Virus record (IMG/VR): IMGVR_UViG_3300045988_121526
Length of the DNA stretch: 32,536 nt
Origin: a virus
Direction: 5' to 3' (one strand)
A program made the position numbers and the translations under genes. The notes beneath the pieces were generated by a model that was not told where the DNA came from, searched no databases, and was given only the letters and a program-made list of their open reading frames with translations. Below, piece by piece: positions 1 to 32,536 of this stretch (positions are counted from its first letter, which is position 1; the number at the start of each line of letters is the position of its first letter).

Positions 1-55
1 TCCGCCGACTGGGAACGCGCCAGAGACGCGGCGCTTACGCGCGACGCTCACCTAT
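1..55. repeat. 55-bp terminal overlap identical to 32482..32536 (circular closure of the contig)
   Basis: Base-by-base comparison of the two window ends gives exact identity: tccgccgactgggaacgcgccagagacgcggcgcttacgcgcgacgctcacctat. Confidence 0.95.
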
Positions 56-285
56 GCCAGCACTGCTTGCAGCAAGGAGAGATCACGCCCGCCGTCATGG
101 TGCATCACATCATCGAGCTAACGCCAGCGAACATCAGCGACCCAAGCATCGCGACCGACCCGAGCAACCTAGTAAGCCTATGCGACCGATGCCACAAGAA
201 GGTGCATGGCTGGATAAGGCAAGGGGCGACAAGGCAAGGGCTTGCCTTCGATAGCGACGGAAATCTGATATCGCTTGGCGATTGA
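1..285 (+). CDS. HNH endonuclease, C-terminal part (same gene as 32449..32536; the gene spans the circular junction)
   Basis: Frame 1 is open from nt 1. The translation ...CQHCLQQGEITPAVMVHHIIEL...NLVSLCDRCHKKVH shows the CxxC / HH / N / CxxCH HNH pattern. It lies directly upstream of terS/terL, as in HK97-like phages. Confidence 0.85.
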   Translation, partial: SADWERARDAALTRDAHLCQHCLQQGEITPAVMVHHIIELTPANISDPSIATDPSNLVSLCDRCHKKVHGWIRQGATRQGLAFDSDGNLISLGD

Positions 286-382
286 TTCAAAAACACGACA
301 CAACGCGACGCAAGCGCGGGAAATCGGACGCAAAACCGCAGATGAACCCGCGTGACAATCCCCCCTGTCTGAAAAACGCATG

Positions 383-399
383 TGGTGCCTAGGGCACCA
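383..399. promoter_or_regulatory. 17-bp palindrome tggtgcc-tag-ggcacca in the HNH-terS intergenic region; candidate terminase or cos recognition element
   Basis: Perfect inverted repeat seen in the sequence. The assignment rests only on its position between HNH and terS. Confidence 0.25.
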
Positions 400-455
400 A
401 CGCCGGGAGGTAATTTCATGCGCGCGCCGGATTTTCGAAAGGGGGTGGTCTTGCG

Positions 456-878
456 ATGACGGCGAAAGTAAGCAATACTTCGAAAGTTTCGCCGCGAGTT
501 GCGGGCAGCAGCCCGCCGAAGCGCCCGGTTTCGAAGCAGAAGCGCGTAGAAAGCGAGCTGAAGAAGCTGCGCGAGATCACCAAGGGCGCTATTCCCGACG
601 AGAAGCGAAAAACCGTCATGCCGCTTCTAGCGAACCTCGCGTTTCTGAAGGTCAAGCTTGACGATGCCCGCGCCGACCTGCTCTACGAAGATATCTTCAC
701 AGAGTACGACAACGGCGGCGGGCAAACCGGGCTGCGCGAGCACCCCGGCTTCAGCGCATACAACAAGCTTTTCACCACGTTCTCACGCGGCGTGAAGCAG
801 CTAACCGACATGATGCCCAACGGCACCGCCGCAGCCGACGCGCTCATTGATTTCATCAATGAAACGCGGTACGGCTAA
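456..878 (+). CDS. terS: Terminase small subunit (P27-family-like)
   Basis: 140-aa ORF with ATG after gaaaggggg. The basic N-terminus, the ...ANLAFLKVKLDDARADL...GQTGLREHPGFSAYNKL... pattern and the position immediately upstream of terL all fit. Confidence 0.8.
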   Translation: MTAKVSNTSKVSPRVAGSSPPKRPVSKQKRVESELKKLREITKGAIPDEKRKTVMPLLANLAFLKVKLDDARADLLYEDIFTEYDNGGGQTGLREHPGFSAYNKLFTTFSRGVKQLTDMMPNGTAAADALIDFINETRYG

Positions 879-2589
879 CGCAAAGCCCGGTTCGTGCGAG
901 CGCGCCATACGTGACTACTTCGGCGGCATCCTGCGCGGCGACATAACCGCATGCGGCAAGATGAAGCAGGTTGCCGCAATCGTGCTTCAGGGCATGGACA
1001 ACACCGACCCGCTATACCCGTACCACTACCGCGAGGAATACGCGCAGAAGCACGTTCGCTTCATCGAAAGCTTCTGCCGCCTACCGTCAGGGCGCTTGGG
1101 GCACGATTTCAAGCTAGAGCTTTTCCAACGCGCCATTCTCTCGGTTGTCTTCGGTTTCGTGGATGCCGAGGGCGTGCGGCAGTACCGAGAAGTGCTCTGG
1201 ATTATGGGGCGCAAGAACGGTAAGACGGCGCTTGCGTCAGCGATTGAGCTTGACCTGCTCGTGAACGACGATGAGGGCGCGCCGGAAGTCTACAACGTTG
1301 CGACCGCGCGCGATCAGGCGGCAAAGGGATTCAACAACGCGTGGCGCATGGTGCAGACCAGCCCCGCGCTCGCAAAGCACATCCGCAAGCGCGTTGCAGA
1401 CCTTTACTGCGATCTGAACATGGGGAGCATCCGCGCGCTGAGCGCCAACACGAACCATCTTGACGGCTTGGACATTTCCGGCGCTATCGTTGACGAGCTG
1501 GCCGCGATGAAGAACCGCGATTTATACGACCTGACGATGCAGGGCACGTCTGCACGCCGTCAGCCGCTCGTGTTGGAGATAACGACTAACGGATTCGTGC
1601 GCAATAGCATCTTCGATGCTCAGTACGAGTATGCGACCAAATGGCTTGACGGCAAGGCCACCGGCGAGAAGGCAGAGCGATTCATCGCTTTCATATTCGA
1701 GCTTGACGAACGCGAGGAATGGGAAGACGAAGGCGCTTGGGTAAAGGCGAACCCCGGTCTTGGCACCATCAAATCGCTTTCGGCGCTTCGCCAGAACGTT
1801 TCTAAGGCGAAGGACGATGCAACTTACCTTCCGACGCTGCTAGTTAAAGATTTCAACCTGATAGAGAACCAGTCGCAAGCTTGGCTCACGTGGGCTGAAA
1901 TCCATAACGAAGCGACCTTCGACCCCGGCGACGGCTCTTTCACCTATGCCGTTCTTGGCGTTGACGCGGCGGACACAACCGACCTTACCGCCGCGTGCCT
2001 TCTCATGCAGCGGCCTAACGATCCGAACATCTACGCGCTTCACATGGCGTGGATACCGCTTCGCGCCTTGGAGCAAGCCGAGCGCGAGGGGCGGCGCGGC
2101 GGGCGCGACGGCGTGCCTTACGACGCGTGGATTGCACGCGGGCTTATGCGGACGTGCGAAACGCCCATCATGGACAAGCGCGACGTTCTGGATTGGGTGG
2201 CCGAGGTGCAGGACAAGTACGGCATCTATGCCGTCGCGTGCGGCTACGACCCGTGGCACATGCGCGACGTTCCGACCGTCGAAGCATATGAAGACTATTT
2301 CGGCGCGGACAACCTGCAAAAGGTCATTCAGGGTGCGCAAACGCTTTCTATGCCGATGAAGGAGCTTCGAGCGCTCTACAAGGAAGGGCGCATCGTGGAC
2401 AACGCCAACCCGATTGCCGAATGGTGCCGCTCGAACGTCGCCATTCGAACCGACGTGAACGGAAACATTCAGCCGGACAAGAAGAACCAAGACCCGCGCA
2501 ACCGCATAGACGCGTGGGCGGCTGAGTGCGACGCGTTCATTGCGATGAAGAACATTGCGGACGATTACCGCGCGATGATAGGAGGTTAG
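859..2589 (+). CDS. terL: Terminase large subunit
   Basis: Walker A-like GRKNGKT, Walker B-like AIVDELA and a C-terminal nuclease-type region. The first ATG in the ORF is at 859 (TTG at 847 is also possible). Confidence 0.93.
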   Translation: MKRGTANAKPGSCERAIRDYFGGILRGDITACGKMKQVAAIVLQGMDNTDPLYPYHYREEYAQKHVRFIESFCRLPSGRLGHDFKLELFQRAILSVVFGFVDAEGVRQYREVLWIMGRKNGKTALASAIELDLLVNDDEGAPEVYNVATARDQAAKGFNNAWRMVQTSPALAKHIRKRVADLYCDLNMGSIRALSANTNHLDGLDISGAIVDELAAMKNRDLYDLTMQGTSARRQPLVLEITTNGFVRNSIFDAQYEYATKWLDGKATGEKAERFIAFIFELDEREEWEDEGAWVKANPGLGTIKSLSALRQNVSKAKDDATYLPTLLVKDFNLIENQSQAWLTWAEIHNEATFDPGDGSFTYAVLGVDAADTTDLTAACLLMQRPNDPNIYALHMAWIPLRALEQAEREGRRGGRDGVPYDAWIARGLMRTCETPIMDKRDVLDWVAEVQDKYGIYAVACGYDPWHMRDVPTVEAYEDYFGADNLQKVIQGAQTLSMPMKELRALYKEGRIVDNANPIAEWCRSNVAIRTDVNGNIQPDKKNQDPRNRIDAWAAECDAFIAMKNIADDYRAMIGG

Positions 2590-2591
2590 AG

Positions 2592-3869
2592 TTGAGCAGA
2601 TCACAACCGTTCGTGCGCTCGCTCTTCGATGCGGTGTTCCACCGTCCGCAGATGCAAGCTGTAAACGGCTACTTCAGCACGTTCACGGCCTACGCGCCGA
2701 GCTTCACGACATGGCAGGGCGGGCTTTACGAAGCCGAGCTGACGCGCAGCATCATTGAGAGCGGCGCAGACCACGCAAGCAAGCTGAAACCGGAGGTTTC
2801 CGGCTCTGCTCAGCCTGTCGCCGCGCGCGCTCTCAGGCAGCAGCCTAACCCGTGGATGACAACCCCGCAGTTTATCAAGCGCATCTGGACGATTCTTCAG
2901 GTGAACGACACGGCGCTCATAATCCCGATAGACGCGGGAGACGGCACCACTATAACGGGCTACTACCCCGTTCTTCCGAGCCAGTGCGAAGCATACGACG
3001 TTGACGGCGAGCTCTGGCTAATGCTCACGTTCCCGACCGGCGACAGCGTGCTTGTCGAGTGGTCGCGCGTGGGCGTTATGACGCGCCACCAGTACCAAAG
3101 CGATTTGTTCGGCGACGGCACGAACGTTCTTCAGCCGACGTTGGAGCTGATGCACGCGCAGAACGAAGCCGAGCAGTCGGCTATCAATCAGGGCGCGGCG
3201 GTGCGGTTCATCGGCAAGCTAAGCCAGAACCGCAACGAGGGCGACCAAGAGAAGGCGCGCAAGGCGTTCAACTCTCAGCTTTCCGCAGACAACGCGGGCG
3301 GCATCGCCGTATATGACAAGCTGTTTTCAGACGTGCAGCAGATAACGCCGAACAGTTACACGGTCGATGCGGCGCAGATGGAGCGAATCGAGAAGAGCGC
3401 TTACCGCTTCTTCGGCTCCAATGAGGATATCGTCACGAACTGCGCGGACGAAGACACCTTCAACAGCTACTACGAAGGACGCATCGAGCCGTTCGCTGTT
3501 CAGCTCGGATTCGTTATCACATCCATGACGTACACGGCGAACGAGATAGCGCACGGAAACTCAATCATGTTCAGCGCGAACCGTCTAGAGTTCGCCAGCA
3601 ATACGACGAAGCTTAACGTCTCGGTCGCGCTCTTCGACCGTGGTATCTGGAACGGCAATCAGGTTGCCGATGTTTTCCAATCGCCGCACTACGACGGCGG
3701 CGAGCGCCACGTCATACGCGGCGAGTACATCGACCTTGCGCTCATCAGCGAGCACACGGCGGAACAGGCGGCGCAAGCCGCGCAGACGAACGCGAACATA
3801 GCCGCTATCGACGCGAGCAGCGGCGTTGGAACCAGCAAGGAGGTAGACGATGCCGGCGAAACCGAGTGA
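2592..3869 (+). CDS. Portal protein (HK97-family-like)
   Basis: TTG start 6 nt after aggagg. About 425 aa, placed between terL and the prohead protease. The upstream part of ORF 2526.. overlaps the terL end and is Arg/Cys-rich. Confidence 0.88.
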   Translation: MSRSQPFVRSLFDAVFHRPQMQAVNGYFSTFTAYAPSFTTWQGGLYEAELTRSIIESGADHASKLKPEVSGSAQPVAARALRQQPNPWMTTPQFIKRIWTILQVNDTALIIPIDAGDGTTITGYYPVLPSQCEAYDVDGELWLMLTFPTGDSVLVEWSRVGVMTRHQYQSDLFGDGTNVLQPTLELMHAQNEAEQSAINQGAAVRFIGKLSQNRNEGDQEKARKAFNSQLSADNAGGIAVYDKLFSDVQQITPNSYTVDAAQMERIEKSAYRFFGSNEDIVTNCADEDTFNSYYEGRIEPFAVQLGFVITSMTYTANEIAHGNSIMFSANRLEFASNTTKLNVSVALFDRGIWNGNQVADVFQSPHYDGGERHVIRGEYIDLALISEHTAEQAAQAAQTNANIAAIDASSGVGTSKEVDDAGETE

Positions 3870-4485
3870 ACGGCAATACCGTTCCCTTGCCGTGCCGCTC
3901 AACGTGCGGACGGCTGACGGAAGCGCGAACAAGCGCCTTGACACCGATTACTACGTCGAGGGCTACGCATCGACATTCAACGACCCATACGTGCTTTTCA
4001 CCGACTGGGACGGCAACGAGTATCGCGAGATCATCGACCCCGGCGCTTTCGACGGCGCGGACATGAGCGACGTTATCATGCAGTACGACCATGCGGGCAA
4101 GGTTCTCGCGCGCATGAGCAACAACACGCTCATTGTCGAGCCTGACAAGCACGGGCTTTTCATCGCGGCAGACCTTAGCGGCTCTCAGGCCGCGCGCGAC
4201 CTTTACGAAGAGATTACTAACGGCCTTATCACGCGCATGTCGTGGGCTTTCAGCGTGGGCGCGGACGAATACGACCGGGACACGCACACCACGACCATTA
4301 CGCGCGTCAAAAAGGTTTTCGACGTGTCGGCGGTGAGCCTTCCGGCTGACCCAAATACGGAGATTTCAGCAAGAAACCTGCTCAACGGAGTGATTGAGCA
4401 GTCGCGCAAGGAGCTTGCGCGCCGTAAGAGTGCCCTTGCAATCGCGAGGGCGACGCTGGCAATCGCCAAGAGCAGAAAGGTTTAG
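3850..4485 (+). CDS. Prohead maturation protease (HK97 / S78-like)
   Basis: The pattern ...YVEGYASTFNDPY...IIDPGAFDG...MQYDHAGKVLAR...WAFSV... is typical of HK97 prohead proteases. aaggagg RBS. Confidence 0.88.
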   Translation: MPAKPSERQYRSLAVPLNVRTADGSANKRLDTDYYVEGYASTFNDPYVLFTDWDGNEYREIIDPGAFDGADMSDVIMQYDHAGKVLARMSNNTLIVEPDKHGLFIAADLSGSQAARDLYEEITNGLITRMSWAFSVGADEYDRDTHTTTITRVKKVFDVSAVSLPADPNTEISARNLLNGVIEQSRKELARRKSALAIARATLAIAKSRKV

Positions 4486-4489
4486 AACA

Positions 4490-5773
4490 ATGGACGAACT
4501 GACTATGGATGACCTGCTTAACGAGCTTCAGGGGCTTGTTGACAAGTACAAGGCCGATGACGGCACCGACACCGAGCCGAGCGAGCAGGACGCGGAGCGC
4601 ATGAGCGCGCTTACCGCCGAGATCGAGAAGCGAAACGCCGCCGCCGCGCAGCGCCGCGACAGCCACGCCGCGACCGTCGCCGCCGCGCGAGCCGCTATCG
4701 AGAACGGCAGCGCCCGCCGTGTCGATGCCGTGCCGCTGGGCACTTCCGCGAGCGCTCGCGGCGCTCTGCCGCAGGTGCGCGACACGACCGACTACAACGC
4801 CGCCGCCCGCCGCGCTTGGGTGAAGGACATTGCCCGCCGGAGCGGCGTGCAGCTCATCGAGGGTACCGATTTCACGCAGGTTGAGCGCGACGCTTACAAC
4901 GCGCTTGTCGAGCGCCGCACCGCGTTCACGCACCTGACCAGCAACACCGATGCGGTTATCCCCGTCGAGCTTCAGACGCAGATTTTCAGCCTGATTGACA
5001 ACACGGCTGTTCTCTACGGCGACATCCACAAGGACAACTTCCCGCACCAGTTCGAGCTTATCCGCCATAAGAGCATCAAGGCTGGCGACGCGGCGCAGAC
5101 CACCGAGGGCGCAGCTCCCACCGATGAGGAGCAGAACGAGTTCGACACCATCACCCTTACGGGCGAGGAGATCAAGAAGACCGTGAAGATGAGCCGAAAG
5201 ATGGCGGTTCAGTCTATCAACGGCTTTGAGCAGTACATCGTCAACGAGACTGGCGCGCGCCTTGCCGTTGCCGCCAACGCGCGCGTCCACGCCAAGACTG
5301 TTGACACCACGCTTGGCATGGATTCCGGCAACAAGATTAACTGCGCTACCGCTGGCACGCTTGTCAAGGCCGATATCACCAAGCTTCTCGGTCTGCTCTA
5401 CACCTACGGCAACCCCGCGCCGAAGGGCTGCATCATCTACGCCAACGGCAACACCATCTGGAACCATATCGCTATGGTCGAGGATGCCAACGGGCGCTCT
5501 TACTTCGTGGACGAGAAGACCGAAGACCCCGCTGTTGAGGGGCATATCTTCGGCAAGCTCGTCAAGCGCGACGATTCGATGGCGGACGGTATCATCAAGG
5601 CGGGCTATCCCGACCTGTTCCGTGGGAACATCTTCGACGGCGTGGACGTTACGCCGTATGTCGAGCCGGGTACGCAGAAGCGCTGCTTTGACGGATACCT
5701 GCTCTTCGACGGCGGGCTTGCCGTGCCTAAGTCTTTCGGCCAGCTCACCATCGGCACCGCCGTTAAGGCTTAG
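4490..5773 (+). CDS. Major capsid protein (HK97 fold family)
   Basis: ATG 4490 follows the protease stop. An N-terminal coiled delta-like segment is followed by a region of about 300 aa. The position is canonical. Confidence 0.88.
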   Translation: MDELTMDDLLNELQGLVDKYKADDGTDTEPSEQDAERMSALTAEIEKRNAAAAQRRDSHAATVAAARAAIENGSARRVDAVPLGTSASARGALPQVRDTTDYNAAARRAWVKDIARRSGVQLIEGTDFTQVERDAYNALVERRTAFTHLTSNTDAVIPVELQTQIFSLIDNTAVLYGDIHKDNFPHQFELIRHKSIKAGDAAQTTEGAAPTDEEQNEFDTITLTGEEIKKTVKMSRKMAVQSINGFEQYIVNETGARLAVAANARVHAKTVDTTLGMDSGNKINCATAGTLVKADITKLLGLLYTYGNPAPKGCIIYANGNTIWNHIAMVEDANGRSYFVDEKTEDPAVEGHIFGKLVKRDDSMADGIIKAGYPDLFRGNIFDGVDVTPYVEPGTQKRCFDGYLLFDGGLAVPKSFGQLTIGTAVKA

Positions 5774-5783
5774 GAGGTGCCGC

Positions 5784-6086
5784 ATGGCAGAGAAGCCGAA
5801 GCTGCTTGACGCGTGCCGCGAAGCGCTGAGGATTCCCGCCGAATGCACCGACTTTGACGCTGAGATTGAAGACCTCATCGAAGCCGCCCGCGCCGCGATG
5901 CGCGCGGGCGGCGTTGCCGAGAAGGTAGCCGCCGACGATTCGAACGGCACCGTAAGGCTTGCGGTGAAGGTCTACTGCAAGGCGAACTTCGGCATGGACA
6001 ACCCCGATGCCGACCGCCTTGCTCAGAGCTTCGAAGAGCTGCTTACCATGATGCGCGGAAGCTCGGAGTTCGGGGGCGCGTCATGA
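5784..6086 (+). CDS. Head-tail connector (gp6-like DNA-packaging/connector protein)
   Basis: ATG 5784 follows taggaggtg. 100 aa, acidic and helical, directly after the capsid gene. The long upstream extension of ORF 5226.. overlaps the capsid gene in another frame. Confidence 0.7.
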   Translation: MAEKPKLLDACREALRIPAECTDFDAEIEDLIEAARAAMRAGGVAEKVAADDSNGTVRLAVKVYCKANFGMDNPDADRLAQSFEELLTMMRGSSEFGGAS

Positions 6087-6394
6087 GCATGTGGGCTGGC
6101 ACGTGCCAGCTCATAGCTAAGGCCGTCAAGAAGGACGAATACGGCGTGCAGAAGACGGAGGAAACCAAGCGCAAGGTGCCCTGCAACGTCTTCTCAATGG
6201 GCGACGCGGCCTATTACGCCGCCGCTGCCGCTGGCGTACACCCCGAAGCCGTATTGCAGATTCGCAAGAGCGCATACGAAGGTGAGCGGCTAGTCGAGTT
6301 CGACGGAGCGCGGCTCACGGTCGCGCGCGTGGACAGGTCAAGCCCCGACTTCGTGCGCCTGACGCTCTCAGAGGTGGTGGGCGACCGTGGCTGA
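6083..6394 (+). CDS. Head closure / head-tail adaptor protein
   Basis: 103 aa with ATGA overlap onto the previous gene. Size and order match the HK97-type head-tail joining module. Confidence 0.65.
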   Translation: MSMWAGTCQLIAKAVKKDEYGVQKTEETKRKVPCNVFSMGDAAYYAAAAAGVHPEAVLQIRKSAYEGERLVEFDGARLTVARVDRSSPDFVRLTLSEVVGDRG

Positions 6395-6758
6395 GCAGAG
6401 CATCGAGCGCTTCATCCGAAGCTGCATGAAAGAGTGCGTGGACGATAACGTTTCCGCGCTCGCGGAGAACTCGGCTGAAGCCGGAAGGCGCGCCGTGAAG
6501 CTGCTGAAGCAGAAGAGCAAGGTTCGCACCGGCGCTTACAAGAAGGGCTGGAAGGCAGACGTTACGACCGACGAGACGGGCACCGAATGCACGGTGCACA
6601 ACCGCGTTTACCAACTCACGCACCTTTTGGAGAACGGACATGCCATAAAGAACCAAACCGGAAAGTATTACGGCGACGTTCCCGGTGACGGCGTTATCAG
6701 GGAGGTTGCAGACCAAGTGGCGCGTGAGTTCGCGGACATGGGGGGCGACGGGCGATGA
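6387..6758 (+). CDS. HK97 gp10-like neck/tail component
   Basis: The pattern ...KVRTGAYKKGWK...VHN.VYQLTHLLENGH... resembles the HK97 gp10 family. GTG start overlaps the previous stop. Confidence 0.7.
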   Translation: MAEQSIERFIRSCMKECVDDNVSALAENSAEAGRRAVKLLKQKSKVRTGAYKKGWKADVTTDETGTECTVHNRVYQLTHLLENGHAIKNQTGKYYGDVPGDGVIREVADQVAREFADMGGDGR

Positions 6759-7084
6759 TTGGGCTAAAGGAGCTTTGCGGCGTGCTCAATTCTCTGGGCA
6801 TCCCGTGGGCGAACCAGAAGTTCGCGGACGGCGAGGAACCGGCACCGCCCTTCATCTGCCTTGTCGCGGGATACAGCGAAGCGGCATACGCCGACAACAA
6901 CACCTACCTATCGTGGATGCCATACGATATCGCGCTCTACACGCGGCACCGGGACTACGCGACCGAGAAGCGCATACGCACCGCGCTCGAAGCCGCCGAG
7001 TGCCCTTACACGCTTGGCATCACAGAGATTGATTCAGAAGAGCTTACCGAAGCGGCGTTCACCGTGAACGTCGCCGAGAGTTAG
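6755..7084 (+). CDS. Tail terminator / tail completion protein (assigned by position)
   Basis: 109-aa ORF overlapping its neighbour. It is the last small gene before the major tail protein. Confidence 0.5.
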   Translation: MIGLKELCGVLNSLGIPWANQKFADGEEPAPPFICLVAGYSEAAYADNNTYLSWMPYDIALYTRHRDYATEKRIRTALEAAECPYTLGITEIDSEELTEAAFTVNVAES

Positions 7085-7094
7085 GAGAGAACAA

Positions 7095-7688
7095 ATGGCA
7101 CGAAACGGATTCTTCGGCGTGAAGAACTCGCATTTCGCGATCTGCACCGACGAAGACGCGCTTACCTATGAAGACCCCGTGCACGTCGCGGGCACAGTCG
7201 CTATCAGCATGGAGCCGACCGTTGAGACGGCGACCAGCTACGCCGACAACGAGCCTTGGCTTGACAAGCAGCAGGACAACGGCGGAAGCGGAACCATGAG
7301 CTTCTACGACACCGAGGGAACGGCAGAGCTTCGCCAGCTCATCGCAGACCTCGTGGGCTACGAGATTGCGCAGGACGGGCGAACCATCCTGAGCGCAGAC
7401 CGCACGCCAAAGAAGTTCGCCTTCATGTGCGAGCAGCCGGGGCACGTGCTCGGTCGCCGCCGCTGCCTTCTCATGTGCCAGCTCTCTAAGCCGACGCAGG
7501 AGCTTAACACCGTTCAGGACACGCCGGAGATTACGCAGCTCGATTACCCGTTCACGTGGCGACCCGTCACCATCCCGAGCACCGACATTCGCACGAGCGG
7601 CTATGACAGCTTCACCGGCCTTGCCGACTACGATACTTTCTTCGATGCAGTCAACATCGAGCTTGCGCACAAGACCCCGTCCGAGTAG
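7095..7688 (+). CDS. Major tail (tube) protein
   Basis: 197 aa, ggagag RBS, position before the chaperone pair and tape measure. The N-terminus MARNGFFGVKN.HFA resembles phi13-type major tail proteins. Confidence 0.8.
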   Translation: MARNGFFGVKNSHFAICTDEDALTYEDPVHVAGTVAISMEPTVETATSYADNEPWLDKQQDNGGSGTMSFYDTEGTAELRQLIADLVGYEIAQDGRTILSADRTPKKFAFMCEQPGHVLGRRRCLLMCQLSKPTQELNTVQDTPEITQLDYPFTWRPVTIPSTDIRTSGYDSFTGLADYDTFFDAVNIELAHKTPSE

Positions 7689-7698
7689 GAGGTTGCGA

Positions 7699-8112
7699 AT
7701 GCTTATCAAGGTTGGCGAAAAGAGCTACGAAGCGACCTTCAACGCGTTCACACCGATTGCCTATTCTCGATGCTTCAACGAGGTTGTCGAGGGCGGGAGG
7801 AAGCGCCCGAAGGACATTGCGGACGCGGTTTCTAAGATCGCCGGTTCTCTCATGACTAGCGACGTGCCCGCTATCGTCCCGTTGCTCGAAATCTTCTACG
7901 CGTGCATCAAGACCGCAACGCCGAAGTTCGATACCGGATTCGATGAGTGGGTTTCTTCCTTCCCATCGGACGCGTACAACTTGGAGCGCAAGGACGGTTG
8001 GGCTTCCGACGTGATGCGCATTGTCGAGGACAACTTTTTTCCTTCGGCGAAAGAGGACGTGGAAGCCGCGCCCGCCGAAGAGGAAAGCGCCGCCGCTGCC
8101 AAGCGAGCTTAG
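7699..8112 (+). CDS. Tail assembly chaperone (G-like)
   Basis: ATG 7699 follows aggagg. 137 aa with an acidic C-terminus, between the major tail gene and the tape measure. Confidence 0.7.
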   Translation: MLIKVGEKSYEATFNAFTPIAYSRCFNEVVEGGRKRPKDIADAVSKIAGSLMTSDVPAIVPLLEIFYACIKTATPKFDTGFDEWVSSFPSDAYNLERKDGWASDVMRIVEDNFFPSAKEDVEAAPAEEESAAAAKRA

Positions 8113-8299
8113 CGACGCGTGCGACGCGCGATACATCTACAACTGCCAGCAATGCGGCCTGACGCTATCAGACCTTCAGATGATGAGCTACCGGCAGGTG
8201 CAAGACCTGTTGGAGATCAACGCGTTCTACGCCGACGCTGCGGAGCACTACGACGAGGACGAGAAGGCGCGCAAGGCCGAAGCCGCGTTCTGGTCATGA
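8021..8299 (+). CDS. Frameshift extension of the tail assembly chaperone (T-like part; +1 frame relative to 7699..8112)
   Basis: An open frame overlaps the last 92 nt of the G-like ORF. It has no convincing start or RBS of its own. The distal part, ...LSDLQMMSYRQVQDLLEINAFYAD..., looks protein-like. Confidence 0.5.
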   Translation: MSRTTFFLRRKRTWKPRPPKRKAPPLPSELSDACDARYIYNCQQCGLTLSDLQMMSYRQVQDLLEINAFYADAAEHYDEDEKARKAEAAFWS

Positions 8300-8389
8300 C
8301 ATGAAGTGAGTTCTTGACGGCAGCGCACCCGCGAGGGCGCGTTGCTTCAAGCACTCATGGGACTTTGACAACCGAAGAGGGGTGATTAC

Positions 8390-11080
8390 GTGGCGGTCAC
8401 TTACAAGGGGCTTGTTATCAAGTTCGGCGGCGATACTACCGAGCTGCAAAGCGCCCTGAAGAAGGTTCAACAGGCATCGCGCGACACCCAAAGCGACTTG
8501 CGCGATATCAACAAGGCGCTGAAGTTCGACCCCGGCAACACCGAGCTGCTAGAGCAGAAGGTAAAGGCTCTCAACTCGGCATACGGCGAGACGAAGCAGA
8601 AGCTTGACGCTTACAAGCAAGCGCTCGCGCAGCTAGAGAGCAAGAAACAGAGCGGCGTGCAGCTCACGGCTCAGGAAGAACGGCAGTACGACAGCCTGAA
8701 GCGTGCGATTATGCAGTGCGAGCGCCAGCTTGACAGCTACGGCAGCGAGCTTGCGGACACGGCGCGCGAAGCCGACGCATCGCGCACGGCGCTTTACAAG
8801 GTGGGTCAGACAATCGAAGACAACGCCGACAAGCTTTCAAACGCCGGGTCTAAGATTTCGAGCGCGGGAACGGCGCTCTCTGGCGGCATCATCGGCGCTG
8901 CCGGTGCGCTTACCGGCCTTGCATCGAGCCAAGAGGAAGCCATACAGCAGAGCGGCCAGCTCGAAACCGCATGGGCGAGCGCTGGCGGCACCGCCGAGCA
9001 AGCATCTTCGACCTATGCGAGCTTCTACCGCATCCTTGGCGATTCTTCGTCTGCCACAGAAGCGAGCCAGAACCTAGCGCGCCTGACAACCAACGAGCAG
9101 GAATTGCAGCAGTGGACGGACATTGCCGCTGGCGCTTACGCCACGTTCGGCGACGCTCTGCCGCTTCAGAACTTGGCGGAAGCGGCGCAGGAGACGGCGC
9201 ACACCGGCACCGTCACGGGAGGTCTAGCCGACGCTCTCAACTGGTCTACGGCATCCGCCGAGCAGTGGAGCGCGGCGCTTTCCGGGCACTCTTCGGCTCA
9301 GGCCGCCTTCAATCAGGCCGTCGCTGAAGGCCAGACGAAAGAAGATGCCTTCAATGCAGCGCTTGCCGCGTGCGGAAGCGAGCAGGAACGGTCGCAGCTC
9401 ATCACCGAGACGCTTACCGGGCTTTACGCCGACGCTGGGCGGCAGTACCAAGAGACGAACAAAGACCTTCTCGCTTCGCGCGACGCGCAGAACGAGATGA
9501 ACCAGAGCATGCAGGAACTCGGCGAAGCGGCAATGCCAGTCAAGACCGCCGTAACCGAGATCGGGACGAGCCTTCTTAACACGCTCGCGCCCGCGCTCGA
9601 AGCCGTAACGGGCTGGTACAAGAATCTAACGCCAGAGCAGCAGACGCTTGTTAACAACCTCGCGCTCGGCGCGGTCGCCTTCGGCGGCGTGACAACCGCC
9701 ATAGGTAAGACCATGGAAGCGGCGGAGGGCGTGGGAAGCGCCTTCAAGACCGCTGGCGAGCTTTGGGGCGGCGCTAAGAAGCTCATGGGCGACACGGGCT
9801 TTCTAAGCAAGATCGGAACCGGCTTCTCTAACATCGTCACCAAGGCGGGCGGTCTTGGAAGCATGCTCGCCGGCACGCTGTCTAGCGGCTGGACGGGCTT
9901 CACCGGTCTTATCGCCGCACATCCTATCGGCCTTGGCGTTGCCGCCGTGTCCGCCGCCGTCGCTGGCCTTACGTGGTTCTTCACGCAGACCGAGACTGGT
10001 AAGCAGATGTGGTCTGACTTCACCGGTTGGATTTCGGAGAAGTGGCAAGCCGTGCAGGATTTCTTCGCTGGCGTGCCTGAGTTCTGGGGCGGAATCTGGG
10101 AGCAGGTCAGCACCGGCGTTTCGGACTTCTGCACCGGCGTTGGCGAGAAGTGGGAGCAGTTGAAGCAAGGAGCTTCCGACACTTGGGAGAACCTGAAGCA
10201 GGGCGCTTCCGATGCGTGGTCGAACATCAAGAACACCGCGCTTGAGTTCGGCGGCGGTCTTGTTGAGGGCGTTTCTAACTGGTGGAACAACCTAACCGGC
10301 AATACCGATTCGGCATTCGGGCAAATCGCTTCCACGGTTCAGAACGACATGAACACGGCTCAGACCGTCGGAAGCTCGGCGGCTGGCGCTCTACAAGCCG
10401 CGATGAACGGCGACTGGGAGACGGCGAAGAGCCAAGCGGCAAACGCCTTCAACGCGATTAAAGACAACATCGGCTCGAAGCTTGACGCTGCCGAGAGCAC
10501 GGCAGTTAGCATCGCAGACCGAATCGGCGACAAGCTGGGATTCCCCGGCCTTGGCTCGAAGGTGCAAGGCGTGTTCGACAGCATCAGGGGCTTCATCGAG
10601 AACCCGATTGAAAGCGCGTGGAACGCGATTTCCGGCATTCCGCAGAAGATCATGAACGCCTTCGGCGGAATCAAGATCAGCATTCCGAAGCCGAAGCTTC
10701 CGCACTTCAACGTGAGCTGGAACGAGTTCGGCCCGATTTCGCTGCCTAGCGTGAGCATCAGTTGGTACGCGCGCGGCGGCTACTTCGATGAGCCTTCAAT
10801 CGTCGGCGTTGGCGAAGCAGGCGGCGAGTTCATCGCGCCAGAGAAGCAGTTGCAAGGCTTCATCGAGACTTCGGTAAACCGCGCCTTCTCGCGGTTCGCC
10901 GACACGCCGAGCCAGCCAGCTAGCGTAGCCGTGACGGTTTACGCCACGGTCGCTGACGGCGTGGACGCATACGAAACAGGCCAGCAAATCGGCGCTGGCA
11001 TCGCAAGCAAGCTGAAGCAAAGGGGGGTGCCAGTTGCAACTAAGACGGACCAGGAACCAGCACGACCGAATCATCTTTAA
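8390..11080 (+). CDS. Tape measure protein
   Basis: 896 aa with a coiled-coil N-terminus, a central hydrophobic Gly/Ala-rich segment and repeated W..L/GASD.W.N.K motifs. It is the largest structural gene after the chaperones. Confidence 0.9.
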   Translation: MAVTYKGLVIKFGGDTTELQSALKKVQQASRDTQSDLRDINKALKFDPGNTELLEQKVKALNSAYGETKQKLDAYKQALAQLESKKQSGVQLTAQEERQYDSLKRAIMQCERQLDSYGSELADTAREADASRTALYKVGQTIEDNADKLSNAGSKISSAGTALSGGIIGAAGALTGLASSQEEAIQQSGQLETAWASAGGTAEQASSTYASFYRILGDSSSATEASQNLARLTTNEQELQQWTDIAAGAYATFGDALPLQNLAEAAQETAHTGTVTGGLADALNWSTASAEQWSAALSGHSSAQAAFNQAVAEGQTKEDAFNAALAACGSEQERSQLITETLTGLYADAGRQYQETNKDLLASRDAQNEMNQSMQELGEAAMPVKTAVTEIGTSLLNTLAPALEAVTGWYKNLTPEQQTLVNNLALGAVAFGGVTTAIGKTMEAAEGVGSAFKTAGELWGGAKKLMGDTGFLSKIGTGFSNIVTKAGGLGSMLAGTLSSGWTGFTGLIAAHPIGLGVAAVSAAVAGLTWFFTQTETGKQMWSDFTGWISEKWQAVQDFFAGVPEFWGGIWEQVSTGVSDFCTGVGEKWEQLKQGASDTWENLKQGASDAWSNIKNTALEFGGGLVEGVSNWWNNLTGNTDSAFGQIASTVQNDMNTAQTVGSSAAGALQAAMNGDWETAKSQAANAFNAIKDNIGSKLDAAESTAVSIADRIGDKLGFPGLGSKVQGVFDSIRGFIENPIESAWNAISGIPQKIMNAFGGIKISIPKPKLPHFNVSWNEFGPISLPSVSISWYARGGYFDEPSIVGVGEAGGEFIAPEKQLQGFIETSVNRAFSRFADTPSQPASVAVTVYATVADGVDAYETGQQIGAGIASKLKQRGVPVATKTDQEPARPNHL

Positions 11081-11771
11081 CGGCACCGACCTATCGAAGC
11101 TGGTTTACTGCAAGGTGCGCCGCCCCATCATGGCGACCGTCAACGCGACGTTCGAGAGCGTGCCGGGGCGGCATGGCGAAGTTTTCAAGAGCGCCTACCG
11201 TGGCGGCTACGACCTTCCCGTTGAGATTTGGCTTAGGACTGAAGACCGCCGCGAGGTCGCGGATATGCGACACAAGCTCGCGGCGGCTCTCTGGACTGAC
11301 GAACCCGCGCCGCTCTACCTTCCCGATGACCCGACGCGCTACCTGCTCGCAATCGCGAGCGGCAGCACCGACCTTGACGAGATCACCGACGATTGCCCGA
11401 CTACAACCGTGACTTTCCATATTGGCGACCCCGACTATTACGGCCAGCGCCGCCGCATGGAGGTTTCGGCGGGCAACGTCTACGTCAACGCTGGCGGCAA
11501 CCGCCCCGCTCATCTGCAAGTGACGGCGAAGCCCGCCGCTGGCAGCACGTGGAGGATTACGAACGTCGATACCGGCGAGTTCGTGGCTGTCAATACGCCG
11601 CTCACGTCTTCAAGCACCATACGTCTTGACATGGCGACCGAGCACGCGACGGTCAACAACCAGACCGCGCCGGTAACGATTGATTCTGATTACTTCGAGA
11701 TAAGCGGGCGGTGCCACCTGAACATCACCAGCGGCACGGCGGTACTAGAGTGGGTGGAACGATGGCTTTAA
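11034..11771 (+). CDS. Distal tail protein (Dit, siphovirus tail component)
   Basis: TTG start after aagggggg, 245 aa, immediately after the tape measure. Confidence 0.7.
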   Translation: MQLRRTRNQHDRIIFNGTDLSKLVYCKVRRPIMATVNATFESVPGRHGEVFKSAYRGGYDLPVEIWLRTEDRREVADMRHKLAAALWTDEPAPLYLPDDPTRYLLAIASGSTDLDEITDDCPTTTVTFHIGDPDYYGQRRRMEVSAGNVYVNAGGNRPAHLQVTAKPAAGSTWRITNVDTGEFVAVNTPLTSSSTIRLDMATEHATVNNQTAPVTIDSDYFEISGRCHLNITSGTAVLEWVERWL

Positions 11772-14323
11772 TTAGACGCATAGGCTTCACCCGCTTCAGC
11801 CGTTGGGGCGACAATCTTGGGCGGCTCACGGTGAGCGCCGCGACGCATACAGACGCGCTGGACGGAACCGACGAGCTGAACATCACGTGCGCCGAAGACC
11901 TCGTGAAGGGCGACCGCGTAGTCTGGATTGACCTTCGGGGCGTTTGCCACGAACACATCGTTGACACCATCGACCGAGTGCACGACGATGACGGCGCGCC
12001 TGAAACGCAAGCCGTCTGCATCAACTCGGTGAACGAGACGTGGGATGACTGGCTGGACGATAAGCGGCCTTCCGGCAGCGTGTCGGTAGCCCTCGCGTCA
12101 ATCCTCGCAGACACGCGCTGGGAGGTCGGCACGTGCGATCAGGGCGGCAGCGCTTCGCGCACCTTCTACCACGAGAGCGTGCGCGAGGGCTTGGCGGGAA
12201 TCATCGAGACGTGGGGCGGCGAGCTTGAAACGCTCATCGTCCACGACGGCGCGAGGATCGTTAGCCGCCGCGTGGGCGTGCGCGCCAAGCGAGGCAACCA
12301 GAGCAGCGCCAAGCGGTTCACGTGGACTAAAGACCTCGTTTCCGTCAAGCGCTCCGTTGCGAGCGACAACCCGAAAACGCGCGTCTACGGATACGGCAAG
12401 GGTGTTGAGACGGAGAGCGGCGGCTACGGTCGCCGCCTTACCTTCGGCGATATCAACGACGGCAAAGACTACGTGGAGGATTCCGACGCTACAACCGTTT
12501 GGGGGCACCCTGACGGCGAGGGCGGCATTCTTCCCGCCGTCGCGTCATACATCAACGAGCAGTGCGAGGACGCGGCGCAGCTCTTGCAGGAAACGAAAGA
12601 CTACCTAGAGCAGGTTAAGGAGCCGAAAGTAACCTATACAGCTTCGGTTATCGACCTATACGCCTTCGGTCGCTCGTGGGAGGGCGTGGGTGTTGGCGAT
12701 GATGTTGCAATCATCGACAAGGGCTTTTCTGCCGAGGGCGTGCGCCTTCATGGCCGCGTGTCTCAGATTGAGCGCGACTTGCTCACCGGCGACGCGACCG
12801 TGACGTTCGGCATGCTTACGGACACGATGGCCGACATGTGGCAGAGCGTCAACGCCGCCCTGAAGAGCAACAGCCAGCAAAACGCGCTATACGACGCTGC
12901 GGCTGGCACGTCGGTATCGTGGCTCATTCAGCTTCAGCAAGCGCTCAACGCTCAGTTCAACGCGGTTGGCACCTACCATGTCGAGACGTTCGAGCTTGGC
13001 GAGATTTGGAGCAACGTACCGCTGAACCCCGAAACGGGTTTGCCGGTCAAGGCGACCGCCGACATGTGGGCTATCAACGTCAACGGGCGCGGCCAGCGGT
13101 TGGCCGCTGGCCTTACGTCAGACGGTCAATGGGATTGGCGAACGTTCTTCACGGGCGGCATGGTGACTGCCGATGTTATCAACGCTGGCACCATGAAGGC
13201 AGACCGCGTGCGCGCCGGTCTGCTCACCGACGAGAAGGGAAACAACTACTGGGATTTGACCAGCGGCGAGTTCTCGCTTTCTGCTGGCGCTAAGCTCGGC
13301 GACACGAGCGTTGAAGACCTTTTTAACGGAATTAACGAACTCGATAAGACGATGGACGGCATAGCCGAAGACGGCATCATAACCGAAGCCGAGCACGCCG
13401 CCGTATCTAAGATCATGCAGACCGTTGAGAAGGAAAGCGCCGACGTTGAAAGCGAGTACACCGCTCTTATCAACAGCGATGACCTGCAAGCTCAGTTCAA
13501 AGCGGTTCTTCAAGCGCAGTATGAAGCGGTTTACAGCGTCAATGGCACGCACGCTAGGCTTGAGCTGATGATTCAGAATGTGCTTGCAACGACAACAGCC
13601 GAAGAGCTGGCGGACGCAATGCAACTCTACGAAATCGCTTACAGCAACTATTCGGACACGCTGAAAACGTACTACTCCGCCGCGCGGCAAGCCCAAAGCA
13701 TGATTGAGCAGAAACAAGCGCAAGACAAGGTGGACGATCTGGACGATTCCCTCACGCAACGTGAGGTTTTCAACCGGCTGACGAACAACGGCGCTACGCA
13801 GGGAATCTACCTAAGCGGCGGTCTGCTCTATATCAACGCTACCTACATCGAAACCGGCACGATCAGCGACCGTCTGGGGCGTAACACGTGGAACCTGAGC
13901 ACTGGAAAGCTCACGACTAACTACATGACCGCGAACAACATAGATGCAAGCGGAACGTTCGAATGCGGTAGCGTTTCAAACCTGCTCAGGATTGCGAGCG
14001 GTGCGGTATACGGATTCGAGAACAGCGAGCAAATCGGAAAGATTGACTTCTCCGCACACTCCTACAACATTGACGATCCGTCAATCAAGTATCGCGGCAT
14101 TCAGATTACGGCAGAAGGCACGGTGCGCATCAGTTCGCCGCAGATTTCGACTGCCGTATCAAGCAATCAGAGTACGACAGCGACCATCTGCACAACGAAA
14201 GATTCGAGTGTCACGTACATTAGCGAGATTAGAGATGACGGAGACGGAACAATTTCTTGGTCTTGGAAAACGCGATCCATCAACTTCAAGAACGGGTTAT
14301 GCACATACTGCGGACTGGACTAG
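11762..14323 (+). CDS. Tail-associated protein (Tal / prophage tail endopeptidase-like N-terminus) with a long coiled-coil and fibre-like C-terminal extension
   Basis: ATG 11762 overlaps the Dit stop. 853 aa, in third position after the tape measure. No sheath gene is present, so the tail is non-contractile. Confidence 0.72.
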   Translation: MALIRRIGFTRFSRWGDNLGRLTVSAATHTDALDGTDELNITCAEDLVKGDRVVWIDLRGVCHEHIVDTIDRVHDDDGAPETQAVCINSVNETWDDWLDDKRPSGSVSVALASILADTRWEVGTCDQGGSASRTFYHESVREGLAGIIETWGGELETLIVHDGARIVSRRVGVRAKRGNQSSAKRFTWTKDLVSVKRSVASDNPKTRVYGYGKGVETESGGYGRRLTFGDINDGKDYVEDSDATTVWGHPDGEGGILPAVASYINEQCEDAAQLLQETKDYLEQVKEPKVTYTASVIDLYAFGRSWEGVGVGDDVAIIDKGFSAEGVRLHGRVSQIERDLLTGDATVTFGMLTDTMADMWQSVNAALKSNSQQNALYDAAAGTSVSWLIQLQQALNAQFNAVGTYHVETFELGEIWSNVPLNPETGLPVKATADMWAINVNGRGQRLAAGLTSDGQWDWRTFFTGGMVTADVINAGTMKADRVRAGLLTDEKGNNYWDLTSGEFSLSAGAKLGDTSVEDLFNGINELDKTMDGIAEDGIITEAEHAAVSKIMQTVEKESADVESEYTALINSDDLQAQFKAVLQAQYEAVYSVNGTHARLELMIQNVLATTTAEELADAMQLYEIAYSNYSDTLKTYYSAARQAQSMIEQKQAQDKVDDLDDSLTQREVFNRLTNNGATQGIYLSGGLLYINATYIETGTISDRLGRNTWNLSTGKLTTNYMTANNIDASGTFECGSVSNLLRIASGAVYGFENSEQIGKIDFSAHSYNIDDPSIKYRGIQITAEGTVRISSPQISTAVSSNQSTTATICTTKDSSVTYISEIRDDGDGTISWSWKTRSINFKNGLCTYCGLD

Positions 14324-14334
14324 GGAGGTATTTC

Positions 14335-14733
14335 ATGGCGACTATTTATTACGTTGCTCACGACCCGCTAAGCAACTCGGAAGCAGTCATTACTGAGTAC
14401 GACAGCGAGCTTCTTAAGAAAGCCGCTGAGGGCGGAATTGTATTCATCGCCGTTGACGATGATGGAAGCCGTTCCATCGTTCCCGTTGACGACGTAAAGG
14501 AGCCTGAGAACCGCGAAGGCTCGTTCACCATCGTTCAGCCCATATACGTCGATGACAGGGTTAGAGCTGTCGTTGACGTATTCGACGCTCTGGCTGCGAG
14601 CGTGCCAGCCGTCGCCGCGAGCGCGGACGTGCAGCCCGTGTCTAGCAAGGCGCGATCTGCTATGAGCTTCGCCGAAGCGCTCGCCGCCCTCCGCGCGCTC
14701 GCTTACGGAACCGGCGAGGAAGGCGGCGAGTGA
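14335..14733 (+). CDS. Hypothetical tail-module protein
   Basis: ATG follows agggagg. 132 aa. No family recognised. Confidence 0.6.
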   Translation: MATIYYVAHDPLSNSEAVITEYDSELLKKAAEGGIVFIAVDDDGSRSIVPVDDVKEPENREGSFTIVQPIYVDDRVRAVVDVFDALAASVPAVAASADVQPVSSKARSAMSFAEALAALRALAYGTGEEGGE

Positions 14734-15734
14734 TGAGCAACACACGGACGCTTGAACTCGATATCTCGAAGGAGGGAACGGGAACCTGCGTCAAGGTGGG
14801 TCAGGGCGACGATGGCGGAACCACCATCAAGGCGCTTATCTACGACAACGGAGCCGAGTTCTCGCTTTCCGGCGCGACGGTGTGGCTCGTGGTGCTTCTA
14901 CCGAACAAGAGAAACTACTATCGCGGCCAGTGCACCGTGAGCGGAAACGCCGCAACCATCACGGTTGACGAATCGAAGCTTTGCAGCGTGTCCGGCTACA
15001 CCGACGAAGCCTACTTCACGATCACGAAGAGCGGTGCAACCTACTCAACGGAGCGCTTCGCTATCGAAATCCTGCGAAGCGCTCTTGACGGCCAGCAGCC
15101 CGCGCAGAACTGGGACGATGCCGTTCAAGACCTCATCGACCGTGGAGAGACGGCGGTAAAGAACGCCAACAGCGCAGCGAGCGCGGCGAACACAGCCGCT
15201 GGTGAGGCAAACACGGCTGCGAGCACAGCGAACAGCGCCGCGACGGCCGCGAACAACGCGGCAGATGCCGCAAACACCGCCGCATCCGCCGCCAACACGG
15301 CGGAGCAGAACGCCGACGCTGCGACCACGGCTGCGAACAACGCGGCATCAGCCGCCAACACCGCCAAGCAGAACGCCGACGAGGCAACATCCAACGCCAA
15401 CGCCGCCGCGAACGCGGCGAACACAGCCGCTTCAAGCGCCAACGCTGCCGCTGCTGCGGCAAATGGCGCGGCAGAGGATGCAACGGCGGCTGCTCAGAAC
15501 GCGCTAAACATCGCAAACTCAATCGCGGCAATCGAACCGCCGTCAGACAGCGAGGTTCAAGAGCTGCGCGAAGAGAACGCGACGCTCGCGACGGCGCTTG
15601 TAGAGCTACAGGACGGCTACATAGTTCTTGGCGAAACGGCGTACATGCCAACGAACAGGCGAAGCGCGCTGTCTGGCGAAACGCTCACCGTCGCCCAGGC
15701 GACCATGAGCGGCGAGACGGCAACGCTCAACTAA
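14733..15734 (+). CDS. BppU-like (baseplate upper protein N-domain-like) fibre protein with an Ala/Asn heptad stalk
   Basis: The N-terminal ~135 aa (LELDISKEG...IKALIYDNG..F.LSGATV...ITVDES...) resembles phage BppU N-domains. About 17 heptads of ANxAAxx follow. TGATG overlap with the previous gene. Confidence 0.65.
   Translation: MSNTRTLELDISKEGTGTCVKVGQGDDGGTTIKALIYDNGAEFSLSGATVWLVVLLPNKRNYYRGQCTVSGNAATITVDESKLCSVSGYTDEAYFTITKSGATYSTERFAIEILRSALDGQQPAQNWDDAVQDLIDRGETAVKNANSAASAANTAAGEANTAASTANSAATAANNAADAANTAASAANTAEQNADAATTAANNAASAANTAKQNADEATSNANAAANAANTAASSANAAAAAANGAAEDATAAAQNALNIANSIAAIEPPSDSEVQELREENATLATALVELQDGYIVLGETAYMPTNRRSALSGETLTVAQATMSGETATLN
15165..15536 (+). repeat. About 17 tandem 21-nt (heptad) repeats encoding ANSAASA/ANTAASA/ANNAADA...
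   Basis: Reading the translation in blocks of 7 keeps Ala at positions 1, 4 and 5 and Asn at position 2 through nearly the whole stretch. Confidence 0.85.
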
Positions 15735-15749
15735 GGAAGGAGAAAAGCA

Positions 15750-16652
15750 ATGGCCGACTTGTCGAAGTTCTCTATCGGCGGAACCGCCTACAATCTGAAG
15801 GATTCTTCTGCGCGCAACACGGCGAACGCCGTAACGACTGCTGAGGAATACGACCGACAGCACAACACAAACTCTTACGCTGGGCGCTCGCTCGCTTCGG
15901 TCTTCGCAAACGAGATCGGGAGCAGCGACGTTTACACATGGCTTCGGAACCGCGTTCGAAGCGCCAACTTCGCCGGTCTTCGCATCGGCGATTACATCGA
16001 CGTTCCCATCACGGCGGGCGCTAACGTGCCGTCGCAGACGGTGCGCTACCGCATCGGCGCTATCGACCACTATTACCAGTGCGGCGACACAGCGAAGGGG
16101 CACCATATCGTCATGGTGCCGCTCGCGCCCGTGAGCGTCACCGGCGACAAGGCATCAAACACCAGCTACCTTCAGTGGCGCGAGACGAACGACAACAACG
16201 GCACCGCCGAGGAAAAGCACCCTTACTTGGTTTCGAAGCTGCACGACTGGGAAATCAACGACTTCCTGCCAGCTCTGCCGACCGCGCTTCAGAACGCGAT
16301 CATGGCGCAGCGCGTGCTTCTCGAAGAGCGCTATTCGTCTTCGGAGAAGCTTACGGAAGCGAGCGGTTGGAGCTGGGCGGACTTGGGCAAGATTTGGTCG
16401 CCTTCAGAGATGGAGGTTTACGGGTGCCCGGTCTGGGGCAGCAAGGGCTACTCTGTCGGCTTCGATAGCCAGTTCCCCATCTTCACCGACACCGCAAGCC
16501 GCATCGCGGGCGGTCGCGTCGATTGGTGGCTGCGCTCCGTCATGGGCGGGTCTTCGTCCAACGCGTGCTATGTCAGCAGCAACGGCACTGCCAGCAACAA
16601 TGCCCCGACGCACGACTGGACACGCCCCCTGCCGTGCTTCCTCCTAGGCTGA
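15750..16652 (+). CDS. DGR target protein: putative receptor-binding tail-fibre tip with a C-terminal variable region (CLec-type ...WWLRS... signature)
   Basis: ATG follows ggaaggag. The last ~43 codons coincide with VR. The C-terminus DWWLRSVMGGSSSNACYVSSNGTASNNAPTHDWTRPLPCF matches the TR-encoded NWWLRSVMGGSSSNACNVNSNGNANNNAPTNDWIRPLP. Confidence 0.85.
   Translation: MADLSKFSIGGTAYNLKDSSARNTANAVTTAEEYDRQHNTNSYAGRSLASVFANEIGSSDVYTWLRNRVRSANFAGLRIGDYIDVPITAGANVPSQTVRYRIGAIDHYYQCGDTAKGHHIVMVPLAPVSVTGDKASNTSYLQWRETNDNNGTAEEKHPYLVSKLHDWEINDFLPALPTALQNAIMAQRVLLEERYSSSEKLTEASGWSWADLGKIWSPSEMEVYGCPVWGSKGYSVGFDSQFPIFTDTASRIAGGRVDWWLRSVMGGSSSNACYVSSNGTASNNAPTHDWTRPLPCFLLG
16514..16641 (+). repeat. 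DGR variable repeat (VR)
   Basis: 128 bp aligns without gaps to 17213..17340 (119/128 identical). Eight of the 9 mismatches are TR-A to VR-non-A. Confidence 0.9.
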
Positions 16653-16663
16653 TAAAATCAGCC
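16647..16663 (+). promoter_or_regulatory. Hairpin ggctga-taaaa-tcagcc just 3' of VR (includes the target stop codon); candidate DGR target-recognition hairpin
   Basis: 6-bp perfect stem with a 5-nt loop, 6 nt after the end of VR/TR homology. Confidence 0.4.
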
Positions 16664-16680
16664 GTACTAGGTACTGGTCT

Positions 16681-16740
16681 GGCGCATGCCTTGCGCATGC
16701 GCCTTTGCTTCCCCGCGCGAAGCGCGGGAGAAGCAATTTT
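16681..16740 (+). terminator. Two consecutive GC-rich hairpins; the second is followed by a T-run (terminator of the tail/target operon)
   Basis: Hairpin 1: ggcgcatgc-cttgc-gcatgcgcc (16681..16703) followed by ttt. Hairpin 2: gcttccccgcgc-gaa-gcgcgggagaagc (16707..16734, one bulge) followed by aatttt. Confidence 0.6.
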
Positions 16741-16772
16741 CAAAAATCACGGAGGGGGGGGGATGTTGAAAA

Positions 16773-17183
16773 TTGAGCGGCGTATATGTGCGGAACCGCA
16801 ACCTAAGCTCGTTCGAGTATTTCAACACTGCTGTTTCGATTCGAAACGACGTGACGCGTCTTGTGGCTTCGTCGGCGGTGCCGAAGTCTTATCGCTTCAT
16901 CCTCGCCGTCCCCATGGCGGAGACGGCGCGAAGCTTGGTGTTCAATCTGGTTAAGGCTGATGCCTTCTACCCGAACACGGCTCGCAACGTCGAAGAGCGC
17001 AAGCATTACATGACGCTTGCGATAGCGGACTTGCAGCAGCTATACCAAGACCTGCAATGCCTTATGGCTATGAACCTGCCGGTGAAGGTCGCGCGGTTCG
17101 AAGCGATATCAGAGAGCATAGAGAGCGACATAAAGCTGATAAAGGGCGCTCGCGCGGGCGTGAAGCTCATCGGGAAGGGGTAA
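16773..17183 (+). CDS. avd: DGR accessory variability determinant (Avd-like)
   Basis: 136-aa basic, apparently all-helical ORF between VR and TR, matching bAvd in size and position. The start is uncertain (TTG 16773 or GTG 16788), downstream of the ggag+G9 tract. Confidence 0.72.
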   Translation: MSGVYVRNRNLSSFEYFNTAVSIRNDVTRLVASSAVPKSYRFILAVPMAETARSLVFNLVKADAFYPNTARNVEERKHYMTLAIADLQQLYQDLQCLMAMNLPVKVARFEAISESIESDIKLIKGARAGVKLIGKG

Positions 17184-17184
17184 A

Positions 17185-18330
17185 ATGGTCGCGCGTTGTC
17201 CCTTGGAAATCATCGCGTCAATTGGTGGCTGCGCTCCGTCATGGGCGGGTCTTCGTCCAACGCGTGCAATGTCAACAGCAACGGCAATGCCAACAACAAT
17301 GCCCCGACGAACGACTGGATACGCCCCCTGCCGTGATTCCCAAGCCTTGCCAGACCGTGCGGCCATAAGCGCCGCGCGCCGTGCATTTGAGGAAGGAAGG
17401 GGCGACCGTCGGGCGCTAGCCCGTAAATATGCACCCCGCGACGGTTGCCGTTCGCTGCTTGCATGGCGCGGCTTCATCGAGTTTGACTTGTTCGAGCGCG
17501 GCAAGCTTCGTCACATATGCTCTGTCCACTTCTCGGAGCGCGTGATACAGAAGTCTTTGAGCCGTCACGCCCTCGCTCCCGCGATCTGGCCTACACTTAC
17601 CGAGGGATGCGCCGCGAACGTCAAAGGGCGCGGCACAGACTACGCGATTCGTCGGATGAAGCGCCAGCTTGTCGAACACCACCGAAAGCACGGAACGGAA
17701 GGCTACATCTTGCAGGTCGATTTCGCGGACTACTTCGCAAACATCGACCACGACGCTTGCAAGCGCCTTATCGACCGCGCCATTGACGATGAGCGGGTTA
17801 AGCGCGTCATGGCAGACCAGATAGACGCTCACGGAGCGCGCGGCTTGGGTCTTGGCAGCGAGCCTAACCAGATTCTAGCGGTCGCCCTGCCGTCTCCGGT
17901 TGACCATCTGATGCTGTCCCTTCCGGGCATCTTGGCAAGCGGGCGCTACATGGACGATAGCTATTGCATCGCTCTTGACAAGCAGACGCTTTGGGACGCG
18001 CTTTCGCGCATCGAATCGCTCTGCGACGATCTGGGAATCATCATCAACCGCAAGAAGACGCGCGTTGTGAAGCTCACGCGCGGATTCACGTTCCTTAAGA
18101 AGAGGTTTTCGTATGGCGAGGGCGGAAAAGTTGTTGTTCGCCCGTGCCGTTCCTCCGTGACGCGACAGCGGCGCAAGCTGAAGAAGCAAGCCGCGCTGGT
18201 CGCCAAAGGGGTTATGACCGTCGAGCAGGTCAACCAATCCTACCAGTCGTGGCGCGGCAGCATGAAGCGCCTGAACGCGCACGAGACGGTAAAACGCATG
18301 GACGCGCTCTATAAGGAGCTTTTCGGCTAA
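17185..18330 (+). CDS. DGR reverse transcriptase (start uncertain: ATG 17185 reads through TR; TTG 17347 lies 7 nt after TR)
   Basis: RT motifs seen: GKLRHICSVHFSERVIQKSL, NVKGRGTDYA, ILQVDFADYFANIDH, LGLGSEPNQ (DGR motif-4 position) and GRYMDDS (YxDD). It is adjacent to TR and avd. Confidence 0.9.
   Translation: MVARCPLEIIASIGGCAPSWAGLRPTRAMSTATAMPTTMPRRTTGYAPCRDSQALPDRAAISAARRAFEEGRGDRRALARKYAPRDGCRSLLAWRGFIEFDLFERGKLRHICSVHFSERVIQKSLSRHALAPAIWPTLTEGCAANVKGRGTDYAIRRMKRQLVEHHRKHGTEGYILQVDFADYFANIDHDACKRLIDRAIDDERVKRVMADQIDAHGARGLGLGSEPNQILAVALPSPVDHLMLSLPGILASGRYMDDSYCIALDKQTLWDALSRIESLCDDLGIIINRKKTRVVKLTRGFTFLKKRFSYGEGGKVVVRPCRSSVTRQRRKLKKQAALVAKGVMTVEQVNQSYQSWRGSMKRLNAHETVKRMDALYKELFG
17213..17340 (+). 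repeat. DGR template repeat (TR)
   Basis: Cognate of VR. In the VR frame it carries 10 AAY codons and ends in TGA. It lies 30 nt after the avd stop. Confidence 0.9.
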
Positions 18331-18354
18331 AAGGAAACACGAAATCAGGCACCC

Positions 18355-18384
18355 AAGCCCTCGCACTAGCGGGGGCTTTTTTGT
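18355..18384 (+). terminator. Rho-independent terminator after the RT
   Basis: aagccctcgc-acta-gcgggggctt followed by tttttg. Confidence 0.75.
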
Positions 18385-18402
18385 TACCGAGAGAAAGGGG
18401 AA

Positions 18403-18852
18403 ATGATGGCACTTACCGAAGACGAAGAGGGCATGGTTCGCGCGATCATCGCAATCTTCAAGGCTCAAGCCCCGTCCCTATCGTCGGACGTTGCGGCCAA
18501 GTGCTCCGTGCTTTTCGCGGAGTGGGACGGGGACGGCCACGCCTACGCAGAGGGCGAGCGCGTGAGTTACGAGGGAGTTCTTTACGTATGCCTTCAGGCG
18601 CACACGTCGCAGCCCGATTGGTCGCCCACGGCAGCTCCGAGCCTTTGGGCGAAGGTCGTTGAGTATGCAAGTGGCGGTGATGACCCGTCGAGCATTCCCG
18701 AGTGGGTGCCGCCGAGCAACGAGAACCCTTACCCGAAGGGCGCTGTCGTGCGCCATAACGGCAAGGTCTGGGAATCCCTCGTTGCTAACAACGTCTGGGA
18801 GCCGGGGGCTGTCGGAACCGAAACCGTCTGGCGAGAGGTGACGGAGGGCTGA
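18403..18852 (+). CDS. Carbohydrate-binding protein with two CBM5/12-like repeats
   Basis: Repeat 1: Y.EGERVSYEGVLYVCLQAHTSQPDWSPTAAPSLW. Repeat 2: YPKGAVVRHNGKVWESLVANNVWEPG...W. Both are chitin-binding-type aromatic motifs. Confidence 0.7.
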   Translation: MMALTEDEEGMVRAIIAIFKAQAPSLSSDVAAKCSVLFAEWDGDGHAYAEGERVSYEGVLYVCLQAHTSQPDWSPTAAPSLWAKVVEYASGGDDPSSIPEWVPPSNENPYPKGAVVRHNGKVWESLVANNVWEPGAVGTETVWREVTEG

Positions 18853-18853
18853 C

Positions 18854-19300
18854 GTGGCGGAAAGCGTTTTAGACCATGCAGCGGCCTTCGGTGCCGAATG
18901 GTTCTTCGCGTTCCTCGTTGCTATCGGCTTCGGAATCCTCGCAAAGCAGTTGCTTAACGAGTACCAGCGCAACAACGAGCGCAAGGCGGAGCTTGAAGAG
19001 CGAAACGCAGCGCGACAGGCAGAGCTAGAGCTGAAGCGCGAAGAGCGCAAGCGCGACGAACTCAACGAGCGCGCGCAGCGCGACCGCGAGCGCTCGGAAA
19101 TGGAAGGCCGTATCGCTGCGCAGATGGAGCGAAGCAACAACATTTCGGAAGGGCTGCAAGCCGCTATGGAATCTCTCAGGGCATCCACGGCAGCGCTGCA
19201 CGACGAAATCAGGGAATCGCGCGAGCACTCGCACGACATGACAAACAAGGTCGATCACATCTACGACCGCGTAGACCTCATCTATGAAAAGGAGAGCTGA
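18854..19300 (+). CDS. Membrane-anchored coiled-coil protein (lysis-cassette associated, function unknown)
   Basis: GTG follows ggaggg. One N-terminal TM helix (WFFAFLVAIGFGILAKQLL) precedes a highly charged E/R/K coiled coil. Confidence 0.65.
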   Translation: MAESVLDHAAAFGAEWFFAFLVAIGFGILAKQLLNEYQRNNERKAELEERNAARQAELELKREERKRDELNERAQRDRERSEMEGRIAAQMERSNNISEGLQAAMESLRASTAALHDEIRESREHSHDMTNKVDHIYDRVDLIYEKES

Positions 19301-19301
19301 A

Positions 19302-19562
19302 ATGATTAACTTCACCGCACGCATCAAGAACAAGACTTTTTGGCTGACGCTCATTCCCGCCGTCCTGCTGCTCGTGCAGGTGGTCGCCGCACCGTTCGGC
19401 TACCAGTGGGACTTCGGCGTTATGAACGAGCAGTTGGCCGCAATCATCAACGCGCTTTTCGCCGTGCTCGCAATTCTTGGCATCGTGACAGACCCGACCA
19501 CGGCGGGCGTTGGCGATTCCAAGCAAGCGCTCACCTACACCGAGCCTAAGCGCGATGAGTAG
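19302..19562 (+). CDS. Holin (phiLC3-family-like)
   Basis: MINFTARIKNKTFWLTLIPAVLLLVQ... is the typical phiLC3-type holin N-terminus. Two TM helices, aaggagag RBS. Confidence 0.8.
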   Translation: MINFTARIKNKTFWLTLIPAVLLLVQVVAAPFGYQWDFGVMNEQLAAIINALFAVLAILGIVTDPTTAGVGDSKQALTYTEPKRDE

Positions 19563-20265
19563 GCTAAAGGCTATCGCCCTCGTGCTTTCCGGCGCGCTCG
19601 CGTCAATGCTCTTCTGTGGCTGGCTCATTGTCGGCCACATCGAGAGCGACGCGGGCGCGCTCGCTGAAGCGCGTGAACAGGGATACACTGCGGCTGAAGA
19701 AGACCGCCTTGCAATCGTTGTCGATAGGCCGATTGCCGAGGGAAACAGCATGCCGCTATGGCTTCAGACAGACCCGCAATGGGACTACATCCCCTATGCG
19801 GGCGGCACTATCGGCGACTGCGGATGCGGCCTTACGTGCGCCGCTATGGCTATCAAGTACATGACCCTGCAAGACATTACGCCGCTCACCCTCGCATCTT
19901 TCGTTGGCGACGCGTGCCTTACTGACGGCGTGAACGACCCCGGCAAGTTCTGCGCATGGATTGCCGAGCATTACTCGGAATACGGCATCGAAAGCACGCC
20001 GATTTCATACGACCTCGCGCCCGTCTTGCAGAACGTGTCTGACGGGTGGCTTGCCTTCGCGGGCATGAGCGGAACGCTCGGCGATAGAGACTACGGCGGG
20101 CATGTCGTGCTGATCTGGCGCGCGGACGATGACGGCTACTGGATACGCGACCCGGCGAGCGCCGGGAACTCTGCGCGCGCGTTCACGCTCGAAGAGCTAG
20201 AGCAGGTCGATTTCAGTTACTTCTACTGCATCAGAGGGGGCTTCTATGGCACTCAACGGCATTGA
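19555..20265 (+). CDS. Signal-anchored C39-like cysteine peptidase (putative peptidoglycan endopeptidase)
   Basis: An N-terminal TM/signal anchor (AIALVLSGALASMLFCGWLIV) is followed by GDCGCGLTCAAMAIKY (Cys motif) and YGGHVVLIW...YWIRDP (His/Asp). Confidence 0.65.
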   Translation: MSRLKAIALVLSGALASMLFCGWLIVGHIESDAGALAEAREQGYTAAEEDRLAIVVDRPIAEGNSMPLWLQTDPQWDYIPYAGGTIGDCGCGLTCAAMAIKYMTLQDITPLTLASFVGDACLTDGVNDPGKFCAWIAEHYSEYGIESTPISYDLAPVLQNVSDGWLAFAGMSGTLGDRDYGGHVVLIWRADDDGYWIRDPASAGNSARAFTLEELEQVDFSYFYCIRGGFYGTQRH

Positions 20266-21310
20266 TATTTCTAACTACCATCGAGGGCTTGACCTCGCGC
20301 AGGTGCCTTGCGATTTCGTTATCTGCAAGGCGACCGAGGGAACCACCATCGTTCACAACACCTGCGACCCGTGGATTCAGCAGGCTATCAAGCTCGGCAA
20401 GCTCTGGGGCTTCTATCACTTCATGAATGGAGAAGACCCCATCGCTCAGGCTAAGCACTTCGTCGCAAGCTGCCGTAACTACTTCGGCAACGGCATTCCC
20501 GTTCTCGATTATGAGATGTACGGGCGCATCGGCACCGACAAGGCAAAGCAGTTCCTCGATTACGTTTACGATCAGACCGGCGTTCGCTGCATCGTCTACA
20601 TGAGCCGTAGCGTTTGCACCGAAGAGGATTGGTCGAAGATTGCGCCGAATCACGTGCTCTGGGTTGCGCAGTACGCCAACAACAACCGCACCGGCTACCA
20701 GTCTTCGCCGTGGCTTCCCGATGGCGGCTTCGGAGCTTGGGGGAGCTGCGCAATTCACCAGTACACTTCGAATGGCCGTCTCGATGGCTTCAACGCGCCG
20801 CTTGATCTCGATATCGCCTACATGACGCGCGAAGCGTGGGGCAAGTTCGCCAACCCGTCCGGCGCGGCGACCCCTGATGTTCCGCCCGCAGAGGTCGCCG
20901 AGCCTTCGCCGGAGGGCACGACGCTTGACCTCGCGGCTGCTGTCATGCGCGGCGAGTATGGCGTTGACGATGAGCGCCGCGAAAAGCTCGGCGACCGTTA
21001 CCAAGAGGTGCAAGACCTCATCAACTACATTGACGGCGCTTCCGCTTCTCAGCTCGCAGACGATGTGGAGCGCGGAATGTTCGGCGTTGTTCCGACGCGC
21101 AGCGACGTTCTGGGCGACCGCTTCAGCGAGGTTCAGGCAATCGTCAACCAGAGGGCGGGCGTTGGCGCTGCGCGCGTCTACACCGTCAAGAGCGGCGACA
21201 CGCTCAGCGAGATTGGCGCTTCGCTCGGTATCGACTGGCGCACCATAGCAAGCAAGAACGGCATTGGGGCACCTTATACGATCTACCCCGGCCAGAAGCT
21301 TTCTTATTAG
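20246..21310 (+). CDS. Endolysin: GH25 muramidase with two Cpl-7-like repeats and a LysM domain
   Basis: GIDISNYH...DFVICKATEG...GFYHF... indicates GH25. YGVDDERREKLGDRYQEVQDLIN and FGVVPTRSDVLGDRFSEVQAIVN are CW_7-like. YTVKSGDTLSEIGASLGIDWRTIASKNG...IYPGQKL is LysM. Confidence 0.88.
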   Translation: MALNGIDISNYHRGLDLAQVPCDFVICKATEGTTIVHNTCDPWIQQAIKLGKLWGFYHFMNGEDPIAQAKHFVASCRNYFGNGIPVLDYEMYGRIGTDKAKQFLDYVYDQTGVRCIVYMSRSVCTEEDWSKIAPNHVLWVAQYANNNRTGYQSSPWLPDGGFGAWGSCAIHQYTSNGRLDGFNAPLDLDIAYMTREAWGKFANPSGAATPDVPPAEVAEPSPEGTTLDLAAAVMRGEYGVDDERREKLGDRYQEVQDLINYIDGASASQLADDVERGMFGVVPTRSDVLGDRFSEVQAIVNQRAGVGAARVYTVKSGDTLSEIGASLGIDWRTIASKNGIGAPYTIYPGQKLSY

Positions 21311-21315
21311 TGTTC

Positions 21316-21351
21316 AAGCGGGGTACCCTGACAAGGGGTGCCCCGCTTTCT
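21316..21351 (+). terminator. Rho-independent terminator of the late operon
   Basis: aagcggggtaccc-tgacaa-ggggtgccccgctt followed by tc. Confidence 0.65.
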
Positions 21352-21410
21352 GGCGTTATACGGGCTTACATCAAGCCGCCCATCTGGTGTTTTGCAAAAA
21401 CAAGAAATTG

Positions 21411-22979
21411 CTATTTTTGACACGTGCCAACGACAACAAACCAGTTTTTCGATACTCTAACGATGCAAGTATCAAGCTGGATAGCCGCGCGGTTGGCGGT
21501 ACTGGTGGAGTTCGCCGTTTTTCTCATAAGCTCCACCATGCAAGAATTAGTCGAACTGTGCCCTTCGGGGCATGGTTCGGCTTTTTTCTTTTTCGGGCTG
21601 AAATCGTTTCCGTAGTGGTCGAACGCGAAGTAAACGTTAAGCGTCTTCCCGTCAATTTCCGCGAATCGAACAAATGAATTTAAGATCACTTCGGGCGTTA
21701 GGTTTTCCGCCGCATCATCGAGCCACAGCATGAGTTCGTCAGCGCCGATGTTAAACGCTTCTTCTCGCTCGGCTATGCGCAGCTCCGCTTCAAGCTCGCT
21801 TTTGCGCTGCTTCAGCTCTTCGGTTCGCTCTCTTCCGCCGGGTGGCGCTATCCCGTCTTCTATGGCTTGCCAGATTCGTTCAAAGGTGCGGTCAATCCGC
21901 TTCAGCTCTTTCTTTATCGCATAGCTTCTTGATTGTTCCTTCGGCTGCTCTTTCTGAAACTCAACCATCCCGCTTGCTATGCGTCGCCTAACGTCTTCGC
22001 GCGCAACGGCTTGCAAGGTCATGTCGCAAACAACGTCTTCTATGAGATCACGCCGCACGGTTCGGCGGCACTTGCGGCACTTGTAGTAGTGATACGTCGC
22101 GCCCGTGCACGATGTGCCGCTTGTGCCCGCCATTGGCGCGCCGCACTTCGAACAGTAGAGCTTGCCGGACAATGGAAACTCTAGGGTTGAGTTGACCCTG
22201 CGACGCGGCCTATGCCGGTCGCCAAGTATGTTGCTAATCATGTCTTGCTCGGCTTGCGTCCATATTGCGGGCATCCCGTCTTCGACTTCGTGCCCAGCGT
22301 ATTTGTAGACACCTGCATTCTGAACGCGCTTCAATAGCTTTGTGACGGTATCCTGATTGAACTTTGCTCCGCGCTTGCTTCGCTCGGCGCTCACGGCGCG
22401 CACGATATCGGCGACAGAGCTACCGGCAAACAGCATGTTCTTCATCTTGCGAAGCACAGACGCTTCGCGCTCATTGATTACGTAGCGGCCTTCTACGATA
22501 TCCCACCCGTACAGAGTGCGCCCGTTCGCCATGCACCGCTGCGCGTTCTTCTGGATTCCGTCTCTGATGCGCTCACTATCAAGCGCGCTTTCATACTCGG
22601 CGAGAACTTCGAGCATGCCGAGCTGCAACACGCCGCTTGACCCGCTGGAAATGTCCTCGCCAGCGTATAGGATTTCTACGCCAGCCTTGCGAAGCATGAT
22701 GCGCGCAAGCGACATTTCATCACGGTTGCGCATGATTCGCGTAACTTTGTAGATCACCACATAATCAAATAGCCCGTGTCGGGCATCGCTCATCATCCGC
22801 TGGAACTCGGCACGGTCGATGTTTCGCCCCGTCTGTGCATAGTCGCAGTATTCATGCACGACCTGCAAGCCCTCACGCTCGCAGTACGCGCGCGAGTTCT
22901 CAACTTGTATCTCTATGCTTTCCGAACGCTGATTGTGCGAGCTAAAGCGCGCGTATATAGCGGCTCGGTTCTTCACCAT
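21411..22979 (-). CDS. Large serine recombinase (integrase)
   Basis: AAIYARFSS..Q (catalytic Ser region), a resolvase-like N-domain, a recombinase domain, a Cys-rich zinc ribbon (CSKCG...YYKCRKC) and a coiled coil. ATG 22979 follows aggggtg. Confidence 0.9.
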   Translation of the reverse strand: MVKNRAAIYARFSSHNQRSESIEIQVENSRAYCEREGLQVVHEYCDYAQTGRNIDRAEFQRMMSDARHGLFDYVVIYKVTRIMRNRDEMSLARIMLRKAGVEILYAGEDISSGSSGVLQLGMLEVLAEYESALDSERIRDGIQKNAQRCMANGRTLYGWDIVEGRYVINEREASVLRKMKNMLFAGSSVADIVRAVSAERSKRGAKFNQDTVTKLLKRVQNAGVYKYAGHEVEDGMPAIWTQAEQDMISNILGDRHRPRRRVNSTLEFPLSGKLYCSKCGAPMAGTSGTSCTGATYHYYKCRKCRRTVRRDLIEDVVCDMTLQAVAREDVRRRIASGMVEFQKEQPKEQSRSYAIKKELKRIDRTFERIWQAIEDGIAPPGGRERTEELKQRKSELEAELRIAEREEAFNIGADELMLWLDDAAENLTPEVILNSFVRFAEIDGKTLNVYFAFDHYGNDFSPKKKKAEPCPEGHSSTNSCMVELMRKTANSTSTANRAAIQLDTCIVRVSKNWFVVVGTCQK

Positions 22980-23075
22980 GCTAAAATCACCCCTAGAGCA
23001 AGCGCGGTAAAGCGCTCTGCTTCTTGACCAGCCCCGCGCGCGTTCCGCCAAGTTCCCGTGCGGGGTTTTCTTTTT

Positions 23076-23687
23076 TCAAAACAGCCTACATATCAAATCG
23101 GCTTCGCTTTTTTCTCTGGCGTTCCTAAAAAGGTCTTCATTGTTACTTATGAGATGCCCGGTTTCATCCGTGACGCGATAGGCCGTCACTCCGAAATCAA
23201 CGGTTTCAGTCTCTACGTATTCCTCGCCATTCAATTCATCAAGCATTTCGCAAATATCGGGCATGCACTTTCCCGATTCAACCCTATATTCTCCTTCCGA
23301 ATAGACCTGCCAAAGAAGAACCTTGCTATGAAACTCTAGGTTCTTTATAGCGTCCCTAAAAGACCTGTTGTTCCGATCTTCCTTCGCCTTTCTTTCGGCA
23401 TCGGCGATAGAAGCAAGATCACGTCTCTTCTCGGCTGCTTCTGTCTCAATTCTCGCGCGCTCTGTTTCGTAAGCCTTTTTCGCTTCGACTTCAGACCTCT
23501 TGTCAGCTCCGAAGCTGCCGTACAGGAAGCCAGCAATGAATGACACGGCGAAGATGAGAGCAGAAACCCACGGTGGGGCGGATGGTACCACTACGCTTAT
23601 GCCAAACACGCCGACAGTGCCTATTACAAGCGTGAGGGCGCTAACAATGCCATACAGAGACTTGAGGGATTGCCAAAGAGCTTTCAT
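23076..23687 (-). CDS. Membrane protein co-transcribed with the repressor (candidate superinfection-exclusion/defence moron)
   Basis: 203 aa with two N-terminal TM helices, a charged coiled coil and a C-terminal domain of ~90 aa with no recognised family. ATGA overlap with the repressor stop. The DNA is visibly AT-richer than the rest. Confidence 0.7.
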   Translation of the reverse strand: MKALWQSLKSLYGIVSALTLVIGTVGVFGISVVVPSAPPWVSALIFAVSFIAGFLYGSFGADKRSEVEAKKAYETERARIETEAAEKRRDLASIADAERKAKEDRNNRSFRDAIKNLEFHSKVLLWQVYSEGEYRVESGKCMPDICEMLDELNGEEYVETETVDFGVTAYRVTDETGHLISNNEDLFRNAREKSEADLICRLF

Positions 23688-24067
23688 CTATACCGCCGCC
23701 CGCTTTTCGGTGGCAGATACACCACGTTTGGCAGTCTTTTAGATTCACCCGCTGCTGCGCGGGCTGTCATGGCTATGTTCTGCCGCCATTGCGGCGTGCT
23801 TTCTCGGTAGCAACCTACTATTTCGCGCTCTTCAGACGTTAAGCGCTCGCCGCTGTCTTCTCTCGGGTGGTCTTCGTACCAGCCGAGAATGTCGTTTGGC
23901 GTGCAGCCTAGGGCAACGGCACAATTCCATACCTGTTCAGCGTTCATCATTGCCGCGCCAGATTCCCAAGAACGATAGGTGCATTTGTTTACACCAATCT
24001 TTTTCGCGAAATCATCCCTGTTTGAGTAGCCCGCCGCTTTGCGCAACCTCATTAGTTGGACGTTCAC
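23684..24067 (-). CDS. cI-like repressor (XRE-family HTH)
   Basis: HTH pattern LRKAAGYSNRDDFAKKIGVNKCTYRSWESG. GTG follows aaggaggg. Divergent from a Cro-like gene. Confidence 0.8.
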   Translation of the reverse strand: MNVQLMRLRKAAGYSNRDDFAKKIGVNKCTYRSWESGAAMMNAEQVWNCAVALGCTPNDILGWYEDHPREDSGERLTSEEREIVGCYRESTPQWRQNIAMTARAAAGESKRLPNVVYLPPKSGRRYR

Positions 24068-24098
24068 CGCTACCCTCCTTCGCTATTCGTACAAGTGC

Positions 24099-24127
24099 AT
24101 AGTACAACGTAGTTAGCTAATTCACAA
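24099..24127 (-). promoter_or_regulatory. Leftward (repressor) promoter TTGTGA-17-TACTAT with the palindrome ttagctaa (24113..24120) in the spacer
   Basis: Hexamers read on the minus strand with 17-nt spacing, about 30 nt upstream of the repressor start. Confidence 0.5.
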
Positions 24128-24146
24128 CGAAATTATTTGTTTTCAC

Positions 24147-24203
24147 TTGACATAGCTACTTTGCTTGTCTATTATTCCGTTACAGTTGCTAACGTGGTTA
24201 GCA
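24147..24203 (+). promoter_or_regulatory. Rightward early promoter TTGACA-17-TATTAT plus operator palindrome tgctaac-gtg-gttagca (24187..24203)
   Basis: Consensus -35 at 24147..24152, -10 at 24170..24175 with exact 17-nt spacing. The 17-bp perfect palindrome shares the GTTAGC half-site with 24112..24120. Confidence 0.6.
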
Positions 24204-24229
24204 CTTATTGACGAAGGAGGTGAACAACC

Positions 24230-24454
24230 ATGGGATTCAACAAGGAAGTCTTTGCTGCGAATCTTCGAGCTGCCCGCGCGGCGCTCGACATGTCGCAGGA
24301 AGAGCTTGCTAAGGCTGTCGGCGTGTCTAAAGACGCAATCGTGAAGTACGAGAGCGGAGAGGGTTATACGCCGGGCGCTGACAAGATCGTTGCTATCTGT
24401 CGCGTCGTGCGCAAAAGCCCTAACGAGCTTATGGGGTGGAAGGAGACGGCCTAA
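24230..24454 (+). CDS. Cro-like / XRE-family HTH regulator
   Basis: 74 aa with pattern LRAARAALDMSQEELAKAVGVSKDAIVKYESG. aaggagg RBS. Confidence 0.8.
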   Translation: MGFNKEVFAANLRAARAALDMSQEELAKAVGVSKDAIVKYESGEGYTPGADKIVAICRVVRKSPNELMGWKETA

Positions 24455-24624
24455 TGTTCGCTCTCGGCATCGCTCTTATCGTCATTGCCCTGCTAAGCCC
24501 GATGGGCGTTCCGACGTTCATTGTCTGGCTCTTCGGGATCGGAGCGCTGGGCTTCTGGATGGGAAAGAGCATCGCGGAACCCGTCAGGAAAACGGAGGTT
24601 TCCAAGAATGAAAACCGACATTAG
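24454..24624 (+). CDS. Small membrane protein (2 TM)
   Basis: TAATG overlap with the cro-like gene. MFALGIALIVIALLSPMGVPTFIVWLFGIGALGFWMG. Confidence 0.55.
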   Translation: MFALGIALIVIALLSPMGVPTFIVWLFGIGALGFWMGKSIAEPVRKTEVSKNENRH

Positions 24625-24820
24625 AACCGGTGGTTTTGGGGGTGGTTTTACGGATGCACGAACCTTGCGGCCTAGATGCCGCGCAACGTCAGTTCTACCG
24701 CGAGATTACGGCTCTCGTTATCGCGTGGTTGCTGCGAAGAAAGATGCCCGCCCGGTGTTGCAGCACCGAACGGGCGCGTCAAATGGGGCTTACCAATTGA
24801 CAGAAGACAGTATAGCGCGC

Positions 24821-24997
24821 ATGCCGCGCTGGAAGCGCTGGGGATTGTATGCGCTCGCGGCTCTCACCATGTCGGGAATCATCCCGGCGCTCGCATGCAA
24901 CGCGATGATCTGGCTATGCGAAAGCGTGGGCTGGTGGCTTCTCGTTCCGCTCTACGTCGTGGTTGGGCGCGCTCTCTGGCGCGTGATGTGGTCATGA
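24821..24997 (+). CDS. Small membrane protein (2 TM)
   Basis: MPRWKRWGLYALAALTMSGIIPALACNAMIWLCESVGWWLLVPLYVVVG. The start is uncertain. ATGA overlap with the next gene. Confidence 0.5.
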   Translation: MPRWKRWGLYALAALTMSGIIPALACNAMIWLCESVGWWLLVPLYVVVGRALWRVMWS

Positions 24998-25200
24998 AGG
25001 CCGAAGTCTACCGCGACAATGCGGGCTTCTGGATGGCGCGCATAGAGGAAGACGCGAACACGCCCGAAAACCGGGGCATCGGCAGGGTCTACCGTCGCCA
25101 GATGCTACCCGTTGCACCATCGGCGAGCAAGGCGGAAGCAGAAGCGGCCTTGCGCCGCATCATGAGCCGCGAAGCGAGGTGCCCGCATGGACACCGATAA
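24994..25200 (+). CDS. Hypothetical protein (68 aa)
   Basis: ATG overlaps the previous stop. The upstream part of ORF 24676.. is Arg-rich and lies in the shadow of its neighbour. Confidence 0.5.
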   Translation: MKAEVYRDNAGFWMARIEEDANTPENRGIGRVYRRQMLPVAPSASKAEAEAALRRIMSREARCPHGHR

Positions 25201-25588
25201 CTACACGCGCCCGCTCGAAGCCGTCATGCGCGATGAGCGCCAGCGCGTCTACTCGATGCCGCTAAAGGTCGCCGATAGGCGCTACCTGTTCAAGGAGTGG
25301 TGCGAGAAGAACCCTAAGGCGCTGCGCGAAATCGAGCTTACGGCGCTCGCAATCGACGCTCGCGGGCTTCGCGTCTCAACTAAGTATCTCATCGAGAAGC
25401 AGCGCTACGAAGGCACCGTGAAGCTCGTTGGCGTTCCCTTCGTTGACGATCAGGGCAACGAACACACCTACGGAATCAACAACAGCGACAGTTCTTTGCT
25501 CGCTCGATGGCTGCTAGAGCGGCACCCGGAAATGCGCATCGAGCTTAGAACGTCCATGTTCGACAAGGAGAAGAAAGATGAAGCGTAA
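25187..25588 (+). CDS. Hypothetical early protein (133 aa)
   Basis: ATG follows gaggtg. Coding-like composition. No family recognised. Confidence 0.6.
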   Translation: MDTDNYTRPLEAVMRDERQRVYSMPLKVADRRYLFKEWCEKNPKALREIELTALAIDARGLRVSTKYLIEKQRYEGTVKLVGVPFVDDQGNEHTYGINNSDSSLLARWLLERHPEMRIELRTSMFDKEKKDEA

Positions 25589-25856
25589 GGAAATCACCGG
25601 CACCATCGCCAAGGTCGGCGCATCGACGTTCGCGCTGAACGGGAGCATGACGCTCCTTAACCAGAAGACCGGCGAAGCGCTCGATATCGACATGCCCTCA
25701 ACGCTCGCGATCATTCGCGGCACCCTCGCATGGGTTGACACGCTGCTTGAAGAGGACGCGAAGCCTGAGCCTAGCGCCGTTAAGAACATGCAAAAGCTGC
25801 TCACCTACGTTGGCAGCTCTATCGCCTACGACATTTCGAGCGATGAGACGGAATAG
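25578..25856 (+). CDS. Hypothetical early protein (92 aa)
   Basis: ATG follows aaggagaag. Confidence 0.6.
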   Translation: MKRKEITGTIAKVGASTFALNGSMTLLNQKTGEALDIDMPSTLAIIRGTLAWVDTLLEEDAKPEPSAVKNMQKLLTYVGSSIAYDISSDETE

Positions 25857-26070
25857 CGCGCAGGAAGCGTTGCCGCTCGATTTCGGCGAACCGCCGATGC
25901 CAGACCCCGAAGCATGCAAGTTCGAAACGCTGCGCTGGAAGGGCAAGACCTGCTGCACGTTTCGCGGGCGCGACATTTGGACGAACTGCCGGGAGATAGG
26001 GCGCTGCGTATGGAGCGGATGGCACCAACGCGGCAAGGCGTGCGAGTTCGGCGACGAGGAAGACGGTTAG
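25843..26070 (+). CDS. Small Cys-rich protein (possible zinc-binding)
   Basis: 75 aa: ...CKFETLRWKGKTCCTFRGRDIWTNCREIGRCVWSGWHQRGKACEF. Confidence 0.5.
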   Translation: MRRNSAQEALPLDFGEPPMPDPEACKFETLRWKGKTCCTFRGRDIWTNCREIGRCVWSGWHQRGKACEFGDEEDG

Positions 26071-26081
26071 GGGGTGACAAC

Positions 26082-26537
26082 GTGCCTACAAGGGAGGAAA
26101 CGACCGCCGCGCAAGAGCCTATGGCCTTCTTCTCGCACGATTCAAACGCTTCTCAGGACGTTAAGTGCCAAAGGCTCATACATCGCCGGGGATATGACGG
26201 ATACGGGCGCTGGTGGCGGCTCTGCGAGTATCTTGCGGCGACCAAAGGGCACCGCATCGCATTCGAGACGGAGGAAGACGCGCTTATTCTCGCGGGCGTT
26301 CTCGGCTTCGGGCAATCCGGAGCGTTCGATGAGTTCATGGCGATTGAGGATTGTAAATCCTTCGTCTCTGAGCTGTTGGATATCGGGCTTCTCGAACGCG
26401 ATTCTGACGGCTTCTTGACGAACTTTCGGATGCTCAAAAACGCGCTTTATTTCGGTCGCCAACGCGCAAACGGTCGCAAGGGCGGAAGACCGCGCAAGAA
26501 CCCAAAGAACAATGATTCAGCAGGTCAGGAGGTGTAA
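26082..26537 (+). CDS. Replisome organiser N-terminal-domain protein (DUF4373 / Lin1244-like)
   Basis: FFSHDSNASQDVKCQRLIHRRGYDGYGRWWRLCEYLA... matches the DUF4373 signature. Basic C-terminal tail. GTG follows aggggg. Confidence 0.7.
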   Translation: MPTREETTAAQEPMAFFSHDSNASQDVKCQRLIHRRGYDGYGRWWRLCEYLAATKGHRIAFETEEDALILAGVLGFGQSGAFDEFMAIEDCKSFVSELLDIGLLERDSDGFLTNFRMLKNALYFGRQRANGRKGGRPRKNPKNNDSAGQEV

Positions 26538-26615
26538 AGACATGACTTGCAAACCCAATGCAAAACCGCTGGTTTTAGGTTGGCTAAACCCACTCGCAAA
26601 TGGTCGCCTAACCCT

Positions 26616-26803
26616 AAAACAAAACAAAACAAGACAAGACAAGGTGGGTTTTGGTTCCTTGAACCAAAACCAAAACCCACCGTACTTGCTTGTTATTCAA
26701 CCTTACAAGCAAGGTTCTTTCTCTTGCTTCTTCTCTTTGCGGTCTTGTTTTGTGCGGCTCATTCGAGCGCCAGCAAAACGGATTTCCACAGGTTTTCAAC
26801 AGA
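26616..26803. other. Candidate origin of replication: pentamer tract, two palindromes and direct repeats
   Basis: Four elements: (AAAAC)3(AAGAC)2 at 26616..26640; a 14-bp perfect inverted repeat at 26643..26656 / 26668..26681; a 9-bp inverted repeat at 26685..26693 / 26705..26713; and gttttcaaca twice at 26782..26791 and 26794..26803. There is no convincing ORF. It lies directly downstream of the organiser gene. Confidence 0.5.
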
Positions 26804-26825
26804 GTTTTCAACAATGGCATGAAGG

Positions 26826-27065
26826 GTGGTGTTAGCGGTGCCAGTTATCAATCAAAACCGAATCGTGACAAAGACTTGTCCGGTTTGTGGCGTTTCCCGT
26901 CCGCTCGATTGGTTCGGGCAAGAGCAGAAGCTTGTTGACTACAAGAAGGACGGAACCGTTAGGAAGGTCGTTAGGTACCGCAAGTATCACGCATGCTGGA
27001 AATGTCGCGCTACAAAGGGGATCGACGCGCTTTCCGTTCCTCCGCTTTGTGAGGTGATGGAATGA
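26826..27065 (+). CDS. Small zinc-ribbon-like protein
   Basis: CPVCG...CWKC pair. Start is GTG 26826 or 26838, after gaagggtgg. Confidence 0.55.
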   Translation: MVLAVPVINQNRIVTKTCPVCGVSRPLDWFGQEQKLVDYKKDGTVRKVVRYRKYHACWKCRATKGIDALSVPPLCEVME

Positions 27066-27454
27066 TTGCGCCAACGACACGCGACGGCGCGCGCGAGCTG
27101 TTCGCAAGCAATCTTTCCTATGAGCAGATCACGACGAACGACATTCGAGCGCTCGAAGGATTCCTTGCAATCGAGTACGCACAGCATGAGCGTAACGGCG
27201 AGCACATGGAAATGCACCCGTGCTATCGCAAGAAGTACCAGCCGCAAATCAACCTTGCCGATGGCGGTAAAGGAATAAAAAGCGCGTTTCTGCGCGTTAG
27301 CGGCTTCTACTTCTCAGGCCGTGAAGCTATCTCGTTCAACGAAGACGGATTCATAGGCATTGCGGGCTGGGCTGATGACACGAACGTTCAGCCATTTCTA
27401 AGGGCGTTTCACAAGTGGGTTTGCGAATGGATGATTGGAGTTGTTTACCGATGA
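27062..27454 (+). CDS. Hypothetical early protein (130 aa)
   Basis: ATGA overlap with the previous gene. Coding-like composition. Confidence 0.6.
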   Translation: MIAPTTRDGARELFASNLSYEQITTNDIRALEGFLAIEYAQHERNGEHMEMHPCYRKKYQPQINLADGGKGIKSAFLRVSGFYFSGREAISFNEDGFIGIAGWADDTNVQPFLRAFHKWVCEWMIGVVYR

Positions 27455-27732
27455 TTGAGACGAAGAACGCGAAAAGCCTTGGCGAGCTTTCGCGCGGTAA
27501 CGCCGTCGAGCATCCCGACCATTACGCGGGTGACGGCAAGATCGAGTGCATGGACGCTATGCGCTCGATGATGAGCGGCGACCAGTACGCTTTGCCGCCA
27601 ATCGCCGCCCACTGGTGGGCGGAAGCCTTCAAGTACATCTGGCGCTGGCGGCGCAAGGGCGGTGTTCAGGACTTGCAGAAGTGCAAGCAGTGCATCGACT
27701 ACCTGATTCAGGAAGCAGGGGGCGCGGATTGA
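27451..27732 (+). CDS. DUF3310-like phage protein
   Basis: HPDHYAG.GKIEC.DAM...FKYIWRWRRKGG.QDLQKC..CIDYL matches the DUF3310 pattern. Confidence 0.7.
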   Translation: MIETKNAKSLGELSRGNAVEHPDHYAGDGKIECMDAMRSMMSGDQYALPPIAAHWWAEAFKYIWRWRRKGGVQDLQKCKQCIDYLIQEAGGAD

Positions 27733-27875
27733 AACGCTACCAGATCGTTCTTTGCGCCGTTGCCACCGCTGCGACCTTAGCGGCGTTCTGGTGCGTCTGC
27801 TACTGGGCTTATCAATCGCTTCTGGCAATCGCCCTTTTTCTAGTGTTCATCGCGCTTATAGCGCTCACGTTTTAG
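27729..27875 (+). CDS. Small membrane protein (2 TM, 48 aa)
   Basis: TTG start overlaps the previous stop. IVLCAVATAATLAAFWCVCYW...LLAIALFLVFIALIAL. Confidence 0.45.
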   Translation: MKRYQIVLCAVATAATLAAFWCVCYWAYQSLLAIALFLVFIALIALTF

Positions 27876-27885
27876 GAGGTTTCCA

Positions 27886-28083
27886 ATGCTGAATGAAGAT
27901 AGAGAGATCGAGCAGGGCGCTTACGGATGCGCCGCAATCGTCCTTTTTGCCGTTCTGGCGCTCGTGGTGAGCATCGCGGTTGGCGTGTTCTTCGGCGCTG
28001 GCTTTGGGCTTATCGCCCTTGCGGTGTTCGTCGTGTTCTCGCTCATCTGCGTTATGCGCGCGTTCATGAAGGTTGGCAAGTAG
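27886..28083 (+). CDS. Small membrane protein (2 TM, 65 aa)
   Basis: ATG follows taggagg. AAIVLFAVLALVVSIAVGVFFGAGFGLIALAVFVVFSLICV. Confidence 0.6.
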   Translation: MLNEDREIEQGAYGCAAIVLFAVLALVVSIAVGVFFGAGFGLIALAVFVVFSLICVMRAFMKVGK

Positions 28084-28084
28084 C

Positions 28085-28306
28085 ATGGGCGGCAAGTACG
28101 AGGTTCGCGGCGCGATGAGCGGACTTTGCCCGTTCTGGGACGGTCAATTTACCAACTCGCTTGCTCATGCCCTGCTGCTGCTCATCCGATTTTCTCTGAA
28201 GTACCGAATCGTTCAGTTCAACATCAGGAAAGAGCCGTTGGATTGCGCGGACTGCCACGACGATAACTGCCCTTCGCGGATTCGTGAAAACTGCGAGTGG
28301 TCATGA
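28085..28306 (+). CDS. Hypothetical protein (73 aa, Cys-containing C-terminus)
   Basis: ATG 28085 lies 2 nt after the previous stop. The gene overlaps the recombinase start. Confidence 0.45.
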   Translation: MGGKYEVRGAMSGLCPFWDGQFTNSLAHALLLLIRFSLKYRIVQFNIRKEPLDCADCHDDNCPSRIRENCEWS

Positions 28307-29481
28307 TGGGCGTTAAGGTCAAGCGCGGCGCAGATGGCGTGTTCGAATGCCGTTTGTACCTAGGTCGCAGCGTGGACGGCAAGGCTATTCGGCCTTACAA
28401 GCGGTTTCCTAACGCGGCTACCGAAGAGGAAGCGCAAGCCCTCGCCGAGACGTGGGCGGCTTACGTGACGGCTGACGGAACGGTTAGAAGCGCCCGCTTG
28501 ACCGATTTGCTCGAAGACTACGTGCAACTGCGCGAGCGCAACGGCGCAAGCCCGAACAGCATTAAGAGCTATCGGCTGTTCTGCCGCTACGTCGCACGTT
28601 ACCTGAAGACCGCAAACGCACGCGATCTTGGCGTTATGGACTTCAACCGCTTTGAGCAACGCTTGCTCATGGCGAAGGACGAAGGCGGGCAAGGTCTTTG
28701 CCGCAATAGCGTTATCAACGTCCACAACTTCTTGCGCGGAGCTTATAACCACTTCGTAGACGCTGGTATTTGCGACGCTAACCCGCTGGTGTACGTCGCC
28801 AAACCGTCGCCGGAACGGCACGAAGCTTCAGCGCTCACCGAATGGGATTTCGAGGGCTTCAACGAGAAGCTAGAGGGTGCGCTTAGCAAGGAGATCAAGA
28901 CGAAGGCCGATTACCGCGCCGCCGTCTACGCCTTCGCTTCGTGGCTGTCGCTCGTTACCGGCATGCGCGTTGGCGAGGTGTGCGCGGTGCAGCGCATCGA
29001 CGTTAAGCGCGTCTTGTCTTACGTCCACGTCGGCGGCAACGTCATTGAGGGCAAGGGCAAGAAGCCCTATCGCCGAAACGTCACCAAAGGCCGCAAGTGC
29101 CGCAACGTCGCGCTTACGCAAGACGATATCGCGGTCATTGATGCCTTCACGAAGCTTCAGAGCGCCGTTCTGGGACGTTTGGGCGCAGATTGCCCACTGG
29201 TGACGCTAGACGGCTCATATATGCGCCCAACGACGATTTCACGGGCTTTCAGCCGCATACGCGACGCGTGCGGACTACCGCGAGAGATCACGTTTCACAG
29301 CTTGCGTCACACGCACGCTTCATGGCTCATCGCCAACGGCTGCGACCTGAAGACGCTATCTGAGCGCATGGGGCACGCGGACGAAGCAACGACGCTTCGA
29401 ATCTACGGCCACCTGATGCCCGGACGCGACGCGGCGGCGGCTCAGCTCTTCAGCGAAGCGAAGCGCCGCGCGGCGGGTTAG
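28303..29481 (+). CDS. Tyrosine recombinase (phage-integrase family)
   Basis: C-terminal catalytic region ...GMRVGEV...HSLRHTHASWLIANGCDLKTLSERMGHADEATTLRIYGHL (R..H.LRH..Y pattern) with an N-terminal SAM-like core-binding region. Confidence 0.88.
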   Translation: MMGVKVKRGADGVFECRLYLGRSVDGKAIRPYKRFPNAATEEEAQALAETWAAYVTADGTVRSARLTDLLEDYVQLRERNGASPNSIKSYRLFCRYVARYLKTANARDLGVMDFNRFEQRLLMAKDEGGQGLCRNSVINVHNFLRGAYNHFVDAGICDANPLVYVAKPSPERHEASALTEWDFEGFNEKLEGALSKEIKTKADYRAAVYAFASWLSLVTGMRVGEVCAVQRIDVKRVLSYVHVGGNVIEGKGKKPYRRNVTKGRKCRNVALTQDDIAVIDAFTKLQSAVLGRLGADCPLVTLDGSYMRPTTISRAFSRIRDACGLPREITFHSLRHTHASWLIANGCDLKTLSERMGHADEATTLRIYGHLMPGRDAAAAQLFSEAKRRAAG

Positions 29482-29634
29482 GAGGTGTGCCAAAGGTGAA
29501 CCAAAACGCCGTTTTCGGGTATCGCGGCGACCGAGGACGAAACGCGAGATAAACCGCCGCTTTCGGTACGGGTTAGAACCGCCCGTGCCAGATAAGAAGT
29601 AATTATCAGGCAATCGTGAGAAGGGAGGGTGCCA

Positions 29635-29886
29635 GTGGAGCCGCAAACGTTCGATTTCAAGCCTGACGCTCCGAAGCTAAGCAAGGAAATGCAAGAGACG
29701 TTGGCTAAGACCGAAGCCGCTCTGAAGCGGATGTGGGAGCGCGAGAAGCAGGAAGCGCAGACGGTCTACGAGATCACGATTCCGACGCAAACGCTAACCA
29801 TCTTCTGCAAGGAGCACGCAGAGCACGTCTTGAGGACGTTGAAGGGCTTGAAGCTCACTGGCACCTACCGAATCACGAAGAAATGA
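29635..29886 (+). CDS. Hypothetical protein (83 aa)
   Basis: GTG follows agggaggg. Confidence 0.5.
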   Translation: MEPQTFDFKPDAPKLSKEMQETLAKTEAALKRMWEREKQEAQTVYEITIPTQTLTIFCKEHAEHVLRTLKGLKLTGTYRITKK

Positions 29887-29892
29887 GGTGCG

Positions 29893-30198
29893 ATGAAAAC
29901 CATTGAGCTTAACGACGATGACTGGGCGCGGCTTAAACGCAAGCTGATGAACGGAAGCGTTGACGATGCCCTGAAGGACTACACGCCGCCCGTCACCCTG
30001 ACGCACGGAAACGAGTACATCATCTACGAGAAGGAAGGCTACGAAGATGATTCCGAATTAAAGGCCGCACCTGGCTACGGATTCGCCCGCACGCAGCAGA
30101 CCATGAAACGGCTGCACATCGCCGAATCTAGGCGCATCAAGGGGCTTGGGGCAAACCAGCGCGCAGCGCTTGCCGAGCTGTTCGGGGGTGCGAAGTGA
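29893..30198 (+). CDS. Hypothetical protein (101 aa)
   Basis: ATG follows tgaggtg. Coding-like composition. Confidence 0.55.
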   Translation: MKTIELNDDDWARLKRKLMNGSVDDALKDYTPPVTLTHGNEYIIYEKEGYEDDSELKAAPGYGFARTQQTMKRLHIAESRRIKGLGANQRAALAELFGGAK

Positions 30199-30650
30199 GC
30201 CTAAACAAGATCACGCTTTCGGGCAATCTCGGCGCAGATGCCGAGCTGCGTTACACGAAGGGCGGAAACCCCGTCGTTTCGTTCTCTCTGGCGGTAAACG
30301 AGCGCACCCCAAACGGCGACGGCACATGGGGCGAATACACCAACTGGCCTGATTGCGTCATGTTTGGCGAGCGCGCTGAAGCGCTCGCGCCGTGGCTTCG
30401 CAAGGGCACCAAGATTTCGCTTCTTGGACGCATACACACGCGCAGCTACCAGAAGGACGGGCAGAGCATCAAGCGCTGGGAAGTTCGCGTTGATGACGTG
30501 GAACTCATGCAGTACAAGCGCGATGCGCAATCGCCAGCGCAAGCGAACGCAGCCGCGCCCGGTCTTGCGATGGCTACCGGCGACCCGTCGCCCGTTGCGC
30601 CAGTGCAACCGGCGGCACCCGACCTTTACGACGATGACGTACCGTTTTAG
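30195..30650 (+). CDS. ssb: Single-stranded DNA-binding protein
   Basis: OB-fold pattern NKITLSGNLGADAELRYTKGGNPVVSFSLAVNE...W..V..FG..AE... with an acidic tip DLYDDDVPF. Confidence 0.9.
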   Translation: MSLNKITLSGNLGADAELRYTKGGNPVVSFSLAVNERTPNGDGTWGEYTNWPDCVMFGERAEALAPWLRKGTKISLLGRIHTRSYQKDGQSIKRWEVRVDDVELMQYKRDAQSPAQANAAAPGLAMATGDPSPVAPVQPAAPDLYDDDVPF

Positions 30651-30661
30651 GAGGAAGAAGG

Positions 30662-30946
30662 ATGTTTGGAATCAAGAAGAAGGGCGCAGAGATCAAGCAG
30701 CCCGTTTATGTCGTTCTCGTGCCGGAGGTCGCGGCATACGCAAGCGCTTCTTCGTTCCCGGTCGATTCAACCGGCGCACTCGTGTTTCTGAACGACACCG
30801 TAGAGCATGAAGGAGCTGAGTATCAGGTTGTGGCTATGAGCCACCGAAACAAGGTTGTTATCCGCCCGAAGGGTCAGACATACGGCGGCAAATGGGTTAA
30901 GGCAGGAAGCGTGCGGGTCACGCGTCATGTTCTGGGGGTGCGCTAA
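30662..30946 (+). CDS. Hypothetical protein (94 aa)
   Basis: ATG follows aggaggaagaagg. Confidence 0.6.
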   Translation: MFGIKKKGAEIKQPVYVVLVPEVAAYASASSFPVDSTGALVFLNDTVEHEGAEYQVVAMSHRNKVVIRPKGQTYGGKWVKAGSVRVTRHVLGVR

Positions 30947-31386
30947 TGATTGGCAGGAAGCTTCGCGATAAGAAGGTCAATGAGGGAATCGAGATGCCGC
31001 GCTATGCGCATGAGGGCGATGCTGGGCTTGACCTTCGCATTACCGAGACTGTCACGCTCGAACCGATGCAGAAGTGCGTTGTCGGTTGCGGCCTTGCCGT
31101 CGAGATTCCGAGCGGTTGCGTGGGGCTGGTGTTCCCGCGCAGCGGCCTTGCGGCAAAGCAGGGCATCACGCTTTCGAATAGCGTTGGCGTTATCGACAGC
31201 GGCTATCGCGGCGAGGTGTGCGCGGCGCTCATCAATCAGAGCTATGAGACGGTGACGCTCGAAGCTGGAACGCGCGTCTGCCAGCTTGTCGTGATGCCTT
31301 ACGTGCCTTGCGATCTCGTACCGGTCGATGAGCTTAGCGACACCGAGCGCGGCGCTGGCGGTTTCGGCAGCACGGGCGTTGAGTAG
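30946..31386 (+). CDS. dut: dUTP diphosphatase
   Basis: AGLDL, PRSGLA.K.GI, GVIDSGYRGE and RG.GGFGSTG motifs. Confidence 0.92.
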   Translation: MIGRKLRDKKVNEGIEMPRYAHEGDAGLDLRITETVTLEPMQKCVVGCGLAVEIPSGCVGLVFPRSGLAAKQGITLSNSVGVIDSGYRGEVCAALINQSYETVTLEAGTRVCQLVVMPYVPCDLVPVDELSDTERGAGGFGSTGVE

Positions 31387-31797
31387 GTGGTTGGCATGTT
31401 GGCAATCATCGGCGGAAGGCAGACGGGCAAGACTACGTGCCTTATCGCAATGTCGAACGAGACTGGTTATCCGATACTGACCGCGACGCGCGGCATGGCC
31501 GAGCACATCGAGCTTATGGCGCGCAAGATGAGCGTTCAGATTCCGCCCGTCCTGTCGTTATCGGGCATGCCGCTAAAAGGCTCGCTCATGCATACCGAGC
31601 GCGTGCTTGTCGATGAGTTGGGGCTTGTTGCTGAGTATCTTATCGGCGCTGAGGTCGTGTCTGCTTCTATTGACGGCGTGGCGCTGGTCAAGGCTCAGCC
31701 GCCGAGCACAGACCTTGCAAAGCTTGGGTTATGGGAAGCCTTCAAGCTTTGGCGCGAAGAGCGCAAGCGCGCTCGATCTGGCGGTGACGGCATGTGA
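31387..31797 (+). CDS. Small P-loop NTPase-like protein
   Basis: Walker A GGRQTGKT and Walker B-like VLVDE. Start is GTG 31387 or ATG 31396. Confidence 0.55.
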   Translation: MVGMLAIIGGRQTGKTTCLIAMSNETGYPILTATRGMAEHIELMARKMSVQIPPVLSLSGMPLKGSLMHTERVLVDELGLVAEYLIGAEVVSASIDGVALVKAQPPSTDLAKLGLWEAFKLWREERKRARSGGDGM

Positions 31798-32243
31798 GAG
31801 CAAAGGAGTATTTCGAGGGCATCCGCGCCGAGGTGGTGAAGACCGACAAGGCGCGGGAAATGCTCGAACGCATGAAGGCGCGCGAGGGCGCGAAGGCTCA
31901 GAGCTACCAGACGGGCAGCAGCGGTGGAGACGTTAGCGACCCGATGGAATCCGTATCACAGCGCATCGACTTCGAGGGCAAGCTTAGGCAACGCATCGCC
32001 GATGCCGAGGGAACGCTAGACGAAGCGTGCGAAGTGCTCTACGGCTCGGACGGGCGCGGCGGCTTGGCTAAGCTGAAGGGCACGCACTACGCCGATGCTA
32101 TCTGCATGTACTACTGCCAAGCTGAGACATGGGGCGAGATAGCGGAAATCATGCAGTGTTCGCAGAAGTGGTGCCGCAAGCTCTGCGAAGTTGGGTTTAA
32201 GTTCATTGACCGTGTAGGATGGGCGCACATCAAGAACGCCTGA
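31794..32243 (+). CDS. DUF1492 / sigma-70 region-4-like late transcriptional regulator
   Basis: M.AKEYF... N-terminus and C-terminal HTH ...YYCQAETWGEIAEIMQCSQKWCRKL... It is the last gene before the packaging module, as for ArpU/RinA/DUF1492 activators. Confidence 0.6.
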   Translation: MRAKEYFEGIRAEVVKTDKAREMLERMKAREGAKAQSYQTGSSGGDVSDPMESVSQRIDFEGKLRQRIADAEGTLDEACEVLYGSDGRGGLAKLKGTHYADAICMYYCQAETWGEIAEIMQCSQKWCRKLCEVGFKFIDRVGWAHIKNA

Positions 32244-32305
32244 TAATTGGGTGTTCCCTTCAGTTCCCTACTTATGCTAAAGTTCGGTACGGTGGATTAG
32301 GTAGT

Positions 32306-32340
32306 AAGGCCACGGGCAATAGCGCTCGTGGCCTTTTTGT
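32306..32340 (+). terminator. Rho-independent terminator
   Basis: aaggccacg-ggcaatagcgct-cgtggcctt followed by tttgt. Confidence 0.75.
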
Positions 32341-32342
32341 TT

Positions 32343-32430
32343 GGAGCGTTGGCAGAGTGGCTTATTGCGCACGGTTGCTAACCGTGTGGCGCGCCAGCGC
32401 CCGTAGGTTCGAATCCTACACGCTCCGCCA
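32343..32430 (+). tRNA. tRNA-Ser (anticodon GCT), long variable arm, encoded CCA
   Basis: Folded by hand: acceptor ggagcgt/acgctcc; D stem gca/tgc; anticodon stem cacgg/ccgtg with loop ttGCTaa; variable arm ggcgc-gcca-gcgcc; T arm gtagg-ttcgaat-cctac; discriminator g, then cca. Confidence 0.85.
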
Positions 32431-32448
32431 CATCTCAGGGGGTGCGCC

Positions 32449-32536
32449 ATGGCTAAGGACTTCTCGCGCGCCTTCTACTCATCCGCCGACTGGGAACGCG
32501 CCAGAGACGCGGCGCTTACGCGCGACGCTCACCTAT
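32449..32536 (+). CDS. HNH endonuclease, N-terminal part (continues at nt 56 of the window through the 55-bp overlap)
   Basis: ATG 32449 follows aggggg. MAKDFSRAFYSSADWERARDAALTRDAHL... is in frame with 1..285. The joined gene is 318 nt. Confidence 0.85.
   Translation, partial: MAKDFSRAFYSSADWERARDAALTRDAHL

Follow-up and report, generated by a model that had tools for sequence, protein, structure and literature searches.

A diversity-generating retroelement, probably inactivated by a 331-bp deletion, at the tail-fiber tip of a likely Collinsella siphovirus

Diversity-generating retroelements (DGRs) are well known from gut phages. We describe a DGR in a 32,536-nucleotide stretch of viral DNA (IMG/VR record IMGVR_UViG_3300045988_121526; hereafter, the window), most likely located at the tail-fiber tip of a temperate siphovirus of Collinsella (Coriobacteriia). 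On the plus strand, the target gene with its variable repeat (VR), avd, the template repeat (TR), and the reverse transcriptase (RT) gene follow one another at the distal end of the tail module, in the order given by an earlier note made from the sequence. That note had called the cassette complete, but 331 bp are missing between the TR and the core of the RT, so that the spacer is cut short at its 3' end and the RT gene lacks its start codon and codons 1 to 81. Judged by homology to Bordetella phage BPP-1, this deletion probably inactivated the DGR in the recent past, and the VR records earlier diversification. Features are listed in Table 1.

Table 1. Features of the DGR and its surroundings, in window positions
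Feature	Position	Strand	Remarks
BppU-like baseplate/stalk protein	14730..15734	+	Heptad Ala/Asn repeats; Pfam BppU_N, E = 1.2e-6
DGR target gene	15750..16652	+	300 aa, intact; VR in codons 255-298
VR	16514..16641	+	Codons 255-298 of target; 120/128 identical to TR
IMH-like G+C-rich stretch	16623..16636	+	14 nt, CGCCCCCTGCCGTG, at VR 3' end; read from sequence
Hairpin across target stop codon	16643..16671	+	Core GGCTGAT-AAA-ATCAGCC; DNA fold -7.5 kcal/mol, z = -4.4
Terminator-like hairpin	16681..16703	+	Between target and avd; conserved CTTGC loop; terminator scan; -12.4 kcal/mol, z = -4.7
Third hairpin	~16713-16729		Between target and avd
avd-like accessory gene	16773..17183	+	136 aa, TTG start, pI 9.6, intact
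Chimeric ORF	17185..18330	+	381 aa; ATG 1 nt past avd stop; codons 1-93 are TR and spacer in a non-VR frame
TR	17213..17340	+	Direct repeat of VR, 128 nt
Shortened spacer RNA region	17341..17464	+	First 124 of the ~211 nt from TR to RT start in intact relatives
Deletion junction	17465..17471	+	Lone remaining copy of 7-bp direct repeat GGCGCGG; BLAST segments of five relatives overlap here
RT remnant	17465..18330	+	Residues 82/83-369 of the intact 369-aa RT; RVT_1; phrog_1423, 1.7e-52; bRT 8ub7_A, E = 3.5e-9
Intrinsic-terminator-like hairpin	18355..18378	+	3' of RT gene

Target gene and repeats

The genes recognized upstream by the earlier note were found as it had described them, with Dit (11034-11771) and Tal (11711-14323) followed by the BppU_N protein, whose gene contains 21-nt repeats (15162-15472). 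This stalk protein is the probable anchor of the target protein, itself the probable receptor-binding tip; in two relatives (P0057 and P0063), the BppU-like protein and the target are fused into one polypeptide. Among 50,697 phage records, no close relative was found by DNA, the sole match being 130 bp within the CBM gene.

The 300-aa target frame with its C-terminal VR was as reported in the note. Its nonvariable part was said there to belong to no recognized family and to look uncharacterized, which does not hold: residues 142 to 294 match Pfam PF19789 (DUF6273; 41.9 bits against a cutoff of 23.5), and Collinsella prophages carry hundreds of close homologues. In total, 698 target homologues, mostly of 300 aa, came from Collinsella, Olsenella, and Adlercreutzia, and a deep search with DUF6273 representatives returned 791 matches. 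DUF6273 has already been published as a C-type-lectin-like DGR target domain (PMC10743442, PMC11792537). An AlphaFold model of the target (25-sequence alignment) had a mean pLDDT of 59.7, with residues 188 to 287, in the VR-bearing C-terminal half, below 50; a Foldseek search with this low-confidence model and a profile search of the PDB yielded noise only, and earlier HHpred attempts with DUF6273 did not reach Mtd (PMC10743442).

The 128-bp repeats lie where the note had placed them, with an identity of 120/128 rather than 119/128. TR adenines account for seven of the eight mismatches (Fisher p = 6e-5), and six of these seven affect the first or second position of AAY codons. Read in the VR frame, the TR contains 10 AAY codons, with 25 of its 27 adenines in codon positions 1 or 2. 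The single non-adenine mismatch (T to C) is at 16621. Another difference, at 16637 (A to C), directly follows the putative IMH-like stretch; because it is fixed alike in all six genomes with an identical TR, we regard it as a difference of the IMH/IMH* type rather than a product of mutagenesis. No further copy of the VR was found within the window. The hairpin across the target stop codon matches the position of the target-recognition hairpin of BPP-1 and has an equivalent in most of the diverged clades, where the stem sequences differ; in the terminator-like hairpin that follows, the loop is kept across clades while the stems vary.

The deletion, the reverse transcriptase, and the spacer RNA

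The candidate Avd, which the earlier note had picked out as a basic helical protein, was predicted by AlphaFold (pLDDT, 85.9) to form four helices in a bundle, so that an Avd-type fold is predicted directly beside the TR. Foldseek matched this model best to 2gsc and 2rld and aligned it to bAvd (4dwl_C) with a TM score of 0.74. The depositors describe 2gsc and 2rld as conserved hypothetical or S23 ribosomal protein family proteins; we take both to be members of PF05635. Pfam matches were sparse: 3 of 11 family members matched PF05635 (best E value, 3e-4), one weakly matched PF22296 (bAvd; E value, 0.17), and the window's own protein had no match at an E value below 0.01. Searching the PDB with a profile of the Avd family gave no match by sequence; among solved structures, the link to Avd came from the structural comparison. 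The protein is, however, 29% identical (E value, 3e-15) to the annotated Avd of Roseburia phage Shimadzu (orf23).

The RT motifs read by the earlier note (QVDFADYFANIDH, LGLGSEPNQ, and RYMDDS) are present in the frame ending at 18330. The remnant retains fingers, palm (YMDD), and thumb, lacks a start codon of its own, and is 100% identical to residues 83 to 369 of the RT of the relative L026. On sequence matches, it appears closest to DGR RTs, in line with the class assigned in the note: among solved structures, bRT (8ub7) scored best (47 bits; a group II maturase reached 25 bits), and the best phage matches were the annotated DGR RTs of Shimadzu and of Faecalibacterium phages. An RT of another class (group II intron, retron, Abi, or DRT defense), with the repeats an ordinary duplication, would fit the NCBIfam scan, which gave no DGR-specific match and a group II intron RT/maturase model as its best (E value, 1.5e-15), as well as the weak generic and DRT matches that were all PADLOC returned, and motif 4, which reads LGSEPNQ in all 71 distinct RTs of the family, against a canonical DGR motif of [ILV]GxxxSQ. 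Yet every curated model that matched scored far under its family cutoff (bits/cutoff: group II, 57/300; retron St85, 22/235; Drt3a, 21/200; Drt2, 19/390; Drt5, 17/550), which leaves the RT without assignment to retron, Abi, DRT, or group II enzymes at this level. With a gene of predicted Avd fold and AAY codons beside it and adenine-specific mismatches in 74 related loci, a non-DGR origin is so improbable that we give it next to no weight.

Five close relatives (L082, L026, L003, L005, and L006) hold 331 bp that are missing from the window at 17464|17465. The gap is seen in base-by-base alignments to L026 and L003 and in BLAST against all five, where the two matched segments overlap by 7 nt, and in intact L026 the repeat GGCGCGG stands at either end of the missing stretch (8715-8721 and 9046-9052). 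The lost DNA comprises 87 nt from the 3' end of the spacer and, from the RT gene, the start and codons 1 to 81. RT residue 95 accordingly lies 694 nt past the avd start in the window, versus ~1,000 to 1,085 nt in nearly all other related full-cassette loci. A rearrangement was rejected, as neither the missing 331 bp nor its peptide was found elsewhere in the window. An insertion in the relatives was also rejected; the extra DNA encodes an RT N terminus conserved to bRT and Shimadzu. Intact RT residues 34 to 82 align to bRT residues 12 to 63, residues 1 to 82 are as conserved as the remainder across the 71 distinct RTs, and conservation from residue ~30 extends out to the RTs of Shimadzu and the Faecalibacterium phages.

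Alternatively, the deletion could be an artifact of assembly or sequencing, or be confined to a minority of the population, in which case the natural phage would carry a complete, active DGR. The junction was seen in this one sequence only, the fusion is absent from the 120 best RT homologues, and avd and RT residues 83 to 369 are 100% identical to those of the closest relatives; because of that identity, the deletion, if real, must be very recent. Against an artifact, a 7-bp repeat is far below assembler k-mers, which makes repeat-induced collapse unlikely, and replication slippage or microhomology is well known to delete DNA between short direct repeats. The flanks, moreover, are colinear with the five relatives over ~13 kb (86 to 97% identity in aligned segments), with no other rearrangement. 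The junction had no exact match among the viral and metagenome contigs scanned for it; since the window itself went unmatched too, this result is uninformative on frequency and counts for little. We consider an artifact or minority variant unlikely.

Taking the deletion as real, the frame that the earlier note had treated as the RT gene is a chimera in which codons from the TR and spacer are joined in frame to the remnant, with RT sequence from residue ~94 onward. Past 17347, it contains no in-frame ATG, GTG, or TTG. Coverage of this frame stayed at or below 80% for each of its 120 best homologues and was 75% for nearly all, which match residues 95 to 381 only. The window thus holds no intact, translatable RT gene with an N-terminal extension.

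The spacer is the second casualty. It measures 206 to 220 nt in 32 distinct relatives. Covariation supports a conserved structure: 97.4% of cells were paired, versus 33 to 47% in slid controls, and 12 pairs showed compensatory changes (0 of 500 shuffles were equally good). Of four covariation-supported helices (3, 4, 5, and 7), the window has the 5' strands alone, their 3' strands being deleted together with the whole of a fifth. A complete structured RNA 3' of the TR, which by analogy with BPP-1 would act in cis, is therefore lacking here. A TR:spacer primer duplex like that of BPP-1 (TR117-129:Sp47-56), sought by eye, gave no pairing that held across clades.

Some features speak for a cassette that still works, either through the 381-aa chimera or through another DGR RT-Avd of the host acting in trans. 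The catalytic core is intact and identical to that of the relatives, the frame is kept across the fusion, the start codon lies where coupling to translation of avd would put it, and the substitute N terminus is strongly basic like the native one (pI, 11.0 versus 11.4); at least one Collinsella MAG (assembly CAUEMA01) holds two related cassettes (L028 and L062). Since the chimeric frame is open and its ATG stands behind a purine-rich stretch, a fusion protein whose catalytic core is whole might be produced; the priming site may also survive in the 124 nt of spacer that remain. Both observations count against inactivation. On the other side, the new N terminus bears no similarity to the native one, which in bRT binds Avd, contacts the template, and positions the template:primer duplex (bioRxiv 10.1101/2023.10.23.563531); the 3' half of the covariation-supported spacer domain is absent in cis, and the analogous deletion in BPP-1 (3' stem-loop, Sp 96-140) nearly abolishes cDNA synthesis (bioRxiv 10.1101/2023.10.23.563531). 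An in-frame fusion is expected by chance in one case in three. Continued function is, in our estimate, less likely again than an artifact.

Diversification among relatives and known systems

The cassette is one of a large family of Collinsella/Coriobacteriia prophage DGRs, common and evidently active. Members L001 to L082 have the same cassette, with 50 to 94% target identity; named hosts include Collinsella aerofaciens, C. stercoris DSM 13279, Olsenella sp. Marseille-P4559, and Adlercreutzia muris. Across 74 related loci, 846 of 887 TR/VR mismatches fall on TR adenines, A making up 19.4% of TR sites. The TR of the window is identical in the five relatives that hold the missing 331 bp, and the six genomes carry six different VRs, variable at 23 of 27 A sites and 2 of 101 non-A sites. 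In L026, L003, L005, and L006, Avd is also 100% identical to that of the window, and the VRs differ at TR-adenine positions. Among 41 close homologues, the TR AAY codons show 7 to 13 residue types each, against a mean of 1.6 elsewhere. The family demonstrably diversifies at TR adenines, and six VRs on one TR indicate recent activity in human-gut Collinsella prophages. Lesions also occur: in L035 and L052, the VR and TR have collapsed to one copy and avd is lost, and the RT of L028 has a 2-nt frameshift.

The closest characterized relative is the DGR of Shimadzu (LR596903.1; orf22 tail fiber, orf23 Avd, orf24 RT), which is active, as read analysis showed adenine-specific VR variation (bioRxiv 10.1101/575076). 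Gene order and sizes are alike, both Avd proteins have 136 aa, both targets are tail proteins with a VR at the C-terminal end, and both phages are temperate phages of the human or rodent gut; the RTs are 48% and the targets 39% identical. Shimadzu is a myovirus with a P2-type baseplate, a Firmicute host, a second VR in another gene, and an intact RT, whereas the window represents a siphovirus of an actinobacterial host with one VR, a 5'-truncated RT, and a shortened spacer.

The likeness to BPP-1 (mtd-avd-TR-Sp-brt) proposed in the earlier note was borne out in the order of parts and extends to a VR at the 3' end of a receptor-binding gene, a G+C-rich IMH-like end, a hairpin past the VR, a four-helix-bundle Avd, and a structured spacer between TR and RT. 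Sequence identity is low, however, and BPP-1 differs in its target (Mtd versus DUF6273), spacer length (140 versus ~211 nt), and motif 4 (IGSLTSQ versus LGSEPNQ); the equivalents of its bRT N-terminal extension and 3' spacer domain are those deleted in the window. DUF6273-type DGR targets are also known from Faecalibacterium phages Lelie, CP11, Roos, and Pioen and from the "tentaclin" phages nd4 and nd12. These differ in N-terminal modules and host phyla, the window having a short, 300-aa target after a BppU-like stalk (fused in some relatives).

Proposed mechanism and meaning

On the BPP-1 model, an RT-Avd complex in the intact relatives would bind an RNA made up of the avd 3' end, the TR, and the ~211-nt structured spacer and would reverse-transcribe it with misincorporation opposite TR adenines. 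The cDNA would then replace the VR at the 3' end of the DUF6273 tail-tip gene, guided by the G+C-rich IMH-like stretch and the stop-codon hairpin, so that ten AAY codons on the receptor-binding surface would be randomized. In the window, deletion between the two GGCGCGG repeats would have removed 87 nt of spacer, the RT start, and 81 RT codons. This would have left the target, avd, and TR whole, the VR fixed, and the RT core attached in frame to sequence translated from the TR and spacer. The earlier note had the phage apparently able to rewrite its host-recognition surface; by analogy with BPP-1, this copy, without RT start, RT residues 1 to 81, and 3' spacer, probably could not.

As gut-phage DGRs are well known, the cassette adds a host clade (Collinsella/Coriobacteriia), not a mechanism. 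What it offers is a natural deletion that hits exactly the two elements found essential by Bordetella cryo-EM, the RT N-terminal extension and the 3' spacer domain, beside relatives otherwise identical in avd, TR, and RT core, and hence a ready comparison on how general the Bordetella requirements are. The ~211-nt spacer, with its covariation-supported structure, can be compared with that of BPP-1. For annotation, an open RT frame with all catalytic motifs and a good TR/VR pair is not sufficient to call a DGR complete.

Three kinds of lesion (the window's 331-bp microhomology deletion, the collapse in L035 and L052, and the frameshift in L028) allow the speculation, rather doubtful as yet, that DGRs of these prophages are repeatedly switched off by small structural lesions, fixing the tail tip to one receptor specificity as soon as a lineage is established in a host. 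More remote still is a working, Avd-independent RT formed with the TR-encoded N terminus of the chimera. If DGRs are indeed switched off in this way, the window would present a "frozen VR" allele arisen in nature, almost isogenic with relatives that are active.

Cassette and genomic surroundings

The window (32,536 bp; G+C content, 58.6%) is a temperate siphovirus genome, and the four parts of its diversity-generating retroelement (DGR) sit between a BppU-like gene and a CBM gene (see the table). An earlier note had read the cassette as a complete phage DGR in the order target-VR, avd, TR, RT. All four parts and the direct repeat were recovered, and the repeat pair is real and near-identical, with 120/128 matching positions on recount in place of the 119/128 first reported. 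The cassette is not complete, however: 331 bp present in related loci are missing, including part of the TR-to-RT spacer and the 5′ end of RT.

Features of the window and of the intact spacer (window positions unless a locus is named)
Feature	Position	Remark
Large terminase, portal, capsid protein		encoded in window
Tape measure		encoded in window
Dit	11034–11771	
Tal	11711–14323	
BppU_N protein	14730–15734	
Target ORF	15750–16652	VR at 3′ end
VR	16514–16641	
Hairpin over target stop codon	16643–16671	z = −4.4
Hairpin between target and avd	16681–16703	
Hairpin between target and avd	16713–16729	
avd-like ORF	16773–17183	136 aa; pI 9.6
TR	17213–17340	
Spacer, remnant	17341–17464	
Spacer, intact	L026 8591–8801	and equivalents in other loci
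CBM_5_12 protein, C39-like peptidase, GH25/LysM endolysin		3′ of DGR region

Bordetella bRT was the best solved-structure match of the RT core, and the nearest phage records were annotated DGR RTs (Roseburia phage Shimadzu, 48%; Faecalibacterium phages and nd12, 30 to 31%), with scores against retron, DRT, Abi, and group II models far under cut-offs. These results bear out a DGR-type RT, and an RT of another class is effectively excluded. The canonical motif 4 of DGR RTs is [ILV]GxxxSQ (IGSLTSQ in bRT); it reads LGSEPNQ in 71/71 distinct family RTs (window 17830–17850), yet this family shows strong adenine-specific diversification. LGSEPNQ is a family-wide variant, compatible with activity.

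The 136-aa ORF proposed as Avd had no match in a Pfam search; among 11 members of its family, PF05635 was reached weakly by three and PF22296 (bAvd) by one (E 0.17). Its predicted structure is a confident four-helix bundle (pLDDT 85.9), best matched by 2gsc, 2rld, and Bordetella Avd (4dwl), the first two of which belong to the PF05635 family, and it shared 29% identity (E 3e-15) with Shimadzu orf23, an annotated Avd of equal length. Its basic pI, fold, structural matches, and similarity to orf23 uphold the assignment.

Elsewhere, the genome has genes for two site-specific recombinases: a large serine recombinase of 546 aa (21411–23051, minus strand) and a tyrosine integrase of 394 aa (28297–29481, plus strand). 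A protein of 149 aa (18403–18852) that carries two CBM_5_12 carbohydrate-binding modules lies directly 3′ of RT and 5′ of the lysis genes; it keeps its position in two related loci (L001, L082) and may be an accessory adhesin or lysis-associated. The BppU-like gene contains 21-nt (heptad), Ala/Asn-rich tandem repeats (15162–15472), probably a coiled-coil stalk; in two homologous target proteins (P0057, P0063) the heptad repeat continues directly into the DUF6273 target as a single protein. Another homologous target (P0001, 394 aa; L001 10001–11185, GCA_029782595.1) has two internal tandem duplications of ~47 residues each, which are either genuine or a product of misassembly.

Diversification in the window and its family

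Seven of the eight TR/VR mismatches lie at TR adenines, which account for 27/128 TR bases (Fisher p = 6e-5), and six of these seven occupy the first or second position of AAY codons (ten in TR, in the VR reading frame). The mismatch at 16637 (TR A, VR C) is identical in all six genomes with the common TR and lies directly 3′ of a 14-nt G+C-rich stretch, CGCCCCCTGCCGTG; on both grounds we take it for a fixed difference of the IMH/IMH* type and not for a product of mutagenesis. The remaining mismatch (16621) is T→C.

Close target homologues number in the hundreds, and a genome scan yielded 80 loci, almost all from Collinsella and other Coriobacteriia. Where a TR/VR pair could be recognised (74 loci), 846/887 mismatches fall at TR adenines (TR A content, 19.4%). 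In 41 homologues with ≥85% identity outside VR, each TR AAY codon showed 7 to 13 residue types, nearly all within the NNY repertoire, against a mean of 1.6 (maximum, 5) elsewhere. Six genomes, the window included, carry an identical 128-nt TR and six different VRs, in which 23/27 A positions are variable versus 2/101 non-A positions. This comparison across genomes is the counterpart of the read-based check proposed in the earlier note, and it shows recent DGR activity in the window's lineage.

The stop-codon hairpin recurs at the equivalent place, with different stem sequences, in most diverged clades. Between target and avd, the upstream one of the two hairpins keeps a constant CTTGC loop on stems that vary among clades; the pair may act as terminators or belong to the 5′ boundary of the DGR RNA. 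Just 5′ of the avd TTG start, a purine-rich stretch holds a G9 homopolymer (16753–16761; G8 in L026 and G9 in L003, two close relatives), which is possibly slippage-prone.

The 331-bp deletion and its probable consequences

Matches of RT homologues in related loci always start at residue 95 of the window ORF, a point ~1000 to 1085 nt from the avd start in nearly all full-cassette loci versus 694 nt in the window. When L026 and L003, the closest relatives (Avd, 100% identical; RT, 99 to 100%), were aligned to the window base by base, a clean 331-bp gap appeared between 17464 and 17465. BLAST against five close relatives over ~13 kb (86 to 97% identity across aligned segments) returned the identical gap, with segment pairs overlapping on 17465–17471 in each. 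Because GGCGCGG stands at either end of the missing stretch in intact sequences, the gap has the look of a deletion that ran from one 7-bp direct repeat to the other; the 331 bp were not found elsewhere in the window. An assembly artefact is unlikely, since repeats of 7 bp are not long enough to cause misassembly and the gap flanks are colinear with the relatives.

The missing stretch accounts for the final 87 nt of the spacer and, on the RT side, for the start codon and 244 nt of coding sequence. From the intact RT (L026 8802–9908, 369 aa), residues 82/83–369 are kept at 100% identity. The 381-aa window ORF opens at ATG 17185, reads TR and spacer in a frame other than that of VR, and has no in-frame start codon 3′ of 17347; it is a chance joining of the RT core to an upstream open frame, put in frame by the deletion. 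Nearly all of the best 120 database homologues match residues 95–381 alone, and none covers >80% of the chimera.

In the cryo-EM study of bRT-Avd-RNA, the N-terminal extension provides the contact surface for Avd and contributes to placing the template:primer duplex; catalysis by bRT depends on Avd, and deleting the 3′ stem-loop of the BPP-1 spacer (Sp 96–140) nearly abolishes cDNA synthesis (bioRxiv 10.1101/2023.10.23.563531). Residues 34–82 of the intact RT align to bRT residues 12–63. Over the 71 distinct family RTs, conservation of the N-terminal 82 residues equals that of the remaining protein, and from residue ~30 on it extends to RTs of only 30% identity. The family spacer (206 to 220 nt) contains invariant blocks (e.g., GAGGAAGGAAG) and is a multi-helix domain with covariation support (97.4% of cells paired versus 33 to 47% in shifted controls; compensatory changes at 12 pairs; 0/500 shuffles as good), from which the deletion takes the 3′ strands of four helices and the whole of a fifth. 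By homology with the bRT system, loss of the RT N-terminal extension and of the spacer 3′ part would each be expected to be disabling, and the window's DGR copy is probably dead. A working chimeric RT, or complementation in trans, is highly improbable, because a conserved subdomain and a cis RNA structure are both lost.

Apparent lesions were also seen in other Collinsella loci of the family. L035 (~7775–7902) and L052 (~4253–4380) each have one 128-nt copy in place of VR and TR, and relative to L032 they lack the 612 bp between the two, avd included; this is either a second, independent DGR loss by VR/TR recombination or a repeat-induced collapse in MAG assembly. Compared with L011 (99.4% identical), L028 lacks 2 nt at ~9400–9420, which shifts the frame just 5′ of LGLGSEPNQ and gives a 226-aa RT product; the L028 MAG (CAUEMA01) also contains a second related cassette (L062).

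Relation to known DGRs

By its TR/VR pair, adenine specificity, RT type, Avd fold, and target domain, the cassette belongs to the DGR class, but it falls short of a complete DGR in two required parts, RT and spacer, neither of which is intact. It works, or worked, like the DGR of Bordetella phage BPP-1 and, above all others, like that of Shimadzu, in which multi-allelic variation at TR-adenine positions amounts to about 2% of reads. No DGR description specific to the Collinsella/Coriobacteriia host clade turned up in the literature searched; the DGR as such is of a known kind, and within that literature the host clade is the new element. The family spacer structure may be worth setting beside the spacer architecture of BPP-1. 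The window's copy is chiefly of use in two ways: as a deletion allele that arose naturally and has active, nearly isogenic relatives, and as a caution for annotation.

Follow-up and report, generated by a model that had tools for sequence, protein, structure and literature searches.

A diversity-generating retroelement in a Collinsella-type gut phage, probably disabled in this copy by the loss of 331 nt

Background

Two similar 128-nt repeats occur near the end of the tail module of a gut phage genome, and the question raised by this locus is whether they serve a diversity-generating retroelement (DGR) as variable repeat (VR) and template repeat (TR) and, if so, whether the element is still able to work. 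The window (the whole stretch of 32,536 nt that was analysed) represents a 32.5-kb circular genome of a temperate siphovirus of Coriobacteriaceae, Collinsella-type, with a 55-nt terminal overlap. The earlier note on this DNA had read the repeats as a TR/VR pair with adenine mutagenesis on AAY codons and had assumed an intact, active DGR. The first part of this reading is supported by the window; the second is not, as the cassette carries a 331-nt gap compared with all of its relatives. We consider, with a probability of about 0.8 for the joint claim, that the locus is a DGR of a gut phage (Collinsella-type) which rewrites the tip of a tail protein and has been disabled here by the loss of these 331 nt. 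The cassette is found in the tail module in the order target gene (DUF6273), Avd-like gene, TR, spacer and reverse transcriptase (RT) gene (Table 1). When its nucleotide sequence was searched against 50,697 GenBank phage records, no match was observed.

Table 1 Coordinates of the cassette features in the window
Feature	Position	Strand	Remarks
DGR target gene, 300 aa, DUF6273	15750..16652	+	last gene of the tail module
Variable repeat (VR)	16514..16641	+	128 nt, in the 3'-terminal part of the target gene; 94 % identical to 17213-17340
VR part receiving adenine mutagenesis	16521..16622	+	bounded by the outermost transferable TR adenines
14-nt GC-rich block CGCCCCCTGCCGTG	16623..16636	+	identical in TR 17322-17335; putative IMH-like start, 3' limit of mutagenesis
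VR-specific 3' flank CTTCCTCCTAGGCTGA, putative distal IMH-like part	16637..16652	+	ends at the stop codon
Hairpin 1, GGCTGAT-AAA-ATCAGCC	16647..16663	+	DNA fold; spans the stop codon
Conserved hairpin, 9-bp GC-rich stem GGCGCATGC/GCATGCGCC, loop CTTGC	16681..16703	+	39 nt past the repeat end
Hairpin 3, followed by TTTT	16705..16736	+	terminator-like; not in all lineages
Avd-like accessory protein, 136 aa, TTG start	16773..17183	+	predicted four-helix bundle; between target and TR
Non-native 5' part of the 381-aa ORF	17185..17471	+	ATG just past the avd stop; reads the TR in a non-VR frame
Template repeat (TR)	17213..17340	+	27 A, 26 transferable; ten AAY codons when read in the VR frame
Remnant of the TR-RT spacer (Sp) RNA region	17341..17471	+	first 131 of 211 nt
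Junction of the probable deletion, one GGCGCGG copy (7-nt direct repeat) left	17465..17471	+	331 nt of the relatives missing
RT gene remnant, native residues ~86-369	17472..18330	+	without N-terminal extension and native start codon

Repeat pair in the window

The two repeats were aligned over 128 nt without gaps at an offset of 699, as previously claimed. Eight mismatches were found, seven at TR adenines and one T>C, instead of the nine (eight at A plus one) given in the earlier note, although the eight sites that it listed individually all proved correct on re-alignment. Six of the changes at A affect the first or second base of an AAY codon, each exactly as in that list (16521, aat>gat; 16569, aat>tat; 16576, aac>agc; 16588, aat>act; 16594, aac>agc; 16611, aac>cac). 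The non-A change (T at 17320, C at 16621) is also real; it had been placed one base before the GC-rich block and lies two bases before 16623, with one base in between. With 27 A in 128 nt, the chance that at least 7 of 8 mismatches fall on A is 1.2e-4 (binomial; Fisher 6.4e-5), and when the site 17336/16637 is omitted as a fixed difference (see below), 6 of 7 mismatches remain at A (P=4.2e-4). The A-bias of the mismatches in the window is not due to chance.

The count of ten in-frame AAY codons in the TR was confirmed together with the TR translation provided for them, and codon computation agreed with the proposed stop-free design, no stop codon being possible from changes at TR adenines. The number of variants calculated from these codons (15^10 = 5.8e11) is arithmetically right but as an estimate of diversity is a lower bound only; the 26 transferable A sites allow 4.5e15 DNA variants and 5.5e14 protein variants. 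The TR itself is not a coding copy because it contains TGA at 17334-17336 in the VR frame. No second TR copy, extra VRs or remote targets were found elsewhere in the window.

TR/VR pairs of related phages

When the TR/VR pairs of 40 related loci were compared, 450 of 472 mismatches (~95 %) were located at TR adenines. The mismatches are not spread over the four TR bases: among the 37 distinct pairs, 41 % of the A sites were mismatched versus 0.48 % of the non-A sites (Fisher 1e-271), and the changes at A consisted of 177 A>G, 104 A>T and 96 A>C. One locus (L045) was excluded from the pooled counts, since 13 of the 23 differences of its pair are at non-A bases. Every TR-A column within the mutagenised part of the VR is variable among the 37 pairs and non-A columns almost never are. 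Non-A bases account for ~5 % of the TR/VR differences in the lineage, including the T>C of the window, the site of which is changed in three of the eight distinct VRs that accompany the TR of the window. Silent TR polymorphisms (repeat positions 22, 25, 34, 37, 91 and 115) were copied exactly in the cognate VR with zero mismatches.

Relatives that share a TR differ in their VRs. The TR of the window is identical in 10 other loci, of which seven have full-length VRs that are all unlike the one in the window, one (L058) has the VR of the window and two (L008 and L020) yielded the TR alone. Thus, nine loci, window included, carry one identical TR with eight distinct VRs. Information is seen to pass one way, from TR to VR, the former invariant and the latter variable; this holds for the lineage and not for this individual contig. 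Among the phages sharing the TR, a much higher variability had been expected for the VR than for the remainder of its gene and was not observed (20 % versus 19 % of the sites vary); the gene is itself mosaic in its 5' part, and avd, TR and spacer are nearly invariant. For this reason, base specificity and two protein clusters at 90 % identity were used. In these clusters, columns with four or more alleles correspond to AAY or ATA codons, with one exception.

Could the pair be a plain duplication, or a gene-conversion tract, that collected ordinary point mutations and has no retroelement behind it? The window alone gives some room for this, as it has only eight differences, one of them non-A and one a fixed boundary site. 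Such an origin has a negligible probability in view of the extreme A-specificity (P ~1e-4 in the window and ~1e-271 in the lineage), a TR that is non-coding with a stop in the VR frame and adjoins RT and Avd-like genes, a TR that is invariant while the VR varies, and a codon design that precludes stops. The DGR reading is strongly supported by the 40 related loci and the two protein clusters, and the repeats are almost certainly the VR/TR pair of a DGR.

The 3' limit of mutagenesis and the hairpins after the VR

One of the seven A mismatches, 17336/16637, had been counted as mutagenesis in the earlier note. It is in the third position of a codon (TGA in the TR, TGC in the VR), and position 16637 is C in 37/37 distinct VRs with A as its TR counterpart in 37/37. 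As judged from these alignments, this is a fixed difference of the IMH/IMH* type that marks the IMH/IMH* boundary and not stochastic mutagenesis. A raw TR/VR comparison therefore over-counts mutagenesis unless the fixed boundary difference is recognised.

The site directly follows the 14-nt block CGCCCCCTGCCGTG. BPP-1 has a (GC)14 element (PMC3240598, PMC5758913), and by analogy the block may represent the start of an IMH-like element. Repeat positions 110-121 and 123 showed zero TR/VR mismatch in the 37 pairs and position 122 showed one, and lineage-specific changes inside the block are the same in TR and VR. No A-to-N changes are found 3' of the block; after the A/C site the sequences diverge, and beyond 16641/17340 they are wholly different.

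Three hairpins were identified after the VR (Table 1). Hairpin 1 is kept in most lineages and absent from the L039 group. The hairpin at 16681-16703 has a perfect 9-10 bp stem and an invariant CTTGC loop in 42/42 loci, 33-44 nt after the VR; its stem exists in three versions with compensatory changes at up to six pairs. The DNA fold of the hairpin region gave z=-7.4, and this hairpin is the sole terminator-like match of the region. A GC-rich inverted repeat downstream of the VR occurs in a minority of DGRs, and in BPP-1 it is essential. The CTTGC hairpin is a candidate DGR target-site hairpin or cruciform. It differs from the described phage DGR hairpins, which have a 4-nt GRNA loop and are located 4-34 bp from the VR (PMC3240598), by its 5-nt, non-GRNA loop and by a distance at or beyond that range.

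Target gene and Avd-like protein

The product of the target gene matches Pfam DUF6273 (1.2e-10, above the gathering score) over residues 142-294, and the VR codes for residues ~255-297, at the C-terminal end of the domain. DUF6273 is a documented DGR target domain with the VR at the C-terminus (PMC10743442, PMC11792537, bioRxiv 10.1101/2024.10.15.618418). About 700 homologues are found in Collinsella, Enorma, Olsenella and Adlercreutzia, and the genes upstream encode Dit, a Prophage_tail protein and a BppU_N protein; the target is probably a receptor-binding or tail-tip protein. A sequence search against PDB gave no match. The AlphaFold model (pLDDT 75 overall, below 50 over the VR) matched only other DUF6273/tail-fibre models in BFVD (best 1e-11), and the C-type-lectin fold reported for DUF6273 (PMC10743442) was not recovered when the model was compared with PDB using Foldseek (E above 2).

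No sequence-profile match was found for the Avd-like ORF in Pfam, PHROGs, NCBIfam or by phmmer against PDB, and an 18-sequence profile of it found nothing in PDB. A homologue with 82 % identity carries the name Avd-like in nr. The AlphaFold model (pLDDT 82) consists of four helices, and its top PDB fold matches are 2gsc and 2rld (S23/PF05635) and 4dwl (BPP-1 Avd), with TM scores of 0.74-0.90 and weak E-values of 3e-3 to 0.2. The protein is thus assigned as a putative Avd from its modelled fold and its position, and the position between target and TR fits. No sigma-70 promoter was detected in a scan around avd and TR.

Reverse transcriptase remnant and chimeric ORF

The RT remnant keeps the RVT_1 core (Pfam 8.5e-9), including LGSEPNQ at 17851-17871 and YMDD at 17947-17958, and matches PHROG 1423 reverse transcriptase with 1.7e-52. 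The nearest PDB entry is 8ub7_A, which we take to be bRT. The match of the window protein (E 3.5e-9) begins at chain residue 64 and that of the native RT from L001 (2.7e-12) at residue 10. The palm motif IGSLTSQ of bRT aligns to LGSEPNQ, which is found as GLGLGSEPNQ in 116 of the best 120 homologues. The structural match and the motif suggest that the RT beside the TR is of the DGR-clade type. A complete RT with its own start and N-terminal extension is lacking in this copy, and the family assignment is unaffected.

In the window, the frame from ATG 17185 is joined in frame to the RT remnant by the deletion and a 381-aa ORF results. We also considered whether ATG 17185 is the true RT N-terminus, with the TR inside the RT gene. 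This was rejected, as in the relatives the frame stops after ~125 codons and the RT has a conserved ATG of its own in another frame. The 381-aa "RT ORF" is therefore a chimera, because the 331-nt gap removes the native RT start. The best 120 homologues cover 67-80 % of the ORF (nearly all 75 %) and none of them has its N-terminal 96 aa. In an exact look-up, the 381-aa product was not on record, which is weak evidence because gene callers may choose another start.

The 331-nt gap and the spacer RNA

The 331-nt gap was obtained in alignments to L001, L005, L018, L028, L037, L057 and L058, and the 331 nt are present in every relative. In L001 coordinates, window position 17471 corresponds to 5287 and 17465 to 5612. 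The gap takes the last 80 nt of the spacer, the RT start and the first ~83 RT codons. One of these relatives, L058, is identical to the window over 6,658 nt except for the deleted segment, with zero substitutions, and encodes an intact 377-aa RT.

The gap may be an artefact of assembly or consensus, because its junction is in no other contig searched and an identical phage has the region intact. Under this explanation, the DGR of the real phage is intact and ordinarily active. L058 comes from another assembly and has the same flanks and the same VR together with the 331 nt; the junction 28-mer is absent from the IMG/VR and JGI metagenome contigs; and the chimeric N-terminus is shared by no protein in a collection of 5.8 billion. 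On the other hand, the junction coincides with a 7-nt direct repeat, GGCGCGG, as is usual for deletions by replication slippage, and this repeat is much shorter than the k-mers of assemblers (k=55 was inferred from the 55-nt terminal overlap of the contig). In addition, the remaining contig is free of signs of misassembly when compared with L058. We therefore regard the artefact as unlikely, though a serious alternative, and favour a real deletion with fair confidence.

In the native spacer of the relatives, which is 211 nt long, 55 pairs make up a conserved structure. Compensatory changes were found at 13 of them versus 7.2±1.7 in shuffles (0/500 reached), and slid controls gave at most six. 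An Rfam scan returned a tRNA only. In the window, helices 6 and 7 keep their 5' strands alone: the gap takes away helices 10 and 11 completely and, from helices 6, 7 and 9, the 3' strands, the covarying helices 7 and 9 being among those affected. Of the RT, the deleted native N-terminus is conserved down to 63 % identity (invariant R14, L40, G50, W53, K54, Y60 and G78), and its residues align to the N-terminal extension of bRT. That extension contacts Avd and the template, Avd is needed for catalysis, and cDNA synthesis is lost when Sp 83-140 or 96-140 is deleted (bioRxiv 10.1101/2023.10.23.563531). If the deletion is real, it very probably inactivates the cassette in cis.

It could still be argued that the deletion is real and the element works, either through an active chimeric RT or with RT and RNA supplied in trans by the DGR of a co-resident prophage. 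The in-frame fusion retains the whole RVT_1 core with both motifs, and ATG 17185 is preceded by the Shine-Dalgarno-like GGGAAGGGG. Collinsella genomes often contain related prophages in which TR and Avd are identical or nearly so, and trans action of avd-TR-brt is documented in BPP-1 (PMC5758913). Continued function is nevertheless improbable, since the 83 missing residues are conserved and align to the part of bRT that forms the Avd interface and touches the template, Avd is required for catalysis, and the spacer has lost helices in the 3' region of which the deletion abolishes cDNA synthesis. Still less probable, and in our view very doubtful, is the special case in which the chimeric RT of a real deletion supports adenine mutagenesis, making this a naturally minimised DGR. 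If true, this lineage could do without the conserved N-terminal extension of its RT and without the 3' domain of its spacer, or would have them replaced by the fused peptide. A weaker version is more likely: the contig catches a DGR in the course of its inactivation through a microhomology deletion, which would leave one receptor-binding allele frozen.

Proposed working of the element

We return to a DGR that was active in the lineage and is probably disabled in this copy. By analogy with BPP-1, a complex of RT and Avd would bind an RNA covering avd, TR and spacer, and cDNA synthesis would begin in the GC-rich 3' end of the TR, with misincorporation by the RT opposite template adenines. The cDNA would then replace the VR, guided by the IMH-like VR 3' end and probably by the downstream hairpin with the CTTGC loop. 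In this way, up to 15 codons (26 adenines) would be rewritten at the C-terminal tip of the DUF6273 tail protein, never to a stop. Because this copy has lost the N-terminus of its RT and the 3' portion of its spacer, the six AAY substitutions of the window record past, and not necessarily present, mutagenic homing, and this copy, if the deletion is real, is probably no longer able to diversify on its own. A clean adenine signature is accordingly no proof of a working cassette, as RT and spacer are truncated here and kept in an otherwise identical phage.

Comparison with known systems

The prototype, the BPP-1 DGR (mtd-avd-TR-Sp-brt), has the same order of target, avd (putative here), TR, spacer and RT. 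In both systems the VR is at the 3' end of a tail receptor-binding gene (a probable one here) and the A-to-N differences are on AAY codons. Mutagenesis is limited on the 3' side by a 14-nt GC-rich block, after which comes an imperfect stretch of the IMH/IMH* type, and the VR has a GC-rich hairpin downstream. TR and RT are separated by a spacer RNA, for which a structure is predicted here. The model of the accessory protein can be superposed on Avd (4dwl), and 8ub7 is the solved structure nearest to the RT. Unlike BPP-1, the target is DUF6273 and not Mtd, with undetectable sequence similarity; the Avd-like protein has no profile match; the RT motif is LGSEPNQ instead of the IGSLTSQ of bRT; and the loop of the hairpin is CTTGC (5 nt), at a distance of 33-44 nt from the VR, instead of GAAA (4 nt) directly after the IMH. 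The native spacer is 211 nt long versus 140 nt in BPP-1, and in the window neither the N-terminal extension of the RT nor the 3' domain of the spacer is left. Among protein families, the best fold matches of the 136-aa protein belong to the PF05635/'S23 ribosomal protein' family, the wider Avd family (2gsc and 2rld; TM 0.82-0.90 relative to the Foldseek target, rmsd 1.5-2.4 Å), from which it differs in having no Pfam or NCBIfam profile match.

DGRs of gut phages that target DUF6273 have been described in the Faecalibacterium prophages Lelie, Roos and Pioen (PMC11792537), in the nd4/nd12 'tentaclin' phages (PMC10743442) and in Toutatisvirus (bioRxiv 10.1101/2024.10.15.618418). The present element shares with them a Pfam DUF6273 target, a VR at the C-terminus of the domain and a human-gut phage as carrier, and its small single-domain target resembles nd4_tgt2 and nd12_tgt2 (~230-300 aa). 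It differs in its host, which belongs to Coriobacteriia (Actinomycetota) and not to Bacillota or Bacteroidota, and in having a single target, two being present in several of the phages named. For their DUF6273 proteins a C-lectin-like fold is reported, which was not recovered here by Foldseek against PDB. The CTTGC hairpin, the LGSEPNQ motif, the covarying 211-nt spacer and the intact and deleted siblings provide comparative material on what DGRs need in cis and in trans. The system is of a known kind and leaves the present view of DGR function unchanged; what is added to the gut-phage DGRs that diversify DUF6273 tail proteins is a lineage of more than 50 related phage contigs from Collinsella/Coriobacteriaceae.

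Genome organization and cassette layout

The two ends of the window carry an exact 55-nt direct repeat, so that the genome unit is 32,481 bp, and the window is a complete phage genome, circular or terminally redundant. In our interpretation, the length of the overlap suggests a k=55 assembly. The gene order is large terminase, portal, S78 protease and capsid, a long ORF of tape-measure size, the Dit, Prophage_tail and BppU_N baseplate proteins, the ORF holding the variable repeat (VR), a CBM5/12 protein, holin, C39-like peptidase and GH25-LysM endolysin, and a serine recombinase and a tyrosine integrase (the phage thus has both recombinase types). A tRNA-Ser gene near the contig end could be phage-borne or a piece of an attachment site. 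The 21-nt periodic repeat inside the BppU_N gene encodes seven-residue Ala/Asn-rich units (AANTAAS-like) that probably form a fibre stalk or coiled coil.

When the window was searched for direct repeats, one pair with 94 % identity and a spacing of 699 nt was observed, and no further such pair was found in the window. The 136-aa ORF downstream of the VR ORF has no profile match; it was modelled as a four-helix bundle, and in the PDB its fold is matched best by 2gsc, 2rld and the accessory protein Avd of Bordetella phage BPP-1. It is followed by the template repeat (TR), which is non-coding as it ends in TGA in the VR frame, and by a reverse transcriptase (RT; RVT_1, LGSEPNQ and YMDD). The solved structure nearest to this RT is 8ub7_A; its length of 328 aa and bioRxiv 10.1101/2023.10.23.563531 lead us to regard it as the RT of BPP-1 (bRT). 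The order target, avd-like gene, TR and RT is the canonical layout of a diversity-generating retroelement (DGR). The small CBM5/12 protein, with two carbohydrate-binding modules, is encoded between the RT, which it directly follows, and the lysis genes; its place is kept in the related loci L057 and L058. A G run in the Shine-Dalgarno-like region just 5' of the avd start varies from 6 to 11 G among the relatives listed and could represent homopolymer sequencing noise or a slippage-prone avd expression switch.

Positions of the features in the window and of the TR/VR mismatches
Feature	Position	Strand	Detail
Terminal direct repeat	1-55 / 32482-32536		exact, 55 nt
BppU_N gene	14730-15734		
Periodic repeat in BppU_N gene	15162-15472		21-nt period
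VR-holding ORF	15750-16652		300 aa, DUF6273
VR	16514-16641		128 nt
Middle hairpin	16681-16703		9-bp GC-rich stem, loop CTTGC
G run	16754-16762		9 G
avd-like ORF	16773-17183		136 aa
Mechanical ORF through TR	17185-18330		381 aa
TR	17213-17340		128 nt
Gap junction	17465-17471		GGCGCGG
CBM5/12 protein	18403-18852	+	two CBM5/12 modules
Large serine recombinase	21411-23051	-	Resolvase, Recombinase, Zn_ribbon_recom
Tyrosine integrase	28297-29481	+	Phage_integrase
tRNA-Ser	32343-32430	+	anticodon GCT
TR/VR mismatch	17220 / 16521		A / G
TR/VR mismatch	17268 / 16569		A / T
TR/VR mismatch	17275 / 16576		A / G
TR/VR mismatch	17287 / 16588		A / C
TR/VR mismatch	17293 / 16594		A / G
TR/VR mismatch	17310 / 16611		A / C
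TR/VR mismatch	17320 / 16621		T / C
TR/VR mismatch	17336 / 16637		A / C

Adenine specificity and transfer from TR to VR

When TR and VR were compared base by base, eight mismatches were observed, seven of them at TR adenines (27 A in 128 nt; P=1.2e-4 for at least 7/8). The earlier note had reported this repeat pair and listed each site correctly, as it did the TR translation, the 10 AAY codons of the TR (VR frame) and six substitutions at AAY position 1 or 2; its totals of nine mismatches with eight at A were miscounted, so that its observation is confirmed in part. Translated with the VR ORF, the six substitutions are N>D, N>Y, N>S, N>T, N>S and N>H.

IMG/VR was scanned with the RT, which gave 56 related loci, mostly from human-gut samples, and named protein homologues were from Collinsella, Enorma, Olsenella, Gordonibacter, Enteroscipio and Adlercreutzia. 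TR adenines account for 450 of the 472 TR/VR differences in the 40 loci with full-length pairs. Among 37 distinct pairs, with repeat position 124 left out, 41 % of A sites differed vs 0.48 % of non-A sites (Fisher 1e-271), the substitutions were A>G (177), A>T (104) and A>C (96), and every TR-A column from repeat position 8 to 109 was variable. Eight loci, the window included, share one exact TR and carry eight different VRs. Silent polymorphisms between TR lineages (positions 22, 25, 34, 37, 91, 115 and others) are exactly matched in the cognate VR, which shows repeated TR-to-VR transfer. Two protein clusters at 90 % identity have four or more alleles at residues 258, 271, 274, 276-278, 280, 282-284, 288 and 291, all of them AAY/ATA codons, and at a single outlier, column 39. 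Adenine-specific mutagenesis of a DGR TR/VR pair, as previously proposed, is thus supported. The proposed 15^10 variants stand as a lower bound only, since 26 transferable A sites allow a computed 4.5e15 DNA and 5.5e14 protein variants, with no stop possible.

Two loci had unusual pairs. In L018, VR (4332-4459) equals TR (5029-5156) except at the fixed boundary position 124, giving an all-Asn 'naive' VR; non-mutagenic homing, TR-to-VR gene conversion and assembly collapse of the repeats are possible explanations. The more distant L045 (3632-3759 vs 4421-4548) has 23 differences, 13 at non-A bases; it resembles a DGR in decay or a mispaired one and was excluded from the pooled counts. Among phages with identical TR (window, L001, L012, L018, L021, L024 and L057), the target gene is mosaic over its 5' three-quarters (15750-16513), with 19 % variable sites, and avd, TR and spacer (16773-17471) are nearly invariant (0-2 %). 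The cassette and the target-gene body seem to have different histories, possibly via recombination within the tail gene.

Boundary of transfer and the T>C site

The 14-nt block CGCCCCCTGCCGTG (repeat positions 110-123) showed one TR/VR difference in 37 pairs, at position 122, indicating that transfer stops inside this GC block. At position 124 (17336/16637), every TR of the 37 distinct pairs has A and every VR has C. Mutagenesis was rejected for this seventh A mismatch, a fixed difference, and its pattern marks it as a boundary difference of the IMH/IMH* type (VR 3'-end element and its non-identical TR counterpart, as defined in PMC5758913).

The T>C site (17320/16621, repeat position 108) is in an ATA codon, with T between two adenines. 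This T is altered in 3 of the 8 distinct VRs over the window's TR (C in the window, G in L021 and L057) and unaltered in the 20 distinct pairs with TR G at position 107, numbers too small for significance. It may be a site of context-dependent non-A misincorporation close by the point where cDNA begins, or a site under selection. Non-A changes make up approximately 5 % of all TR/VR differences in the lineage and were reported in 23 % of DGRs (PMC5758913); the T>C change does not argue against a DGR.

Hairpins and putative spacer RNA

Three hairpins are present downstream of VR. The middle one was found in 42/42 loci, 33-44 nt after the repeat, in three stem versions whose pairing is kept by compensatory changes, with an invariant loop. 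We consider it a candidate target-site hairpin. It fits the stem-structure/loop-sequence logic of the BPP-1 target hairpin, although its loop is CTTGC rather than the 4-nt GRNA consensus and its distance is at the upper end of reported values (PMC3240598).

In relatives, the 211 nt from TR to the RT start have a conserved structure of 55 pairs, with 13 compensatory pairs vs 7.2±1.7 in shuffles (0/500) and at most 6 in slid controls. These sequence patterns are consistent with a functional spacer RNA like the 140-nt spacer RNA (Sp) of BPP-1.

Truncation of the cassette in the window

The mechanical ORF runs through the TR, whereas in relatives the same frame stops after approximately 125 codons and the RT (369-377 aa) has its own ATG 211 nt after the TR. 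Alignments showed that 331 nt present in L001, L005, L018, L028, L037, L057 and L058 are absent from the window, with a 7-nt direct repeat at the junction. Lost with the gap are the 3'-terminal 80 nt of the spacer, which include helices 10 and 11 entirely and the 3' strands of helices 6, 7 and 9, as well as the RT start and ~83 codons from there. As 331 equals 1 modulo 3, the RT remnant is fused in frame to the upstream ORF. The 120 best RT homologues, including a 100 %-identical one, cover 67-80 % of the 381-aa product, nearly all 75 %.

The missing RT N-terminus is conserved down to 63 % identity and aligns to residues 10-63 of 8ub7_A, presumably bRT. The N-terminal extension of bRT provides the interface with Avd and touches the template via Lys29, catalysis needs Avd, and cis-primed reverse transcription is abolished when Sp 83-140 or 96-140 is deleted (bioRxiv 10.1101/2023.10.23.563531). 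By analogy, the window's copy should be unable to make cDNA. That the cassette is truncated and probably inactive is a point added to the earlier note.

The exact target protein of the window is recorded on several contigs, including L058 (ENA ERZ27262279, k119_152332). Over 6,658 nt, L058 shows no mismatch to window 12250-17471 plus 17465-18900, and its VR and TR are those of the window, yet the 331 nt are present and the RT is intact. The junction 28-mer had no occurrence in IMG/VR and JGI metagenome contigs. The gap is thus private to the window contig, where it stems from an artefact or from a microhomology deletion of very recent origin. The artefact is the less favoured explanation because a k-mer assembler would not be misled by a repeat of only 7 nt, and we put the probability of a real deletion at roughly 0.65-0.7.

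The window's VR allele, with the 100 % identical target protein (P0375), occurs on about 5 contigs, at least one from a different assembly. A given allele can therefore persist without change, and diversification is not continuous.

Comparison with known DGRs

The lineage is distinguished by its Coriobacteriia host range, a very divergent putative Avd, the CTTGC-loop hairpin, the 211-nt spacer and the palm motif LGSEPNQ (as GLGLGSEPNQ), found in 116/120 RT homologues. These features are variations within the known kind of DGR, and the system is ordinary in kind. It presumably works like the BPP-1 DGR and belongs to the same group as the gut-phage DGRs diversifying DUF6273 proteins (PMC10743442, PMC11792537, bioRxiv 10.1101/2024.10.15.618418).
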